Notes under the pieces: generated by a model | Databases searched by the model: none | Seen by the model: only the letters and a program-made list of their open reading frames with translations | What the model was told of the DNA's origin: nothing | DNA from: Candidatus Sumerlaeales bacterium | GTDB lineage: Bacteria; Sumerlaeota; Sumerlaeia; Sumerlaeales; Sumerlaeaceae | Reading direction: 5' to 3' | Assembly (NCBI GenBank): GCA_038243585.1 | Contig: JBBSQY010000012.1 | Coordinates: forward strand, 1 to 64,000 | Length of the DNA stretch: 64,000 nt | Shown: positions 1-64,000 of the stretch, piece after piece | How the letters are laid out: each line of letters begins with the position of its first letter | Position numbering within the stretch: the first letter of the stretch is position 1 | Translations under genes and position numbers: made by a program

Positions 1-980
1 AAAAAGTTGCTGAGGATCTCGTAGAATTCGATGGCGCGGTCGTTCTTTTGCGGGCCTTCGTTCAGGCAGAGGCCCATGGCTACGCGCATCCAGAAGATCT
101 GGGGCAGCTCTGTGCGGCGGCCGTCGTGCTGGATGAAGTAGCGGTCGTAGAGGGTCTGGAGGCCGAGGTAGGCGAACTTGAGATCGCGCTGGGGCTGGAG
201 GGCGGCGGAGAGGCGGCGGGTGTCGAATTCGAGCATGCGGGGGTCGAGCAGTTCGTTGTCGACGGCGAACTGGAGGCAGCGGGGGAAGTATTCGGCGTAC
301 ATGGCGCCGGCGTCGCGCAGGGCGACGTTGTGGCCGACGGCTTCGGCGTAAAGATTATGGAGGAGGAGACGGGCGGAGACGTAGGTGTAGTCGGGCTCCT
401 TTTCGATGCGGGCGCGGGCGGCGAGGATCATGGCCTGGCTGAGTTCGGCGGCGGGCATGCCGTCGTAGAGCTGGACGATGGTGGCGTCGAGGAGGGCTTT
501 ATGGTCGGCGTTGAGGCCGTCGCAGGAGTCTCCAATGCGGGCGGCCAGTTCGGCGCGGTCCAGCTCGATGCGGGTGCCGTCTTCCTGCACGATGGCCATG
601 CCGGTGGCGCGGCGGCGCTGGGCGTGGCTCTCGCGGTAGAGGACGTAGCGGCGGGCGATCTTTTGTTCGCCGGCGGTCATGAGGGCGCGTTCGACTTCGT
701 CCTGGATCTGTTCGACGGTGGGGGCGACGCCGCGCTCTTTCGCCCAGCGAACAACGGCCTGGGTGAGGGCGGCGACGGTGCCGGCGGCCTGGCTGGGCAG
801 GACGGCGGGAGATTCTACGCCGTGTTCGGCTTTGAACGCTTTTTCGATGGCGACGCGGATGCGTTCGCCGTCGAACGGTACAATATCTCCATTGCGCTTG
901 CGCACCTGCAAGGCGGCGGGGCCATCGGGATTGGGGGTGACGGACTGTTTTGTATCTGGTGAGAGATTTGTCGCGGACAT
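1..980 (-). CDS. nrdA: Ribonucleoside-diphosphate reductase alpha subunit with N-terminal ATP-cone domains, 3' end beyond the window
   Basis: Not in the ORF track; translated by hand from ATG at 980: MSATNLSPDTKQ...LQVRKRNGDIVPFDGERIRVAIEKAFKAE (ATP cone), a second cone-like segment ending IEKEPDYTYVSARLLL, and ELPQIFWMRVAMGLCLNEGPQKNDRAIEFYEILSNF at the window edge, typical of class I NrdA. Confidence 0.93.
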   Translation of the reverse strand, partial: MSATNLSPDTKQSVTPNPDGPAALQVRKRNGDIVPFDGERIRVAIEKAFKAEHGVESPAVLPSQAAGTVAALTQAVVRWAKERGVAPTVEQIQDEVERALMTAGEQKIARRYVLYRESHAQRRRATGMAIVQEDGTRIELDRAELAARIGDSCDGLNADHKALLDATIVQLYDGMPAAELSQAMILAARARIEKEPDYTYVSARLLLHNLYAEAVGHNVALRDAGAMYAEYFPRCLQFAVDNELLDPRMLEFDTRRLSAALQPQRDLKFAYLGLQTLYDRYFIQHDGRRTELPQIFWMRVAMGLCLNEGPQKNDRAIEFYEILSNF

Positions 981-1239
981 TTTGTGTGGAATCCTTGTTA
1001 TGGTCTTTTTTTTCTATATACTAATCGGAACCTAAATGGTTCCTTAAACTTTTTGTGCGGGGAAAAGATGCGGGTTACGCGCCCTTTCCGTTTGATTCTC
1101 TTTCTGTTATGCGTCTTTGCAAATTGCGCTTGGTTTTTTCGCCCAATGCCGTCCTGGATTCGCGAGTCCAGAGCGGCAGCTGGTCCGAGCAACTTACCAA
1201 GAAAGGAACCACAATCAGTTATTGGATGTAAACCAGAAA

Positions 1240-1255
1240 CTACCACATATTGATT
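1240..1255. promoter_or_regulatory. Candidate NrdR box
   Basis: ctaCCACATATTGatt resembles the NrdR consensus acaCwAtATaTwGtgt and lies about 260 bp upstream of nrdA. Only one box is recognisable; NrdR boxes are usually paired. Confidence 0.5.
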
Positions 1256-1498
1256 ATTTAGTGTGCAAAAAACGCAAGCCCTTGTATTTACAGGGGTTTC
1301 GGGGGGTCGTGGGATTTTTGTCAACACGAGGGTGTGTACGGGCCTAAATCTCGATGAATATGGACGGGAGCGGTCGTCTGGCGGCCAGTCTCAATCGTAT
1401 CGGTTTTGATTAGTTCGCCTGTGCCGGTTGTTGTTGGTTTCGGTCGGTGATGACTTCCACTGTCCCATATGCCAATAATCTTCTGGAGACACCGAACC

Positions 1499-2467
1499 AT
1501 GAACCTTTTGGGTCAATTGAAAACCTGCGTGATGCTGACTGTTGGACTGGGGCTGGCCGGTTGTCAGTCTGAAAACCCCATGGATTATCTGCCGCAGTCG
1601 TCTGGCGGATATGTGGGGATTAACATGACTGCCATGCGAAAAAGCGCCGGCCTGAAGCGGCTGACGGACGAGATGGAAAAGATGCAGGCGGGAACCACGG
1701 ATTTTACGTCGGATAAGGCGCAGAAAGTTTACCTGGCGTTTGACGCTCCCAAGGATGCTGGCACGGCCCCGCCCATTTATGGCATGGCTCTTGGCGCGCC
1801 TGGTTTCGCGGCTGAAGTGGTGGAGCGCTATAAGGCGAATGGCGCAACGGAAGTGAAAACGGCGTCGCATTCGACTTATACGAGCGGAGGCGTATCGGTG
1901 GCCCCGATTGGCGATTCGGGCATATTGGTGTTTCAAAATGCGGGGATGCTGGAAAGAATGGTGGCCGTGAGCAAAAAGAAGGAGCCGGGAGCCCGGGCGT
2001 CGAGTGTGTTTGCTTATGTGGACAGTATGCTGAACGATCACGCTTTTGTGACGGCGGGAAATGCGCAGCCGCTGATTACCATGGCCGCTCCCCTGCTGGC
2101 GACGCTGGAGGGCCGGGAGCCTAAAGCCGTCGCGGCGGTGAAGGAGGTGTCGATGGTTTCGATGGCGTTTAACTGGGACGCGCGGCCGGCAATCGAGCTG
2201 ATGCTGCACCTGTCGGACAAAGCGCTTGCGGACGATCTGGCGGCGACGATTAACACTTACCTGACCATGGCGAAATACGCGCCGATGATCGCAAATAACC
2301 CGGACGTTGAAAAGGTGCTGACGCCGCTGAAGGCGACGACGGGGGAAGATGGCGTGAAGCTGCTGGTGGAGATTCCGGCGGATGTGGCTGACCGGTTGTT
2401 TGACCAGCTGGGAAATATGCCGGCGGGCGCGAAGAGTAACCCGGCAAGTCTTATGCACCGGGAGTAA
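1499..2467 (+). CDS. Lipoprotein of unknown function
   Basis: ATG at 1499 follows GGAGA; the N-terminus MNLLGQLKTCVMLTVGLGLAGC ends in a lipobox (LAG-C). Confidence 0.8.
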   Translation: MNLLGQLKTCVMLTVGLGLAGCQSENPMDYLPQSSGGYVGINMTAMRKSAGLKRLTDEMEKMQAGTTDFTSDKAQKVYLAFDAPKDAGTAPPIYGMALGAPGFAAEVVERYKANGATEVKTASHSTYTSGGVSVAPIGDSGILVFQNAGMLERMVAVSKKKEPGARASSVFAYVDSMLNDHAFVTAGNAQPLITMAAPLLATLEGREPKAVAAVKEVSMVSMAFNWDARPAIELMLHLSDKALADDLAATINTYLTMAKYAPMIANNPDVEKVLTPLKATTGEDGVKLLVEIPADVADRLFDQLGNMPAGAKSNPASLMHRE

Positions 2468-2669
2468 TGGGACGCCTGCGAGATTGCCTGGTTGGAGGTT
2501 ATTACATTACGGGTGCGACATGCTCGACCATGTAGTCACGCTTCTTCGGATGGCAGAGAATTGCTTCGCCAGATTTAGGGTGCTGGAGCTGTCCGCAGAA
2601 TCGGCTCAGGTTCAACTTCAAGTTCCTAGCGCGTTTTTGTATCTTAGAATAGTTCCCTAACCTGTTCCT

Positions 2670-3068
2670 TCAATTGCAGTCGTAGTCGCGCTGGTGAAAT
2701 TTTTGCAAGATAGGGGCGTCGGGGTGGCGCTTGTAGCGGGCGGGTTCGGGTTCTTCGGGCAGTTGGACCTGCGCGAGCTGTTCGGGCTGATATAGCTGGG
2801 GCGGATCAGGGTGGTAGGACCGGTCGGACTTGTCGTCGACGTACTCTTCGGCCTAGTCGGCTTCCCAGTTGATCAGGTCCTCGGCTTCGATTTCACCGGT
2901 CCGCCAGTCGGGTCTGACGTCATGCACCCATCCTTTTATCGGGTTGTCTATGATGTCGTTTTCGTCCCAGGCGGCGACGGGGACGTATGGATCGGAAGGA
3001 GCGGGATTTTTTCCCCAGAGCATTTTTGGTCCTGCACTGCTGATATTTTTAGTGTTATCTGTTATCAT
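2670..3068 (-). pseudogene. Acidic, Pro-rich hypothetical protein interrupted by in-frame TAG at 2853-2855
   Basis: AAGGAG SD precedes ATG 3068. After ...LINWEAD* the same frame stays open for 60 more codons (AEEYVDDKSDRSYHPDPPQLYQPEQ...RDYDCN*, TGA at 2670-2672) with similar composition. Confidence 0.55.
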
Positions 3069-3265
3069 TTTTTTACGTCTCCTTAGGAATTATGGGTGCA
3101 GATAAGGAGACTTTGGGGGTGGGAGTATGGGCGCGGAACGACCAAACAATTCCCGAACCCAGTCCATTAATTTAAATTACACAAAGGCAGGAGGAGTAAG
3201 AAATTGTAATTAATTGTATTTACTGAGTTGCTGACGAGGCAGTGTTCCATATATGTACTTAAAAA

Positions 3266-5116
3266 TCACTGACCAATAACCGCATTGCCCAAATAGCTTT
3301 TTATTGTCATGGGTTCGGTAATATTATGCGCACCTGGCGTTGATGGACGATTTCCGCGTAACATAAGAATTGTGCCGCCGCGAGGTCTCATTGATATGTA
3401 TCCGTCATTAAATGTGTTGTATGGATTTATAATACTTCCATTTTCTGGGCCGGTATATGTCGTATCTACATAAATACTGCCTAATGCCTCAATCGCCCGG
3501 CTAAGGTTGACTCTACCAGTTGTTCGATTGGCTTTAGGATCATGAATACCGTCGGCAGTCTGCCTTAGGAGGGGTTCCAGTGTATGAGGCGCTCCGTATC
3601 GTCCGATTCTCACCCGTTCCGCATGTTGCAGGCACGCCGCCGCTCCTGCTACGTATGGGCATGCGGCGGAAGTTCCACCAAAATTGGTAACAAAATTTCC
3701 AGAATTATTTCCACCTGCACCTATCGTATCACATGTATACGCGTTGTTAGAAGAACCCAGCAAAGACAACTTAGGCGAGGAATTGGAATAAGCTGTCACT
3801 TTATCCATAATAGCGTCCTCAAAGAAAGCGCGTCCGCTTCCACAACTCGAAGATACGTGGGAGAGGCAGGATCCGGAATTTACGCACCAACCAAGTGTTC
3901 CTAAATTTGCCTCATATACGGCACCAACCGCCACTACGTTTGCGTTGCAAGCGGGGCTTCCCATAGAATTACAGAATCCATCATTACCTGAAGATGCAAA
4001 AATAGTTATGTTGGCGGCATTACAGGCCGCTGCTATAGCGGTGTAATTACCAGTGTTGCACGTATTAGTATAATTGCCGCCGCCAAAACTAGTACTGATA
4101 ATCATAATCGGGTTATTCGGGTCTTTCTGCTGGTTCCGAAGACACCAATCCCAAGCGGCTTCTATAGTACCGGCGGCGGAAGATTGATTGGGGTCCGAAT
4201 TTTTAGTAAGTTTTAAAGCGTAAATTCGTGCAGCGTGCGCAACCCCACCAATATAATCTCCCACCGAACCTTCAGGCGGAATATCCCCCGCTGCTATTCC
4301 GGCACATGCCGTGCCGTGGTTCGCGGAAGAATGGTCTGGAGGAAGTGGATTAGTGTCTCCATCCCCATAGTCGTACCCGCCAATTACCTTTCCATTAGGG
4401 AATCCGCCGTTTCCAAGGTTTGGGTGGCGGTAGTCGACCCCTGTGTCTACAATTGCTATTGCAAGCCCCGAGCCATTGAACTCAGATCGTGTTTGCCCCG
4501 CCTGAATCAAAGGTATGCCTTGCCTGGTGTGTGGGATGACAATTTCGTCTGGAGAAATTGCCACTACATCAGGATCATTTTGCAAGAGTTGCAGTCCTTC
4601 AAAAGTGACATCAGCCGAAAAGCCAGGCACTGTCGTATATTTATGCTTGACTTTAATGATACCTGATAAGTTTCGGGCCAGCGCTTGTTCAACCTTTGTT
4701 TCATTGGTTTGTACCAATGATTTCACCGAAGCGGGTTCGGTGTACACTGTTGTCAATTGTTTCGATTCAAATGCGAGTCTCACGATTACGGCCGTTACGG
4801 AAGTGCCTTCGCTGAACGGTTCCAGTATTTCGACATCGCTGTAAAGCTTATTGATAGGTGGTGGTGGAATCTCCAAAAAGGCCTTGTTGGCGACTGGAAT
4901 GGAAGTTAAATCAAGCTGGGATGGAAGCATCGGATTTTGTGCAAGTGCAGTGGTGGAATAATCAGCAAGCGAAAGCATTGGAATTTGTGTTAGTGTGGTA
5001 GTGGCCCCGCACACCAGCGGTAGAAGGATAAGCCCAACTGTCAGGAGCGGACGGATTTTTGGGTGTTCGAGAGCCGCTTTGAAGGGATTACTCGCTAAAA
5101 TTTTATATACTGTCAC
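3266..5116 (-). CDS. Secreted subtilisin-like serine protease (S8) with propeptide and a short C-terminal module
   Basis: Catalytic motifs IVDTG, NHGTACAG, ASSGND and GGTSAACP; hydrophobic N-terminus; start codon overlaps the stop of the upstream fibre gene. Confidence 0.93.
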   Translation of the reverse strand: MTVYKILASNPFKAALEHPKIRPLLTVGLILLPLVCGATTTLTQIPMLSLADYSTTALAQNPMLPSQLDLTSIPVANKAFLEIPPPPINKLYSDVEILEPFSEGTSVTAVIVRLAFESKQLTTVYTEPASVKSLVQTNETKVEQALARNLSGIIKVKHKYTTVPGFSADVTFEGLQLLQNDPDVVAISPDEIVIPHTRQGIPLIQAGQTRSEFNGSGLAIAIVDTGVDYRHPNLGNGGFPNGKVIGGYDYGDGDTNPLPPDHSSANHGTACAGIAAGDIPPEGSVGDYIGGVAHAARIYALKLTKNSDPNQSSAAGTIEAAWDWCLRNQQKDPNNPIMIISTSFGGGNYTNTCNTGNYTAIAAACNAANITIFASSGNDGFCNSMGSPACNANVVAVGAVYEANLGTLGWCVNSGSCLSHVSSSCGSGRAFFEDAIMDKVTAYSNSSPKLSLLGSSNNAYTCDTIGAGGNNSGNFVTNFGGTSAACPYVAGAAACLQHAERVRIGRYGAPHTLEPLLRQTADGIHDPKANRTTGRVNLSRAIEALGSIYVDTTYTGPENGSIINPYNTFNDGYISMRPRGGTILMLRGNRPSTPGAHNITEPMTIKSYLGNAVIGQ

Positions 5117-6450
5117 TGTAGGTTCACCAACACTAGGACTAGGCCTGTTCCTTCTTTAAGTTCTGTCATGGCTTTGCCGATGACTGCTCCGTGAGAAATT
5201 TCTGTGTCTGTCGCTTTCATGGCGTGACCGGCAGTGTTGGAGGTGGTAAGTAGATCGCCAGGCGCTATTGATCCATTTTCAGCACTTACCTTTGCGTACA
5301 CCCGTCCGGCCATGGCGATCAGGTTGTTGCCGTCGGCCACGCCGTCTTGAGTGAGCTTAAGGCCCGGCCGTACGCCGCCAGCGCCGCTGATGATGCCGGC
5401 GACTTTGCGGTCGTAGGCGGTGGCGCTGGGTTTTACGTTGCCGGGATTGGCTTCGTCGATCACCATAACCGTTCCTGGTTCGGCGGAGGAGCCGTCGGTC
5501 TGATCGAAGCCCTCGGCGACGTCCGCGCCGCGAACTTCGACTACGGAAGCAGAGAGACTGTGACTAAAATACGCACCACCTAAGGCACGCACATTAAACG
5601 TCCCGACTCCTCTTGAATGGAACTCTACATCATTCTCGGTGTCAACATATCCATTAAAAACGAAGGAGCCGGCATGGTCAGCTTTTGCTTTTCTTCCAGC
5701 AGCAAAGGACGCTATTCCGCCGGCTCGATTAAACGCTCCGCCAGGAATAGTGGCTTGATAGCCATCGGCATTATTATCGGCTCCACCTCCTACAACTCCC
5801 GTAGTATTCGGCCCACTTCCAACATTATTAGAACTGCCACCACCAATTACACCTCGGTTGGTATAAACATGATTATCAACTCCACCCGCTATTACTGCCC
5901 CGAAGATATCTGGAGCAATCTGGTTGCTTGCCGCACCGCCAATAATATTAGGGCCTAATGGGTTACGCTCAATACGCAATCCTCCACTAAGCCCCTCGGC
6001 CATTACCGCCATGGGCACTGCCTGAACCTGCGTGTGGGGCAGTAGAACGTTGTCTTCTACGCCACCGGCGACGGAGAGGTAGACGGACATGCCCGCTGGT
6101 GCGTTGTAATCCGCCGGTTCCAAGGTCTGCCCGGCGGCGGGTGTGCCTGTGCCGACGGCGTGGTTGACTACTCCGTCGGGTGACAGGACAACTTCGGCAG
6201 TTTCGGCGTAGACGATTGTGCCGGGGTCTGTGGGGGTGGTTTTGTGGAGTATCTTGAACCACATGGTTTGGTTGCCGGAAAGCGGCGCGCCGGTAGGGGT
6301 GAAGGCTTTGCCTTGGTAGTTGAAGGTTAAGGGGACGTCGGCAAATGCTGAAGGTGCGCCGAAGATTGTGGCGGCTAGAAGAGCATACATCGCCGGCCTT
6401 GCCATAATACCAGGCGCAAACGGCCTGGCGGAAATCATTAGTTGTGTCAT
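5113..6450 (-). CDS. Secreted fibre/spike-like protein, paralog A (FNYQG N-domain, Gly/Asn repeats, GADVAE-type C-terminal domain)
   Basis: Signal peptide ending AFA; PLTFNYQGKAF N-domain; GGxxN repeats; C-domain GADVAEGF...IAMAGRVYAK...PGDLLTTS...VIGKAM...LVNLQ resembling the peptidase G2 intramolecular chaperone of phage tailspikes. Confidence 0.8.
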   Translation of the reverse strand: MTQLMISARPFAPGIMARPAMYALLAATIFGAPSAFADVPLTFNYQGKAFTPTGAPLSGNQTMWFKILHKTTPTDPGTIVYAETAEVVLSPDGVVNHAVGTGTPAAGQTLEPADYNAPAGMSVYLSVAGGVEDNVLLPHTQVQAVPMAVMAEGLSGGLRIERNPLGPNIIGGAASNQIAPDIFGAVIAGGVDNHVYTNRGVIGGGSSNNVGSGPNTTGVVGGGADNNADGYQATIPGGAFNRAGGIASFAAGRKAKADHAGSFVFNGYVDTENDVEFHSRGVGTFNVRALGGAYFSHSLSASVVEVRGADVAEGFDQTDGSSAEPGTVMVIDEANPGNVKPSATAYDRKVAGIISGAGGVRPGLKLTQDGVADGNNLIAMAGRVYAKVSAENGSIAPGDLLTTSNTAGHAMKATDTEISHGAVIGKAMTELKEGTGLVLVLVNLQ

Positions 6451-7727
6451 TGCAGGTTCACCAGCACCAGGACGAGGCCTGTTCCTTCTTTGAGTTCTGT
6501 CATGGCTTTTCCTAAAATAACGCCGCGTTCCGGGCCGGTGTCGTCGGCGCGCATGGCGTGACCTGCGGTGTTGGATGTGGTGAGGAGATCGCCGGGAGTG
6601 ATCACGCCGTTTTCGGCGCTGGCTTTGGCGTAAACGCGTCCGGCCATGGCGATTAGATTGTTACCGTCGGCCACGCCTTCCTGAGTTAGCTTGAGGCCGG
6701 GTCTCACGCCGCCCGCGCCGCTGATTACGCCGGCGACCTTGCGGTCGTAGGCGATGGCGCTGGGTTTTACGTCGCCGGGATTGGCTTCGTCGATGACCAT
6801 TACAGTGCCGGGTTCGGCGGCGGAGCCGTCGGTCTGATCGAAGCCCTCGGCGACGTCCGCGCCACGGACTTCGATCAGACTGGCAGACAGCTTACCATTT
6901 CCTTGAACAGCAACTTGGCCATTATTAAAAATTTCAAGACCTTGTGTGACATTTCCATTTTCATCTGTTACTGTCCCAAATCGAATACCACCGGGCGCTT
7001 TTACATTAAATGAACCAGCAATCGGTGGCGGTTGGTAATAATCTTGGTTATCACTAATCCAACTGCTCCATACGAAACATCCATTGGCGTTGGGACTACT
7101 TGCGCGAAAACCAGCGGGAAGTGAATGGTTACCTGTCGCATTGTTGTAGGAGCCTCCTGGGACAAACGAAAAATTTCCTGATGCAATGTTTTGATTACCG
7201 CCTAGAGACGCGGAATAAGCGCCGGTTGCCTGATTATTAGTTCCCAATGCGAACTTTTCCCCACCCAAAGTTTTCGCTATAACCGCCATGGGCACTGCCT
7301 GAATCGGCGTATGGGGCAGCAGAACATTTTCTTCTATGCCTCCGGCGACAGAAAGGTGGATGGTTGTTCCTGTGGGGGCGTTAAAATCCGCCGTTTCCAG
7401 TGACTGCCCGGCGGCGGGTGTGCCTGTGCCGACGGCGTGGTTTACTACTCCGTCGGGTGACAGGACAACTTCGGCAGTTTCGGCGTAGACGACTATACCG
7501 ACGTCGGTGGGGGTGGTCTTGTGGATTATCTTGAACCACATAGTTTGGTTTCCAGAAAGCGGTGCGCCGGTTGGGGTAAAGGCTTTGCCCTGGTAGTTAA
7601 AGGTCAGCGGGACTTCGGCAAACGCGGAGGGTGCGCCGAAGATTGTGGCGGCTAGAAGGGCATACATCGCCGGCCTTGCCATAATATTTGGCGTGAACGG
7701 CTTGGCAGAAATCATTAGTTGTTTCAT
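6447..7727 (-). CDS. Secreted fibre/spike-like protein, paralog B
   Basis: Signal peptide, N-domain and C-domain near-identical to paralog A; different central region (ALGTNNQATGAYSASLGGNQNIASG...); ATGA overlap at both ends. Confidence 0.8.
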   Translation of the reverse strand: MKQLMISAKPFTPNIMARPAMYALLAATIFGAPSAFAEVPLTFNYQGKAFTPTGAPLSGNQTMWFKIIHKTTPTDVGIVVYAETAEVVLSPDGVVNHAVGTGTPAAGQSLETADFNAPTGTTIHLSVAGGIEENVLLPHTPIQAVPMAVIAKTLGGEKFALGTNNQATGAYSASLGGNQNIASGNFSFVPGGSYNNATGNHSLPAGFRASSPNANGCFVWSSWISDNQDYYQPPPIAGSFNVKAPGGIRFGTVTDENGNVTQGLEIFNNGQVAVQGNGKLSASLIEVRGADVAEGFDQTDGSAAEPGTVMVIDEANPGDVKPSAIAYDRKVAGVISGAGGVRPGLKLTQEGVADGNNLIAMAGRVYAKASAENGVITPGDLLTTSNTAGHAMRADDTGPERGVILGKAMTELKEGTGLVLVLVNLQ

Positions 7728-9172
7728 TGCAGGTTCACCAGTACCAGGACGAGGCCTGTTCCTTCTTTGAGTTCTGTCATAGCTTTGCCGATAACTGCGC
7801 CGTGGGAAATTTCTTTGTCGGAGGCTTTCATGGCGTGGCCGGGGGTGTCAGCGGTGGTTAAAAGATCGCCTGGGGTGACGGGGCCGTTTTCGGCACTGAC
7901 CTTGGCGTATACCCGGCCGGCCATGGCGATCAGGTTGTTTCCGTCGGCCACGCCGTCTTGAGTGAGCTTGAGGCCCGGCCTTACGCCGCCCGCGCCGCTG
8001 ATGATGCCGGCGACTTTACAATCGTAGGCGGTTGCGCTGGGTTTGACGTCGCCGGGATTTGCTTCGTCTATCACCATAACCGTTCCAGGTTCGGCGGAGG
8101 AGCCGTCGGTCTGGTCGAAGCCCTCGGCGACATCCGCGCCGCGGACTTCTATTGTTTTTGCGGAGAGAAGATCAGATACAAAGACAGGGCCGTCAAATGA
8201 TCCAGCTCTGAAATCCGATCTTGCGTATATACCGACTGCACCATTAGTTCCAATGCCTACCACCCCTGCGTGATTTACAGCACTAGTGTATCCTCCAATT
8301 GCGTCATTGTTAGTGCTTTCGCTACGTATTTCAGGGGATTGTATAGAAGTAGCATAGATAGGCCCATCAAATGCACCAGCTCTTCCAGTATCGGATCTAC
8401 CATAAATTCCCACGCCACCGTTAGTACCTATGCCTGTTATGCCTGAGTGATTTGCAGTTGTACTGTATCCTGCAATTGAATCAGCGACTGGGCTACTTGC
8501 TCTTATTGTGCCCGCTGCCAAGCTATCCAACTTTAGACTGTTGGTTGTAATAGTAGTAGCCAGCACAGCCACGGGTACTGCGTGAATTTGCGTGTGAGGC
8601 AGCAGAACGTTTTCTTCTACACCTCCGGCGACGGAGAGGTGGATGGTTGTGCCTGCTGGGGCGTTATAGTCTGCCACTTCCAGTGTTTGTCCGGCGGCGG
8701 GTGTGCCTGTACCGACGGCGTGGTTGACTATTCCGTCGGGTGACAGGACAACTTCGGCGGTTTCGGCGTAGACGACTGTGCCGGCGTCTGTGGGAGTGGT
8801 TTTGTGGAGTATCTTGAACCACATGGTTTGGTTGCCGGACAGCGGCGCACCGGTGGGGGTGAAGGCTTTTCCCTGATAGTTGAAGGTGAGGGGGACGTCG
8901 GCGCGGACGGCGGTGGGAGCGAGAAGTAAAATGGAGGCGGCTGTTAAGTAATGTGTCGCCTGTATGACAGTGTAGCTCTTGGGAGCGCCGGCATCCCGTC
9001 GGCTTAGGCTCCGCATGACAGCCGCTCTGCTTGCGCCGGAGAGACTTGCGACTGGAATTTCATTCATTTTCGCGGTGTCTGACTGTGCGCCTGGGATTAG
9101 ACCGCCGGGATGCCGGAGCTCCCAGGAAATGCCGCTGGCTTGGGTTTTTGTTGAACTTTTAAATGGTGTCAT
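7724..9172 (-). CDS. Secreted fibre/spike-like protein, paralog C (start codon uncertain)
   Basis: Same N- and C-domains; the centre is two ~52-aa repeats (GIGTNGGVGIYGRSDTGRAGAFDGP / GIGTNGAVGIYARSDFRAGSFDGP). An atypical ~70-aa extension precedes the signal-like segment. Confidence 0.78.
   Translation of the reverse strand: MTPFKSSTKTQASGISWELRHPGGLIPGAQSDTAKMNEIPVASLSGASRAAVMRSLSRRDAGAPKSYTVIQATHYLTAASILLLAPTAVRADVPLTFNYQGKAFTPTGAPLSGNQTMWFKILHKTTPTDAGTVVYAETAEVVLSPDGIVNHAVGTGTPAAGQTLEVADYNAPAGTTIHLSVAGGVEENVLLPHTQIHAVPVAVLATTITTNSLKLDSLAAGTIRASSPVADSIAGYSTTANHSGITGIGTNGGVGIYGRSDTGRAGAFDGPIYATSIQSPEIRSESTNNDAIGGYTSAVNHAGVVGIGTNGAVGIYARSDFRAGSFDGPVFVSDLLSAKTIEVRGADVAEGFDQTDGSSAEPGTVMVIDEANPGDVKPSATAYDCKVAGIISGAGGVRPGLKLTQDGVADGNNLIAMAGRVYAKVSAENGPVTPGDLLTTADTPGHAMKASDKEISHGAVIGKAMTELKEGTGLVLVLVNLQ
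8978..9126. repeat. 25-bp imperfect inverted repeat pair (REP doublet or MITE-like)
   Basis: cttgggagcgccggcatcccgtcgg (8978-9002) versus the reverse complement of 9102-9126, cctgggagctccggcatcccggcgg: 22/25 identical. Confidence 0.8.
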
Positions 9173-9210
9173 TGCAGGTTTACCGGCTCCAAAGCTAGGC
9201 CTGTGCTTTC
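9169..9210 (-). pseudogene. Relic 3' end of a fourth fibre paralog
   Basis: Reads ESTGLALEPVNLQ* versus EGTGLVLVLVNLQ* in paralogs A-C, with the same ctgcaATGA stop/start junction; an in-frame TAA lies immediately upstream. Confidence 0.7.
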
Positions 9211-9267
9211 TTAGGGTTTTGTATTGCGATGATAGCTTGATGTGACATCGGTTGAGTCTTTAATGGG

Positions 9268-9314
9268 AAAGCGGTATCTGAACGGGTAACCCCGTCCTGC
9301 TACCGCACTCCAAA
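9268..9314. repeat. REP-like hairpin, AAGCGGT...ACCGCACTCCA family
   Basis: aaagcggta...taccgcactccaaa; a related copy aaggcggtgatgaatcaccgcactcca lies at about 11966-11992. Confidence 0.55.
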
Positions 9315-9379
9315 TTTGCTGGCTGTGGTTGCCGGGTTGGTTATTGTTATTAAGGCGTTCATTTGTGAATTTATTATGC

Positions 9380-9661
9380 TTAATCAGACGCATAGAGGTG
9401 CCAGAGGCGAGCGGCGGTTGGCTGTGGTGGGAAATATCCGGCATCCCATAGGTATGAGAATCCAAGAGCGGCGGCTGAGCCGTTTGCCGTCTGGGACATT
9501 CCTACGAGGGGCTGGCCCACGGTGGAGAACATGACTACTCCAACGCCCTGGCTGAATCCACCGCCGGAATTGATGGTGTCGGTGGCTGCGCTATAGCCGG
9601 ATCGCGGGAGTACAAGCAGAATGCCCAGGGCTACAAAAGTAAATCCGAATGCTAATCTCAT
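9380..9661 (-). CDS. Small secreted protein with SGGG...TVGQ...GF motif and Trp-containing C-terminal tail
   Basis: Signal peptide; TINSGGGFSQ...STVGQPLVG...LGFSYLW; ends PTAARLWHLYASD; AGGA SD upstream; same strand as, and upstream of, the fibre array. Confidence 0.75.
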   Translation of the reverse strand: MRLAFGFTFVALGILLVLPRSGYSAATDTINSGGGFSQGVGVVMFSTVGQPLVGMSQTANGSAAALGFSYLWDAGYFPPQPTAARLWHLYASD

Positions 9662-9823
9662 GTTTTATTCCTGATGTGGAAAGTAGAAAACAACCGTCAT
9701 TGGTTCGGACAGACGGCCATTCGGAATTCTTCTTAGCGGGATATTTTTTGGTGGCAAGCACTATCTTCAGGATTATAGTGTTTTGGGTTATAACTGGCCA
9801 AAAACGCGAATATCGATCTATGG

Positions 9824-9905
9824 CACCCTTTTAGGATGGGGGTTAAGACCCAAGGGTGTCGCTTCGCTTCCTGACACTTGGATATCTTATATGCCCTTTC
9901 GGGGC
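9824..9905. repeat. Degenerate structured intergenic repeat, copy 1
   Basis: cacccttttaggatggg..ggttaagacccaagggtgtcgcttcgct resembles 12134-12191 caccccttcagggtggg..gggttgagacccagggctgcgtcgctttgct. Confidence 0.55.
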
Positions 9906-10058
9906 GGGGTTTTCTCAGCAATCGTCGCGGAGTTTGTTCGCAATGGTACCGGATTTGGATATTGGGCCAGGTTTCTGGTCTTTCTGGATGCGCTCCAGTC
10001 TGGTCTTCATTTCTTCGAGGAACTTATCATCTCCAGTTGGGTTAACGACAGCTTGCAA

Positions 10059-11057
10059 TCAGCATTTACTCCAGAAGAAATGCACCAGATTGTCAACTTG
10101 ATCCACCCCCAGCTTCTCTGGAAAATAATTAATATAGCCACACAGTGCCGATGGCGTCAGGACTTTCGCATAGGATTTTGCGGGCTTAGGCGGCAGGCTG
10201 CTGCGGGTTGCGATTATGGTGCGAAGTTTTGTTTCCATACCGGCTTCTTTGAGCATCCTGTAGCAGAGGTAAGAGGCGCGGGCTACCTGCTTGTAGGGGT
10301 CATGGAAGTTTCCGGAGTCGGTGAAGTTCCGGCTCCAGAGTTTTACCTCGATGAGGTATACCCCCGGCGGACCAACGACGACGTAGTCAATTTGTGCCGT
10401 CTTTAAATGCTCCCCTTCGTAGTACAGGTAGCGGTTGTATTCCAGTCGCACATCGGCCAGGACGGTGAAGGAATCTGGCAGAGATTCCAAGTGGCGAAGG
10501 ACGTCGATTTCGGCAACAGCGCCGGCGTATTCTTTACTCTCTAAGGCTGCGGTCGCTCCATCTAGTTTTTTGCGGAAAGGTTGGCGGTAGGACTCCACAA
10601 GATGGTGTTGGCTGTTGATATGATTTTGGAGGATCGCTTCTGTATGGAGGGGTAGTTTTTCCAAGTCGATGGCGCGCCGGGCATGCTGCTTTTGCAGATA
10701 GAGGCGGCGCAGTTTCAAGGGTCCCCAGAGGAACCACCTCTGCATCTGGCGGGCTGTGGATATTTTACCTTCTGGACTAAGGCGCTGATCAAGCTCAGCA
10801 ATGTCGTAGGTATGTTTGGTTTGCAGAGCGGCCAGTGCGGTGACATACTCCGCACGCTTCAGCGACACCAGATCTGTCAGTTCCCGCGTGGTGAGATTGA
10901 AGGCGTCCAGAGCGTCGATTTCGCTTTGGTTCCAGTCCTTTTCCAGTTGCGGCACCAGTGCGCGTAAATCATCTGGGGTGTCGGGATATAAGCCTATACA
11001 TTTTAGCGGGGTTTGTATGTCTGTCCAGGCTCCGCTCTTGCCGTATACCTGGGCCAT
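10059..11057 (-). CDS. NERD (nuclease-related domain) protein with helical N-terminus
   Basis: GAVAE...VLADV...QIDYVVVGPPGVYLIEVKLW...DPYKQV matches the NERD PD-(D/E)xK-like pattern. Confidence 0.88.
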   Translation of the reverse strand: MAQVYGKSGAWTDIQTPLKCIGLYPDTPDDLRALVPQLEKDWNQSEIDALDAFNLTTRELTDLVSLKRAEYVTALAALQTKHTYDIAELDQRLSPEGKISTARQMQRWFLWGPLKLRRLYLQKQHARRAIDLEKLPLHTEAILQNHINSQHHLVESYRQPFRKKLDGATAALESKEYAGAVAEIDVLRHLESLPDSFTVLADVRLEYNRYLYYEGEHLKTAQIDYVVVGPPGVYLIEVKLWSRNFTDSGNFHDPYKQVARASYLCYRMLKEAGMETKLRTIIATRSSLPPKPAKSYAKVLTPSALCGYINYFPEKLGVDQVDNLVHFFWSKC

Positions 11058-11115
11058 TTAAATGCTGCCTGTTTTATATAGGAATTTTACGAAGATGATG
11101 AGCCTCAATTGCATG

Positions 11116-11823
11116 TTACAGGCTCAAATCCTTTGGCCACAGGAAGTATGGCCCGAACCTTTTAGAGTAGCGATATTCTCCGCCAGCGGCTTTGCCGGTC
11201 TCTGTGAGGGTGTGTTTGGCGGGTTCTCCTTCGAGAAATCCCTTCGCCAGCAGCTTTTCTATGAGTTCCTGAGTTTTACAACCCAGTTCTTTTGCAAGCC
11301 TGGACGTGGTGAGCTTTTCTGACTCTTCCTCTTCGGCGGCTATCAGGGCTGATTCATCGGGTTCTTTGGTCTTCTCAACAGTCTCGGCAGACAGACGAAT
11401 CTCTTCGCTTACACGGATCAGCCGCTGAGCCTCTTCATAGGTGTCTTTATACAGATCCGGCTCTTTGTCCCGCTCTACGAACACGCCCATTTCGTTGTTA
11501 TTAACCTGGCTGAATTCGTAGAGGTTCATGGAGGTGATAATTGCGGATGATTCGTTGAGGTAGCACTTTGCGTGAAGGTTCTGGCAGAAGCTGGTCCTGA
11601 CAAAATCGAGGGAGCGAAGCCACTTTATCTCCTGGGGTTGCAGTTCGCTTTTGCCGAATACCACGCGGACGTCGATCTTGAGTCGGTTTTTATCCTCGAG
11701 GAGTTCTTTCATGCGGTCGTTGAACTTGAGGAACGGGCTGATGATGATCAACCGGTCTTTTGCGCCTTTGATGAGTTCTTCGAGGAAGTAGTTTGTCGCG
11801 CTGGTATTTAGGAATTTAGCCAT
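11116..11823 (-). CDS. Phospholipase D superfamily (PLD-like nuclease) protein with a probable C-terminal DNA-binding domain
   Basis: LIIISPFL, NLHAKCYLNESSAIITSMNL (HxK motif) and NNEMG; C-terminal LTTSRLAKELG...LTETGKAAGG winged-helix-like segment. Confidence 0.85.
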   Translation of the reverse strand: MAKFLNTSATNYFLEELIKGAKDRLIIISPFLKFNDRMKELLEDKNRLKIDVRVVFGKSELQPQEIKWLRSLDFVRTSFCQNLHAKCYLNESSAIITSMNLYEFSQVNNNEMGVFVERDKEPDLYKDTYEEAQRLIRVSEEIRLSAETVEKTKEPDESALIAAEEEESEKLTTSRLAKELGCKTQELIEKLLAKGFLEGEPAKHTLTETGKAAGGEYRYSKRFGPYFLWPKDLSL

Positions 11824-12133
11824 GGCGACCATGACATACGCCCGCTGTCAAAGGGATCAAGCTTTTTTGTTTGGTAAACGCTAGCGAAGTTAATGGGGAG
11901 ATTGATGATAAAATATGATTTCGGCTGATTCCGGATTTTCGTGGGGTGGTCGCTCCGCTTGGGTTAAGGCGGTGATGAATCACCGCACTCCAGGATGTTG
12001 GTCTTGGTTGTTTGCGGGTATGTGGTAGGTGGTGGGACGGGGGTGGGTTTTGGGACTGGCGGGATTGCCTTTCGTCCTGACGCAGGCGGGGTGCTTATGC
12101 TCCTTATTTAATTTCAGAGCTTAAGTTCTATGC

Positions 12134-12229
12134 CACCCCTTCAGGGTGGGACTTGGGGTGGGGTTGAGACCCAGGGCTGCGTCGCTTTGCTCCTTACCCG
12201 GGGCTAACGTCTGGGACCACTCCGTGGTC
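12134..12229. repeat. Degenerate structured intergenic repeat, copy 2
   Basis: Similar to 9824-9905; contains self-complementary segments (acccc ttca gggt, gaccac tcc gtggtc). Confidence 0.55.
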
Positions 12230-12385
12230 GGGTGGAAGTTATCTATTGTGCTTTGCGGGAAACCCCACACAGGAAATGAATTCATTCCTACATAGGAATG
12301 TTGGAATAATGGTGTAGGGCATAGCAAACACTTTTTGGCCGGCGGGATATGATGGCCAAAATTACTATTGTGGCCGGGAGTTGAG

Positions 12386-12640
12386 ATGGAAGATGATCGT
12401 AAGCAACAAATCAAAGATGCAAATACCATGCTTGGTGCTGGTGCGGGTCTGGCTACTTTCGGGGCGGGCAGTGCCATGTTGTTAGGGTCTGTCTGCCCGT
12501 TATGTATAATTGCTGCTCCTGTGCTGGTTGGCATTGGGGTGGTGGGCAGGATCAGGGCTGGTAAACAGCAAAAGGCAGTTGAGGGCGATAATGACTTAAG
12601 TGAGGAGCGAGCCGATGCCGTCAGTTACGAACCGAACTGA
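12386..12640 (+). CDS. Small membrane protein with CPLC motif
   Basis: GGGAG SD before ATG 12386; two hydrophobic segments around SVCPLCII. Confidence 0.7.
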   Translation: MEDDRKQQIKDANTMLGAGAGLATFGAGSAMLLGSVCPLCIIAAPVLVGIGVVGRIRAGKQQKAVEGDNDLSEERADAVSYEPN

Positions 12641-12788
12641 ATCAGTTACAAACCGAACTGAAGATGAGAAGAATAACGGGGATTGTAGCACCCACGGATC
12701 ATGTTCAAGTAAGTGGCGATGCCCGCCGTGTGTCATGATCTGGAGCATCTATGTTGTCGCTGCTTTGCTCTATTTTTTGTTTAAATGA
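12600..12788 (+). CDS. Small Cys-rich membrane peptide (start uncertain)
   Basis: CSTHGSC..WRCPPC followed by a hydrophobic C-terminal helix; overlaps the previous gene. Confidence 0.45.
   Translation: MRSEPMPSVTNRTESVTNRTEDEKNNGDCSTHGSCSSKWRCPPCVMIWSIYVVAALLYFLFK
12621..12662. repeat. 21-bp tandem duplication; each unit is a TCAGTT-N8-AACTGA palindrome
   Basis: tcagttacgaaccgaactgaa / tcagttacaaaccgaactgaa, one mismatch. Confidence 0.9.
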
Positions 12789-12799
12789 GGCAAAAGCGG

Positions 12800-13153
12800 T
12801 TAGAGGATTCCAGCGGACCGGCTTAGTGCCTGGTGATGACGGCGGACTCCGGCGCAGACCAGATCGCAGACCTCGAACACGGTGTCGTCTTTAATAAAGT
12901 AGAATACCTGGGTTCCGGCTTTGCGCGAGCCAACTATGCCGGTCTGTTTTAAAACGGACAGGTGTTTAGAGGTGATTGGCTGATTCTGCTGCAGGTTGGC
13001 AGCCAGATCATTTACACTCATCTCGCCGGCTTCCCGAAGTGATATCATGATTCGCAGGCGGGTCTCGTCGGCAAGTGCCCGTAGTCTTTCAACGGCAAGA
13101 CTGATTATCTCTGGGGTGAGTTCTTTGGGCATAGCATAAGGCTCTATTCCCAT
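12800..13153 (-). CDS. ArsR/SmtB family transcriptional regulator (start may be 13132)
   Basis: LRALADETRLRI...MSVNDLA...ITSKHLSVLKQTGIV..RKAGTQVFY; C-terminal CDLVC; divergent from the sulfur genes. Confidence 0.93.
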   Translation of the reverse strand: MGIEPYAMPKELTPEIISLAVERLRALADETRLRIMISLREAGEMSVNDLAANLQQNQPITSKHLSVLKQTGIVGSRKAGTQVFYFIKDDTVFEVCDLVCAGVRRHHQALSRSAGIL

Positions 13154-13261
13154 ACAGGAATATATTCTATTGTTATGGTCGTCTATGGCTCGGCGTTGGA
13201 ATAACTATTGCGTCTTTTCAGGTCAAAATTATCATCATTATAAAATAGGTGGATTCGAAAA

Positions 13262-13720
13262 ATGGACGTTAAAGAAATCAGCGATACCGTATCAGTCGGC
13301 TCTCAGCCCACTGAGCAGGATTTGGATAATCTGGCGGAGCAGGGATTTAAATCCATAGTTAACCTTCGCACTGACGAGGAAGAAGATCAGCCACTACGTC
13401 CTGATGCTGAGGGTGATCTGGTCAGGTCGAAGGGCCTGGAGTATCGTAATATTCCAGTGTCTATGAAGAACATGGAACCGGCCCTGGTCGACAAGTTCCG
13501 CAACGATTTGGCTAGCCTGCCGACCCCGACCTATGTTCACTGTTTAAGCGGACAGAGGGCCGGAGCTTTTGTTATGATGGACCAGGGGATTCGCAAAAAC
13601 ATGAGCGGAAGTGACGTTCTTGAGCAGGCTAAAAAGATGGGTTTTGAGTGTGATAAGCCGGAGCTGAAACAGTTTGTGACTCAGTATGTGGACTCACACA
13701 GTAAGAGTACTAAGGGCTAA
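13262..13720 (+). CDS. DUF442 / Blh-type phosphatase-fold sulfurtransferase
   Basis: SVGSQP...GFKSIVNLRTDEE...YVHCLSGQRA (CxxGxR loop). Confidence 0.88.
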   Translation: MDVKEISDTVSVGSQPTEQDLDNLAEQGFKSIVNLRTDEEEDQPLRPDAEGDLVRSKGLEYRNIPVSMKNMEPALVDKFRNDLASLPTPTYVHCLSGQRAGAFVMMDQGIRKNMSGSDVLEQAKKMGFECDKPELKQFVTQYVDSHSKSTKG

Positions 13721-13740
13721 GGGGCAGAAAGGACCGTTGC

Positions 13741-15147
13741 ATGTTTCTGGAAACCATAGAATCCAAAGGACTGGCACACATCTCATACATCCTTGGCGAT
13801 GATGATGTGGGAGTAGCCGTGGTTATCGATCCCCGCCGCGACATTGATGTGTATCTGGAGCGCTGTCGCAGCCATGGTGTCAGGGTGACTCATATCCTTG
13901 AAACTCATATCCATGCGGATTTTGTTTCTGGGAGTACAGAACTGGCGGCTGTGACTGGGGCGGAAATTGTTGGGGGTGCAAGTGATGATTATGGTTTTCC
14001 GATCAGGCAGGTCAAGGAAGGCGAAGAGATAAAAGTCGGGCCCAAGATTACGATTCGGGTGTTTGAGACTCCGGGCCATACGCCGGAACACGTTTCCTAC
14101 CTGGTTAGTGGCGGTCGGGGTTCGAAGGGACCATGGGGGCTGTTTACGGGGGATACGCTTTTCGCAGGTGAGGTGGGGCGGCCGGATCTTCTGGGGTCTG
14201 ACCAGGTAGAGGACCTGGCAAAACAGTTGTATCATACTCTCTTCGATAAGTTGCTGAAGCTGGGGGATGAGGTCGAGATTTATCCGGCACACGGAAAAGG
14301 CTCGCCTTGCGGAGGCAACATTGGCGACCGGCTTACGAGCACTATTGGTTATGAGCGCCTGCATAACCCCAAGTTCACGGCTAAAAGCGAAAGCGAATTT
14401 GTGGAGATGGTGCTGAAAGATCTGCCACCGGCGCCGTCATACTATCCGCGTATGAAAAAGGTTAATGCGAAGGGACCATCACCGCTTCGCTGCATTCCTA
14501 CTATTCAACCAATGGAACCGGATGATGTTGATGCAGCGCAGTCGGACTCGACGGTCCTGGTTTTGGATACGCGAGAGATAGAAGGGTTTGCAGGGGCCCA
14601 TATTCCCGGGTCCATGAACATTGCATTGCGAGACGAATTCCCGGTGTGGTCCGGTTGGATGCTTGAACCGAATCAGAAGATTCTTCTGGTTCTTGAGCGA
14701 CATAGTGACCTTGACGCCGTTCAGCGGCATTTACTGCGGATTGGTATCGAAAACATTATCGGCTTTATTCGGCTGGGCATACGTGGCTGGATCGAGGCAG
14801 GTCGACATTTTGACCATATTGATAACGTTAGTGTCCACGAACTTCATGAGCAACTTAAGAACGGGGCAGATGGGCTTCAGCTTTTAGATGTGCGTGCAGA
14901 GTCCGAATGGAACTCGGGGAAAATTGCGTCTGCTAAACATGCTTACCTGGGACATCTTGACGAGGAACTCGGAAGCCAGCTGGATCCGGATAAGCCGGTT
15001 TTGACCTATTGCGGATCTGGATACAGGGCCAGCATTGCCGCCAGCGTTCTTCAGCGTAAAGGATATAAAGACGTAAGGAATCTGCCGGGAAGTATGAAAG
15101 CGTGGAAAGCCGCCGGATTTTCTACTGTTGATCCTGCTGAAAACTAA
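13741..15147 (+). CDS. MBL-fold persulfide dioxygenase fused to two rhodanese domains (CstB-like)
   Basis: THIHADFVSG, TPGHTPEH, FTGDTLF and YPAHG; rhodanese motifs LDTR..AHIPGS and LDVR...YCGSGYRAS. Confidence 0.93.
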   Translation: MFLETIESKGLAHISYILGDDDVGVAVVIDPRRDIDVYLERCRSHGVRVTHILETHIHADFVSGSTELAAVTGAEIVGGASDDYGFPIRQVKEGEEIKVGPKITIRVFETPGHTPEHVSYLVSGGRGSKGPWGLFTGDTLFAGEVGRPDLLGSDQVEDLAKQLYHTLFDKLLKLGDEVEIYPAHGKGSPCGGNIGDRLTSTIGYERLHNPKFTAKSESEFVEMVLKDLPPAPSYYPRMKKVNAKGPSPLRCIPTIQPMEPDDVDAAQSDSTVLVLDTREIEGFAGAHIPGSMNIALRDEFPVWSGWMLEPNQKILLVLERHSDLDAVQRHLLRIGIENIIGFIRLGIRGWIEAGRHFDHIDNVSVHELHEQLKNGADGLQLLDVRAESEWNSGKIASAKHAYLGHLDEELGSQLDPDKPVLTYCGSGYRASIAASVLQRKGYKDVRNLPGSMKAWKAAGFSTVDPAEN

Positions 15148-15153
15148 AAGCGG

Positions 15154-15990
15154 TTGGAAGTACTCACAACAATAATTTACGGCATCATCGTCGGGCTATC
15201 TCTAGGGATGACCGGCGGTGGTGGTTCTATTTTGGCAGTGCCAATGCTTGTGTATGGTGTACACCTGGCCCCAAATGAAGCGGCGCTGGTTTCGCTGGTG
15301 GCTGTTGGCGGGGTGGCGCTTGTCGGCGCGGGTCGCAAACTTAGAAGCGGCGAAGTGGAATGGACGGCAGGTACGGCGCTTGGCGTCGGTGGGGTCTTGG
15401 GCGCGCCAGTGGGAATTTGGGTGTCTCAGTTTCTGCCTTCACGCATAATGCTATTGATCTTTGCCGCAATTATGGTTGTGGTGGCCGCCGCCATGTGGAT
15501 GCGCGCCAGCTGCGAGCGCGAAGACGCAACGGAATATCGAGACGCCGCCTTTACCCAGAATGACAGCGCCAGGCAGGGCGCCACCTGTAAAATCCACCCT
15601 TCGGGTAAGCTTGTCATAACCAGCCGGTGCCTGATGGTTATTGGAGTCATCGGAATGGCGACCGGTGTGATGTCAGGCATATTCGGGGTGGGTGGCGGCT
15701 TTATTATCGTCCCCGCTCTCACCATGTTTGCCGGATTAAGTATTCGACGTGCAGTGGCAACCTCCATGCTGGCCGTGGGTATGGTAAGTTTTGCAGGAGT
15801 ATCGAGTGGCTTGTTGGCTGGAAGGAGCATCCCTATCCTGCCAACCTCCCTTTTCGCAGCCGGCGGCGTGGCAGGTCTGCTCGCAGGAATTGCGATAGGT
15901 GCCCGCCTGCCAGCGGCTGTAATACAGAAAATATTTGCGGGAGTTATAGCCGTTGTCGCCGTCTATGTGGCTATTCGAGCTGCTGCATAA
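15154..15990 (+). CDS. Sulfite exporter TauE/SafE family protein
   Basis: GMTGGGGSILAVP and SGIFGVGGGFIIVP repeats, AVATS, multiple TM helices; TTG start. Confidence 0.93.
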   Translation: MEVLTTIIYGIIVGLSLGMTGGGGSILAVPMLVYGVHLAPNEAALVSLVAVGGVALVGAGRKLRSGEVEWTAGTALGVGGVLGAPVGIWVSQFLPSRIMLLIFAAIMVVVAAAMWMRASCEREDATEYRDAAFTQNDSARQGATCKIHPSGKLVITSRCLMVIGVIGMATGVMSGIFGVGGGFIIVPALTMFAGLSIRRAVATSMLAVGMVSFAGVSSGLLAGRSIPILPTSLFAAGGVAGLLAGIAIGARLPAAVIQKIFAGVIAVVAVYVAIRAAA

Positions 15991-16067
15991 TTCGACGCGT
16001 AAAGCAGTCCCCTTGAGCGCTTATTTCATATGGGGCAGGCACGCTGCGGATTTGGTTGTGTTCATTT

Positions 16068-17276
16068 TTAATGGTTTCCGCCGTGGCCGCCGTCACTTAC
16101 GGGATATGTGTTTCGCATGCTGTCCCGATCACTTTTTTGTTCCCAGATCGCACCCCAGTCGGTGGGATCGGTTGCTGCCATAATTTCCATGTAATCGCTC
16201 ACGTCCTGAGCCAGCAGTGGATCGGGCGTGGGTAGGCGTTGGAGGTAGCTTGCGGCGTCGCCACGGGCTGCTTTCGCAATTTGGGTTATTATGTGTCGCC
16301 GGGTATCCAGATTTGTTTCCACCTGGTAGCCTGCCTCCAGGGCGGTGATTACGGCGTCGTGATTTTCGGGGGTGGCCCCGCTACCCAGCGCTACGGCCGC
16401 CAGAGATCGGTTTCCTGCGACTGTCTCTCCCTGTAGCGCGTCAGTCATGGCTTCAAACACTCTTGGCGTGAGGGGGGCGTTGCTGTTCCCGATGGTCTGG
16501 ATGACGACACCACGCACGAACGGATGGTCTGTTGCTTCGCGGGCACCCAGCAGGGCCTCGGTAATAGTCTCTGCCAATTCCGGCGAGTGATTCATCCATT
16601 GCCCCATAAGATCGACCGCAGCGCCTCTAAGTTCTGGCGACGGGGCGGATTGTGCGAATTCCGTCATCTGAAGCCGTAGCGCGTCCGGGACTTTCCGCAT
16701 GTAACCGAGGGCTAACATGGCCGCCTGGCGACGATCGAAATTTGAATCGTTGAAGATAATGTCTGCAAGGGATTCGTATGGAAAATCCTCGCCGATAGCT
16801 GCGGCGGCCTCGCCTAATGACTGGGCGATCAGAATCATTAACTGGGGATCCTGCTCCTCGCGCAGAAGGTCGATTACGCTGGTGGTGGAACCCTGTTCAT
16901 TTACCAGATGCTGGGTCAGACTGGTGAGGGAATCGATCAGATTTTTTTCGGCTTCGGCGGTTCGGCGGTTGTTGACCTCGGCAAACTCTGCTGCCTCGGA
17001 TTCGGACAGCATCAGGGTTGCGCTGAGGTTTTCTTCGACGACCAGATGGGATTTGCGAAGCGCATTTACGCGGCCGGCGGCAGCCGTTCCGGGCGAAACA
17101 TTAAGTTGGCTTATTTTGGTTAATGTTTCGGGGTTTTCCAGATTTGGCGCGCCCACGGTTTCTCTGTTGAAAATACGTGCGGCACCGCCGGTGCCGTCTG
17201 TTGTTTTACTTGCGAGGTAAACCAGCGCAATACAGACTGCGACGGCAGAGAAAATCAGCAATGGACGGAGTTTCAT
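16068..17276 (-). CDS. Membrane-anchored HEAT-repeat-like protein
   Basis: N-terminal hydrophobic anchor; repeats RRQAAMLALG, LRGAAVDLMG, VRGVVIQTIG and NRSLAAVALG. Confidence 0.75.
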   Translation of the reverse strand: MKLRPLLIFSAVAVCIALVYLASKTTDGTGGAARIFNRETVGAPNLENPETLTKISQLNVSPGTAAAGRVNALRKSHLVVEENLSATLMLSESEAAEFAEVNNRRTAEAEKNLIDSLTSLTQHLVNEQGSTTSVIDLLREEQDPQLMILIAQSLGEAAAAIGEDFPYESLADIIFNDSNFDRRQAAMLALGYMRKVPDALRLQMTEFAQSAPSPELRGAAVDLMGQWMNHSPELAETITEALLGAREATDHPFVRGVVIQTIGNSNAPLTPRVFEAMTDALQGETVAGNRSLAAVALGSGATPENHDAVITALEAGYQVETNLDTRRHIITQIAKAARGDAASYLQRLPTPDPLLAQDVSDYMEIMAATDPTDWGAIWEQKSDRDSMRNTYPVSDGGHGGNH

Positions 17277-17334
17277 TCAACAGCCCCCTTAGGCTAAGAC
17301 CTTGGTCGACGCGAAAGCTTTCGCGGTTAAGATA

Positions 17335-17378
17335 AAGAAAACGTCGGGACGACAGGCTAACAGCCGATCGCCCCGACG
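17335..17378 (-). terminator. Probable intrinsic terminator after the M23 gene
   Basis: Hairpin cgtcggg...cccgacg followed on the minus strand by ttttcttt. Confidence 0.6.
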
Positions 17379-17397
17379 GAATTATCAGAACAGTTGC

Positions 17398-18300
17398 TTA
17401 TTTTACGTATTTAATTGCGTCGGCCACCACGACATAACCACCGGCGGCCCAACAGGACAGTTGCGTTGTTGAACTTCCGCTGAGATACTTGGTGCCGAGC
17501 AGATTCCAACGACCACCGTTATTCTGTTGATTGGCCGTTACGCTGGAGCCGTCTGGCAAGATGTATGGCGCGCCAGACGACCGGTTTGTTCCGGCGGTCC
17601 ACCAGCCATATATTTTGTAAGTGCCGGCAGTCAGGCTTGCGGTCCAGCTGGCTGGTTCACTAACAGGTGCCGTGGCGTGAAAGCGGTAGTTTGAGCCGTA
17701 TTTGTCTGCGGCGGAAGTGCCCGTTGACCAGCTTCCTACAACGCTGAAGCCGGAGCTGGTGTTATCGACCACAACAGAGACGGCGGCGATGTCGTTCAGT
17801 CCGGGATATTCTTTCGGAACCTCCGTATTGCGGGTCACGTAGCTGTTGGTCGCGCCTGGTACGAGCTGGGCCACGCCGTCTTTACGCACTTCGAAGTGAA
17901 GATGCGCGCCTGTGGTGCAGCTACCTGTATTTCCGGAGCGGGCTGCGCTCACATTGCGTGTTACCGCGGTTCCAACGCCGAGAATGGCGCTGCTGCTATG
18001 GAGAAACCTGGTTTCCCATCCGCCACCGTAGCCAATTTTGTAAATGTTCCCGCCGCAACTGCTATAGGCGTAGGAAGTAACTGTGCCGTTGCCGGGCGAA
18101 CCCAACACGGTTCCGCTGGGCACTGCTATATCGATGCCGTAGTGATAGTTGGAGCAGCCGCTACATGGCGAACTTCTTGGGCCAAACGGGCTGCTGACGC
18201 GTCCGCTGCAGGGCCAGACAATGCGTCCGGCTTCAAGAGTGGCAGGTGCCAGGACTGTAAACAAGATTGCGCCACAAAGTAATATCCGAGTTGTCGACAT
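17398..18300 (-). CDS. Secreted M23 metallopeptidase with C-terminal golvesin/Xly CBD-like domain
   Basis: Signal peptide; HYGID (HxxxD) and GAHLHFEV (HxH); C-terminal VVVDN...W...YGSNY...NQQNNGGRW.LLG...VVADAIKY. Confidence 0.9.
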   Translation of the reverse strand: MSTTRILLCGAILFTVLAPATLEAGRIVWPCSGRVSSPFGPRSSPCSGCSNYHYGIDIAVPSGTVLGSPGNGTVTSYAYSSCGGNIYKIGYGGGWETRFLHSSSAILGVGTAVTRNVSAARSGNTGSCTTGAHLHFEVRKDGVAQLVPGATNSYVTRNTEVPKEYPGLNDIAAVSVVVDNTSSGFSVVGSWSTGTSAADKYGSNYRFHATAPVSEPASWTASLTAGTYKIYGWWTAGTNRSSGAPYILPDGSSVTANQQNNGGRWNLLGTKYLSGSSTTQLSCWAAGGYVVVADAIKYVK

Positions 18301-18877
18301 CTTTTTTTCTCCATGAAATTAGAACGGGATTTGCAATATCGCCATTGGCGCGCAAGGCGCGAATCCTAATATCCACGGTTTTCCAAATTGCCAGGTATGG
18401 GGGGATTTTGTTACGGCTGGAAATTTATAAAACGGCGTTTAAAATTCACGGCGGACAATGCGGCATTGCAATGATCTAGGGAAAAAACGCGAGCATAACC
18501 TCCTAAACAGAATGTGAGAGAATCCTGGGCTAAAGCCGCACCAAATGGTAAAAAAACCATTCGGTACGTCTGGTTAATTCCGATGCGACGAGCAGTACAA
18601 ATGCCAACTTTTCGAGCAATCAATGATCTAAGTAAATGCGTTAAGACGGACGATAAACAGCGACTGAAATAATTCGAAAGTAAAAAGAACTTGTGACAGC
18701 CGTTCCGTACTCGCAAGTTTTTTCTACAGAAAATGATGCGCCTACTCTTAAATCCATTACCAACCCTCTTCGCCTGGGCGTTCACCTATTCACGAGCTCA
18801 ACAGAACCGCACCTCCGGCGCGAACTGCGGGATGTGGATGGCACACGATCTAATCGAAGGAACAGAGTGGGGGGTTG

Positions 18878-20977
18878 TTAACGCAGTTTCATGCCGGGGA
18901 TGTATCTGCAAAAACGATTTCTTCCGGAGCGTTTGGCGTTATATAAGGCGGTGTCTGCGAGTTGGGTTAGTTCTGTGGCGTTTACGGAATCTTCCGGGCA
19001 GGTGGCTATTCCCGCGCTTACGCCAATTGCTACTGGTTTACCATCAAGGTCATATGGCTGTGTTATGGTTTGCACGACTTTTTCACCCAGAATGATTGCG
19101 CCTTTATCGTTTGAGAGACTGGCCTGAATGATGGCGAACTCGTCGCCGCCTAGCCTGGCAACGGTGTCATCACGGCGAGCAAGCTTCAGCAAACGCCGGC
19201 CAACTTCCTGTAGCACCTGATCCCCCGCCGCGTGACCCAGGGTGTCGTTTATGGGTTTAAAAAGGTCGAGGTCGAGCATGTGAATTGCAAAGGGGCTGCC
19301 GTTGAAAAGGAAAAGGTCCATGGCCTCTTGCAAGCGCTGATCAAAGAGTTCACGATTGGCCAGGCCAGTGAGGGGATCATAGAGAGCCATTTTGAGAGCC
19401 ATTTTTTCAACGTGCGCCCTGCTGAAGAAATCGAGCAGGTCCGCTTGCAATTTCGCACCGAATTCTTTTTGCGCTGCTGTCCAGGGTTCTGAATTGAAGC
19501 GGGTCTGTTGCACCCATGTGGCAAAGGAGCTGCGCGGCGATTTGGGCTCGAGATCGCCATCCGGTTGATCAATCTGCTGGGGCTTGCCCGCCCATGAAAT
19601 TGTTTTAATGATTTCCGGGCGAAGCAGCGCCACGAAGCCCTGATCGCCTAAGGGGATGAACAGAACGCCGCAGGCGCGAGAGGCGAGCTTCGGGCAAGAT
19701 AGCAAGGAGCTGGGCAGTGTCTGACAGGAGCTGATTTCGCCGACAGGCAGAGTTTTAAACCAGTCGCCCAATTGTTCCAGCTCATTTTTATCGGGTATGT
19801 CTCCGGAAACGTAATCATGTCCATCATAGCGCAGCCACGCTCCACTGGCCGAAAGCAGCTCTCGTATGAGAGGCAGGTGGAGTGACACCCCGCCTGCGAT
19901 ATCCTTTCGGGAGGTGGAAAGGGCGCCCTTTAAACGGGAGAGTTGCTGGCGAAGAGCCGCGCGCGTATCGCCTTCCAAAAGATCAAGCCGGGTCTCCAGG
20001 TGAATGGATAAGATGCGGGACATTTCTTCAAACGCGAGGCGATCGCGGAGCGCCAGGGTGCGGGGCGATTTGTGGTGACAAGCGACCAGGCCGTATAATT
20101 TCCCCGCTACGATAACGGACACGCTGAAAGATGCATGAACACCCATATTTTTCATGTATTGGATGTGAACCGGGTGAACCGCTCGCAGCATAGACCCGGT
20201 AAGATCCAGGGGAAGCGCATCGCTTTCCAACGCAAGCAGCGGTACATCCGGAGAATTAACATCGCTTATAATTCGCTGCCGGTTTATGGTGTAGAGGCGG
20301 TGAGCTGCGGGTGAGATATCGCTGGCGGGAAAATGTAGGCCGAGATAAGATTCGATGCCTGGCTGGCGCATCTCCTGGACCACCGCACCGTGCATATCCG
20401 GGAAAAACTCGTAAAGTAACACACGATCGAATCCGGAACGGTTAAACATCCACCGGACGAGCAGATTGCGGCATTGATCAAGAGTCCGGGCCTCTTCCAG
20501 TTCTGCGAGAAAAACGATGCGTTTGCTGTAATTCCACCAGTGGCTTGTTGTTCCGGATGCCACTTCGAATTCAAAGATCAAATGATCATCCTGCTGGTGA
20601 GCGACTACGTTAAGCGGGACTGGAAAAATCCCCGTGGGCAATAAGAGCATGCCGGTTTTCAACGCTAGCTGAAGCATTTCCGGCCAGCGGGATGAAAAGA
20701 GACTTTCGGCATCTCGTCCCAGCAGATCTTCAGGTTGCATCCCTAAAACATCGGCTGAATTCGCCGAACAATAAACGATGCGGTTATGGGACGTATGGAC
20801 CGCCAATAAAGCTCCGCAGGGCTGGATATGACCCATAAGGTGCAGAGGATCATTTTTGCAGTCGCTGAAGGAATTGCTAGAATAGCTTCCTGATGCCGCC
20901 CCGACCGGGGTATTTGTTTTGGTCACTTCAATTTCGATTCCCGCTTCCGGAAAGTTCTGATTAAAGCTACAAAACAA
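18878..20977 (-). CDS. Bacteriophytochrome diguanylate cyclase (PAS-GAF-PHY-GGDEF); start uncertain
   Basis: N-terminal Cys (DCKNDPLHLMGHIQPCG), FDRVLLYEF, HFPASDIS, VHIQYMKNMGV, WAGKP, PRSSF tongue, YDPLTGLANR, RxxD I-site and GGDEF. Confidence 0.93.
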   Translation of the reverse strand: MFCSFNQNFPEAGIEIEVTKTNTPVGAASGSYSSNSFSDCKNDPLHLMGHIQPCGALLAVHTSHNRIVYCSANSADVLGMQPEDLLGRDAESLFSSRWPEMLQLALKTGMLLLPTGIFPVPLNVVAHQQDDHLIFEFEVASGTTSHWWNYSKRIVFLAELEEARTLDQCRNLLVRWMFNRSGFDRVLLYEFFPDMHGAVVQEMRQPGIESYLGLHFPASDISPAAHRLYTINRQRIISDVNSPDVPLLALESDALPLDLTGSMLRAVHPVHIQYMKNMGVHASFSVSVIVAGKLYGLVACHHKSPRTLALRDRLAFEEMSRILSIHLETRLDLLEGDTRAALRQQLSRLKGALSTSRKDIAGGVSLHLPLIRELLSASGAWLRYDGHDYVSGDIPDKNELEQLGDWFKTLPVGEISSCQTLPSSLLSCPKLASRACGVLFIPLGDQGFVALLRPEIIKTISWAGKPQQIDQPDGDLEPKSPRSSFATWVQQTRFNSEPWTAAQKEFGAKLQADLLDFFSRAHVEKMALKMALYDPLTGLANRELFDQRLQEAMDLFLFNGSPFAIHMLDLDLFKPINDTLGHAAGDQVLQEVGRRLLKLARRDDTVARLGGDEFAIIQASLSNDKGAIILGEKVVQTITQPYDLDGKPVAIGVSAGIATCPEDSVNATELTQLADTALYNAKRSGRNRFCRYIPGMKLR

Positions 20978-21093
20978 ACGGGGGATTTGCTCACTCAGGG
21001 GCGGTTATGGGCGCTCCGGCACGCCTGGAAACCGGGCCGGTGCCGTGCCGAATTTCTTTTTCTTGCTGTTAAGGATCTTACTGCTCGCCCATT

Positions 21094-21735
21094 ATGGTTA
21101 AAGATGATTGTCCTCATCAGGCGCTGGTATTGGAAATCATGCGCAGCCAATCCAAGAATAGGTCGTGGCTGGTGGAATGGGCACTAGAGAGCTTAAAGGC
21201 AGTTATGCTTTTTGCCCTACTGTTTAATATTATCGCTATCACAAGCCTGCCTATTTCTGAGGGCTTTAAATTCGGATTGGTTATTGGGCTTTTTGCCGTG
21301 TATTTCCTTGTTGATTGGGTCGGCAAACGCGTTGCACCCGCGACTCCAGACGACGATGGGTGGACCTCGCTTCACGTAATAGATGATTTTGCCCAATCGC
21401 GATGGCAATGGTTAGTCGAACTCGTGATTGGGCTTGGAAAGTTCGCTATAGTTGTCGCTGCAATGCTTTCGGCGATGCTGTTTCTAATGACCGGCGGAAA
21501 CCGAATGTTGTTTGTTTATCTCGGGATGGTATTGGTGATTCTCTATGTTGCCATGGATGGAATATTATACATCACTGAGCCTGCTTGTCGCCAATGTGGC
21601 AGGCGGCTGCAGCGTCGCATTCCGCTGGGCGGAGATGAAATCTGGTATGTATGCTTCGACTGCGAAATACGGGGAGATTCCGGCCTTAGACAGGCTGAGT
21701 TTGAAGGTGGCGCGGAGGGCGGCGATGGCGACTAA
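21094..21735 (+). CDS. Four-TM membrane protein with C-terminal zinc ribbon
   Basis: Two internally similar TM hairpins (WLVEWAL / WLVELVI), then CRQC...CFDC. Confidence 0.7.
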   Translation: MVKDDCPHQALVLEIMRSQSKNRSWLVEWALESLKAVMLFALLFNIIAITSLPISEGFKFGLVIGLFAVYFLVDWVGKRVAPATPDDDGWTSLHVIDDFAQSRWQWLVELVIGLGKFAIVVAAMLSAMLFLMTGGNRMLFVYLGMVLVILYVAMDGILYITEPACRQCGRRLQRRIPLGGDEIWYVCFDCEIRGDSGLRQAEFEGGAEGGDGD

Positions 21736-21839
21736 CGATAGCTGGTTACAGGTGCTGTTTGGGGGCAATATTACCGTTCTGGCCAGAACCTCTATTTTCT
21801 ATTGATACCGAGCCGCGGGCTGCCATACATCTATTTCTT

Positions 21840-22868
21840 ATGAACATCCAGACCCTTACACTTCACCTGCTGGAAGACCAGCCTATCGATGATATGACCG
21901 CCGAGATGCGCGGGGCGGCGGAGGAGATGCTGACTGGCGTTGCTTCTCCGGTGCAAATGGCGGCTTTTCTTACGGCGCTGCGGGCGCGGGGGGAGACTCC
22001 GCGGGTGCTGGCGGCGTTTGCGGGAGTGATGCGGGAACGGGTTGCGCCGTTTGCGACGCCGGAGGGCACGGTGGTGGATACGTGTGGGACAGGGGGCGAT
22101 CATAGCGGAACTTTTAATATTTCCACTACAGCGGCGTTTGTGGCGGCGGGGGCCGGGGTGAAGGTGGCGAAGCACGGCAATCGCAGCATGACCAGCAAGT
22201 GTGGCAGCAGCGACGTGCTTGCGGAGCTTGGCATCGATGTGGAGTGTGACGGCGCGATTATGGAGCGGGCGCTGCGGGAGGTGGGCATTTGTTTTCTGCA
22301 CGCGCAGTGCTATCACGGCAGCATGCGCCATGTGGCGCCGGTGCGGCGCGAGCTGGGGTTTCGGACGATGTTTAATATGCTGGGGCCGCTGGCGAATCCG
22401 GCGCGGGCGAGCCATCAGCTTGTGGGGGTGTTTGGCCGGGAGCAGGCGCACCTGGTGGCGCAGGTGCTTAACTTGCTCGGGACAAGAGGCGCAATGGTGG
22501 TGCATGGCAGCGATGGCCTGGACGAGATTACGATTACTGGCGACACCTACGCCTACCGCGTGATCGACGGGCGGGTTGAGGAGCACCTAATCATCCCACA
22601 TCTGCTTGGGTTTGGCCTGGCGAGCCGGGAGGATCTGCTTGGCGGCGATGCGGCGGATAATGCCCGGATGCTGACGGAGATCCTCTCCGGCGCGACGGGG
22701 CCGAAAACGGATATTGTGCTGTTGAACGCGGGAGCGGCCATCCATGTGGCGGAACTGGCGCCGACGCTGGCGGAGGGTGTTGCGCTTGCGCGGGAATCAA
22801 TCAGCAGCGGCGGGGCGCTGAGGTGTCTGCGGGGGTTGCAGGCGCTGTCTGGTAATACTGCAGGCTAA
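21840..22868 (+). CDS. trpD: Anthranilate phosphoribosyltransferase
   Basis: DTCGTGGD, FNIST, KHGNRS, GSSDVL and DGLDEI; ATG 21840 preferred over the upstream TTG. Confidence 0.97.
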   Translation: MNIQTLTLHLLEDQPIDDMTAEMRGAAEEMLTGVASPVQMAAFLTALRARGETPRVLAAFAGVMRERVAPFATPEGTVVDTCGTGGDHSGTFNISTTAAFVAAGAGVKVAKHGNRSMTSKCGSSDVLAELGIDVECDGAIMERALREVGICFLHAQCYHGSMRHVAPVRRELGFRTMFNMLGPLANPARASHQLVGVFGREQAHLVAQVLNLLGTRGAMVVHGSDGLDEITITGDTYAYRVIDGRVEEHLIIPHLLGFGLASREDLLGGDAADNARMLTEILSGATGPKTDIVLLNAGAAIHVAELAPTLAEGVALARESISSGGALRCLRGLQALSGNTAG

Positions 22869-22922
22869 ACAAGTTACGGTGTTATCGTCTCACTTTGCGG
22901 TTTGCTGTTTCAGAATTTCGCG

Positions 22923-25900
22923 TTATGGAATGTCGAAATCCTTGTACACCTGATCCTGGTCGGGGACGGTGAATTGCTCCATGCGTAGCCCTGTATTGGC
23001 CAGCTTGTTGATCGTTCCTCCGAAGGTTATCTCATAGGGACCAGGCTCCAGATTGGGGAGAACATAGCTGCCGTTTTTCGGCTGGAAGCTATGGACGCTT
23101 TGGCCAGCTATAGTGTTTCGGGCAATGATTACCAGCGCCTCCGGTTCGCCACTTGTAAAGATTGTGCCTCTCATGGTTACGCTGCCCAGGCGGAAGTATA
23201 GTTCACGAGTTTCCCCGGATGCCAGCAGGATGGTTTGTACGGTGGATTGGGCGGTCACCGTATAGTGGCCCGGCTGGACATTTGAAAACTTAAAACTTCC
23301 GTCGGGTCCGGATTGGCTGGTTAATTCCAGTGTCTGCCCTCTGACATTTGTCCTGGCGGTCACAGGAACGCCGGCCCGGCCCTCCCCTGTCGGGCTGGAT
23401 ACGACGAAGCCGGTGATGGCTGCGGATTCGCTGATCAAGATATCTCCGAGGTCGGAAAAAGCGCCTTCTTCCACCTCTATTTCTTTATCAACCGCGACCA
23501 TGGGCGGCTTCGGCATGGCGGTAATTCGCAGTTTTCCGGAAGGTATGTTCGCAATCAGAAATGTCCCGTCCGCGTCGGTGACGGAGTTGCCGGCCGGGGT
23601 TGTGCTGAATTGAACGGTTTCAAAGGCGGCTATGGGCACGTCGGGCGCCGGCTTTTTGGAATCCGCAAAAAGGACGCGGCCGCTTACGCCGGAAGGCAAT
23701 CCCAGTTCGAAGATCTTTGTCGTTTCCGATCCCGTTTTTGGGGCGACCACCTCAAAAGATTTCGTCGCGTAACCTTCTGCGGAGATTTTCAGATATGTGG
23801 ATTGACCGGGTTCTAAATAGAAGCGGAAGCCGCCCGGCCCTTCGCCGTCCGTGAGTATTTCTCCTGCGCCGGGAGCTTTAAAATCCGTTATAGGCTGTCG
23901 GGTGGTCCCGTCGATCACACGCCCCCTGATGGTCACCTGGGTGTCCATCTTAATCATCAGCTTTTTGTTGCCGGCTTTTACTGTTACCTGCTTCATCAAC
24001 TGGGGATTATGGGAGATGACTATGAGTGTTACGTCCCCCGGAGACAGGCCTCCTATCTTGAAATGGCCGCTCTCGTCTGTCTTCTGGACAGGCAGCCCGG
24101 TGTGTAGAATATTGATATGGGCGGTAACGGGTTTGCCGCCTGCGCCGACCACGTGTCCCTCTACCGTCATATCTTCGCCGAGGCTTATATCCACGCCAGA
24201 TTTCGTTTCTCCCGGAGCCAGATCGACTGTGGCACCGCCGGGGGCATAACCTTTGGCAAAGGCCGTAAAAGTCATCTGCCCCGGAGCCATGCTTTCGAGG
24301 CGGTAGTTGCCATCGCTGTCGGAAGTCCCAAGAGTTCTTCGATCCACAACTGTGCTGAATCCGACTGAGTAATGGTCTGACGTATCAATTTTGGCCCCGC
24401 TGACGGGATCACCGGATGGATTTAGGACTCGGCCTTCCACTGTTGCGCCTTCGTCCAGTATAATTATTATATCGGTCTGATCGTCGCTGGAAACGGGGTA
24501 TTCGATAGACCGCTTGAAAGCATAGCCCGGCGCGGTAACTTCTATCATTCCATTCTGGAAAGGCAGGAGCTCGAAGGTAAAGCGGCCGTCGGCATCGGAG
24601 GTTGTGCGGTTGTAATTGGTAGCGGAAAATTTTATTGAGCCGTTCCACGTGAGGGAGGCACCGGCTACGGGAGCGCCTTCTTTGTTTTGTATGTAGCCGC
24701 TTACTCGCACGACGGCGGTCATTGGCATATCATGCACTAGAGAATCGGAATCCGTAGGAAGATCGACGCCGGAATATGCAGGAACGCCGTTGTGGTAGGA
24801 CGTGCGGGGGTTGGCGGCAATGGTGTAACCCGGTAGTTCTACGGTAATATCCGGGCTGGCATCAGGGGGAATTTTCGAAAAGGAATATCTGCCGGCGGCG
24901 TCGGTGACGGCGAGGTCACTAGCCTGGTCACCGCTGTAGAACTGCACATTTGCGGAGGGCAGCGGTTCGCTGGTGTCTTTGTCTAAGACGGTTCCCGTCA
25001 GGTTATACCCGGAAAAGACGCGGACGGTTATGGCGGTGGTTTCTTTGTCGGTGAGTATGGGAGACAAGGCATCGGACGGTTCGCCGGGTGCGGACCAGAG
25101 GGGGATGCCGCTGTTGGCGGCTTTGACTTCGATGCTTACGGGGCCGGAGGGAAGCTGCTCCAGATTAAAGGAGCCGTCTGCCTCTGTTGTGGCGTGGGCG
25201 GCGGCTTTCCCGGCGGGAAGAACGCTGACTTTGACGCCGGCGGCGGGAGAATCGCCGGGAAACATCAACACGTGGCCGGCGATAGCGGCAGTGCCGCTGG
25301 TGATGCGAAGGTGGACGGGGCCGGTGGTGGGGACGAGAATATTGGTGGCCGTGGAGGGGCAGCCTTTCTGGGAAGGGTAGTCTCTCGCTTCCGCGCCGAT
25401 GGTGGCGATGCCTGCTGGGACGTTCTCTATTATGAAGTCGCCGGACACAGAAACAGTGGTCCGCTGGTTGTCGTAATTCCAGCCGTCGCTAAGGGGGTCT
25501 TCCGAACGCAGGTGGACATTCGCGGTGCTGACGGGATTGTCGTTGAAGTCGGTTACCCGGCCGCGGATAGTATGAAGCGCGGGGATGACAAAATCCTGAG
25601 TCAGGCGGCGGATGCGGGGTTCGGTGGTGGCATCGCTGGCGGAAGCGAGGTCTGCAATGGCGCGGACGGGTCTGCGCAGTTCGACTCGCATGGACCCGCC
25701 GTCGCGGCCGCTGAGAGTATAACGGCCGTTCGCATCTATGGGTGAAACGTCGAGGCGATAACTTTGACTGCTGACAGGCTGGAGAGGATCGCCGTTTCGC
25801 CATAGCTCAATGGTGGCGGTAGTGTCGGGAGCGCCATTTTCGAATCTAACAGTCCCGGTTACTATTAAGGTGGGTTCTGTGATTTTGCGATTATCCGGAC

Positions 25901-26183
25901 GGGTGCGGTGGGCAGAGGACGCTGAATCATTTTGCGATGATCCACGATTTTTCTGTGCGCCACGAGCGCTGGTATTTTCCCTGGACTCTAACGTGGTGAT
26001 TTTCGCGGCGGCGGGAGTTTCGGAGGCGATTGACACGTTGCGCGCTGGCGAATTGGTGGTAGCACCGTCATCGCAGCCGGGACATAGCAGGGCGACCATT
26101 ACGGCTATGGTAACGCAGGCGATGCGACCGCTGCGAAACATTTGAGTTACTGCGTAGAGCGAGGGGCTGGGGTGAAATGTCAT
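22923..26183 (-). CDS. Large exported protein of tandem carboxypeptidase-regulatory-like (Ig/transthyretin-like) domains
   Basis: About ten repeats of I.G.V....G.P...A.V...TD..G.F.....P.G; signal or lipoprotein-like N-terminus (LLCPGC). Confidence 0.85.
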   Translation of the reverse strand: MTFHPSPSLYAVTQMFRSGRIACVTIAVMVALLCPGCDDGATTNSPARNVSIASETPAAAKITTLESRENTSARGAQKNRGSSQNDSASSAHRTRPDNRKITEPTLIVTGTVRFENGAPDTTATIELWRNGDPLQPVSSQSYRLDVSPIDANGRYTLSGRDGGSMRVELRRPVRAIADLASASDATTEPRIRRLTQDFVIPALHTIRGRVTDFNDNPVSTANVHLRSEDPLSDGWNYDNQRTTVSVSGDFIIENVPAGIATIGAEARDYPSQKGCPSTATNILVPTTGPVHLRITSGTAAIAGHVLMFPGDSPAAGVKVSVLPAGKAAAHATTEADGSFNLEQLPSGPVSIEVKAANSGIPLWSAPGEPSDALSPILTDKETTAITVRVFSGYNLTGTVLDKDTSEPLPSANVQFYSGDQASDLAVTDAAGRYSFSKIPPDASPDITVELPGYTIAANPRTSYHNGVPAYSGVDLPTDSDSLVHDMPMTAVVRVSGYIQNKEGAPVAGASLTWNGSIKFSATNYNRTTSDADGRFTFELLPFQNGMIEVTAPGYAFKRSIEYPVSSDDQTDIIIILDEGATVEGRVLNPSGDPVSGAKIDTSDHYSVGFSTVVDRRTLGTSDSDGNYRLESMAPGQMTFTAFAKGYAPGGATVDLAPGETKSGVDISLGEDMTVEGHVVGAGGKPVTAHINILHTGLPVQKTDESGHFKIGGLSPGDVTLIVISHNPQLMKQVTVKAGNKKLMIKMDTQVTIRGRVIDGTTRQPITDFKAPGAGEILTDGEGPGGFRFYLEPGQSTYLKISAEGYATKSFEVVAPKTGSETTKIFELGLPSGVSGRVLFADSKKPAPDVPIAAFETVQFSTTPAGNSVTDADGTFLIANIPSGKLRITAMPKPPMVAVDKEIEVEEGAFSDLGDILISESAAITGFVVSSPTGEGRAGVPVTARTNVRGQTLELTSQSGPDGSFKFSNVQPGHYTVTAQSTVQTILLASGETRELYFRLGSVTMRGTIFTSGEPEALVIIARNTIAGQSVHSFQPKNGSYVLPNLEPGPYEITFGGTINKLANTGLRMEQFTVPDQDQVYKDFDIP

Positions 26184-26381
26184 TGGTTCGATGACTCCCT
26201 ACTGTCGAAATGGATGGGACAAACGCCTTTCTGAACTTACAAGGAGAATTGGACGGCAGGTCGGATGGGGGCGCAGCGGCGGACTTTCTATATCAACTCG
26301 TCTACGCGGTCTTGGGAATCAGTCGCGGATATAATTTGTACCCTGTAATCTTAAAATTGCTACGACCCTGGAGCCAGACCG

Positions 26382-27287
26382 ATTTCCGCATCTTCTACTC
26401 ATTCGCAAAATTGTACGCCTCGGTTATGCGTCGCTGTTGTTGGCGCGGAAGGGATGTTGGGCTCGGACGTTGTTCAGGAATTGCGACGGCGCGAGATTGC
26501 CCATCTCTCTCTTGGTCGTGCGCAGTGCGACGTGACTTCCGCTGAAGCCTGTCGACAGGCTTTTGCCGACGGTCAACCGACGGTCGTCATCAATTGCGCC
26601 GCCTATACAGATGTGAACCGGGCGGAGTCTGAAATTGATCTCGCGATGGCGGTCAACCGCGACGGAGCGGCTAATGTCGCGCAGGCGTGTTCCGATATGG
26701 GCGCTTCCTGCATCTATGTCAGCACGGATTATGTTTTTGACGGGGGCAAACCGGAACCATACGAGCCGACGGATTTAACCAATCCCATCAATGCCTATGG
26801 CCGGACGAAACTTGCCGGCGAGCAGGCGGTTGTCGCCGCGCTGCCAGATGGGAAATGGACTATTGCCCGGACCTCATGGCTGTATGGGGCCCATGGTCCA
26901 AATTTCGTAAAGACGATGCTGCGGCTGGCTCGCGATGGTAAATATCTCAAGATTATCAGCGATCAACGCGGCGCGCCGACCTATACGGTTGATCTTGCCC
27001 GCGCTTTGGTTGATATGGCCATTGGCGCGGCAGGCGGGGTTGTCCATGTTACCAACTCGGGCGCTTGCAGCTGGTATGAGTTTGCCCAGGAAATCTTTGC
27101 CCTGTCCGGCGTTAACCCGCTGTCACTAATCCCCTGCGCAACGGCGGATTTCCCGACGGCAGCCTGTCGCCCTTCCAATAGTCAGCTCTCGTCAACGAGC
27201 CTGGTGGATCGCCAAGTCGCCCCGTTGCCGCCCTGGCAGGACGGTTTGCGCCGGTATCTTGCCGAGACTGGTGATCTATCTCAATGA
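26382..27287 (+). CDS. rfbD: dTDP-4-dehydrorhamnose reductase (start non-canonical or frameshifted)
   Basis: VAVVGAEGMLG Rossmann motif begins upstream of the ORF-track ATG 26454; NCAAYTDV, STDYVFDG, YGRTK and RTSWLYG. Confidence 0.92.
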   Translation: MSASSTHSQNCTPRLCVAVVGAEGMLGSDVVQELRRREIAHLSLGRAQCDVTSAEACRQAFADGQPTVVINCAAYTDVNRAESEIDLAMAVNRDGAANVAQACSDMGASCIYVSTDYVFDGGKPEPYEPTDLTNPINAYGRTKLAGEQAVVAALPDGKWTIARTSWLYGAHGPNFVKTMLRLARDGKYLKIISDQRGAPTYTVDLARALVDMAIGAAGGVVHVTNSGACSWYEFAQEIFALSGVNPLSLIPCATADFPTAACRPSNSQLSSTSLVDRQVAPLPPWQDGLRRYLAETGDLSQ

Positions 27288-28216
27288 GCAAAAAGGACGC
27301 ATCTTTTGGGCACCTGCGCCCAACCACCGCGCCGGAAATGCTGGATCGGGCCTATGCGGTCTCTGTCCGCATTGCGCCAATTTTATGGGGATGCGCCTTT
27401 GTTTCCGCCACCGGCAGTTACGCGCTTTCTGCTGGAATGGATTGGATTGAAAGTGCAGAAACCTCAAATCCGTATATGGTCGCGGGCATCCTGCCGCTTA
27501 TCCTTTTTGCGGAATACGCAATTGCCGTTGCCCTGCTGGCGCTGTTCCAGGGGCTTATCTTTCCCCGTCGCCCACTGGGGGTTAAACCCCTGACTCGCAC
27601 GGCACTGCGCAAACTGCCCGGCTTTTTTCTCACCAACCTGCTGTACCTGTTTACGGTCATGGTTATCGCCGTTGTAGCCTATGCTGTTTTCACCCTCGAA
27701 ACAATCCCTGGCGGCCTATACGGCCGAGCGCTGGCCGGAACGGCTGTCGCCATCGTCGGCCTTTGGATGACTGTTCGCCTGAGCCTCGCTCCCATCATCT
27801 GCCTTATTGAAGACGCATCGCCATTTTCGGCCTTTGTGCGTTCACGGCTCCTGACGTCGACTCGCGCTGCCACTTCGCACCGCCGGTCGGATAATCCGGT
27901 ATTCCGTTGGTTGGCTGCGGCTGCGCTGCCCGGCGTGTTGATGCTGGCCATCGCGGCGGCGTTTGGTGCCTATGCGTACCTGCGGCTGGAAATCCGAGCG
28001 CCCCTTGACTGGGAAAGTCCCCCCGTCTCAAATCTGCTGAACCTGTTCGAGTTTGCCGCCGGGATAATTGCCGCCCCGCTGTATTGGGCCGGCCTGATGG
28101 GGCTGTATGTGGAATATCGGATGCGTCACGAGGCCCTCGATTTTTATCTGCGCCTGCGAGATCAGCGGCGAAACAACGGCGACGCCGCTGAAACCTTTGG
28201 TGTAGATGCGGATTGA
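27284..28216 (+). CDS. Polytopic membrane protein of unknown function
   Basis: About six TM segments; LRP...EMLDRA N-terminus and LYVEYRMRHEALD C-terminus; ATGA-coupled to rfbD. Confidence 0.75.
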   Translation: MSKKDASFGHLRPTTAPEMLDRAYAVSVRIAPILWGCAFVSATGSYALSAGMDWIESAETSNPYMVAGILPLILFAEYAIAVALLALFQGLIFPRRPLGVKPLTRTALRKLPGFFLTNLLYLFTVMVIAVVAYAVFTLETIPGGLYGRALAGTAVAIVGLWMTVRLSLAPIICLIEDASPFSAFVRSRLLTSTRAATSHRRSDNPVFRWLAAAALPGVLMLAIAAAFGAYAYLRLEIRAPLDWESPPVSNLLNLFEFAAGIIAAPLYWAGLMGLYVEYRMRHEALDFYLRLRDQRRNNGDAAETFGVDAD

Positions 28217-28367
28217 TAATAGCGTGAAACGTTCTAATCCGCTTGCCTTAGCTTTATCCACCCCCACAGGAATAGCATCTGCATGACACCATCGCACTTT
28301 TCCGGGCACAACGCGCCGGGAAATTTGTCAATGACTCTGGCAACTTCGCACCAACTATAATTAAGGT

Positions 28368-30095
28368 ATGACTGACATGACAAGCTTTGCTAACCAGGAC
28401 ACTTTCAGCGATGACATGGACGAGGATTTCGGCGCGCTGCTGGAGAACCATCTCCCGACGAAGGTGCCCAAGCGGCAGGAGCTTGTCGATGCCACGGTCG
28501 TGCGCCTGCTTGATGATGTGGTGCTGCTGAACTACGGCAGCAAAGAGGAAGCGAGCGTGCTCGCGGCCGAGTTCATGGATGCCCACGGCGTGGTCATGGT
28601 AAAACCGGGCGACAGCATGCGCCTTCAGATGACCGGCCACGATGACGACGGCATACCCCAGTTCAGCTATAAAAAGGCGCTCCAGGCGGAATCTCTCGGG
28701 ATGCTGGCCCAGGCGGCCAAGGCTCGGGTTCCGGTGCGCGGTGTGGTTACCAAGGCTGTAAACAGCGGAGTGATTGTGGATGTCGGCGGAGTGCAGGCGT
28801 TTATGCCGGCCAGCCAGACCGATGTGCGCCGCGTAAACGATCTGAACACTCTCATTGGCCAGACCATTGAGGCCTACGTGCTGGAGTTCGACGAAAGCCA
28901 GAACCGCGCGATACTGTCGCGCCGGGCTCTGCTGTCTGAACGTCAGGATGCGGACAAAGAAAAGTTTATGGAGACGATCACCCCCGGCGCTGTCGTGAGG
29001 GGCAAAGTCCGCGAGGTTCTCGATTTTGGCGCGTTTGTCGAGATTGGTCCCGTTGAGGCCCTTGTGCCCCGCAGCGAAATTTCCTATGAACGCTCCGCCA
29101 AAATGGAAGATTTTCTTGCTCCTGGCCAGGAAGCCGATTTTAAGGTGATGGAAATTTCCCGGGAGTCCGGCCGCATCACCCTCAGCCGTAAGCGCCTTGG
29201 TGAAGATCCATGGAGCACCATCCGCGATACCTATGGCGTGGGAACCAACGTCTCGGGGAAAATCGTTTCCGTTCAGTCTTTCGGAGCGTTCGTCCAGCTT
29301 CAGGAAGGCATCACGGGCTTGATTCACGCGGGCGACATCAGCTGGGACAGCGAGCGCAAAGTTGTTGAAGACATGTTTAAAATTGGCGACACTGTTACCT
29401 GTCTCGTCACGGAAGTTGACCCTGCCGCGAAGCGCCTGGGCCTGAGCCTGAAACATCTCAGCCGCGACCCGTGGACCGACCTCGTCGACCGCTACCCCGT
29501 CGGATCCCGTCACAAGGGAACGGTGACGAAGCTGCGGGACTTTGGCGCGTTTGTCCGCCTGGATGAAAGCGTGGAGGGTCTGTTGCACATCGGCGATTTG
29601 AGCTGGGAAAAGCGCCCCACCCACCCGTCAGAATTTGTGTCGGAAAATCAGGAAATCGACGTCACAATTTTGTCCCACGACCTGGAACGCCGCCGCATCG
29701 GTCTCGGCGTGAAGCAGCTCACCGGCTCTCCGTTTGAGCAATTCACCAGCGAAAACCCTGTTGGCAGCGTCATCGTCGCGAAAGTCAGCCGCATTGTTCC
29801 TTTTGGCGCGTTTGTTGAACTTCTGCCCGGTCTGGAAGGCTTGATTCATATAAGCGAGCTGGATGAAGAGCGAGTGGATAAGCCGGAGCGGGTCGTTCGT
29901 CTTGGCGAAGAAGTGCGCGTTAAGATTCTCGATACGACGAAAGACAAACAGCGCATTTCGCTCAGCCTGAAAGAAGCTGTTCGGGATGAAGAACGGGAAA
30001 ACATTAAGCAGTATGGCGGATCGCAAGATGCGCCAAAATCCGGCAGTATGGGTTCTGCTTTCGGCGCGGCGCTTCAGGCGGCAATGAAAAAGTAA
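28368..30095 (+). CDS. rpsA: 30S ribosomal protein S1
   Basis: Six S1 repeats (FGAFV..., GLIHISEL, RISLSLK) and AFMPASQ. Confidence 0.95.
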   Translation: MTDMTSFANQDTFSDDMDEDFGALLENHLPTKVPKRQELVDATVVRLLDDVVLLNYGSKEEASVLAAEFMDAHGVVMVKPGDSMRLQMTGHDDDGIPQFSYKKALQAESLGMLAQAAKARVPVRGVVTKAVNSGVIVDVGGVQAFMPASQTDVRRVNDLNTLIGQTIEAYVLEFDESQNRAILSRRALLSERQDADKEKFMETITPGAVVRGKVREVLDFGAFVEIGPVEALVPRSEISYERSAKMEDFLAPGQEADFKVMEISRESGRITLSRKRLGEDPWSTIRDTYGVGTNVSGKIVSVQSFGAFVQLQEGITGLIHAGDISWDSERKVVEDMFKIGDTVTCLVTEVDPAAKRLGLSLKHLSRDPWTDLVDRYPVGSRHKGTVTKLRDFGAFVRLDESVEGLLHIGDLSWEKRPTHPSEFVSENQEIDVTILSHDLERRRIGLGVKQLTGSPFEQFTSENPVGSVIVAKVSRIVPFGAFVELLPGLEGLIHISELDEERVDKPERVVRLGEEVRVKILDTTKDKQRISLSLKEAVRDEERENIKQYGGSQDAPKSGSMGSAFGAALQAAMKK

Positions 30096-30197
30096 GGCAA
30101 CGGATCTTGAGCGTTGCGGAGCGGCGCTAACAAAATTAAGCTTTTAGTGCAGACACGCAAAGAAGGAGAGGGTGCGGAGAGATCTTTCTCTCGCCTT

Positions 30198-33100
30198 TTA
30201 CTTCTTTGCGTCCTGCTTTAGCTCCGCCAGCACTGACAACGCCTGGAACGGCGTCAGGGCGTTGATCTCCAAAGCCCGAATCTTTTCCAGCACCGGATGA
30301 TCCTGCAGATCAAAGAAGGTGAGCTGTACGGTTCGCTCCTCTACCCGTAACGAGGATTCCGGTTTCCCGCCGCCACTACCCGCTGCGCCGGTCTGTACGT
30401 GGATCGCATTTCCCTTTTCCAGGTCCGCCAGTATCCGCCGCGCCCGTTGCACCGCCGTCCGCGGCAGGCCCGCTACCTGCGCCGCGTAGATGCCATAGCT
30501 GTGATCCGTATGCCCGCGGAGAATCCGGTACAAAAAGGCGACCCGTTCCTCTTCCTCATGCACCGCCACGTTGTAATTTCGCACCCGCTCCAGCGGCCCC
30601 TCAAGGCCTGCTAGCTCATGATAATGGGTTGCGAACAGCGTCTTTGGTCTGCGCCCCGGCGTGTTATGCAGATATTCTACCACCGACCATGCGATGGACA
30701 GCCCGTCATAGGTGGAAGTGCCGCGCCCGATTTCGTCCAGAATCACCAGGCTGTTGTCCGTGGCGTTGTTCAGGATGTTAGCTGTCTCGCTCATCTCCAC
30801 CAGGAACGTGGATTGGCCCTTGGCGATCTGGTCCATGGCGCCCACCCGCGTAAAAATACGATCCACAGGCGCCATCCTCGCCTCCGTGGCCGGCACGAAA
30901 CTACCGATGTGGGCCATTAGAGTGATCAGCGCGACCTGGCGGATATACGTGCTTTTACCCGCCATGTTCGGGCCGGTGATGATAAGAATCTGCTCCGCCA
31001 CGTTGTCCAGCCGCGTATCGTTAGGGACAAATGGTGTCTCTGAGCGGAGGGTTTCCAGCACTGGGTGGCGGCCGTCGCGGATGATAATTTCGGATGGGGG
31101 TTGCGGACGGCTCGGCGAGCTATCCCTACCTTGATCTTCGACGGTCGGTCGCACATAGCGCCGCGCGCATGCGGTTACTGCGAACGAGTAAAGCGCGTCA
31201 AGCTGCGCTACCGCCTGGGCTGTGGCCTGTATCTGCCGGGCCTCCGCGCAAACCGCCGCCCGAAGCTCCTCGAAAAGTTTGAATTCCAGTTCGTTCGCAC
31301 GCTCGTCCGCGTTGAGGATGACCTCTTCTTTTTCTTTCAGCTCCGGGGTCACATAGCGTTCGCCGCTGGTCAGTGTCTGCTTTCTGATCCATTCTGGCGG
31401 CACCTTGGCGACATGGCTGTGGCTGACCTCCAGGTAATAGCCAAACACGCGGTTGAATCCGACTTTAAGATTATTGATGCCCGTGCGTTCCGCCTCGCGC
31501 TGGCGCAGGGCGGCAATCCATGATTTGCTGTCGCCGGTGAGGGAGCGCAGCTCGTCCAGTTCAGCGTTATAACCGGCGTTCAGCATTCCGCCGTCTCGAA
31601 TAGAGAGCGGCGGTTGATCGGCAATGGCAGCATTTAGCCGGGCTGAAAGCGCTTCGAGCGGATTCATTTTTGCGGAAAGAACAGTAAGAAGATTTTTCTC
31701 GTTTACCGCTTGCTTTTGCGGGGAGATATCTCTTGTCTCAACGCGTTTGATGTAGTCATTTCTGATATGAGGTGAGTCATGGATATTTTGATCGGAATCG
31801 TCATCGTCGCCGCTATCGGCGGTCTCGGGTGGCTGGCCATTCGCAACAACAAAAGCACTGACGGAACCGTCGACCATCTCGACAAAACCAGCACCTTTGA
31901 CTCCGACTATGGGGACAGTGGCGGCAGCGACGATTAAGTCTCGCATCGGCCCGATCCGCTGAAGGCTGTTTTTTAGCGAAAGCAGGTCTCGCCCGTTTGC
32001 CGACCCGCAGGAGCACCGGCTTACGATGCGTTCCATGTCGGCTATGCCCTTCAGCAGGGCGCCGATTTTCTCCCGCGCCTCGTGATTTATCACCAGCGAA
32101 TCCACGGCGTCCAGTCGTTGGTTGATGCGAACGGAATCCCGCAGCGGCTGCAAAATCCATGTGCGCAGCATCCGGCCGCCCATGGGCGTCGCTGTGCGGT
32201 CCAGCACCTCGAACAGCGTATGACGCCGCGAGGCGTCGGTCAAATTGGTCACCAGTTCCAGGCTGCGCTGCGTGGTGCCGTCCAGCACCATGTAATCGCC
32301 CGGGTGGTGCATCCGCACTTCGTTCACATGGATGAGCTGTCCGCGCTGAGTCTCGGCCAGGTACTGCAGGATCACTCCCGCCGCGCGCGTCGCCAGCACG
32401 CTTTCTTCCAGCCCAAAGCCGTGCAGGTCGCGGGTCCCGAAATGTTGAATCAGCGCCTGGCGTGCTGCGTAATGGGTCGCCCCTGATGGGTCGACCGTGG
32501 CCAGCGGCAACGTCTGCCCCCGCAGGTCGTTCGCGCCGCCGGGAGAATTGTCCAGCGACAGCGCAGCGATCACATCGCCGCCCTCGAACCAGTTCCGCTG
32601 ATCAGAAGTCACCACCACTTCGCTCGGGGATAACCGCACCAGTTCCGTAATGCACTCCGCTGCGCAATCCGCCGCCGAAAACTCACAAACAAGGAACTCG
32701 CCCGTGGAAAAATCCAGCGCCGCCAGCCCCAACGCCGTGGCACGCTTATCCTCAGTGGTATCCGCGGCGATCAGCGCCACCAGGTAATTGTTCGCCTTGT
32801 CCGACAACAGCGATTCTTCCAGCACGGTGCCGGGCGTGACCACCCGCACAACCTCGCGCCGCACCACGCCCTTCGCTGTCTTGGGGTTCTCTGTCTGCTC
32901 ACACATGGCCACGCGATACCCGGCCCGGATCATCCGCGCCAGGTAGCCGTCCACGCTGTGATAAGGCACTCCCGCCAGCGGCACAGGGCTGCCGTCTATG
33001 TCTGTCCCGCGGCTTGTCAGCGTGATGCCCATTACTTCGGAACAGGTGCGCGCGTCCTCGAAAAACATCTCATAGAAATCGCCGCACCGGAAAAACAGCA

Positions 33101-33215
33101 CGTGATCCGGGTGTTCCGCCTTAATCTGCTGATACTGACGCAGCAGCGGGGTCAATTCACCGACGCCGCTTTTGGCTGGTTTGGCTTTGGACGGCTCTTT
33201 TGATTGGTCTGTCAT
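30198..33215 (-). CDS. mutS: DNA mismatch repair protein MutS
   Basis: GDFYEMF, ITGPNMAGKSTY, STFLVEM, LDEIGRGTSTYDG, FATHYHEL and SYGI; contains insertions. Confidence 0.98.
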   Translation of the reverse strand: MTDQSKEPSKAKPAKSGVGELTPLLRQYQQIKAEHPDHVLFFRCGDFYEMFFEDARTCSEVMGITLTSRGTDIDGSPVPLAGVPYHSVDGYLARMIRAGYRVAMCEQTENPKTAKGVVRREVVRVVTPGTVLEESLLSDKANNYLVALIAADTTEDKRATALGLAALDFSTGEFLVCEFSAADCAAECITELVRLSPSEVVVTSDQRNWFEGGDVIAALSLDNSPGGANDLRGQTLPLATVDPSGATHYAARQALIQHFGTRDLHGFGLEESVLATRAAGVILQYLAETQRGQLIHVNEVRMHHPGDYMVLDGTTQRSLELVTNLTDASRRHTLFEVLDRTATPMGGRMLRTWILQPLRDSVRINQRLDAVDSLVINHEAREKIGALLKGIADMERIVSRCSCGSANGRDLLSLKNSLQRIGPMRDLIVAAATVPIVGVKGAGFVEMVDGSVSAFVVANGQPPETADSGDDDDSDQNIHDSPHIRNDYIKRVETRDISPQKQAVNEKNLLTVLSAKMNPLEALSARLNAAIADQPPLSIRDGGMLNAGYNAELDELRSLTGDSKSWIAALRQREAERTGINNLKVGFNRVFGYYLEVSHSHVAKVPPEWIRKQTLTSGERYVTPELKEKEEVILNADERANELEFKLFEELRAAVCAEARQIQATAQAVAQLDALYSFAVTACARRYVRPTVEDQGRDSSPSRPQPPSEIIIRDGRHPVLETLRSETPFVPNDTRLDNVAEQILIITGPNMAGKSTYIRQVALITLMAHIGSFVPATEARMAPVDRIFTRVGAMDQIAKGQSTFLVEMSETANILNNATDNSLVILDEIGRGTSTYDGLSIAWSVVEYLHNTPGRRPKTLFATHYHELAGLEGPLERVRNYNVAVHEEEERVAFLYRILRGHTDHSYGIYAAQVAGLPRTAVQRARRILADLEKGNAIHVQTGAAGSGGGKPESSLRVEERTVQLTFFDLQDHPVLEKIRALEINALTPFQALSVLAELKQDAKK
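31105..31130 (-). repeat. GTAG-type REP element inside mutS
   Basis: Reverse complement ggtagggatagctcgccgagccgtcc; same family as 33268, 44836 and 60864. Confidence 0.85.
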
Positions 33216-33267
33216 GGGTTTGGTTACGGATCAGTTATGAGTTCGTGGCCGGGGTATTCCTTGAACG

Positions 33268-33293
33268 GGTAGGGATGGGCCGCCGAGCCGTAC
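33268..33293 (+). repeat. GTAG-type REP element, intergenic
   Basis: ggtagggatgggccgccgagccgtac. Confidence 0.8.
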
Positions 33294-33368
33294 GAAGCCC
33301 ATGCGAATTGTGCACGCGGATAAGCTGGCCCACGGAATACTGAACCGGCAAACCGGGTAAACAGGTTC

Positions 33369-34139
33369 ATGTATATCTCAAAAATTCTTCCAGTGGCGCT
33401 CATACTTGCCACATCTGCCCTCGCGCAGGCAGCCCCTCTTATCGGCATTAACGTCGACGCTTCCGGCGACTCCGTGACCGATACCCGCTTTGTCCTCTCG
33501 TCCAGTTACGTCGACGCCATCACCAGCGCTGGCGGCATTCCCCTGCTGCTGCCTCCGGCACTCAATCCTGACGCAGTTGCGCGTTATGCGGAGCTGTGCG
33601 ACGGCTTTCTATTCACTGGCGGGCGCGACATAAACCCCAGCCGCTATGGCAACGAGATGAGCACTTATACGAAACTCGTAAACCCGCGCCGCGAAAACTT
33701 TGATTTCGCGCTCATTGATGCGGTTCTGGCAGCAAAAAAGCCGATTTTGGGTATTTGTCTCGGATCGCAGGAGTTAAACGTGGCGCTGGGCGGCAGCATG
33801 ATTCAGGATCTGCCCACGGAAACGTCGTCTACCGTTGCCCATAAGCCGGGCAACGTTGAGAACTATGCGCACTTCGTGGAAGTAACCACGGGTACGAAGC
33901 TACAGGACATCACTGGCACGACCACCCTGCAGGTAAACAGCAGCCACCACCAGGCCTGTGACCGCCTGGGCAGCGGCGTTTTGGTAATGGCCCGTGCGCC
34001 GGATGGCATCGTGGAAAGCTTTCAGGTGGAAAATCAACCTTTCGCCATGGGAGTTCAGTGGCACCCGGAACACCTGACCACCGCGCCGGAACATCTGGCA
34101 GTATATGAGGCGCTGGTAAAAGCCGCCGAAAAGAAGTAG
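33369..34139 (+). CDS. Peptidase C26 / gamma-glutamyl hydrolase (PuuD-like, class I GATase fold) with signal peptide
   Basis: LFTGGRDINP, LGICLGSQ, VNSSHHQA and GVQWHPE; N-terminal ALILATSALAQA. Confidence 0.92.
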   Translation: MYISKILPVALILATSALAQAAPLIGINVDASGDSVTDTRFVLSSSYVDAITSAGGIPLLLPPALNPDAVARYAELCDGFLFTGGRDINPSRYGNEMSTYTKLVNPRRENFDFALIDAVLAAKKPILGICLGSQELNVALGGSMIQDLPTETSSTVAHKPGNVENYAHFVEVTTGTKLQDITGTTTLQVNSSHHQACDRLGSGVLVMARAPDGIVESFQVENQPFAMGVQWHPEHLTTAPEHLAVYEALVKAAEKK

Positions 34140-34160
34140 CATAGGCGTCCCGCCTGTGTG
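34136..34160 (+). repeat. GTAG-led REP-like hairpin, different family, overlapping the stop codon
   Basis: gtagcataggcgtcccgcctgtg. Confidence 0.55.
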
Positions 34161-34344
34161 ACGCGGGCGGGAAATATAACCCTAAATAGCCATTCATTCA
34201 CCCAAACATGATCGGCTTGGTTTCAACGCTGTAACCTGTTGGCGGGGGGTGCGGGCGTTTATCGCCTCCGCCGGCAGTCCGGGGTTCGTGCCGCGTACGG
34301 TCACGTCCCGGAGGCGGAGGATCCAGTTTAAAGTTTCTCCGGAA

Positions 34345-35835
34345 TCAATATTGGACAGCCTCATTCCAATCGACTTGAGCCGGTGCGGTTTCAGGTTCAA
34401 AATACCACAAATCGTTTTGCCGTAAAATACGGGGATAGGGGTCATAGCTAACTATTCCGCCAAATAGCCAGAGCCGTCCCGATGCGCCATACCAAGCCGG
34501 CGCATGCGAGCGGGCACCGGGATGTGCTGTAACTCCTTCCGCTGGATAAACTGCCATTTCATCAACTCGGGATGACCCATTAATCCATGTCCAGTTTCCG
34601 GTTGCAGTATTGTAGTTCCATAAAGCTGCTGAAGTTTCATTTGCCGGCCCGACAATTCCACCCATAAGCCACAGATGGTCTGTGGAATCATTCCATCCTA
34701 TAGCTCCAAATGCCCGCGGTGGATTATTGCCAGGCGCGGGAACCCCTTGTTCACCGTATATGGCTTCTCCTGTTGGCCGATCAACACCCTTCATCTAGGT
34801 CCAAAGCCCCGTTGACGGCGTAAACTTCCATAGATCGTTAAGGAAGCCGCCTGACGTAGCGCCAAATCCAGACCCTCCAAACAGCCATAAGTTTCCTTGA
34901 GAATCCGTCCAAGATACACTGCCGTCTCTTGCACCGGGAATGTTGTCTGGCGCCTGCACTCCCTGCACCCCATACGTTCCACGGCTGTTAAAAGTGTTGC
35001 TTCCTCCCACCCATGTCCACCTGTTGGATGTCGGATTATATCTCCAGAAATCATTCAACGCTACCTGTTGCGAACCGGAGGTTGTTCTTCCTCCGAACAT
35101 CCACAGATCGCCTTTGCTGTCTGCCCATGAGGCAGCCCTATACCTGGCGCCAGGGCAGGTTTCCGTAGTTGCGATATCACGAATTCCGTAATTGCCCGGC
35201 TGGTTTTTCTGGTCGCTGCCATGCTTCCATGTCCAATTGTCTGTTAAAGGCTCATATTTCCACAGGTCGTTAAAGCTAGATCCCGGTGATCCGACGCTCC
35301 CCCCAAACAACCACAAAATTCCGGAACTATCGACCCATGTAGATGCCGCATCTCGCGCCCCTGGAGAGTTCGCGGGGTTACCCTCTCCCTTTGTGCCATA
35401 TATGCCAGGTGCATTAGGACTACTGCTTCCTTTCATCCACGTCCAATAGCCGGTTTCGGTGTTATACTTCCACAGGTCATTCATGATTCCGTAGCTATTT
35501 CCGCCGAAGAGCCACAAATTCCCATCTGTTCCTGTCCGTGCGGAGGCACTAGACCTGACTCCCGGCCAATTTGCAGGCGCGGATTCTCCCAGTGCTCCGT
35601 AAAACGCGTCGCGGGGCTGAGGGCTCCCATTAAAGCAGGTCCATTGATTAGGAGCGGCGTGAGATGAGTGGGATAATAGGACGAAGATTAGTAGCGCCGG
35701 AACCGTGCGCAAGGCACTGTGGAAGCTGCGCAAAAGTCTTGCCGGTAAATTAAGTTTTGCCATCGGGCAAAAACTGATCTGGTTGCCTTTAAACATACGT
35801 CGGCTTTCGAGTAACGATATAGGCAACAATACCAT
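34345..35835 (-). pseudogene. Secreted kelch-repeat beta-propeller protein split by in-frame TAG at 34795-34797
   Basis: Seven PG.R....W.D..G.LWLFGG...NDLWKY....WTW repeats across the two in-frame ORFs; the stop occupies the second W of WTW(MKG); probable start 35763. Confidence 0.85.
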
Positions 35836-36031
35836 CTATAGCAGGATCGCTGTCAACTACTAGCCTGGCTAGCTAACAGAAACAGGTAAAACCCGCGTCA
35901 AAGTTAATATTTTCAACCGCGCCGTGATGCTCTTGTATAAGCCGAGGAAACCATCTGTACCGCATACCCACCTCAAATCCAGGCGCATCACCGTTCAGCC
36001 AGACTCCCTGGTGGCTTTGGTCTATAGAAAA

Positions 36032-36068
36032 GCGGTAGCCGGGCGGGCACTACCCGCTCTGCTACCGC
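36032..36068. repeat. GTAG-containing hairpin
   Basis: gcggtagc cgggcggg cacta cccgctct gctaccgc. Confidence 0.55.
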
Positions 36069-36148
36069 AGTCCAAATACGCGCATGTTGGTGCCGGGGTT
36101 GAAGTTGCAGATACGGAATCTGCCAAGCAGAATCGCAAATATGGGTAA

Positions 36149-36182
36149 TAAAAAAACCGCCGCCTTGCGGGCGGCGGTTTTA
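36149..36182 (-). terminator. Intrinsic terminator, possibly bidirectional
   Basis: aaaaaaaaccgccgcc ttgcg ggcggcggtttt just after the stop at 36186. Confidence 0.85.
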
Positions 36183-36185
36183 ATG

Positions 36186-36779
36186 CTATTCTTCGTCGTT
36201 TTCCTCGTCGTCGTCGTCATCGTCCGAGTCATATTCTTCTTCGTCCATCTCACGAATGCGAAGCACGCCTTCCTGATCGTGAAATCCGATGCAGACCACA
36301 ACTTCTGGATCCGGCAGGATATCAACGCAGCGGCCAAATGCCGCTATGGTGCGGGCAATCAGGTAACCATTAATGCCACGATCTTTGTCTTCGGTGTCAA
36401 AAGACGCTTCAAAGAGATCGGCCAGCTCGGGAGCGGCGGGGCCTTCGATTTCCTCATCGGGAACCGTTGCCCAGTCGTCGTCTTCCTCTTCTTCTGAGTT
36501 GTACTCAGAGCAAAGGAAGAACGCGCCGGTCCAGTGGTTTTCCATTTCGTATTCGAAATAGACCGCCACGGCGTCAATCTCTTCCGCCTCTTCGTAAGAG
36601 CGTTTCAGGCCTTCTTCAAGCTCTTCCATGTAATCAGCCAGGTCAACTTCGGCGATTTTTTTTGCCGAGTCTTTCCCGGCAAGTTTTTCGCACCTTTTTT
36701 TGGCTGCTTTTTCCAGACCATCCCAATCGCCTTCGGCGATGTAGTCTTTCATCTCTTCTATCTGATCATATATACGCAC
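36186..36779 (-). CDS. Highly acidic hypothetical protein
   Basis: Protein-like composition starts at GTG 36779 (VRIYDQIEEMKDY...); D/E-rich; AVYFEY..ENHW...FFLC, DDDWA and IGFHDQ. Confidence 0.75.
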   Translation of the reverse strand: MRIYDQIEEMKDYIAEGDWDGLEKAAKKRCEKLAGKDSAKKIAEVDLADYMEELEEGLKRSYEEAEEIDAVAVYFEYEMENHWTGAFFLCSEYNSEEEEDDDWATVPDEEIEGPAAPELADLFEASFDTEDKDRGINGYLIARTIAAFGRCVDILPDPEVVVCIGFHDQEGVLRIREMDEEEYDSDDDDDDEENDEE

Positions 36780-36945
36780 GGTGCCGGTCTCCGGTTTTAC
36801 AGTCGCTCGAAACAGCCGGCATGGTGCCCGGCTCCGAGAAAACAACCGTAAAGAGCATGGCACAAAAAATTTCCCTTGCGCCCATAAATCAACATACTCA
36901 AAATAATTTTGTATATCCGGCACGGGTTTTGTAGATGCTCTCACT

Positions 36946-38658
36946 ATGAGTGAAAATTTTGCATCTGTTCCGGGTGACCTAGGCGAACTTCCGAGCCAGG
37001 ACGCGGGCATCGGAAACCTTTGGTATAAAGACGCTGTATTTTATGAAGTCCATGTTAGGGCGTTCGCAGACAGCAACGGCGACGGCATCGGCGACTTTAA
37101 AGGTCTAACCAGCAAGTTGGCCTATATCCGCGATTTGGGAGTCACCTGCATATGGCTGCTGCCCTTTTACCCGTCGCCTTTGCGGGACGACGGATATGAT
37201 ATTGCCGATTATTACAATGTAAACCCGGACTATGGCACCATAGAAGACCTGGTGGAATTCCTGGATACGGCTCATCATATGGGTATTCGCGTTGTTGCGG
37301 ACCTCGTAATGAACCATACGAGTAGTGATTGCGAATGGTTTCAGGAGGCTCGACGGGATCCGGACTCGCCATACCGCGATTATTTCGTTTGGAGCGACGA
37401 CCCTACGAAATACGCCGACGCCCGTATTATTTTCTGCGACACGGAGGCCAGCAACTGGACTTTCGATCCCGTGGCGGGTCAACACTTCTGGCATCGCTTT
37501 TTCAGCCATCAGCCCGATCTGAATTATGAGAACCCGACCGTGCAGGAAGAGATGCTAAAGGCGCTGGACTTCTGGATGTCAAAGGGCCTGGACGGCTTCC
37601 GAGTGGACGCCATTCCCTACCTGTTCGAAGAAGAAGGCACCAACTGCGAAAACCTTCCGAAAACCCATGAGTTCTGCAAACGCCTCCGTAAGCACTTCGA
37701 CGAAAGATATCCAAACGGGCTTCTCCTGGCCGAAGCAAATCAGTGGCCTCAGGACGTGGTGGAGTATTTCGGCAAGGGCGATCAGTTTCATATGTGCTTC
37801 AATTTCCCGCTGATGCCGCGCATGTTTATGGCTATCCGGCGGGAAGACGCGACCCCCATCATCGACATCATTCGTCAGCTGCCTCTAATTCCTGAGAACT
37901 GCCAGTGGGCAACGTTTCTGCGCAATCATGATGAGCTGACGCTGGAAATGGTGACCGACGACGACCGCGATTATATGTGGAACGAATATGCCAGTGATCC
38001 CAGAATGCGCCTGAACCTGGGCATCCGTCGCCGCCTGTTCCCACTTATGGACAATGACCGTCGCCAGGTTGAACTGCTTCACAGCATGTTGTTTACCCTG
38101 CCAGGAAGCCCGATTCTATATTACGGCGATGAACTGGGCATGGGAGACAATATTTTCCTCGGCGATCGCAACGGGGTTCGGACGCCGATGCAGTGGAGCA
38201 ATGATCGGAATGCAGGATTCAGTCGCGCAAACCCGAGCCGTCTCTATAGCCAAGTCATTATCGATCCGTCTTATAACTACGAGGCCGTCAACGTGGAGAG
38301 CGCCATGGCGCTGCGGTCATCGTTTCTCAACTGGCTACGCCAAACCATCCAGATTCGCCAGAGCCACAAAGCCTTCAGCCGTGGGAAGGTCGAGTTTTTC
38401 GATAATCCTAACAAGAAGGTACTGGCCTATATGTGTCGGTACAAAGACGATCTCGCTCTTGTCGTAAACAATCTGTCCAGGTTCAGCCAGTTCGTGGAGC
38501 TTGATCTGTCTGCTTACGACGGCTACGAGCCTATCGATTTATTTGGTCATACCCGGTTTCCAACCATAGGCTCCATGAGTTACCTGCTTACGCTTGGCCC
38601 TTATGGTTTCTACTGGTTCCGTCTGATTAAAAAGGAAGCGCCAGAGGTTTCAACTTGA
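36946..38658 (+). CDS. treS: Trehalose synthase / maltose alpha-D-glucosyltransferase (GH13)
   Basis: [55 protein letters not shown] and [10 protein letters not shown]. Confidence 0.96.
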
Positions 38659-38668
38659 GATAGCCGCA

Positions 38669-39469
38669 TTAAATTCCTCGCAGCTCGGGGATACCTGCGC
38701 CCGGTTCGTCCAAGCGCATTAGCGACTCCCCTACCAATATTGCGTCGGCTCCGTAACCGGCCACTACCTCGGCATCGTCAGGGGTGTGGATTCCGCTTTC
38801 CCCGATGAAAACATATCCCGGCAGCGGCGCGCCCAGGAGTCGCATCACTCGTTCTGTCTGCTCGATATCTACTTCAAAATTCTTCAGGTTTCTGTTGTTG
38901 ATCCCGATGATTTTCGCGCCGGACTCCGCCACGATGTCGGCTTCGGCTTCGCTGTGAACCTCTGTCACAGAATCCATCTGGAGGCTTGCTGCCAGCTCTC
39001 GAAAGTCCACAAGCTGATAACGGTCGAGAATAGACGCGATCAGCAGGATGGCTGACGCCCCCGCCTCTCGCGCCTCATATATCTGGTACTCGGTAATGGT
39101 GAAATCCTTACGCAGCAGAGGCGTCTGTGGCAGCGCCTTCCGAATCTGGCGGAGGTAATCGAGGTGTCCCTTGAAAAACTCTTCATCGGTCAGTACGCTA
39201 ATCGCCGAAGCCCCGTGCTCCGCGTAACTTTCCGCGATATGCACCGGGTCGAAGTCTTTTCTGATTATCCCTTTGCTGGGCGACGCTTTTTTCACCTCGG
39301 CTATAACATTGAGGGGGGCGTCGGGCTTGCGCTGTATGGCCGCACCGAACGCAGGGGGCAAATCAAGCCCGTCCAGTCGTGCGCGGATGTCCGCCAGGCT
39401 GCGCGTCCGGCTGACGTGATCTACAAACTCTGTTTTATACGCAACGATTTGATCTAGAATATGAGCCAT
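38669..39469 (-). CDS. trpC: Indole-3-glycerol phosphate synthase
   Basis: IAEVKKASPSKG, ISVLTD, LLRKDF, IGINNRNL, ESGI and ILVGESLM; ATG 39469. Confidence 0.97.
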   Translation of the reverse strand: MAHILDQIVAYKTEFVDHVSRTRSLADIRARLDGLDLPPAFGAAIQRKPDAPLNVIAEVKKASPSKGIIRKDFDPVHIAESYAEHGASAISVLTDEEFFKGHLDYLRQIRKALPQTPLLRKDFTITEYQIYEAREAGASAILLIASILDRYQLVDFRELAASLQMDSVTEVHSEAEADIVAESGAKIIGINNRNLKNFEVDIEQTERVMRLLGAPLPGYVFIGESGIHTPDDAEVVAGYGADAILVGESLMRLDEPGAGIPELRGI

Positions 39470-39654
39470 GGCTGATAATTTCCCAAAATCGGCGGGATAT
39501 TCATCTTCGAGCGTCGGAACCGACGTTTCGTCCGACAAATACAAAAACTGATTATCCCGCCTTCTTTCTTTGTTGATACGGTTTTAGCAACACCGGCCAA
39601 CGATTATCGTTTGCGCTGGCTAACCCGATTTCCTCCGTAAGGCAACGACTCCCG

Positions 39655-41490
39655 ATGGCCTCGTTAACCCGCATCTTTTACCGCTTTCGCAGTTTTATCC
39701 CCCGGCAGCTTTTACACAGCCCGCTGCTACTGATTTATCTATTTACCCTAACGGTGTATCTGGCAAACGGAAGAGGAATCGCCTTTGTGGATACAGGACC
39801 CGCCCGTCACCTGGTCCTTTCTCTGATCAGGGATCATGATCTTGATTTGTCTGAAATTCGAAACCAGGCAGAAACCCTTGAATTGTCTTATGTTATTAAA
39901 GAAGTCGACGGAAAGCTCATTTCTCAGTATCCTGTCGGCGCCGTGTTCATGGCGGTGCCGTATTATGTCGCGGGCATGCTGGCCGGGCTTTCACCGGATC
40001 AGTTTGATGGACTTGCGAAGCTGGAAAAATGGGCCGCAGCTAACCTTGGCGCGTTATTATCGGTGCTTTTCTGGGTGCTGCTGAGGCGCAGAACTAATGC
40101 GTCAGTAGGCATTCGAATCATTGTGTGGCTTGCTTTCGCGTTCGGGTCATCTAACTGGGTGGTCAATTCCCAGGGGTTGTGGCAACATACTCCGCTCCAG
40201 ATTTTTGAGATACTCGCTCTGCTTGCGCTGCCCCGCCATCTGGAATTTAAAAAGAGCTTTTTCAGAGTCGCGTTGTGTGGTGTGCTGTTGGGGCTTGCCG
40301 GATTTATGCGCCCTACTGGCTATGTTCTGATTCCCGTGTGGGGACTCTACCTCATGTGGAAGAATTATCGCTTTGCCCTGCCCTACGGCATCGGCGTTGT
40401 ACTCGGATTTATCCCGCAGGTGTTGTACAATCTAACTTATCTCCCCAGAAACGAGGGGGGGTATTTCCAGCTGATATTTACCAATGGATATTTCGACGAG
40501 CTGGAGCCGGTCCACAATTTCCTGGCCCTGTTGTTTAACCCCAGCAGAGGCATAGTCATTTTTTCGCCTTTTGTGCTGGTACTGGTGCTGTGGGCGTTTA
40601 AGCGAATCCGCAGATCTGTCGCGCCTGATTTCAGATCAGGGCTGCTTGCTCTGTCGTCGCTGGGGATATTTGTCGTGTATCTTGGTTTTGAGATTTGGTG
40701 GCAGGGGTGGTGTTACGGAGCTCGTTTCCTAAGCGACATCCATCCGTTCCTTTTGCTGCTTATGGTCCCTCCTCTTGAGTACATCATGTCCCGGCGCGGG
40801 CTGGTATCGATTCCTGCAATGGCGTTTGTTTCAGTGTGCCTTATCTGGTCTATTGGGGTTCAGGCGCTTGGGGCATGGCGCTACGACGGTGCCTGGGACG
40901 GGCGAGTCGTAATCGCGGGATTTGACGATGTCGCCTGGGACTGGCGTGACAATATTATCGCCGATGCCTGGTCTGGCAATGCCGATCCCTATTACAGATT
41001 TCAATCGCCTGACTATTATGAAGTCGTCCCTGGGCACATCTACAAGGTTGGGATGCGGGAAAGCGCTCAATTTCTGTATTCCGGTTTTTATGGTCAGGAG
41101 GACTGGGGCACATGGACCAGAGGAGCGATGCCGGGCGTTATGACGATGCACTTCAACGAGGTCCCCGGCAAATTGTACATTGCCGGGATGGGCACAGGCA
41201 GCAGTTATGCCCCGGCGCGCTTTACCATCAGCCTGAACGGCAACCATGTAAAGAAAGCCCTGATTCATCCCAGCGCATTTGTTAAGTGGAAAACGGAGAT
41301 TGTTGAGATACCAATCAAGGAAAAGAACCTGACCGGCGGAGTGGAGCGGGTGTCCATTGTGTCTCACGACGGAGCTCGCGCCATGCCTACAGGCAGGTTC
41401 TATGGGATGGGTATAAAATATATGCTTTACGTGCCGACGGCAATGAAGGATGTGTCCACATCGGCCATTGAACAGCTAAGGCAAATGTGA
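39655..41490 (+). CDS. Polytopic membrane protein, probable GT-C fold glycosyltransferase
   Basis: About 11 TM segments, an Asp in the first loop (VDTGP), SQYPVG, MRPT, SRGIVIFSP and WWQGWCYGARFL; periplasmic C-domain. Confidence 0.7.
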   Translation: MASLTRIFYRFRSFIPRQLLHSPLLLIYLFTLTVYLANGRGIAFVDTGPARHLVLSLIRDHDLDLSEIRNQAETLELSYVIKEVDGKLISQYPVGAVFMAVPYYVAGMLAGLSPDQFDGLAKLEKWAAANLGALLSVLFWVLLRRRTNASVGIRIIVWLAFAFGSSNWVVNSQGLWQHTPLQIFEILALLALPRHLEFKKSFFRVALCGVLLGLAGFMRPTGYVLIPVWGLYLMWKNYRFALPYGIGVVLGFIPQVLYNLTYLPRNEGGYFQLIFTNGYFDELEPVHNFLALLFNPSRGIVIFSPFVLVLVLWAFKRIRRSVAPDFRSGLLALSSLGIFVVYLGFEIWWQGWCYGARFLSDIHPFLLLLMVPPLEYIMSRRGLVSIPAMAFVSVCLIWSIGVQALGAWRYDGAWDGRVVIAGFDDVAWDWRDNIIADAWSGNADPYYRFQSPDYYEVVPGHIYKVGMRESAQFLYSGFYGQEDWGTWTRGAMPGVMTMHFNEVPGKLYIAGMGTGSSYAPARFTISLNGNHVKKALIHPSAFVKWKTEIVEIPIKEKNLTGGVERVSIVSHDGARAMPTGRFYGMGIKYMLYVPTAMKDVSTSAIEQLRQM

Positions 41491-41512
41491 GATAGCTTCC
41501 ACTGCCCTGGCG

Positions 41513-41748
41513 GTGGCGCAACTCAAGTCCGCATTACAATAGGGGAATTTTCCAGTTTCAAATGCGCGGCTGGTTCTAGTCTAAAAAACATCTACTATGC
41601 CGGTACTGGCGCTAAAGCGGTAAACAAGCCACGCCGAAGCGCGCTGTAAATCTTTACAAATCAGCAACACCTATAAAATGAGGGTGCAAAGATGGATCCG
41701 GCTAAAGCCGGAAACTCGTCCTTCCTATATTATGCTGAGTTGCGCTCT
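41513..41748. mobile_element. Candidate MITE or IS remnant
   Basis: Inverted ends gcgcaactca (41516-41525) / tgagttgcgc (41736-41745), flanked by direct repeat ctggcg(g) at 41507 and 41749; a related end lies at 44742-44780. Confidence 0.5.
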
Positions 41749-41782
41749 CTGGCGGCACCCGGACCACTTAGAATTTAACCGT

Positions 41783-43066
41783 CTAATCTGGCAGAGGCTT
41801 CCCTTTGGTCTCGGGAGCAAACCAGATCACTATCATTCCCAGTACGTATACCATCGATATGGCCATGCCGGCCCGAGCGTAGCTTTGATCAAAGAAGCCC
41901 ATCAGCGCGCCCATGTTCCAAGCGCCGATTGCAGCCAATATACGACCTGCGTTAAAGGCCAACCCTTGCGCGGTAGCGCGTACTCTCGTAGGGAATAGCT
42001 CTGGCAGATAAAGCGGCAGCCATCCAAAGAACGACGCGGTGAAGAAGCCGACCAGTCCGGTGGCAAAGATAAACAGCGGGCCGTACTCTTTCACATAGAT
42101 GAACAGGAAGTAGGTCGCCGCGACAGAGAACGCGCACAGGAGAAAATAAGTGGGACGACGACCTATCTTTTGTCCTACAAGCGGAGCGGCCAGGCTGCCC
42201 ATAATCGCGCCCAGGGCAACCACGAAATGGCTGTAGCCTTTCGCCGCCGGACGCTCTGGCCCCGCCAGCATATCTGTCCAGAGGGGAATCCACTGAACAA
42301 TGCCCCAGGTTACAATCAGCGGGATGGATGCGAAAAGAGTCGCCAGGATAGTTCGGCTCAGCAGCGGCGCAGAAAAAATCTCCTGCAGCGGCTGAACGTT
42401 TTTCCCCTTTACCGCGTGTTTCCATTTTTCCGACTCTGGCACAAACAGTCTAATAAAAAAGGTCAGCAAGGCTGGCGATGCGCCAACCAGCAACAGCCAC
42501 CGCCAACTGTCCGGGGTAACAGGCCAAATAATTCCTATAATCCCAACAATTACAAAACCAAAGTTGGCTGCGGCCCCGATAATGCCGGCCATCAGAGGCC
42601 GCAGACGAGCCGGCCATATCTCCATGACCAGCGCCACGCCCAGCGACCACTCGCCGCCCATACCCAGAGCAGCCAGAAACCGCAACACGCCAAGGTGCCA
42701 TGGCTCCTGCGCGAAATAACAAAGCCCCGTGAAAATCGAGTAACAAAGAATGCTGTACGTCATGGCGCGCACCCGGCCAATCCGGTCGCCCAGCCAGCCA
42801 AAGACCAATCCGCCGCCGGCCGCTCCAATAAGAAAACATGCCGTAACGATACCCATCCAGACCTGAACAAATCCTTCATCAAAAACAGCGCCCGGCGCTT
42901 GCATTTCCATCAGCGCGGGACGCGCGATTAAAGGAAATATCCCCATCTCCATGCCGTCGAACATCCAGCCGAGGAAAGCCGCAAGGAGGGTCAGAATTTT
43001 TGCTTTGTTCGAGATGATTTGAGGCGTGGCCTCGCCTGTAGCGGACACGGGGACTTCGTTGGTCAT
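41783..43066 (-). CDS. MFS transporter
   Basis: 12 TM; GWLGDRIGRVR (motif A), GMGGEW and ELFPTRVRATAQG. Confidence 0.95.
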   Translation of the reverse strand: MTNEVPVSATGEATPQIISNKAKILTLLAAFLGWMFDGMEMGIFPLIARPALMEMQAPGAVFDEGFVQVWMGIVTACFLIGAAGGGLVFGWLGDRIGRVRAMTYSILCYSIFTGLCYFAQEPWHLGVLRFLAALGMGGEWSLGVALVMEIWPARLRPLMAGIIGAAANFGFVIVGIIGIIWPVTPDSWRWLLLVGASPALLTFFIRLFVPESEKWKHAVKGKNVQPLQEIFSAPLLSRTILATLFASIPLIVTWGIVQWIPLWTDMLAGPERPAAKGYSHFVVALGAIMGSLAAPLVGQKIGRRPTYFLLCAFSVAATYFLFIYVKEYGPLFIFATGLVGFFTASFFGWLPLYLPELFPTRVRATAQGLAFNAGRILAAIGAWNMGALMGFFDQSYARAGMAISMVYVLGMIVIWFAPETKGKPLPD

Positions 43067-43164
43067 GAGTAAGCCTTGTTTAAATTCTGTAAAATGTTAT
43101 TAATGATCAGTGTAGGTAAACGGCCCGTGGGCAGTGTAAACAAAAACCCGCTGCTGGTAAATCC

Positions 43165-44619
43165 CTATACCTGATTAGGGATTTCAAAACCGGATCGATA
43201 CGTTGTCGTCAAAAATGCGTTGGCCGCCGCTTCCTGCTCACCAGTAAATTTCTGGGCAGCCGGATCAAAAGTCAGCCATGGACCCAGCATACGCTGGTTC
43301 TTCTGAACGTCCACGCCGTTTACCAGCAGATGCTCATTAAACTGATCGATCATTCTGCTCAACTGAGGAAATTCTGCGGCTGACTTCAAAATTTCCGCGC
43401 CGTTTGCCGGCTTGCCCAGTTTGTGGGAAATGTTGCCCATGTGCGCAAGTCCCGCCGCCAAATGTCCTGATTCGATATTGGCCGCCACTGTTTCCGCTTT
43501 GCGCGACCGCACGGCATCAATGAAATTCTGATGGTGAGATCCGCCCCCATCGCCCTTGAACTGCTTTACACGTTTGCCTTTATTATCGTAAACCCAGCCG
43601 CCGTTGTTGTAGGCCAGATAATAGCCTTCCTTGCCTTTGACTTCAATCCCCACTCGCAGGCCATTCAAGTTGTCGGCTTCGCTTGCGCCTTTCGATGCGG
43701 GCAGGTTCCGAAGCTCACAAAAGATCGGTACAGGTTTGTAATCATACAGGACCGTTTGAGTGTTGGGCGTCGGTGCGTCGTCATCAAACCCGAACCGTCC
43801 GCCTACGCTTACGACTCGCGTAGGGAATTCCTTAATATCCAGAAACCACGATGCGAGGTCCATCATGTGTACCCCATTGTTTCCCAGTTCTCCGTTGCCG
43901 TAAGGCCAAAACCAGTGCCAGTCATAGTGCAGATTTTTTCGCGTCAGAGGCTCGTCTGGGGCTGGCCCAAGCCACAGGTTATAGTCCACTCCGGCGGGCG
44001 GCGCTTGCGGACCAGTTACCTTGGGCAGCGGCTGACGCAGGTTGTAGTAAATCCCCCGGATGTAATCCAGCTCGCCGATGTTGCCTTCTTTGATATACTG
44101 CCGCGCGCCCTGCAGGCCAGCGTCGGACCTGGACTGCATTCCTACCTGTACAATGCGGTTATGTTTTTTCGCCGCGGCAATCATCTGCTGACCTTCCCAG
44201 ATCGTGTGAGATGCCGGCTTCTCCACGTAGACGTCTTTACCCGCCTCGCACGCCCAAACAGTCACCAGCGCATGCCAGTGATTCGGAGTGGCCACGCACA
44301 CTGCGTCCACTTCCTTGTCTTCCAGAAGCCTGCGCACATCGGTGTATGTCTTCGGCTGCGTGCCTGCCTCTTTAAAATGTTTTTTTAGGGCTTCGGCCAC
44401 GCGATTGCTATCGACATCGCACAGCGCCACGACTCTCACGCCGGGCATTGACTTAAACATTGCCACATGCTGGCTGCCCTTATTGCCTACCCCCACCACG
44501 GCCACGCGGATGTCTTCGTTTGCGCCAAAAATACGCGCATGAGGTAAAATTGTAACGGCAGCGGTAAGTGCTGCTGCTTTTTTAAGAAACGCGCGACGCG
44601 TATAGGACTCTTCCACCAT
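43165..44619 (-). CDS. Tat-exported Gfo/Idh/MocA oxidoreductase
   Basis: TRRAFLK twin-arginine signal; VAVVGVGNKG, ATPNHWHA and VYVEKP. Confidence 0.94.
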   Translation of the reverse strand: MVEESYTRRAFLKKAAALTAAVTILPHARIFGANEDIRVAVVGVGNKGSQHVAMFKSMPGVRVVALCDVDSNRVAEALKKHFKEAGTQPKTYTDVRRLLEDKEVDAVCVATPNHWHALVTVWACEAGKDVYVEKPASHTIWEGQQMIAAAKKHNRIVQVGMQSRSDAGLQGARQYIKEGNIGELDYIRGIYYNLRQPLPKVTGPQAPPAGVDYNLWLGPAPDEPLTRKNLHYDWHWFWPYGNGELGNNGVHMMDLASWFLDIKEFPTRVVSVGGRFGFDDDAPTPNTQTVLYDYKPVPIFCELRNLPASKGASEADNLNGLRVGIEVKGKEGYYLAYNNGGWVYDNKGKRVKQFKGDGGGSHHQNFIDAVRSRKAETVAANIESGHLAAGLAHMGNISHKLGKPANGAEILKSAAEFPQLSRMIDQFNEHLLVNGVDVQKNQRMLGPWLTFDPAAQKFTGEQEAAANAFLTTTYRSGFEIPNQV

Positions 44620-44816
44620 GACAGTTCTCCGAAAGAAAATGAGGATGCATACAAAATCGCAAATGACGATTTACGCCAAGAACAATAGAAGCAAAGGCAT
44701 GAAACTTAAGAATCAACAGGAAACTTAAAACGGTTGGTTATAGGGCGCAACTCAGTTCCATGAAAACTGGCTTTAGCCGGAAATTCGTAGTCATAGGCGT
44801 TCGTGCATTTTGGGGC

Positions 44817-44861
44817 GGACGGCTCGGCGAGCGACGGACGGCTCGGCGAGCCATCCCTACC
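44817..44861 (-). repeat. GTAG-type REP, one full copy plus a tandem partial copy
   Basis: ggacggctcggcgagc (44817-44832) and ggacggctcggcgagccatccctacc (44836-44861). Confidence 0.88.
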
Positions 44862-44935
44862 TTTGTGCATAAGAAGTTTGTTCCGTGATAGGAAAGAATA
44901 CCATTACTTCGTAACTTTTCCCGGAGGCATTTCTC

Positions 44936-46384
44936 GTGTTGACGAATTCAAGCCGCGGCGCCGGTCGCCTGTTGCTTCTGCTTTGCGTTTTAGTTTTTGC
45001 GCAGGTTGCCTGCGCAAAAGATGAGTACCGGGTCCTTTGGGTGGATCTGTTTCACGCTGGACTGCGGAGCCAGGCCGAGGCCGACACTATGCTTAAGACG
45101 GCGCGAGACGCGGGCTATAACACCGTTGTCATAGAAGTTCGCAAGGCCTGCGATGCTTATTATGAATCCAGCATTGAACCCAAAAACCCGGAGGTCCAGG
45201 CGGGTTTTGATCCGCTGGCGTATATTATTGAGCAGGCACACCGTGCCCCGCGCATGGAGGTTCATGCCTGGCTGGTCACCTATCGCGCGCGCATCAGCGG
45301 TGATTCCATGTGGAAAAATCCGGCTCATGTTTTTCAGCAGCATCCTGAATGGATCAGCGAGAAGAGCAACGGCACCAAGGTGGGCCCTAACAGCACCTAC
45401 TTCCTCGATCCGGGCGTCCCGCAGGTAACTGATTATAACCTGACGGTGGTGCGGGATATCCTGTCACGTTACGACGTGGATGGAATCACGTTTGATTACC
45501 TACGCTATCCTGACTATGACGGTGCCGGCAATGAATGGGGTTATAATCCCATTGCTCTTGCCAGGTTCAATAAGCTGTACGGGCGAACCGGAAAGCCGTC
45601 TGCTTCTGATCCGCAATTTTCTGAGTTTCGCAGAAAGCAGATCTCCGACCATACGAGAAAAATCTATGCCCATGTGCGGGCGTGGCGGCCGCGGGTGAAG
45701 ATTGGCGCGGCGACCATCACCTGGGGCGGGCTCAGTGAGAATTTCAAGGGAAGTTCCGCTTACTCCAACATCATGCAGGACTGGGAAACCATGGCGCTGG
45801 AGGGCTGGCTGGACGTGATTATGCCCATGAATTACAAGCGGGAGGCCGTGGCAACACAGGCACGGGATCATAGAGAATGGGCGCATTTTCTTGCGGACCT
45901 GAGCGAGCGTTCGGGCCGAGCCGGCGTTAATATCGTGGATGGCGAAGAGCTCAATTCGTTGTCGGGCATCTTAACCCAGATCTCCGCGACCAGGTTTTTG
46001 CCGGGCATGGACGGCATCGCGACATATGCCTATGCGGAGCCCCGCGCCTCCAGTGGCAAGATTCCGGATTTGGAATTTTTCAACACTATCAGGCGCGACG
46101 TCTTTACGGGATGGGCCAATGTGCCGGAGGCGACGTGGCTGACGCGACCAGCGGAGGGCCTTATCAAAGGGGTCGTTTCCAAAGACGGGCTGCCGGTGGA
46201 CGGCGCGACCGTGCAACTGGGCAACAGGTCCACTAGGACAGACGGCACGGGTTTTTACGCTTTTGCGCGAGTGCAGCCAGGCAACCAGACGGTTACGGCG
46301 CAGAACGGCGATGGGGCTATTGGAACAATAAAGGTCACAGTTCAGGCGGGCAAAGTGGCGGAAGCGCCGATCGGGAGCAAGTAA
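44936..46384 (+). CDS. Secreted GHL10 (DUF187/UPF0748) glycoside hydrolase-like protein with C-terminal Ig-like domain
   Basis: EYRVLWV, FDPLAY, EVHAW, LDPGVP, YDVDGITFDYLRYP, QDW..M..EGWLD..MPMNY. Confidence 0.9.
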   Translation: MLTNSSRGAGRLLLLLCVLVFAQVACAKDEYRVLWVDLFHAGLRSQAEADTMLKTARDAGYNTVVIEVRKACDAYYESSIEPKNPEVQAGFDPLAYIIEQAHRAPRMEVHAWLVTYRARISGDSMWKNPAHVFQQHPEWISEKSNGTKVGPNSTYFLDPGVPQVTDYNLTVVRDILSRYDVDGITFDYLRYPDYDGAGNEWGYNPIALARFNKLYGRTGKPSASDPQFSEFRRKQISDHTRKIYAHVRAWRPRVKIGAATITWGGLSENFKGSSAYSNIMQDWETMALEGWLDVIMPMNYKREAVATQARDHREWAHFLADLSERSGRAGVNIVDGEELNSLSGILTQISATRFLPGMDGIATYAYAEPRASSGKIPDLEFFNTIRRDVFTGWANVPEATWLTRPAEGLIKGVVSKDGLPVDGATVQLGNRSTRTDGTGFYAFARVQPGNQTVTAQNGDGAIGTIKVTVQAGKVAEAPIGSK

Positions 46385-46415
46385 GAAAGAAATTCTAGCG
46401 TTTGTAAGCCGTGGT

Positions 46416-47921
46416 TTACACTTTTCCGGACTCTTCCAGCGCGTTTAACGCTGGTCCGACGAGGTAGAGGGAGCCGAACAGGATAACGTATCCGCCGCTT
46501 TCCTGAGCGGCGGAACGGGCTTCTTGCAGAGCTTCCTCCACGGATTGGGCGATTGTAATTTGTTCGGGCGTCAGGAATTGACTGAGCGCCTTTTCAATGT
46601 GATCTGCCGATACGGCTCGGGGACTTGGTGGGACTACTGCCACCGCACGGGACACCGGCAGTTGGTGGAAAATACCGCCCAGCAGCTCGGTTCCGGCTTT
46701 ATCTCGGAGAAACCCGGTCACGATCACGGCGGGACGTGAGCCAAAACGCCGATGGCAGGCACGGCCAAGGGCATTGGCGGACATAGCGCAGTGGGCACCG
46801 TCAATAACCACGGGCACGAGACCGTCTATCAGCTGGAAACGACCCGGTCACGCCGTGTGCTCTATACCGGCTTTGATGGTATCAGGGTTTAGCTGAGGCC
46901 ACTCGTAACCACCAGGACTTGTGGCGAATTCAGGCTTTGCGAGTTCTGTTTCCAGATGCATTAGCGCTGTCAACGCGGTCGCGACGTTTGACGCCTGGTG
47001 AGCCCCTTCGAGAGACGGGCACAAGGTCATGCCATCGGCCAGCGCGTCGGAAAGATCCGTGGTCGCGGGCGTTTCAGTTGGGGTGGATTGAAAACGATAG
47101 CCGCTTAAACTTTCTGCCACGCCGGACATTTGGGACGGATTGATCGCCATTATCGGCTCAGCGGCTCCAATGTCATCACACCGGCGTCTTATTACATCGG
47201 TCACGGCACGCGAAGTACCCGGCGGCTGCGGCGCGACAATCGTTATGCCGTGAGGGCGGATAATTCCCGCCTTCTCCGCCGCGATGGCATGGACGCTATC
47301 TCCAAGAATTGCCGTATGATCCAAACCTATGGCCGTAATGATGTTGAGCAGCGGGCCCGCTGCCGGCCGATCGAACATATTTGTGGAATCCAGACGACCG
47401 CCCAAACCAGTCTCTACGATGGCTATATCGACCTGCTGCTCTGCAAAATGGACAAACGCTGCGGCGGTCAGTATTTCAAAGACCGTTCGAAATCCCGGAT
47501 CGCCAACCGGCCGGACAGGACTGGCGCCGGTCTCGCCGTCATCTGTCATCATACGCCCAAGGTAACCGACCAGTCGGCAAAAATCGGCGTCCGATATCTC
47601 CGCGCCGTTTATCCGGATTCTTTCAGTAAAGCGGAACAGGTGGGGGGAAGTATACAGGCCGGTGCGAAAACCGCACCGGCGCAGGGCGGATTCTAAAAAC
47701 GCGCAGGTGCTTCCTTTGCCCTTGGTTCCGGCGACATGGATGACAGCATAGCGCAGATGGGGATCTCCCAAAACGGTCAATTGTGCCCGAAACCTGTCCA
47801 AATCAAAAGCATGGGTATCATACTGTACAGCGCCGGTTCCCAGCATCCGCTCATAGTCGGTCATGGATAGCAGCCAGGCTTCGGCCTGAGAGTAATCAGA
47901 AATTGGAGGCATTATGGGCAT
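46416..47921 (-). pseudogene. folC: Folylpolyglutamate synthase / dihydrofolate synthase with in-frame TGA at 46848-46850
   Basis: IHVAGTKGKGST, YTSPHL..FTERI, ETGLGGRLDSTN, GLDHT.ILG and EKAGII; then HTA*PGRFQ (conserved WPGR), IDGAH and FGSLYLVG in the same frame. Confidence 0.92.
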
Positions 47922-48188
47922 GGCATTATACTATACAGCAGCAAGAGGCCTCAACTCATTACGGATTTTGGTTTGCGCAATGCCGGTGTCTCTCTTGCGG
48001 CCAGCGCTCCAAAGCGGTAATAGTTACCTGTTGTAAGTTTCGCCCATTTTTAAAATTTGTACTTCATTAATTAAAATGAGGAACGATTTCTGCTTAATTC
48101 CTTGTTGAATACGGAATTCCACCTGTTGGATATGCGTAGCATTCGATAACGAAGCAAGGCCGGTTAAAATTTTACAAGTATCCAACCA

Positions 48189-49922
48189 TTGATCTTATCT
48201 AAAATCCCAATCTTTTTAACTACTAAGGAACCGCGGATGCCCGCAGGACAAGCTGCCCGTGCAATAACTGTATCCATGATGGTGGCCTTTTCCATCTGCG
48301 CAGGTGCTGTCCAGTGCGAAACCGTTTGGTCTGGCGACGCTGATTCCGCTGTGTTCATAAAACAACCACTGGAGCTGGCGCAGATACTGGAAGCGCCGAC
48401 AGAGGAGCAAGAAGCACCCGAAGCTGCCGCTGACAGGCCCTCCTCAGCCGATCCTGATTCGTCTTCGCCTGAAGCAAATGCCGATACATTAAGCACGGAA
48501 GACGCCGACAGTGGCGAATTTGTTTTCGCAGGCGACCTGGCGAAGACGTTGAGAAAAATCGATCCTAAGGCTAAGGTGGATTGGGACGGGAAAATGCTTC
48601 GCATCCGGGCCAACGGTCAGGATTTTTCGATCTTCCCAACCGGCGAGGAAATGGTGATCAACGGAGATGTTGAGGCCAAGACCCCTCCATTGAAGTTTAG
48701 AAATGGGGAAGTTTATGTGCCCCAGAACATCGTTTCCCGAATTGGGGTGGAACTGGAAAAGAAGGTTGCCCCCGCGGTTACTGATTTACCGTCAACGGCA
48801 TCTGCCGCGCTTACGCCTACGCCCGCACCCATTCTGACTCCGACGCCCGTAGTTTCGCCGGAGCCGTCGCCTTCAGGCGGAATCCTGCCGGATGTCGGAC
48901 CTCTGATAGCGACGCCAACTCCAAAAACAACAGATACACCGGCATCCATATTACCTGATGTAGTCCTATCTCCCACCCCGGCGGCAACGCCTGTTCCGGT
49001 GGTTGTAACTCCGGCCACATCTGAGGCTACCCCGTTTCCGCAGGCTACCGCTGCCCCTACGCCAACCCCGACACCCACTCCGACGCCAACGCCGACTCCA
49101 ACACCAGCACCTAATAAGGCAGAGATATCTGAAGCCGCGAAGCGCAATGCCACGCTGAGCACGGAGAGTTTTAAAGCGGCGCTGCGCGACCGGGTATCGG
49201 TGAGCACACAGGCCATGGCAACCTTTAACATGACCCAGCTTGAAGCGATGGCAGCCACCCGCAAGGTTACTAAAATCGTTATACATCCGGATGAAAGCGG
49301 TCTGGAGCGGGAAGATGAATACGGCAAAGAAAGTGCCCGCATTTCTCTCGAAATTGCTCAAAAATTGAAAAACCAATTGGACACGGCCGGGATTGATGCG
49401 GAACTTTCCAGGCAGAACGAAGATCCCGTGACAATCGGCAAAAGCATAGAACTGATCAGCAAGAGCGGCGCGCAGGCGCTTATTGTGGTCTCGGTCGGCT
49501 ACAGCACAGCTTTTAAAGATCTTGGCGGCTATCGTGTATTTTATATGAACGAGTCCGTAGATTTTAACAGCCTGCAACCGCGCACGTTCGACGGCTCGGA
49601 GGTTGTACCGTCTGAGCTGAACTACCGTCCTTTTCAAGGGGCTAGCAAGGTACTTGCTTCTTCCGTTAAGAATAGCATAAGTGCTACCCTTGATCGTGAA
49701 CCAGTGGGTACCAATCCTGCTCCTCAATATCTGACCAGGCGGGCGCCCATGGCTTCTGCCGCTGTAGTGGTGGGCTATTTAAGCAACCCTGCTGATGCAC
49801 AAAGACTTACGGATGTGGCACAGCAGGACGCCATGGCCAAAGCCCTGGCTGAGGGGCTGCTAAATTTTGCAGCCCAGGTAAGCCAAGGCAAAGCCGCCGG
49901 CGATGGATCGGGAGAACAATGA
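48189..49922 (+). CDS. Exported amidase_3-fold protein with Pro/Thr linker, apparently lacking catalytic residues
   Basis: Signal peptide, (PT)n linker and a C-terminal domain following the amidase_3 pattern (KIVIHPDE, ELSRQNE, GYRVFY, VVVGYLSNPADA). Confidence 0.7.
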   Translation: MILSKIPIFLTTKEPRMPAGQAARAITVSMMVAFSICAGAVQCETVWSGDADSAVFIKQPLELAQILEAPTEEQEAPEAAADRPSSADPDSSSPEANADTLSTEDADSGEFVFAGDLAKTLRKIDPKAKVDWDGKMLRIRANGQDFSIFPTGEEMVINGDVEAKTPPLKFRNGEVYVPQNIVSRIGVELEKKVAPAVTDLPSTASAALTPTPAPILTPTPVVSPEPSPSGGILPDVGPLIATPTPKTTDTPASILPDVVLSPTPAATPVPVVVTPATSEATPFPQATAAPTPTPTPTPTPTPTPTPAPNKAEISEAAKRNATLSTESFKAALRDRVSVSTQAMATFNMTQLEAMAATRKVTKIVIHPDESGLEREDEYGKESARISLEIAQKLKNQLDTAGIDAELSRQNEDPVTIGKSIELISKSGAQALIVVSVGYSTAFKDLGGYRVFYMNESVDFNSLQPRTFDGSEVVPSELNYRPFQGASKVLASSVKNSISATLDREPVGTNPAPQYLTRRAPMASAAVVVGYLSNPADAQRLTDVAQQDAMAKALAEGLLNFAAQVSQGKAAGDGSGEQ

Positions 49923-50524
49923 GTATGGAGCCGAATCAAAGAGACCCGGGATTTGCACGGTTCGCCTTTACGGTTATCACAATTGCCTTGGTGGTTGTGA
50001 CGCTGGGGCTTACGGGCATCTATTATGTATTCCAGGCAGGCGGCCCCGGCGGCGCGAAACGGTCGCTCAATATTTTGCGTGACAGAAACGCTCTTCCTCC
50101 AAATCAGGCCATGCTATACTATACCAAGGATGGCAAGCAACTGGTGGGAACCCCAGTGACCCTCGGTGATCTTGGAATGAACCACAGCGAAAAAGCCCGC
50201 CGAATTGTGGTGGCTTTGCTGGAAGGTGAGCGCAATGTGGGAATGAAGTCAGCGGTGCCCGAAGGCACAAGCCTGAAGAACGTCTTTGTGAACGATGAAG
50301 AAGTCGTGGTAAACCTTTCATCGCACATGATTTCAAATCTGCACGGAGGAATTGACGCGGAACTGCTGGCCGTGTATGCCGTGGTCAACAGTCTTCTGTT
50401 TAATCTCGAAGGCATTGACGCGGTGCAGATTCTTGTGGAAGATGAAAAGCTGCCCACGCTTGGTGGAAACATAGACATCAGTATTCCGCTGATTGCCAAC
50501 GCTGCCATTACGCGCACCGGGTAA
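49919..50524 (+). CDS. GerMN domain protein
   Basis: TM anchor; SAVPEGT.L..V, VVNLS, ELLAVYAVVNSL and VQILVE...TLGG; ATGA-coupled to the amidase-like gene. Confidence 0.9.
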   Translation: MSMEPNQRDPGFARFAFTVITIALVVVTLGLTGIYYVFQAGGPGGAKRSLNILRDRNALPPNQAMLYYTKDGKQLVGTPVTLGDLGMNHSEKARRIVVALLEGERNVGMKSAVPEGTSLKNVFVNDEEVVVNLSSHMISNLHGGIDAELLAVYAVVNSLLFNLEGIDAVQILVEDEKLPTLGGNIDISIPLIANAAITRTG

Positions 50525-50668
50525 TTCTAGCAAAGAGCCTCGCCTGCGTCAGTGGATGCGATGCCAGGACAGGCACTTAACAAACTTTTCGCTGATCGCC
50601 CGCCGAACAAAGCCGGAGCGCTTTTCCTTCTTTTGAATTCTCCGTGTAAACGCGGGTTTAGCTTTTTA

Positions 50669-51712
50669 ATGGAACCCGACAATAATCAACCCGGTCAAAC
50701 TGACCCGCTGCCTGACGGCCAGCACGTAGACAGCCTCTCAAACTCCGCAGTTGCCGGCCCGGCCGGCGAAGAATTTCGTTCTGGATTTGTTGCCATTCTT
50801 GGCAAGCCGAACGCTGGAAAGTCTACCTTGATGAACGCCATTGTTGGCGAAAAGGTAGCCATAACCTCCGACAAACCACAGACCACCCGCGACAGGATCG
50901 CCGGAATTTTTACAACAACGCGGTTCCAGATGATTTTCCTGGATACGCCGGGCGTTCTGGTGCCGCAGGATCGCTTTAATGAGGCGCTGGTTCACCGCGC
51001 CGCTGACGCCCTTCAGGGCGTGGATGTTATCTACCATCTGATCGACGCCTCTGATCGGGAACCGCCTAACGAACGGATCGCCCAGATACTTAACAAAGTT
51101 CCTAAATCGACGATCCGTTTCCTGGTCATCAATAAAATCGATAAAAAATTTCCGGGCGGTTCGGATGGAAAACCGTTTGTGCCGCCGGGCGTGAACACTG
51201 CGGATTACGATCAGATGTTTATGATCTCCGCCCTAAAAAAACACGCGCTGGATATTCTGATTGAGAGTACCTATCGCCAGCTAAAGCCCGGTCCTCTCTT
51301 TTATGACGCTGAACAGGTTTCAGATAAAGACATGAGATTTCTCGTGGCGGAGATCGTGCGGGAAAAAGTATTCCGCCGCACCGGAGCTGAAATTCCTTAT
51401 TCTGTTTATACGGAGACGGAAGAGTTCGTGGAGCGGACGGGAAAAGATTTCATCCGCGTGATGATTTATACCGAACGCGACAGCCAGAAAGGTATCATTA
51501 TTGGCGACGGCGGACGGGTGCTTAAGGATATCGGGACTGACGCCCGACGCGCCATTGAAACTCTGACGGGGAAGCCATGCTTTCTGGAACTCTGGGTGAA
51601 GGTGCGCAAAGACTGGCGCAAGAAGGAATTCGATCTCAATCACTTTGGCTTCAAGCTGCCAAAATCACGGAAGCCTTCCAAACCCAAAAAAGGGAACCCT
51701 CCCATCACATGA
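50669..51712 (+). CDS. era: GTPase Era
   Basis: FRSGFVAILGKPNAGKSTL, KPQTTR, DTPG, NKID and KH-domain SQKGIIIG; ATG 50669. Confidence 0.97.
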   Translation: MEPDNNQPGQTDPLPDGQHVDSLSNSAVAGPAGEEFRSGFVAILGKPNAGKSTLMNAIVGEKVAITSDKPQTTRDRIAGIFTTTRFQMIFLDTPGVLVPQDRFNEALVHRAADALQGVDVIYHLIDASDREPPNERIAQILNKVPKSTIRFLVINKIDKKFPGGSDGKPFVPPGVNTADYDQMFMISALKKHALDILIESTYRQLKPGPLFYDAEQVSDKDMRFLVAEIVREKVFRRTGAEIPYSVYTETEEFVERTGKDFIRVMIYTERDSQKGIIIGDGGRVLKDIGTDARRAIETLTGKPCFLELWVKVRKDWRKKEFDLNHFGFKLPKSRKPSKPKKGNPPIT

Positions 51713-53061
51713 ACGGTTGCAACTTTTCAGGCTTTTTCGTATCAATGCAGGTGTGTCGACAAGCCGCTACAACACTCTGCCTTGCTCTTGCGACAGCTTT
51801 TTCTCCAGCCCCGGCAACCGCTCAGCAGCCGACAACCACCACACAGGTGGCTGATACTCAAGATACGTCTACGGATTTTTTGAGTGATGACGGATGGCGC
51901 TCCCTTTCCCGGGAGCAGCGCCACGAGCGTTCGCGGCGCGCCATGATTGCCCGTTATATTCCTGACGGCAGTGCCCCAAAGGTTGAAGACCTTGACCGCT
52001 ATGTGGAAAAATTTGGCGCTTTTACTGTTTACGATCCCCGCTATTATCTGTATAAAGTAACTGCGTCCCATGTGCCCGGCACCACCGGTTCTGTGGTACT
52101 CAGTGGTGAAAGTTATCCGCATCATTACGGCGCCGGAGTGCAAGATGCGCTGGAATCGCTGGGCTTCAATGTCACAGAAAACAAGGTGACAGCGCTGCCG
52201 AACCTGGCCGCCGGCCAGGCGCCTTACGGCATATCTACGACGAGTGCAGCCACCTTGCGGCGCGAACCCCGTGCCCGGGCCGAACAACTTAACAGTATCG
52301 CTCTTGGCGGTTGGATCCGCGTGTTACGTTCTGCCAATGATACAGACCTCTCCGCAGGAACAACGAGTTTCCGGCGTGGTCCGGGCGCTGACAAGCTTGA
52401 GAATGATATTCCCGGCGACTGGGTTCTTGCTCAAACTATGGAAGGTTATTTAGGATTTGCGCGCAAAGCGGACTTTGAAATGCGCGAGGACTACCAGCTT
52501 CCAGACGGAATTTTGACACTGCCACTGGCCGCGTCTGATGCCGCCACGACTTTGCCGGCGGGTGTATTTGTTTATGGCGATCCTCAAGCCGGATGGCGTT
52601 TATTTTCCGGGGAAAAACTTCCGGCCACGGCCAGGGTGTCTGATCTACGGTCCAATTTTACCGCCGAGCAGATTGAAGCGCTGATGAAACCGTTTATGGA
52701 AACCCGCTATGTATGGGGCGGCGTGACGGACGAAGGAATTGATTGCAGCGGCTTTTCTCAGTTTTTTATGCGGACTGCCGGAGTGATGATTCCGCGCGAC
52801 GCGGTCCAGCAGGCTACGGGCGGGCATATCGTGGCATGGGGCCAGGATGTTTTAAAAAAGGCGAAGCCGGGGGACCTGATTTTCTTTGCCACCGATTCCG
52901 GGCGAATCAACCATGTTGCCGTCAGCCTGGGGAATGAACGTATTATACATTCCGCCGGCAAGGGTGTCCATTTGACGCGGCTGGATGAGCCTAAAGATTC
53001 TGACTCAGATGAAGCGTATGGCGGACGGGTGTTGTTTGCCAGGCGAATGGCGGCGCGGTAG
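51709..53061 (+). CDS. Secreted NlpC/P60 (C40) peptidase with an SH3-like domain
   Basis: YVWGG....GIDCSGF, IPRDA.QQ, PGDLIFF, HVAV and IIHS; ATGA overlap with era. Confidence 0.9.
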   Translation: MNGCNFSGFFVSMQVCRQAATTLCLALATAFSPAPATAQQPTTTTQVADTQDTSTDFLSDDGWRSLSREQRHERSRRAMIARYIPDGSAPKVEDLDRYVEKFGAFTVYDPRYYLYKVTASHVPGTTGSVVLSGESYPHHYGAGVQDALESLGFNVTENKVTALPNLAAGQAPYGISTTSAATLRREPRARAEQLNSIALGGWIRVLRSANDTDLSAGTTSFRRGPGADKLENDIPGDWVLAQTMEGYLGFARKADFEMREDYQLPDGILTLPLAASDAATTLPAGVFVYGDPQAGWRLFSGEKLPATARVSDLRSNFTAEQIEALMKPFMETRYVWGGVTDEGIDCSGFSQFFMRTAGVMIPRDAVQQATGGHIVAWGQDVLKKAKPGDLIFFATDSGRINHVAVSLGNERIIHSAGKGVHLTRLDEPKDSDSDEAYGGRVLFARRMAAR

Positions 53062-53158
53062 GCGCGGAGTAAAGCATTTGACGCAAAGTCGCAAAGGACG
53101 CTAAGGAAAAGCTGAAGCAAGAGGAGTATCAGGAAATTAGCTGAGCTGATGTAAATCT

Positions 53159-55867
53159 TCAGTCCCTGTCCATGCTGCCCCGTGTCACGCCCAGTTTGCT
53201 TACTGCCTTTAGTTCTTTCCAGACCTGGCGGCCATCTTTTTCGCCTCTAATGGCGGGCAGGTAGGCGGTTATGGCTTTTGCAGTTTCGTCTGCTGTTTGC
53301 GCTATCAGTTCTATGCGGTATCGCCGGACGCCAGCGCCCAGCAGGCGATCCAGATATGCGCTGCCGCTTTGCGGAATGGCATTATAGACGGTGTTGCGGC
53401 ACCCGGCGTCGGCCTTTACCGGGTGGTGGTACCCCAAGCGATCGCGTAATTCTATTTCATGACTTTCGCAGGGCCTGCCACAATTGGTAAAGTCTGTACC
53501 TTCGCTTAAAAACCGGCAAAACACGCAGTGCTCCATGTGAAACATGGGCAATTGCTGATGGATTGTTACTTCGAACCATTCCGGATGGGAGTGGCCGAGC
53601 AAATCGCAGAGCTGATCAATGTTGAGATCATAGCTGGGCGTGAGGCGGGCGAAGCCGTTTTCCATAAGGAGGGCAGCGGTTAGATCATTGGATACGTTGA
53701 GGCTGTAATCCGCAAGCAATGGCAGGTTTGGCGTGGTGCGCAGAATCTCCCATGCGGCCAGGCTACGGACAAGCACGGCGTCGGGCTGGGATTCCATGAG
53801 TTTTCGCACAAAGGGGGCTTCGCCCGGCTTTATGACACGAAGGGTCGCGGGGATGAATCGCTTCTGGCCGGGCGAAATGAGGGCGCGGGCTTCGCGGTGG
53901 AGGCGGATGTCCTCGAAGTCTGTATAGATGGTGTCGACGCCGGGGTGATCTATGGATGCGCGGACCTGGTCGAGGGTGCGGCAGAGGACGGAGAGGGATG
54001 CAGTGGCGGGGGTGGTTGCGGCGGAAGAAACCATCGGTTCAGTTGGTGTAGATTTGGAACCTGAGGTGACCTGATTGATCCTGGCGCTAATTTCGTCCCG
54101 GATTCGCACGTCCGACAGCGTGGGAACTGGCTCGCTGGACGCCGGGGCTCCGAGGGAGAGATTTTCAGGGCGGGTCCCGGTTCGGCGGTTGGTATTTCTT
54201 TCGGCGAGGGTTTGTAACAGCGCATCCACGGCCGTGCGGCGGAGCGCGTTCAAGCGACTCATGGGGACCATCAGGTCTCCCTGGAGATCGGCATCTATTT
54301 TTTCAAGGAAGAAAGGGGTGCCGCCGAGGCGGCCTATCTGATCTCGCAGGACTTGTTCAGTAAGCGGACGTGCCATAGCATATTCCGCTTGCTCGACATC
54401 TTCGACGAAAACGGATTCTCCCTGGGCGTGGGTGAGAGTCAAACGCAGGGGCGCCCCAACCCGGCCCTGAACATGGGCATGGACCGGACGTCGAAAACGG
54501 GGGGCCTCTCCGGCAAAGGTTTCCGCGAGGCGCTTATCGAGGGCGGGGTCGCTTGTTTTCCAGACCCGATCGCCCGGGTTAATGCGGGAAAAATTTAAAG
54601 CACCGCGCCCAAAGCGGAGAATGGCATCCAGGGGACTATCTGGAGAGGTAATATTTGCCGTCTCAGAATTGGCTCGCCGAGGCGCCCGGGAAGAACTCTC
54701 GTGTTCTTCTATCTCGTAAACCCGCCCACCTTGCTCATCGCCGTCGGGGCGTCCGGCGTCAAAGACCACGCCATCGCCCGGTTTCAGAGGAGCGACCAGA
54801 CGCATGGCGACACTATCACGAGAAACGTCCAGAACTTCGCCCAGGTAAAGACCGCGCTTCTTGGGGAATCGCCCCTCTACCACAGCCTGGTGATCTGTCG
54901 CGTGGAGGTATCCGCCGGTAAATCCCCGGCTGAAGGTCATCTCAAGCATCTCGCGGGTGTCCATGTCCATGACCGGATCGATGACCTCCCCGGCGGCACC
55001 CATCACTTCATCCACGGCCTTGCGGTAAGCCTGCACCGTCGCCGCAACGTACTCCGGGCTTTTAAGCCGTCCTTCGATTTTAAGGCTGACTATGCCGGCG
55101 CGGATAAGGGCACCGATATCTTCGTAGCCGGCGAGGTCTTTTGGCGACAATAGATAGCGCACATCGCCCAGATCCTGCTTTTGGTCATCGACGATCAAAT
55201 CATAAGGAAGGCGGCATGCCTGGGCACACTCGCCCCGGTTGGCACTGCGCCCGCCGAGGGCTTCGCTGGTGAGGCACTGACCGCTGTACGCCACGCAGAT
55301 GGCCCCATGGACAAAAACCTCGATCTCTTTATCTGTGCCCCGGCGCATCGTGCGAAGTTCTTTCAGGCTGGTCTCTCGGGCGGCTACTACACGTTCCAGA
55401 CGCAGCCCAAGGGCTTCGGCTCCGAGAATGGATTCGGCAGCGGTAAGGGTCATTTGCGTGCTGGCGTGGACAGGAAGGTCTGGGGCAATCTGCGCGCATA
55501 AATGCGCCAGCCCAAGATCCTGGACGAGCACTGCGTCTACCCCGGCGCGGCTGCAGGCCATGACCACCTGCGCGATAGCAGGCAGTTCCGATGCAAAAAC
55601 CAGCGTGTTCAAGGTCACATAACCACGCACGCCTCGAGTGTGCAGCCAGGCCATGATCTCCGGCAATTCAGCGAGGGAGAAGTTTGCGGCGCGTATGCGG
55701 GCGTTGAATTCCTGCAGGCCAAAATATACGGCATCCGCTCCGTTTTCGATGGCAGCGCGCATCATTTCGCGGTTTCCAGCAGGGGCGAGGATTTCCGGGC
55801 GGGAAGCGGCTGGCAAAGGCTGATTTTCGGGAGATTGTTCCCGGGCAATTTCAAGGATATGGTTCAC
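53159..55867 (-). CDS. U32 family protein with DUF3656 (RlhA-like RNA hydroxylation protein)
   Basis: PEILAPAG, HASTQMT, HGAICVAYSGQC.TS..GGRSANRGECAQACR and LKIEGRLK; long C-terminal region with MEHCVFC. Confidence 0.92.
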   Translation of the reverse strand: MNHILEIAREQSPENQPLPAASRPEILAPAGNREMMRAAIENGADAVYFGLQEFNARIRAANFSLAELPEIMAWLHTRGVRGYVTLNTLVFASELPAIAQVVMACSRAGVDAVLVQDLGLAHLCAQIAPDLPVHASTQMTLTAAESILGAEALGLRLERVVAARETSLKELRTMRRGTDKEIEVFVHGAICVAYSGQCLTSEALGGRSANRGECAQACRLPYDLIVDDQKQDLGDVRYLLSPKDLAGYEDIGALIRAGIVSLKIEGRLKSPEYVAATVQAYRKAVDEVMGAAGEVIDPVMDMDTREMLEMTFSRGFTGGYLHATDHQAVVEGRFPKKRGLYLGEVLDVSRDSVAMRLVAPLKPGDGVVFDAGRPDGDEQGGRVYEIEEHESSSRAPRRANSETANITSPDSPLDAILRFGRGALNFSRINPGDRVWKTSDPALDKRLAETFAGEAPRFRRPVHAHVQGRVGAPLRLTLTHAQGESVFVEDVEQAEYAMARPLTEQVLRDQIGRLGGTPFFLEKIDADLQGDLMVPMSRLNALRRTAVDALLQTLAERNTNRRTGTRPENLSLGAPASSEPVPTLSDVRIRDEISARINQVTSGSKSTPTEPMVSSAATTPATASLSVLCRTLDQVRASIDHPGVDTIYTDFEDIRLHREARALISPGQKRFIPATLRVIKPGEAPFVRKLMESQPDAVLVRSLAAWEILRTTPNLPLLADYSLNVSNDLTAALLMENGFARLTPSYDLNIDQLCDLLGHSHPEWFEVTIHQQLPMFHMEHCVFCRFLSEGTDFTNCGRPCESHEIELRDRLGYHHPVKADAGCRNTVYNAIPQSGSAYLDRLLGAGVRRYRIELIAQTADETAKAITAYLPAIRGEKDGRQVWKELKAVSKLGVTRGSMDRD

Positions 55868-56007
55868 AGGAAAAGGGACAGCGGGCGCGGGGAAGCATTC
55901 GGATTGGTTGGAGGTGTCTTTTACTGATGCGCGTTGATTAACCTTCGACGGAAACTATTTACGTAAATACGACTCTAACCGGTAGCACGGGCACTTTGCT
56001 ATTTTTC

Positions 56008-56036
56008 TTGACGCGTGTATACGCGTTTATCATATT
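56008..56036 (+). promoter_or_regulatory. Candidate sigma70 promoter with overlapping palindrome
   Basis: TTGACG-17 bp-CATATT; acgcgtgtatacgcgt (56011-56026) is a near-perfect palindrome. Confidence 0.5.
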
Positions 56037-56092
56037 CGACATTATGCGAGCTAAGTACCGCCCGTGATCATTTGCAGCAAAAAAGGGAGACC

Positions 56093-57676
56093 ATGTTTAA
56101 AGGCAAATCACACTTATTTTTTACTGTCGCAGCATTGGCATCAATGACAGGAGCTTCATCGGTTTCAAATGCAACCGTGTTTACAGTTGACGGCACACCG
56201 TCTACTTACGTTACGCTTTCAGCGGCAGTAGCGGCGGCGCAAGCTGCGCCAGGCGGACCACACATAATCAACATAACGGCGGATTCGCTGCCTACACCAG
56301 ATGGCGAAATAGTTATCACGCAGCCAATCACCATTAACGGCAACGCTGACGGAGATGTTACCGGACCGGAAACAAAATGCGACATTCTGGTGGATATGGC
56401 GGCTATTAAGCTAGTTGGCACCAGCGCCGGCCAGGCGGAAAAGTGTTACATTGAAATCCAGACTGTCGGCGATGTTGTCATCAATGATCTCAGAATTCAT
56501 CCCAATGCGGATGGTGGGACTGTTGCTGCGGAACAAGTCGATGGCGTGCGGATGTATCGTCCGGACGGCGGCACGGGAAACTATACGCTGAATCGTGTGT
56601 GGATTTCAGGCAGCGACGCAAATAACGCTTACGTGCCTCTCGACACCAGCGCTGACCTCTACAATTCAGGCGCAAAGCGCTGGGGCGGCGGCAGCAGCGC
56701 CTCCCGCGCGGTTGTTCAGCTGACGAGAGCGCCGGATACGGCGACCGGCAATTATAATGCGACACTTAATAGTTGCCATGTGGGCCTCGGGCAATCCGCG
56801 GCTATCAACATTCCAAACGACGATGCCAACATAGCTATAAACTCCGGAGTATATGGCCATTCCGCCCGAGACGGCATTCGGGTATCCGCTACTGGCGGGG
56901 ATATAACGCTGAAAGGAACGGCGACGGATCGGCTGCGAGTGGTTCGCTCTCCAGGAATCAGTGGGGGCAATTCCCATGGGGTAGAAGTTGCCGGAGGAAG
57001 CGTCTCACTTATAGAATATGTGGATATCGCCACGATTCAAACAGGTAATAATTTAAGTCTGACAGGGAGTACTAATGTCCAAATGGCACGGTTTGTTCGA
57101 GCTATGGGAAAAATCGCTGATACCGCGCCATCAACAAATCATCTTATTTTTATGGGTGCCGCCGCTTCAATGACAGCTGAGGATATTACGGTGCATGCAA
57201 ACGGTACAGTTGGAACGGATATCAATCCGTTTCAGGGGACGGCGAATTCGGATGGAACGATCTCGTTCACAGACTCTATTTTCACAAGCGCCAATCTGGG
57301 CACCGTTGATTATCAAAATAGCGACGCGGTCGGCACATTGTCTTTTACCAACAGTGCTCTGCCTACAGATGGGGCTGTCGGTGAATCTCTTGCAACTCCG
57401 CCGATTATCGGAGCAGCCGCGGCAGCGGTTACACTGACCCCCAACCCGCAGCTTGCTGTAAGCCCTAACTACCTGCTCACTCTCGCAAACTACGACTGGA
57501 GCGAAGCACAGGGGTCTCTTGATCCGCTAAATGGCCCAGGCAACCGTAATGTGTATCGTCCGAATCCCACGAATATACCTTATGCTACAGCGGCTTCAGG
57601 CGGCGAGGCACTAACGGGTGGAGCTGGCCCTCTTCCAGCCGGTATCGATGCATCTGAGTGGATGTTAATGCAGTAG
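56093..57676 (+). CDS. Secreted probable right-handed beta-helix protein, paralog 1
   Basis: GGGAG SD, ATG 56093, signal peptide, TLSAAV...IINI cap and beta-strand-rich G/N/D repeats; ends AGIDASEWMLMQ. Confidence 0.75.
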   Translation: MFKGKSHLFFTVAALASMTGASSVSNATVFTVDGTPSTYVTLSAAVAAAQAAPGGPHIINITADSLPTPDGEIVITQPITINGNADGDVTGPETKCDILVDMAAIKLVGTSAGQAEKCYIEIQTVGDVVINDLRIHPNADGGTVAAEQVDGVRMYRPDGGTGNYTLNRVWISGSDANNAYVPLDTSADLYNSGAKRWGGGSSASRAVVQLTRAPDTATGNYNATLNSCHVGLGQSAAINIPNDDANIAINSGVYGHSARDGIRVSATGGDITLKGTATDRLRVVRSPGISGGNSHGVEVAGGSVSLIEYVDIATIQTGNNLSLTGSTNVQMARFVRAMGKIADTAPSTNHLIFMGAAASMTAEDITVHANGTVGTDINPFQGTANSDGTISFTDSIFTSANLGTVDYQNSDAVGTLSFTNSALPTDGAVGESLATPPIIGAAAAAVTLTPNPQLAVSPNYLLTLANYDWSEAQGSLDPLNGPGNRNVYRPNPTNIPYATAASGGEALTGGAGPLPAGIDASEWMLMQ

Positions 57677-57697
57677 AATTATTGATGTAATTGTCAG

Positions 57698-57737
57698 GCA
57701 GGTGCGGTTTCCTTTAATAGAAGGAAGCCGCGCCGGC
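57698..57737 (+). terminator. Intergenic hairpin (terminator or mRNA-stability element)
   Basis: ggtgcggtttcctt taatag aaggaagccgcgcc; no strong U-tract. Confidence 0.45.
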
Positions 57738-57823
57738 AACAGTTTAGCCGGTCAAACTGGTATTAAGTTTCCCTTTAACAAATTCTTAAATATAAATCCC
57801 ATTAAAGAAATGAAAGAGCCCCA

Positions 57824-59389
57824 ATGTCAGGTTTCAAACTCCAAAATATTTTAAACACAGGTCTGGTGATGGGCTTTGCGGCGCTTGCCGCCTCGGCTGA
57901 CGCTATGACGTTGAACATCAATGACGGAAGCACGTATACGCTTTCCGCGGCAGTGGCCGAAGTTTATGCGGCGGCAGATGGCCCAGACGTCATTAATCTT
58001 AACGTCGCTGCCCTCCTGACCCCCGACGGTCAGATTGTGCTGGACAAGCCGATCACGATTAACGGCAACGCAAATAGCCGTCCCGCACCAGATTCCCACT
58101 GCGATATTCTTGCCGATCAGGGATCAATACAGCAGGAGACTACAGCTGACGCAGGCCAACTTGGTAAGGCTTACCTGGAAATCAGCGCTCCGGGCACAGT
58201 AACTATCAACAATTTGAAGATTCATCCGAGTGCGAACGGTAAATTTGGCGCAGCTGCGAAAGTTGCCACGATTGTTGCGGGAATCCGTATGTGGAATCCA
58301 GTCGGAGCTACAGATGTGGGAAACTACAATCTGACCAATGTGCTTGTATCCGGTAGTGAAGCCAATAGCGGCAACGCGTTTATCCCTTTGGATTCAGGGG
58401 CCGACCTGTATAACGGAAGCAACAAAAAATGGGGCGGTTTTAATGGCGCTCAGCATGTTAATGTCGTGCTTTACGGCACCATTCAAGCTGACAATGGTAC
58501 CGGCGCAGGAATTTTCAATATTGTACTGGATCATTGTAACGCGGGCATCGGATTTGGCGGCGCAGTTAACATAAATTCCACTGGCGGCACAACTTTAATA
58601 AAAGGTGGAATCTATGGCCATAGTGGCCGGGACGGCATTCGCGTTGCGAGCACCAGCGTAACACTCCAGGGTACTCACGACGATCGTCTGCGCGTTGTTC
58701 GCAGCACGAACATCACCGCTGGGAATTCGCACGGCGTGGAAATCGCCGGTGAGGTTACGTTGATGGAGTATGTAGACAGCGCGAGTGTTCAGACCGCAAA
58801 CGCGTTTAGTATCCAGGGAGGCACAAAACTTGACGTGATGCGTTTTTGTCGCGCATTGGGCAAGTTCGACGCCGGGGCCAATGAGGCGTTCTATGTCTCA
58901 GGAACCGATACAACTATTGGTGTCGTTGAAGATAGCACGTTTGTCGGGAGCGGCAGCAACTTTAATCCTATGAACGTCCCCGCCGGTGTCGCTGATCCAT
59001 TCACGCTGACTAATAGTATTTTTACCAGTGAGAATAATGGTACCGTCATCATCGCATCGCCTGCGGCCATTGAATTTGTAAATTGTGCCCTGCCTACGGA
59101 CGGGTTTGTTGCTGAGTCGCTAGCGAATCCGCCTTTTACCGGCGCGGGCACTCCAACTGCGGCCCCTGTGATTTCTCTCAGCCCAAACTACATGCTTAGA
59201 CTTGCCGATTATGATTGGAGCGAGGCTCAGGGTGCGGGTAAGCCAGGCAATGCCGTTGGAAACGCCAATGTGCTGCGTCCGTCTAATCCTGCGTACCAGA
59301 CGGCTTCATCCACCAGTGGCCCTCTTAACGGCGGCGCGGGTGCGCCTGCGGCAGGCATTGATCCATCTGAATGGATGTTGATGCAGTAA
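57824..59389 (+). CDS. Secreted probable beta-helix protein, paralog 2
   Basis: Colinear similarity to paralog 1 (CDIL.D, GxYGHS.RDGIRV, DRLRVVRS, GNSHGVE, SPNY.L.LA.YDWSEAQG); ends AGIDPSEWMLMQ. Confidence 0.78.
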   Translation: MSGFKLQNILNTGLVMGFAALAASADAMTLNINDGSTYTLSAAVAEVYAAADGPDVINLNVAALLTPDGQIVLDKPITINGNANSRPAPDSHCDILADQGSIQQETTADAGQLGKAYLEISAPGTVTINNLKIHPSANGKFGAAAKVATIVAGIRMWNPVGATDVGNYNLTNVLVSGSEANSGNAFIPLDSGADLYNGSNKKWGGFNGAQHVNVVLYGTIQADNGTGAGIFNIVLDHCNAGIGFGGAVNINSTGGTTLIKGGIYGHSGRDGIRVASTSVTLQGTHDDRLRVVRSTNITAGNSHGVEIAGEVTLMEYVDSASVQTANAFSIQGGTKLDVMRFCRALGKFDAGANEAFYVSGTDTTIGVVEDSTFVGSGSNFNPMNVPAGVADPFTLTNSIFTSENNGTVIIASPAAIEFVNCALPTDGFVAESLANPPFTGAGTPTAAPVISLSPNYMLRLADYDWSEAQGAGKPGNAVGNANVLRPSNPAYQTASSTSGPLNGGAGAPAAGIDPSEWMLMQ

Positions 59390-59414
59390 CCAGTACGCTC
59401 GAATTGTTATAATT

Positions 59415-59449
59415 AAAAAGCCGGCCCTTACTCGGGCCGGCTTTTTTTT
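59415..59449 (+). terminator. Intrinsic terminator
   Basis: aaaaagccggccc ttactc gggccggc tttttttt. Confidence 0.92.
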
Positions 59450-59694
59450 GCTCCAGATAATCTACAGGTGCACCTTTTAGCCGCATATTCCTATGAAAAA
59501 AAGCAACAAATACCGCAGATTCTTTCGTTGGTGAATGTTTCGTAAATTAACATTACTCAGCTTGTCACGGAATTTGCCTGCAATTGTCCCGGTAAGCAAC
59601 CTCATCTATTTCTTCCGCATTGAGAGTATCCGTGGCTTTCTTCTTCTCCTGGGATTTTAATAATTCCGTCGTCGACTCCAGGCATTTTCGCCTG

Positions 59695-61020
59695 ATGTTG
59701 CTTGCCGTATCTGGGCTCCTTTTGTTTTCTGGATGCAAAAGGGAACAATCTGCCCGTCCGGCACCGCCGCCGGCTGAGGTCGAGGTTTACGTGGCGAAGG
59801 CGACAAGTGTACCGCTGACCTTCGAGTATATCGGGCAAACCGAAGCCAGCCAGGAGGTAGACGTGCGTGCCCGGGTGCAGGGAGTGGTATGGGAGCAGGG
59901 CTTCTCAGAGGGAACCTCTGTGACCGCAGGCCAGTTTCTGTATCGTATCGACCCGCGCCCATTTGAAGCTGATTTGCAGGTTGCCGATGCTCGGTCGTAT
60001 CAAGCCAAGGTTGCCGTGCAGGCGGCTCAGCGCGACCTAAATCGAACCCGTTCTCTGACCGAGTCGGCAAGCATTGCCCGGGAGGAACTGGATGACGCTA
60101 CCAGTCTTTACGAGACGTCTATGGCATCTTTGCGGCTGGCGGATGCGCAATTGCTTAAAGCAAGGCTTGAACTGAGCTTTACGACGGTTACGGCACCGGT
60201 TGGCGGCAGGATTGGTTTAGCTCTAAAGAGAGTAGGCGATCTGGTAGATACCGGCGAAAACAGTCTACTGTGTCGGATCACAACCCAGGACCCCATGTAC
60301 GTCAATTTTTCTATTAGTGAGAAAGACATGCTGGAGTATCGGAACAACCTGAAGGCTGGACGGATTGAAGCTCCTCAAACCGAAGATTTCATAGTTGAAA
60401 TCGGTCTTTTGGACAAAAGCACTTACCCCGAACGGGGACGTATTAACTTTTCTGATGTTACCATAGATCCTCGCACGGGCACGGGAACGCATCGGGCCGC
60501 GTTTCCAAACCCCGAGGGGCTGCTTCAGCCGGGCCAATATGTGGAAGTGCGCATCATCGGCGCTAACCGCACAAAAACAGTTATGGTTCCACAGGGCGCT
60601 GTGATGTTCGGAATGCAGGGAAGCTATGTTTATGTGGTCGGCGATGACGATAAGGTAGAAATGAGACCGGTGACCGCGACAGACTGGGAAGGTCTTAATT
60701 GGATAATTGAAGAGGGTCTCGCTGCGGGAGAACAAATCATTATTTCAGGCATTAACAAGACGCAACCTGGCGCGGATGTCAGTGTGACCACGGTAACGAC
60801 TGAACTTGATAAGGAAACTCCAGTTGCGGACAGCTCGAAGAGCCAAGGGATAACCCCCGCGGCGGACAGCTCGGCGAGCCGTCCCTACCCAAAAGACAGC
60901 AAGATGCCGGCCTCGCCGAGGGAAAAAGCTGAGGCTCAAGCCAGGGCGGCGGGAACAACGCAAACTGTGTCAGCCGAGACCTTGACAACCACCAAAAGTG
61001 CGTCGGCCGAGACGGAATAA
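59695..61020 (+). CDS. RND efflux periplasmic adaptor lipoprotein (AcrA/MexA-like); start uncertain
   Basis: FSGC lipobox; VDVRARVQG, LYRIDPRPF, VTAPVGGRIG and FPNPEGLLQPGQYV; long disordered C-tail. Confidence 0.92.
   Translation: MLLAVSGLLLFSGCKREQSARPAPPPAEVEVYVAKATSVPLTFEYIGQTEASQEVDVRARVQGVVWEQGFSEGTSVTAGQFLYRIDPRPFEADLQVADARSYQAKVAVQAAQRDLNRTRSLTESASIAREELDDATSLYETSMASLRLADAQLLKARLELSFTTVTAPVGGRIGLALKRVGDLVDTGENSLLCRITTQDPMYVNFSISEKDMLEYRNNLKAGRIEAPQTEDFIVEIGLLDKSTYPERGRINFSDVTIDPRTGTGTHRAAFPNPEGLLQPGQYVEVRIIGANRTKTVMVPQGAVMFGMQGSYVYVVGDDDKVEMRPVTATDWEGLNWIIEEGLAAGEQIIISGINKTQPGADVSVTTVTTELDKETPVADSSKSQGITPAADSSASRPYPKDSKMPASPREKAEAQARAAGTTQTVSAETLTTTKSASAETE
60828..60889 (-). repeat. 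GTAG-type REP (full copy 60864-60889 plus degenerate partial) inside the adaptor CDS
   Basis: ggacagctcggcgagccgtccctacc; partial ggacagctcgaagagcc at 60828-60844. Confidence 0.85.
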
Positions 61021-61026
61021 TTACCC

Positions 61027-64000
61027 ATGTTCAGTAAGTTTTTTATCGATCGACCAGTTTTCGCATCAGTACTTTCCATCATCATTACCCTGGCGGGATT
61101 GGTTGCTATCTGGAACTTGCCGATTGAGCAGTTTCCCGAGATCACGCCGCCTACCGTTAGCGTAAGTGCCAACTACCCTGGCGCCAGCGCCGAAGTTGTC
61201 GCTCAGTCTCTGGCGGCGCCGATAGAACAGGAACTTAGCGGCGCTCAGCACATGCTCTACTTCCAGACACAGTGTGCGAACAACGGCTCGCTGAACATCA
61301 CTGTCACTTTTGAAACGGGAACCAACATCGATCTGGCGGCGGTAGAAGTGCAAAACCGCGTAAAGAGAGCGGAGCCGCGCCTGCCGCAGGAATCCATTCG
61401 CCAGGGCATAGTCGTCACGAAGAAGAGCACCGCGATTTTGATGGTGGCCGCGCTTCAGTCTGAAGGTGAGCAGTATAACGAACTGTTTCTCAACAACTAC
61501 GCAACCATCAGTGTGCTCGACAGTATAAAGCGGGTCCCTGGCGTGGGCGATGCAACCGTGTATGGGGCAAAAGATTATAGCATGCGGCTTTGGATCAATC
61601 CAGATCGTATGGCAAACCTTGGCATTACCACCACGGACATTGCAACCGCCGTCAGTGAGCAGAACGGTCAGTTCGCGGCGGGAACGGTAGGCCAGGAGCC
61701 GAACAAGGACCCGGTTGTACTGACTTTCCCGGTTATTACCAGGGGACGGCTTGAAGAGCCTAAAGAGTTTGAAAATATTATTCTGCGCGCAAACCCGGAC
61801 GGCAGCAAGGTCCTGATGAAGGATGTGGGCCGCGCGGAACTGGGCGCTCAGAGTTATGATTTGTTTGGCCGTCTGAACGGCAAGCCGACAACGCTGATGC
61901 CGATCTATCTCCAGCCGGGGGCGAATGCGTTAAATACCGCCAAGGCGGTGCAAGCGACACTGGATGAGCTGGCGAAAAGCTTTCCCAAATCTGTGTTTTA
62001 CAAAATCCCCTACGATACCACCATCTTCGTTGACGCTTCTATTAACGAGGTCATGCACACGTTTATGGAAGCCGTTGCGCTGGTGTTGCTGGTGGTGTTT
62101 ATATTTCTTCAAAGCTGGCGGGCCACTATTATCCCGCTTGTTGCGGTTCCGGTGTCAATCATCGGCGCCTTTGCCGGAATGATCGCGCTGGGGTTTTCGA
62201 TCAACACGCTTACCCTTTTCGGTCTTATCCTGGCGATCGGCATCGTGGTGGACGACGCGATTGTGGTGGTGGAAAACGTTGAGCGTATCATGGAGGAAGA
62301 ACACCTGCCCGTGCGCGAAGCAACCATAAAGGCCATGGAAGAGGTTACTGGTCCTGTTGTCGCAATCGTGCTGGTGTTAAGCGCGGTGTTTGTTCCGGTC
62401 GCATTTCTTGGGGGGCTTACGGGGCAACTTTACAAACAGTTCGCCGTTACCATAGCCATATCTGTCGCCATATCGGGACTTGTTGCGCTTACACTGAGCC
62501 CGGCCCTTTGCCGCCTGTTACTTCGGCCGAGCCATAAAGCACGGCGGGGACCATTCAAGTGGTTCAACAGCGCTTTTGACTGGTTTACCAGGGCGTATGT
62601 GTGGACTACGCGTCAGTTCATCCGGTTTGCGTTTGTTTCCCTATTGATTTTCGGTGCGTTGCTCTACGGCATTTTTCTTTTTTGGAATGCCACGCCCAGT
62701 GGATTTGTGCCGGAAGAAGATCAGGGCAGCTTTATCGTCGCAATCCTCCTGCCGGACGGCGCTTCGCTGGACCGGACGGATATTCTAGCGAAAAAGGTTG
62801 AAAGTTTTTTGCTGAAGCAACCAGAGGTGGCCAATATCGTCACCCTTGGCGGACTTAATTTTCTGTCTGGCGGCACCAGTAATACCAATGCCTCGGCGTT
62901 TTACGTGGTACTGAAAGACTGGAAACTGCGGGAGGGCGAAAACAGCAATGTTAACGCTATCGTGGGGCGCGTTATGGGGAACTTTGGGAAAACTCCCGAA
63001 GGCATCGTGATGGCTTTTAATCCACCGCCGATCCGAGGGCTTGGTCTCCGCGCCGGCTTCGAAATGCAGCTTCAGGCCAAGGCTGGACAAAATGTGCGGG
63101 AACTGGCAGAGGTGTCGCAAAACTTTATCGCGGAACTTGGCAAGCAGCCTCAGATTCAGGCACCCAGCGGCACGCTGAGTGTGAAACTGCCGCAGCTTTA
63201 TGTGGACCTGAATCGGGAAAAAGCCAAGTCTATGGGGATACCGATCAATACGGTGTTTGCGACATTGCAGTCCTATTTTGGCGCGCTTTACGTGAACGAT
63301 TTCAATAAGTATGGCCGGGTTTACCGCGTGCAGCTACAGGCGGAACCGGAGTACCGCAGCAAGCCGGAGGATATCGGGAAGCTTTTCGTGAGAAGTGGCG
63401 CGGGCAATATGGTTCCGCTTAGCGAAATTGTAACAACCAGCTTTCGCGCCGGACCGAATGTCGTCAGCCGGTTTAACGGATTTACAAGCGTTCAGGTGAC
63501 CGGTGCCGCGGGCAGCGGGTTCAGTTCCGGGGATGCAATGGCTGCGGCGAACAAGGTGGCGGAGAATCTGCCCCCTGGCTATGGCTACCAATACAGCGGG
63601 GTTTCCTACCAGGAAATCATTGCGGGAAACCAGGCGCCAATGGTGCTGGGTTTTGGGCTGCTGGTAGTGTTCCTGGTGCTTGCCGCCCAGTATGAGCGGT
63701 GGAGCCTGCCCTTTGCGGTTATGCTTGCGGTCCCAATGGGGATTTTCGGCGCACTGGTCGCTATTTACCTTCGGGAGATCAACCGGGACGTTTACTTCCA
63801 GATTGGGTTGCTTACGCTCGTTGGGCTGTCGGCCAAAAATGCGATTCTCATCGTCGAATTCTGCGTGGTGCTTCGAGAGAGTGGCAAGGGCGTGATTGAG
63901 TCAGCCATGGAAGCGGCACGCCTTCGGTTCCGTCCGATTCTGATGACGTCTCTAGCTTTCATCCTGGGTGTGGTGCCGCTGGCCCTCAGCACGGGGGCCG
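61027..64000 (+). CDS. RND efflux permease (HAE1, AcrB/MexB-like), 3' end beyond the window
   Basis: Not in the ORF track; hand translation gives MFSKFFIDRPVFASVLSIII..., AIGIVVDDAIVVVENVER, GLSAKNAILIVEF and RFRPILMTS. Confidence 0.96.
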   Translation, partial: MFSKFFIDRPVFASVLSIIITLAGLVAIWNLPIEQFPEITPPTVSVSANYPGASAEVVAQSLAAPIEQELSGAQHMLYFQTQCANNGSLNITVTFETGTNIDLAAVEVQNRVKRAEPRLPQESIRQGIVVTKKSTAILMVAALQSEGEQYNELFLNNYATISVLDSIKRVPGVGDATVYGAKDYSMRLWINPDRMANLGITTTDIATAVSEQNGQFAAGTVGQEPNKDPVVLTFPVITRGRLEEPKEFENIILRANPDGSKVLMKDVGRAELGAQSYDLFGRLNGKPTTLMPIYLQPGANALNTAKAVQATLDELAKSFPKSVFYKIPYDTTIFVDASINEVMHTFMEAVALVLLVVFIFLQSWRATIIPLVAVPVSIIGAFAGMIALGFSINTLTLFGLILAIGIVVDDAIVVVENVERIMEEEHLPVREATIKAMEEVTGPVVAIVLVLSAVFVPVAFLGGLTGQLYKQFAVTIAISVAISGLVALTLSPALCRLLLRPSHKARRGPFKWFNSAFDWFTRAYVWTTRQFIRFAFVSLLIFGALLYGIFLFWNATPSGFVPEEDQGSFIVAILLPDGASLDRTDILAKKVESFLLKQPEVANIVTLGGLNFLSGGTSNTNASAFYVVLKDWKLREGENSNVNAIVGRVMGNFGKTPEGIVMAFNPPPIRGLGLRAGFEMQLQAKAGQNVRELAEVSQNFIAELGKQPQIQAPSGTLSVKLPQLYVDLNREKAKSMGIPINTVFATLQSYFGALYVNDFNKYGRVYRVQLQAEPEYRSKPEDIGKLFVRSGAGNMVPLSEIVTTSFRAGPNVVSRFNGFTSVQVTGAAGSGFSSGDAMAAANKVAENLPPGYGYQYSGVSYQEIIAGNQAPMVLGFGLLVVFLVLAAQYERWSLPFAVMLAVPMGIFGALVAIYLREINRDVYFQIGLLTLVGLSAKNAILIVEFCVVLRESGKGVIESAMEAARLRFRPILMTSLAFILGVVPLALSTGA

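Follow-up and report, generated by a model that had tools for sequence, protein, structure and literature searches.

A chromosomal locus of Candidatus Sumerlaeales suggests a widespread cassette of phage-type surface fibres and tagged secreted hydrolases

What does a bacterium gain from a gene cluster in which three fibre-like proteins are encoded between a small exported protein and a secreted protease, without recognizable phage genes nearby? This question is raised by a locus in the 64,000 nucleotides of Candidatus Sumerlaeales DNA analysed here (the window). The ORF map and the translations indicated five co-oriented genes on the minus strand, which encode a small exported protein of 93 amino acids (P0001, 9380..9661), three mosaic paralogues (P0002, 482-aa ORF with M53 at 9016 as probable start, 7724..9172; P0003, 426 aa, 6447..7727; P0004, 445 aa, 5113..6450) and an intact S8 subtilase (P0005, 616 aa, GTG start, 3266..5116). 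Within the last four genes, consecutive reading frames overlap by 4 nt (7724-7727, 6447-6450, 5113-5116), and the gene arrangement given in a preliminary description of this DNA was thus confirmed. A consensus scan returned a promoter-like site on the same strand, some 110 nt upstream of the P0001 gene (TTGGCC, 18 nt, TATAAT; 9772..9801; 10 of 12 matches), which is a pattern match only, and no c-di-GMP riboswitch was detectable at the locus. The flanking genes are chromosomal (NERD, PLD, ArsR, rhodanese, phytochrome-GGDEF, MutS, S1). When we searched the 3.43-Mb genome (89.7% complete), all copies of the N and C modules and of the small protein were located at this locus, and the small protein was present in a single copy. 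Considering the data set out below, we lean, if only slightly, towards the reading that the locus belongs to a widespread three-part cassette, which combines a surface fibre (its gene being in triplicate here) with a recruited enzyme.

Translations and alignments of the three paralogues confirmed the expected build of leader, constant N module, variable centre and constant C module. Following a hydrophobic leader, the N module opens with VPLTFNYQG (~8561-8896 in P0002, ~7278-7613 in P0003, ~6001-6336 in P0004) and shares 85-88% amino acid identity among the paralogues. The C module runs from EVRGADVAEG to LVLVNLQ (7727-8149, 6450-6872 and 5116-5538, respectively) with 85-93% identity, and the centres of 135-154 residues cannot be aligned with one another. 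The NCBIfam model NF053851 (Bdello_MAT_N) matched all three paralogues with E-values of 1.2e-7 to 2.4e-6 (P0002, 4.7e-7; P0004, 2.4e-6) and 27.5-31.7 bits, the curated cut-off being 60, and it matched 24 of 74 family members at E <= 1e-3. On the basis of sequence comparison, we regard the N-domain as a distant relative, below the curated membership threshold, of the N-domain of the mosaic adhesive trimer (MAT) fibres of Bdellovibrio bacteriovorus (Caulton et al., 2024; PMC10769870). The family profile also matched structures of the MAT fibres, whose body is trimeric and beta-helical, namely 8OND (E 5.8e-8), 8OJN (0.0045) and 8OL4 (0.017), and these matches fell into the stalk repeats of relatives. 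For the centres encoded in the window only UspA1-head-like repeats (E 0.012) and YadA_head (E 0.15) were obtained, such repeats being located in the centre of P0003.

The C-domain had been likened to peptidase G2 of phi29 gp12. Its AF2 model (pLDDT 90.5) matched best the C-terminal fragment of this phage protein (3gqh_A; Z 14.1, rmsd 2.2 Å over 111 residues, 22% identity), with residues 22-155 of the model aligned to residues 692-854 of the chain, and a similar value was obtained for 3suc (Z 14.0; Foldseek E 7.4e-4, TMq 0.66). The next-best structural matches were phage decoration proteins (Z 8-12), and among the 81 viral BFVD models matched at E <= 0.001 were pre-neck appendage and tail-fibre proteins. 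The Peptidase_G2 model PF11962 did not match the C-domain even at E <= 10, the gp12 control scoring E 2.7e-98, and no S74 match was found by Pfam in the fibre proteins at E <= 1, their C-terminus being a domain of the gp12/G2 type instead. When the family profile was compared with the gp12 C-terminus by hhalign (E 1.7e-4, at a probability of only 49%), GG-aDLaE-Fe was aligned to GGNTWSDFAEYFE, so that aDLaE-Fe of the family is paired with S-DFAEYFE of gp12. In the structural alignment D291, as residue 22 of the model, falls on residue 692 of the chain, which is the first residue of the deposited gp12 fragment. G289, D291 and E294 were invariant in 74 of 74 family members, and the aligned Asp and Glu (D291, E294) are presumably the catalytic residues of G2. 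From this pattern, self-cleavage of P0003 is predicted between A290 and D291 (D291 codon 6855-6857, minus strand). Taken together, Foldseek, the structural matches and the aligned D-x-A-E-x-F motif argue for the autochaperone fold and bear out the suspected likeness to gp12.

The family is large and cellular. Among 8000 scored candidates 3582 homologues were counted, and the C-domain was present in at least 603 species genomes of Planctomycetota, Verrucomicrobiota, Chloroflexota, Bacteroidota, Acidobacteriota and others, with Engelhardtia mirabilis, Saltatorellus ferox and Flavilitoribacter nigricans as cultured carriers. Among the matches listed, 94 of 120 C-domain proteins also had the N-domain, which started at residues 2-97.

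Inspection of P0005 indicated a complete secreted subtilase. PF00082 (E 1.6e-32) covered model positions 1-286 of 288, the D/H/S triad is intact (motifs DTGVD 224, HGT 267, GTSAA 481) and an I9-like propeptide was recognized (PF05922, E 3e-4). The C-terminal residues 545-616 (3269..3484, minus strand) constitute a tag of ~65-70 amino acids (the 'PCT' module), which was detected by cross-class blastp (E 1e-5 to 1e-16), by alignment and by a profile match in the own genome (E 3.9e-20). We then asked how often such a tag accompanies fibre genes, using the 77 best-scoring loci of the at least 603 genomes with a C-domain. Here, we found a tag-bearing ORF at 65 of these 77 loci, an ORF with the motif of the small protein at 42 and both at 38; within the stretch examined the tagged ORF was missing at 12 loci and the small one at 35. 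Where the downstream flank measured 1.5 kb or more (73 fibre genes), the tagged ORF started between -100 and +300 bp from the fibre stop in 57 cases (median spacing 15 bp; overlap in 11 of 59). Peptidases made up 51 of the 82 tagged ORFs scanned and belonged to 11 families (S1, S8, S53, C1, C10, M4, M6, M10, M12A, M12B, M43), whereas 14 were non-proteases (eight sortilin/BNR, two Kelch and one each of NHL, nuclease-like, beta-helix and T9SS sorting domain only). The tag follows the C-domain, since it was present beside six of ten fibres that lack the N-domain but at none of 14 loci of relatives with the N-domain only. In a crude export test, N-terminal hydrophobic segments were common among tagged ORFs (78 of 83), fibres (55 of 59) and small ORFs (41 of 45), and less so among the other ORFs (224 of 484).

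Complex prediction with three copies of the C-domain and one tag yielded a score of 0.59 (best of three controls 0.02) and the verdict 'weak support', and the output named no interface. Of 157 solved complexes 116 attained the mark applied in this procedure, as did 2 of 215 mismatched pairs, and at scores of 0.60 or under only 18 of the 157 solved complexes reached it, together with both passing mismatches. The runs agreed in at least 88% of the contacts, with a pLDDT of the partner of at least 71; the three C-domain copies folded together with a pLDDT of ~90, and only the partner chain was scored. The cohesin-dockerin pairs of the cellulosome offer a parallel, in that enzymes of different families share one small C-terminal module and their genes lie next to that of a non-catalytic partner anchored at the surface. 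This likeness is one of working principle only: there is no sequence relation, and the proposed partner here would be a trimeric phage-type domain, to which binding is weakly predicted.

For the small protein, co-occurrence with the FNYQG genes had been expected, and the survey supported this expectation: of 61 fibres with the N-domain, 40 had the small protein encoded in their locus, compared with one of 12 fibres lacking that domain. After its leader P0001 carries INSGGGFSQG...STVGQPLVG...GFSYLW, which is a divergent copy of a motif that spans phyla; a word-based homologue search with the protein of the window returned none, and an iterated profile matched it at E 1.5e-10. The relatives sharing the GGG...GQP motif carry lineage-specific anchor signals. 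Of 41 such proteins, six scored above cut-off for a T9SS sorting domain and three for a GC-type dockerin, and one has a YLP-box. As to the earlier proposal that the FNYQG domain docks on the small protein, at 14 loci of relatives N-domain proteins were encoded and the small protein was not nearby, and in two relatives with 4-5 N-domain proteins the small-motif gene was absent genome-wide. Structure prediction of the small motif as monomer was unconvincing (pLDDT 44).

These data can be explained in other ways. The fold of the C-domain is one typically seen in phage appendages, relatives were found on 13 IMG/VR contigs, the locus is absent from two genomes of the same genus (any match being seen in only 2 of 12 genomes of the same family) and the S8 gene has a GC content of 0.476 compared with 0.544 for the window. 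One might therefore suspect the remnant of a prophage tail-fibre module without cellular function. We consider this highly improbable, as the ORFs are intact and overlapping and all parts carry leaders. Moreover, Pfam and PHROG detected no phage structural, packaging or integration genes in the flanks examined, none of the five proteins matched a PHROG structural family and tblastn against 50,697 phage records gave 0 matches. The viral copies lack the N-domain and the cellular family is far larger, so that the original view of a non-phage, cellular system was upheld. It is also unlikely, in our judgement, that no complex is formed at all and that the fibres are self-sufficient adhesins of the MAT kind, with the protease and the small protein merely co-regulated and the tag serving as generic folding or export module. 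The tag profile matches 29,578 cluster representatives, led by giant proteins that repeat the module up to 13 times, many such proteins being unrelated to fibres, and the tag resembles the start of DUF1565 beta-helix proteins (E 7e-5). Because the tag is such a generic module, its presence alone does not prove dedicated docking, and both the weak complex score and the loci without a tagged ORF fit the idea of independent adhesins. However, across at least six phyla the position directly downstream is retained even though the enzyme class varies, and such conservation would be difficult to account for if the two genes were functionally unrelated. In addition, C-domain identity across phyla amounts to 50-62%, compared with 30-44% in viral copies, and, as judged from these alignments, this conservation far exceeds the needs of a discarded chaperone.

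If a functional link exists, the enzyme could act on the fibre itself or on what the fibre binds. The preliminary description had considered the protease as fibre-maturing enzyme, and in a procollagen-like version of this idea the tag would recruit the protease to the C-domain, so that the C-domain, or the leader-proximal end, is cut off the fibre. Astacin-family proteinases remove the trimerising C-propeptide of animal procollagen, seven of the 51 tagged peptidases are astacins and several relatives contain collagen repeats (PF01391). Translational coupling of the genes and the weakly predicted placement of the tag on the C-domain also point in this direction. On the other hand, one specific processing step is unlikely to employ 11 unrelated peptidase families, some partners are not proteases at all, two or three different tagged enzymes occur at some loci and the fibres retain their invariant D..E self-cleavage motif. 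Since the equivalents elsewhere share only the C-terminal tag, a dedicated maturation role of the protease is improbable and this part of the earlier proposal was not sustained. Alternatively, the fibres might recognize other cells and the tagged hydrolases might be delivered effectors, as in antagonism or predation. The homologous MAT fibres bind prey, as reported in PMC10769870, the centres of the tandem paralogues are variable and the payloads appear interchangeable as in polymorphic effector systems. The ORF maps of the cassettes, however, contain no recurring immunity-like gene. The carriers, which include an Akkermansia MAG of the Verrucomicrobiota, belong mostly to lineages known as polymer degraders, and we consider the antagonistic explanation rather doubtful.

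Among the closest characterized systems are the MAT fibres, and the claim that no such organisation has been characterized holds only in part: the fibres are related to those of Bdellovibrio, but a published description of the three-part set was not found. Common to both are the signal peptide, an N-domain for which remote homology is indicated (in MAT it is conserved, beta-rich, ~130 aa long and placed directly after the signal peptide), a variable fibre and a C-terminal folding or tip domain, and also the occurrence of several chromosomal, not phage-borne paralogues with a constant N end. Unlike the MAT fibres, which end in S74 (SDxxxK) or in beta-sandwich, TNF-like or C-type lectin tips, the present proteins have a C-terminus of the gp12/G2 type; both of their ends are constant with the variable part in the centre, and the mature fibres comprise ~390 aa compared with ~1000. 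The available text of the MAT report mentions neither a tagged hydrolase nor a small partner and leaves the surface attachment of the fibres open (PMC10769870). With domain D4 of phi29 gp12 (PF11962; 3GQH, 3SUC) the C-domain shares the fold, the position at the extreme C-terminus of a beta-structured fibre and the D-x-A-E-x-F motif at the start of the released fragment. In contrast to D4, with which its identity is ~20%, it is cellular, Sec-exported, joined to a MAT-like N-domain and accompanied by tagged hydrolases. Phi29 gp12 is said to need ATP for release of the chaperone, and ATP is not available outside the cell, which counts against a gp12-like release after export. For the tailspike Dpo31 of a marine podovirus, it is reported that a gp12-like D4, which starts at an Asp, trimerises alone and is lost from the mature spike, and the same paper mentions the ATP site (PMC13317679). 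Unlike the cassette, Dpo31 is a structural protein of a phage, has the depolymerase within its own body and lacks a separate tagged enzyme.

Returning to the fibre-plus-enzyme reading, we propose the following sequence of events. After Sec export the C-domains would trimerise, and the trimer would nucleate folding of the beta-structured stalk. The C-domains may then cut themselves off at the A290/D291 bond (P0003 numbering), and either the C-domain trimer or the tip that it leaves could offer the tagged hydrolase a place to dock. At its N-domain end the fibre would be held at the cell surface, possibly via the small protein, and the three different centres may confer three binding specificities. 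As net effect, the protease would stay near the cell that produces it and on the target of the fibre, be it protein particles, matrix or other cells. A more far-reaching version, which we put forward tentatively and think more likely wrong than right, is a phylum-spanning modular enzyme display, in which the phage-derived C-domain trimer is more than a throw-away aid to folding and acts as docking hub for any secreted enzyme with the ~65-aa tag. Attachment of the fibre to the cell would then be shared between the MAT-type N-domain and the small protein with its choice of anchor (T9SS, dockerin-type or YLP-box). If this display exists, the small protein might also be what retains fibres of the Bdellovibrio type at the cell surface. 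Under the fibre-plus-enzyme reading, an interpretation would become available for thousands of 'hypothetical proteins' from phyla of environmental and medical relevance, namely as phage-derived surface fibres that carry a self-removing trimerisation domain and are paired with tagged, exchangeable hydrolases. Such a system would explain, in a testable manner, how costly exoenzymes can be retained at a selected target; it would also provide protein engineering with a new, small docking tag and give a lead on how MAT-type fibres stay on the cell.

The cluster consists of five ORFs arranged head to tail on the minus strand, and the last four are joined by four-base overlaps. It starts with P0001 (9661-9380), a small exported protein of 93 aa with a strongly hydrophobic leader, continues with the fibre paralogues P0002 (9172-7724), P0003 (7727-6447) and P0004 (6450-5113) and ends with P0005 (5116-3266), a subtilase of family S8 whose triad is intact and which has an I9-type propeptide. 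A putative sigma-70-like site, located by pattern matching only, lies about 110 nt upstream of the P0001 gene. When we aligned the three paralogues, a mosaic structure became visible. Behind the leader, a constant N module starting at VPLTFNYQG (85-88% identity among the three paralogues) and a constant C module extending from EVRGADVAEG to LVLVNLQ (85-93% identity) enclose an unalignable centre of 135-154 aa. The GC content of the centres is 0.45-0.49 compared with 0.57-0.63 for the constant modules, and that of the P0005 gene is 0.476 compared with 0.544 for the window. A genome search located every genomic copy of the N module, the C module and the small protein at this single site, and the flanking genes are ordinary chromosomal genes. 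Since the ORF layout, the mosaic alignment, the chromosomal flanks and the single-site copies agree, the cluster is confirmed as the preliminary description had outlined it. In Pfam, NCBIfam and PHROG searches with the five proteins, the subtilase was identified and a MAT N-domain matched below threshold; nothing else was named. Rfam gave no match for 2500-11500 at E ≤ 1, and thus there is no c-di-GMP riboswitch at the cluster.

Directly upstream of the cluster (10059-11832, minus strand), we observed a NERD nuclease-related gene and a gene for a PLD-like nuclease with an IF2_N-like piece. Taken with the patchy occurrence of the cluster, these genes could mark a small island of the defence or mobile type. 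At 22923-26183 (minus strand), a gene encodes a protein of 1086 aa that contains eight CarboxypepD_reg repeats and is probably another large surface protein. The segment 1-1000 has a GC content of 0.647, which is far over the window mean of 0.544, and contains long open ORFs on either strand (3-962 plus, 3-980 minus); the plus-strand ORF 48-962, the only one scanned in this segment, had no Pfam match.

No model in Pfam, NCBIfam or PHROG names the C-domain. When the isolated domain was searched in Pfam at E ≤ 10, PF11962 did not match and the sole match was PF23982 (XM1 minor capsid, E 0.015). An AlphaFold2 model built from 100 homologues was confident (pLDDT 90.5), and its best structural match was 3gqh_A, a fragment of the phi29 tailspike gp12 that comprises the C-terminal autochaperone (Z 14.1, rmsd 2.2 Å over 111 residues, 22% identity). 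With a Z of 14.0, the spike in its uncleaved form (3suc) came next, and trimeric phage decoration proteins followed at Z 8-12. A Foldseek search also matched 3suc (E 7.4e-4), and among predicted viral structures there were 81 matches at E ≤ 0.001, including pre-neck appendage and tail-fibre proteins. In the structural alignment, residue 22 of the model (D291 of P0003) falls on residue 692, with which the deposited gp12 fragment begins. When the family profile was compared with the C-terminus of gp12 from the phi29 record, the family motif GG-aDLaE-F aligned to GGNTWS-DFAEYFE of gp12 (E 1.7e-4, probability 49%), and G289, D291 and E294 are invariant in 74/74 family members. We take the aligned acidic residues of the gp12 cleavage site to be catalytic. 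The structural match, the motif alignment and the residue conservation support, at the level of fold and motif, the earlier proposal of a gp12-like C-terminal chaperone, and from these data we infer that the C-domain cleaves itself. According to PMC13317679 and PMC4690869, D4 of gp12 acts as an autochaperone, forms trimers and is absent from the mature spike, and D4 of a marine phage spike begins with Asp and trimerises alone.

The NCBIfam model Bdello_MAT_N matched the three paralogues at E 1e-7 to 2e-6, but at half of its curated cut-off, and it matches 24 of the 74 family members. The family profile in turn matches three Bdellovibrio MAT proteins in those fibre parts whose structures are solved (8OND, E 5.8e-8; 8OJN; 8OL4), and the centres of the window fibres contain weak YadA/UspA1-head-like repeats. 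According to PMC10769870, MAT fibres are exported trimeric adhesins. A conserved N-domain of about 130 aa follows their signal peptide and is proposed to attach to an element of the cell surface, and the C-terminus is an S74 chaperone or an adhesive tip. Compared with the Bdellovibrio proteins, the window fibres are MAT-like but their chaperone is of the gp12/G2 type instead of the S74 type, and in that combination they are new. In the readable supplementary text of PMC10769870, neither phi29 nor peptidase G2 nor Verrucomicrobia is named. Among same-class relatives, the N-domain also stands at the head of Kelch, right-handed beta-helix and TIG proteins, so that it behaves as an independent display module and seems to serve for surface display generally in this phylum. 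Such non-fibre proteins were seen at loci L120, L121, L124, L130 and L136 (relatives G008, G009, G029, G033).

To compare gene neighbourhoods, we called the ORFs in 77 genome loci with C-domain relatives and built local profiles for four modules. The gene that follows the fibre gene encodes a secreted enzyme, the class of which varies between loci. The common feature of these enzymes is a tag of about 65 aa at the extreme C-terminus (blastp between classes, E 1e-5 to 1e-16), which was found in 65/77 loci; P0005 carries it at residues ~545-616 (E 3.9e-20). A tagged ORF lies directly 3' of the fibre gene in 57 of the 73 fibre genes with enough flank, with a median gap of 15 bp, and the two genes overlap in 11/59 cases. 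Peptidases account for 51 of the 82 tagged ORFs scanned (S1 7, S8 8, S53 4, C1 1, C10 3, M4 1, M6 1, M10 3, astacin 7, reprolysin-like 14, M43 2). There were also sortilin/BNR propellers (8), Kelch (2) and NHL (1) proteins, one EEP nuclease-like protein, one genuine beta-helix and one ORF with a T9SS domain only, and 17/82 had no match in the domain scan. The tag resembles the start of DUF1565 beta-helix proteins and is generic, since its profile finds 29,578 cluster representatives, the best of which are giant proteins. These proteins (P0243-P0392) are 2000-7700 aa long. Because they contain up to 13 copies, the tag is an autonomous repeat domain and not only a beta-helix cap.

A word-based search with P0001 found no homologue of 51-163 aa. 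This null result was misleading, since an iterated profile retrieved 46 ORFs with the small motif, and small exported ORFs carrying it are present in 42/77 loci. P0001 is a divergent copy of this motif, which reads Y-x-[IL]-x-W-x-T-I-D-G-G-G-G-x-S-x-G-G-x-Y-x-L-x-G-T-I-G-Q-P-D-A-G...G-G-x-Y-x-L-x-G-G-F-W. The C-terminal ends of the small proteins are lineage-specific sorting or anchoring parts: a T9SS sorting domain (above cut-off in 6/41), a GC-type dockerin (3/41 above cut-off and 3 below), a YLP-box in Chloroflexota and a domain ending in NRFYRLFKP in Verrucomicrobiota. AF2 modeling of the motif alone gave an unusable model (pLDDT 44.3), and all clusters that an ESM Atlas search retrieved for a small protein of verrucomicrobial origin were unnamed 'hypothetical protein' clusters. 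In 9/41 small proteins (L052, L058, L062, L077, L079, L083, L085, L091, L106), the leader and motif region weakly resembles the PamT profile, which at 17-23 bits against a cut-off of 240 is a lead only. PamT is the tip pilin proposed for the recently described Pam pilus of the CPR, and according to PMC13278184 a tail-fibre-like gene is conserved beside the pam operon.

Which part goes with which was explored by co-occurrence, and these contrasts are leads rather than statistics because the genomes are related and the 77 loci were selected via the C-domain. A tagged enzyme was found beside 6/10 C-domain fibres lacking the N-domain and at 0/14 N-only loci of relatives. For the small protein, the data on a link to the N-domain are mixed. 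It is present in the locus of 40/61 fibres with the N-domain vs 1/12 without, and small genes adjoin N-only fibres in two relatives, in one of them in the order fibre, small, fibre, fibre. On the other hand, no small protein was nearby at any of the 14 N-only loci (0/14), and the motif is absent from two genomes with 4-5 N-domain proteins. A tie of the small protein to the C-domain rather than the N-domain, as suggested by the 14 N-only loci, was dropped in view of the N-only neighbours in the two relatives and the 40/61 vs 1/12 distribution. Complex prediction for three C-domains and one tag was classed as 'weak support' (score 0.59; best of three controls 0.02), with at least 88% contact agreement between runs and a partner pLDDT of at least 71; its output gave no interface. 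The mark applied here was reached by 116/157 solved complexes and 2/215 mismatched pairs, but at scores ≤0.60 by only 18 of the 157 solved complexes and by both mismatches that passed.

Three further loci illustrate the range of arrangements. L105, from an Akkermansia muciniphila MAG (CALQSQ010000002.1; human-gut commensal lineage), has a full cassette, in which the fibre is 655 aa and the small protein 146 aa long and one of the two tagged ORFs is M12-like. In L094 (Verrucomicrobia bacterium ADurb.Bin006), four fibre genes, only 1/4 with a gp12-like C-domain, alternate with two near-identical small genes and one tagged S8 gene. L146 of a same-class relative (G029:C36, 4971-12049) shares with the window the gene order fibre, small protein, fibre, fibre; its fibres lack the gp12-like C-domain, and the ORF that follows encodes a cytidylyltransferase domain and no tagged enzyme.

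The homologue search yielded 3582 proteins among 8000 scored candidates. Among the matches listed, the C-domain forms the very C-terminus in 120/122 proteins, and 94/120 C-domain proteins combine it with an N-domain whose first residue lies at 2-97. When one genome per species was scanned, at least 603 C-domain relatives (identity 49-62%) turned up in Phycisphaerae and other Planctomycetota, Verrucomicrobiota (among them an Akkermansia muciniphila MAG), Chloroflexota, Bacteroidota, Acidobacteriota, Ignavibacteria, Eisenbacteria and further groups. Cultured carriers are Engelhardtia mirabilis Pla133, Saltatorellus ferox Poly30 and Flavilitoribacter nigricans. By its ribosomal protein S1, the window has named relatives in Sumerlaeota (candidate division BRC1) at 53-59% identity, and other relatives are closer (72-80%). 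A search of the two same-genus genomes (81% and 95% complete) did not find the fibre cluster, and only 2/12 same-family genomes gave any match, in both cases to the N module alone. This patchiness and the low GC content of the subtilase gene suggest that the cluster was recently acquired. The C-domain has a phage tailspike fold, and 13 C-domain loci (identity 30-44%) were found in 2.9 million viral contigs of IMG/VR, none of them with the N-domain. In several of these contigs (L013-L019), short ORFs (297-309, 233, 439 aa) stand two or three in a row, each ending in the gp12-like domain. The viral loci compare with the at least 603 C-domain relatives of the species-genome scan, no match was found when 50,697 phage genomes were searched by tblastn with the C-domain, and Pfam and PHROGs matched no phage structural family in the flanks and the five proteins. 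With the chromosomal flanks, these counts bear out the cellular, non-phage nature proposed in the preliminary description and make a prophage remnant highly improbable.

The main rival explanation concerns the enzyme. The subtilase might have a procollagen-like maturation role and process the fibres beside which it is encoded. We consider this unlikely, since the partners span eleven peptidase families, non-protease partners exist and the fibres have an invariant cleavage motif of their own. A purely coincidental neighbourhood of fibre, protease and small protein is judged to be just as doubtful. In view of the modules it shares with the compared loci, the window is one member of a conserved cassette with a triplicated fibre gene. 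That the cluster serves as an antagonism device appears a little less probable again. In our survey of mostly open literature, which covered passages of PMC10769870, we found no description of fibres paired with tagged hydrolases and a variably anchored small protein.

Starting from what was observed, namely the architecture, the homologies and a gene order that is conserved, we put forward the following mechanism of a fibre-borne enzyme, the steps being listed in order of decreasing confidence. All parts would be exported via Sec. The C-domain would drive trimerisation of the fibre and then cleave itself before D291. The tagged subtilase may be recruited either by the trimer of C-domains or by the tip left by it, and the N-domain may keep the fibre on the cell surface, perhaps through the small protein. 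Finally, the three centres might set three binding specificities. As the outcome, the protease would be held at the target of the fibre, near the cell.
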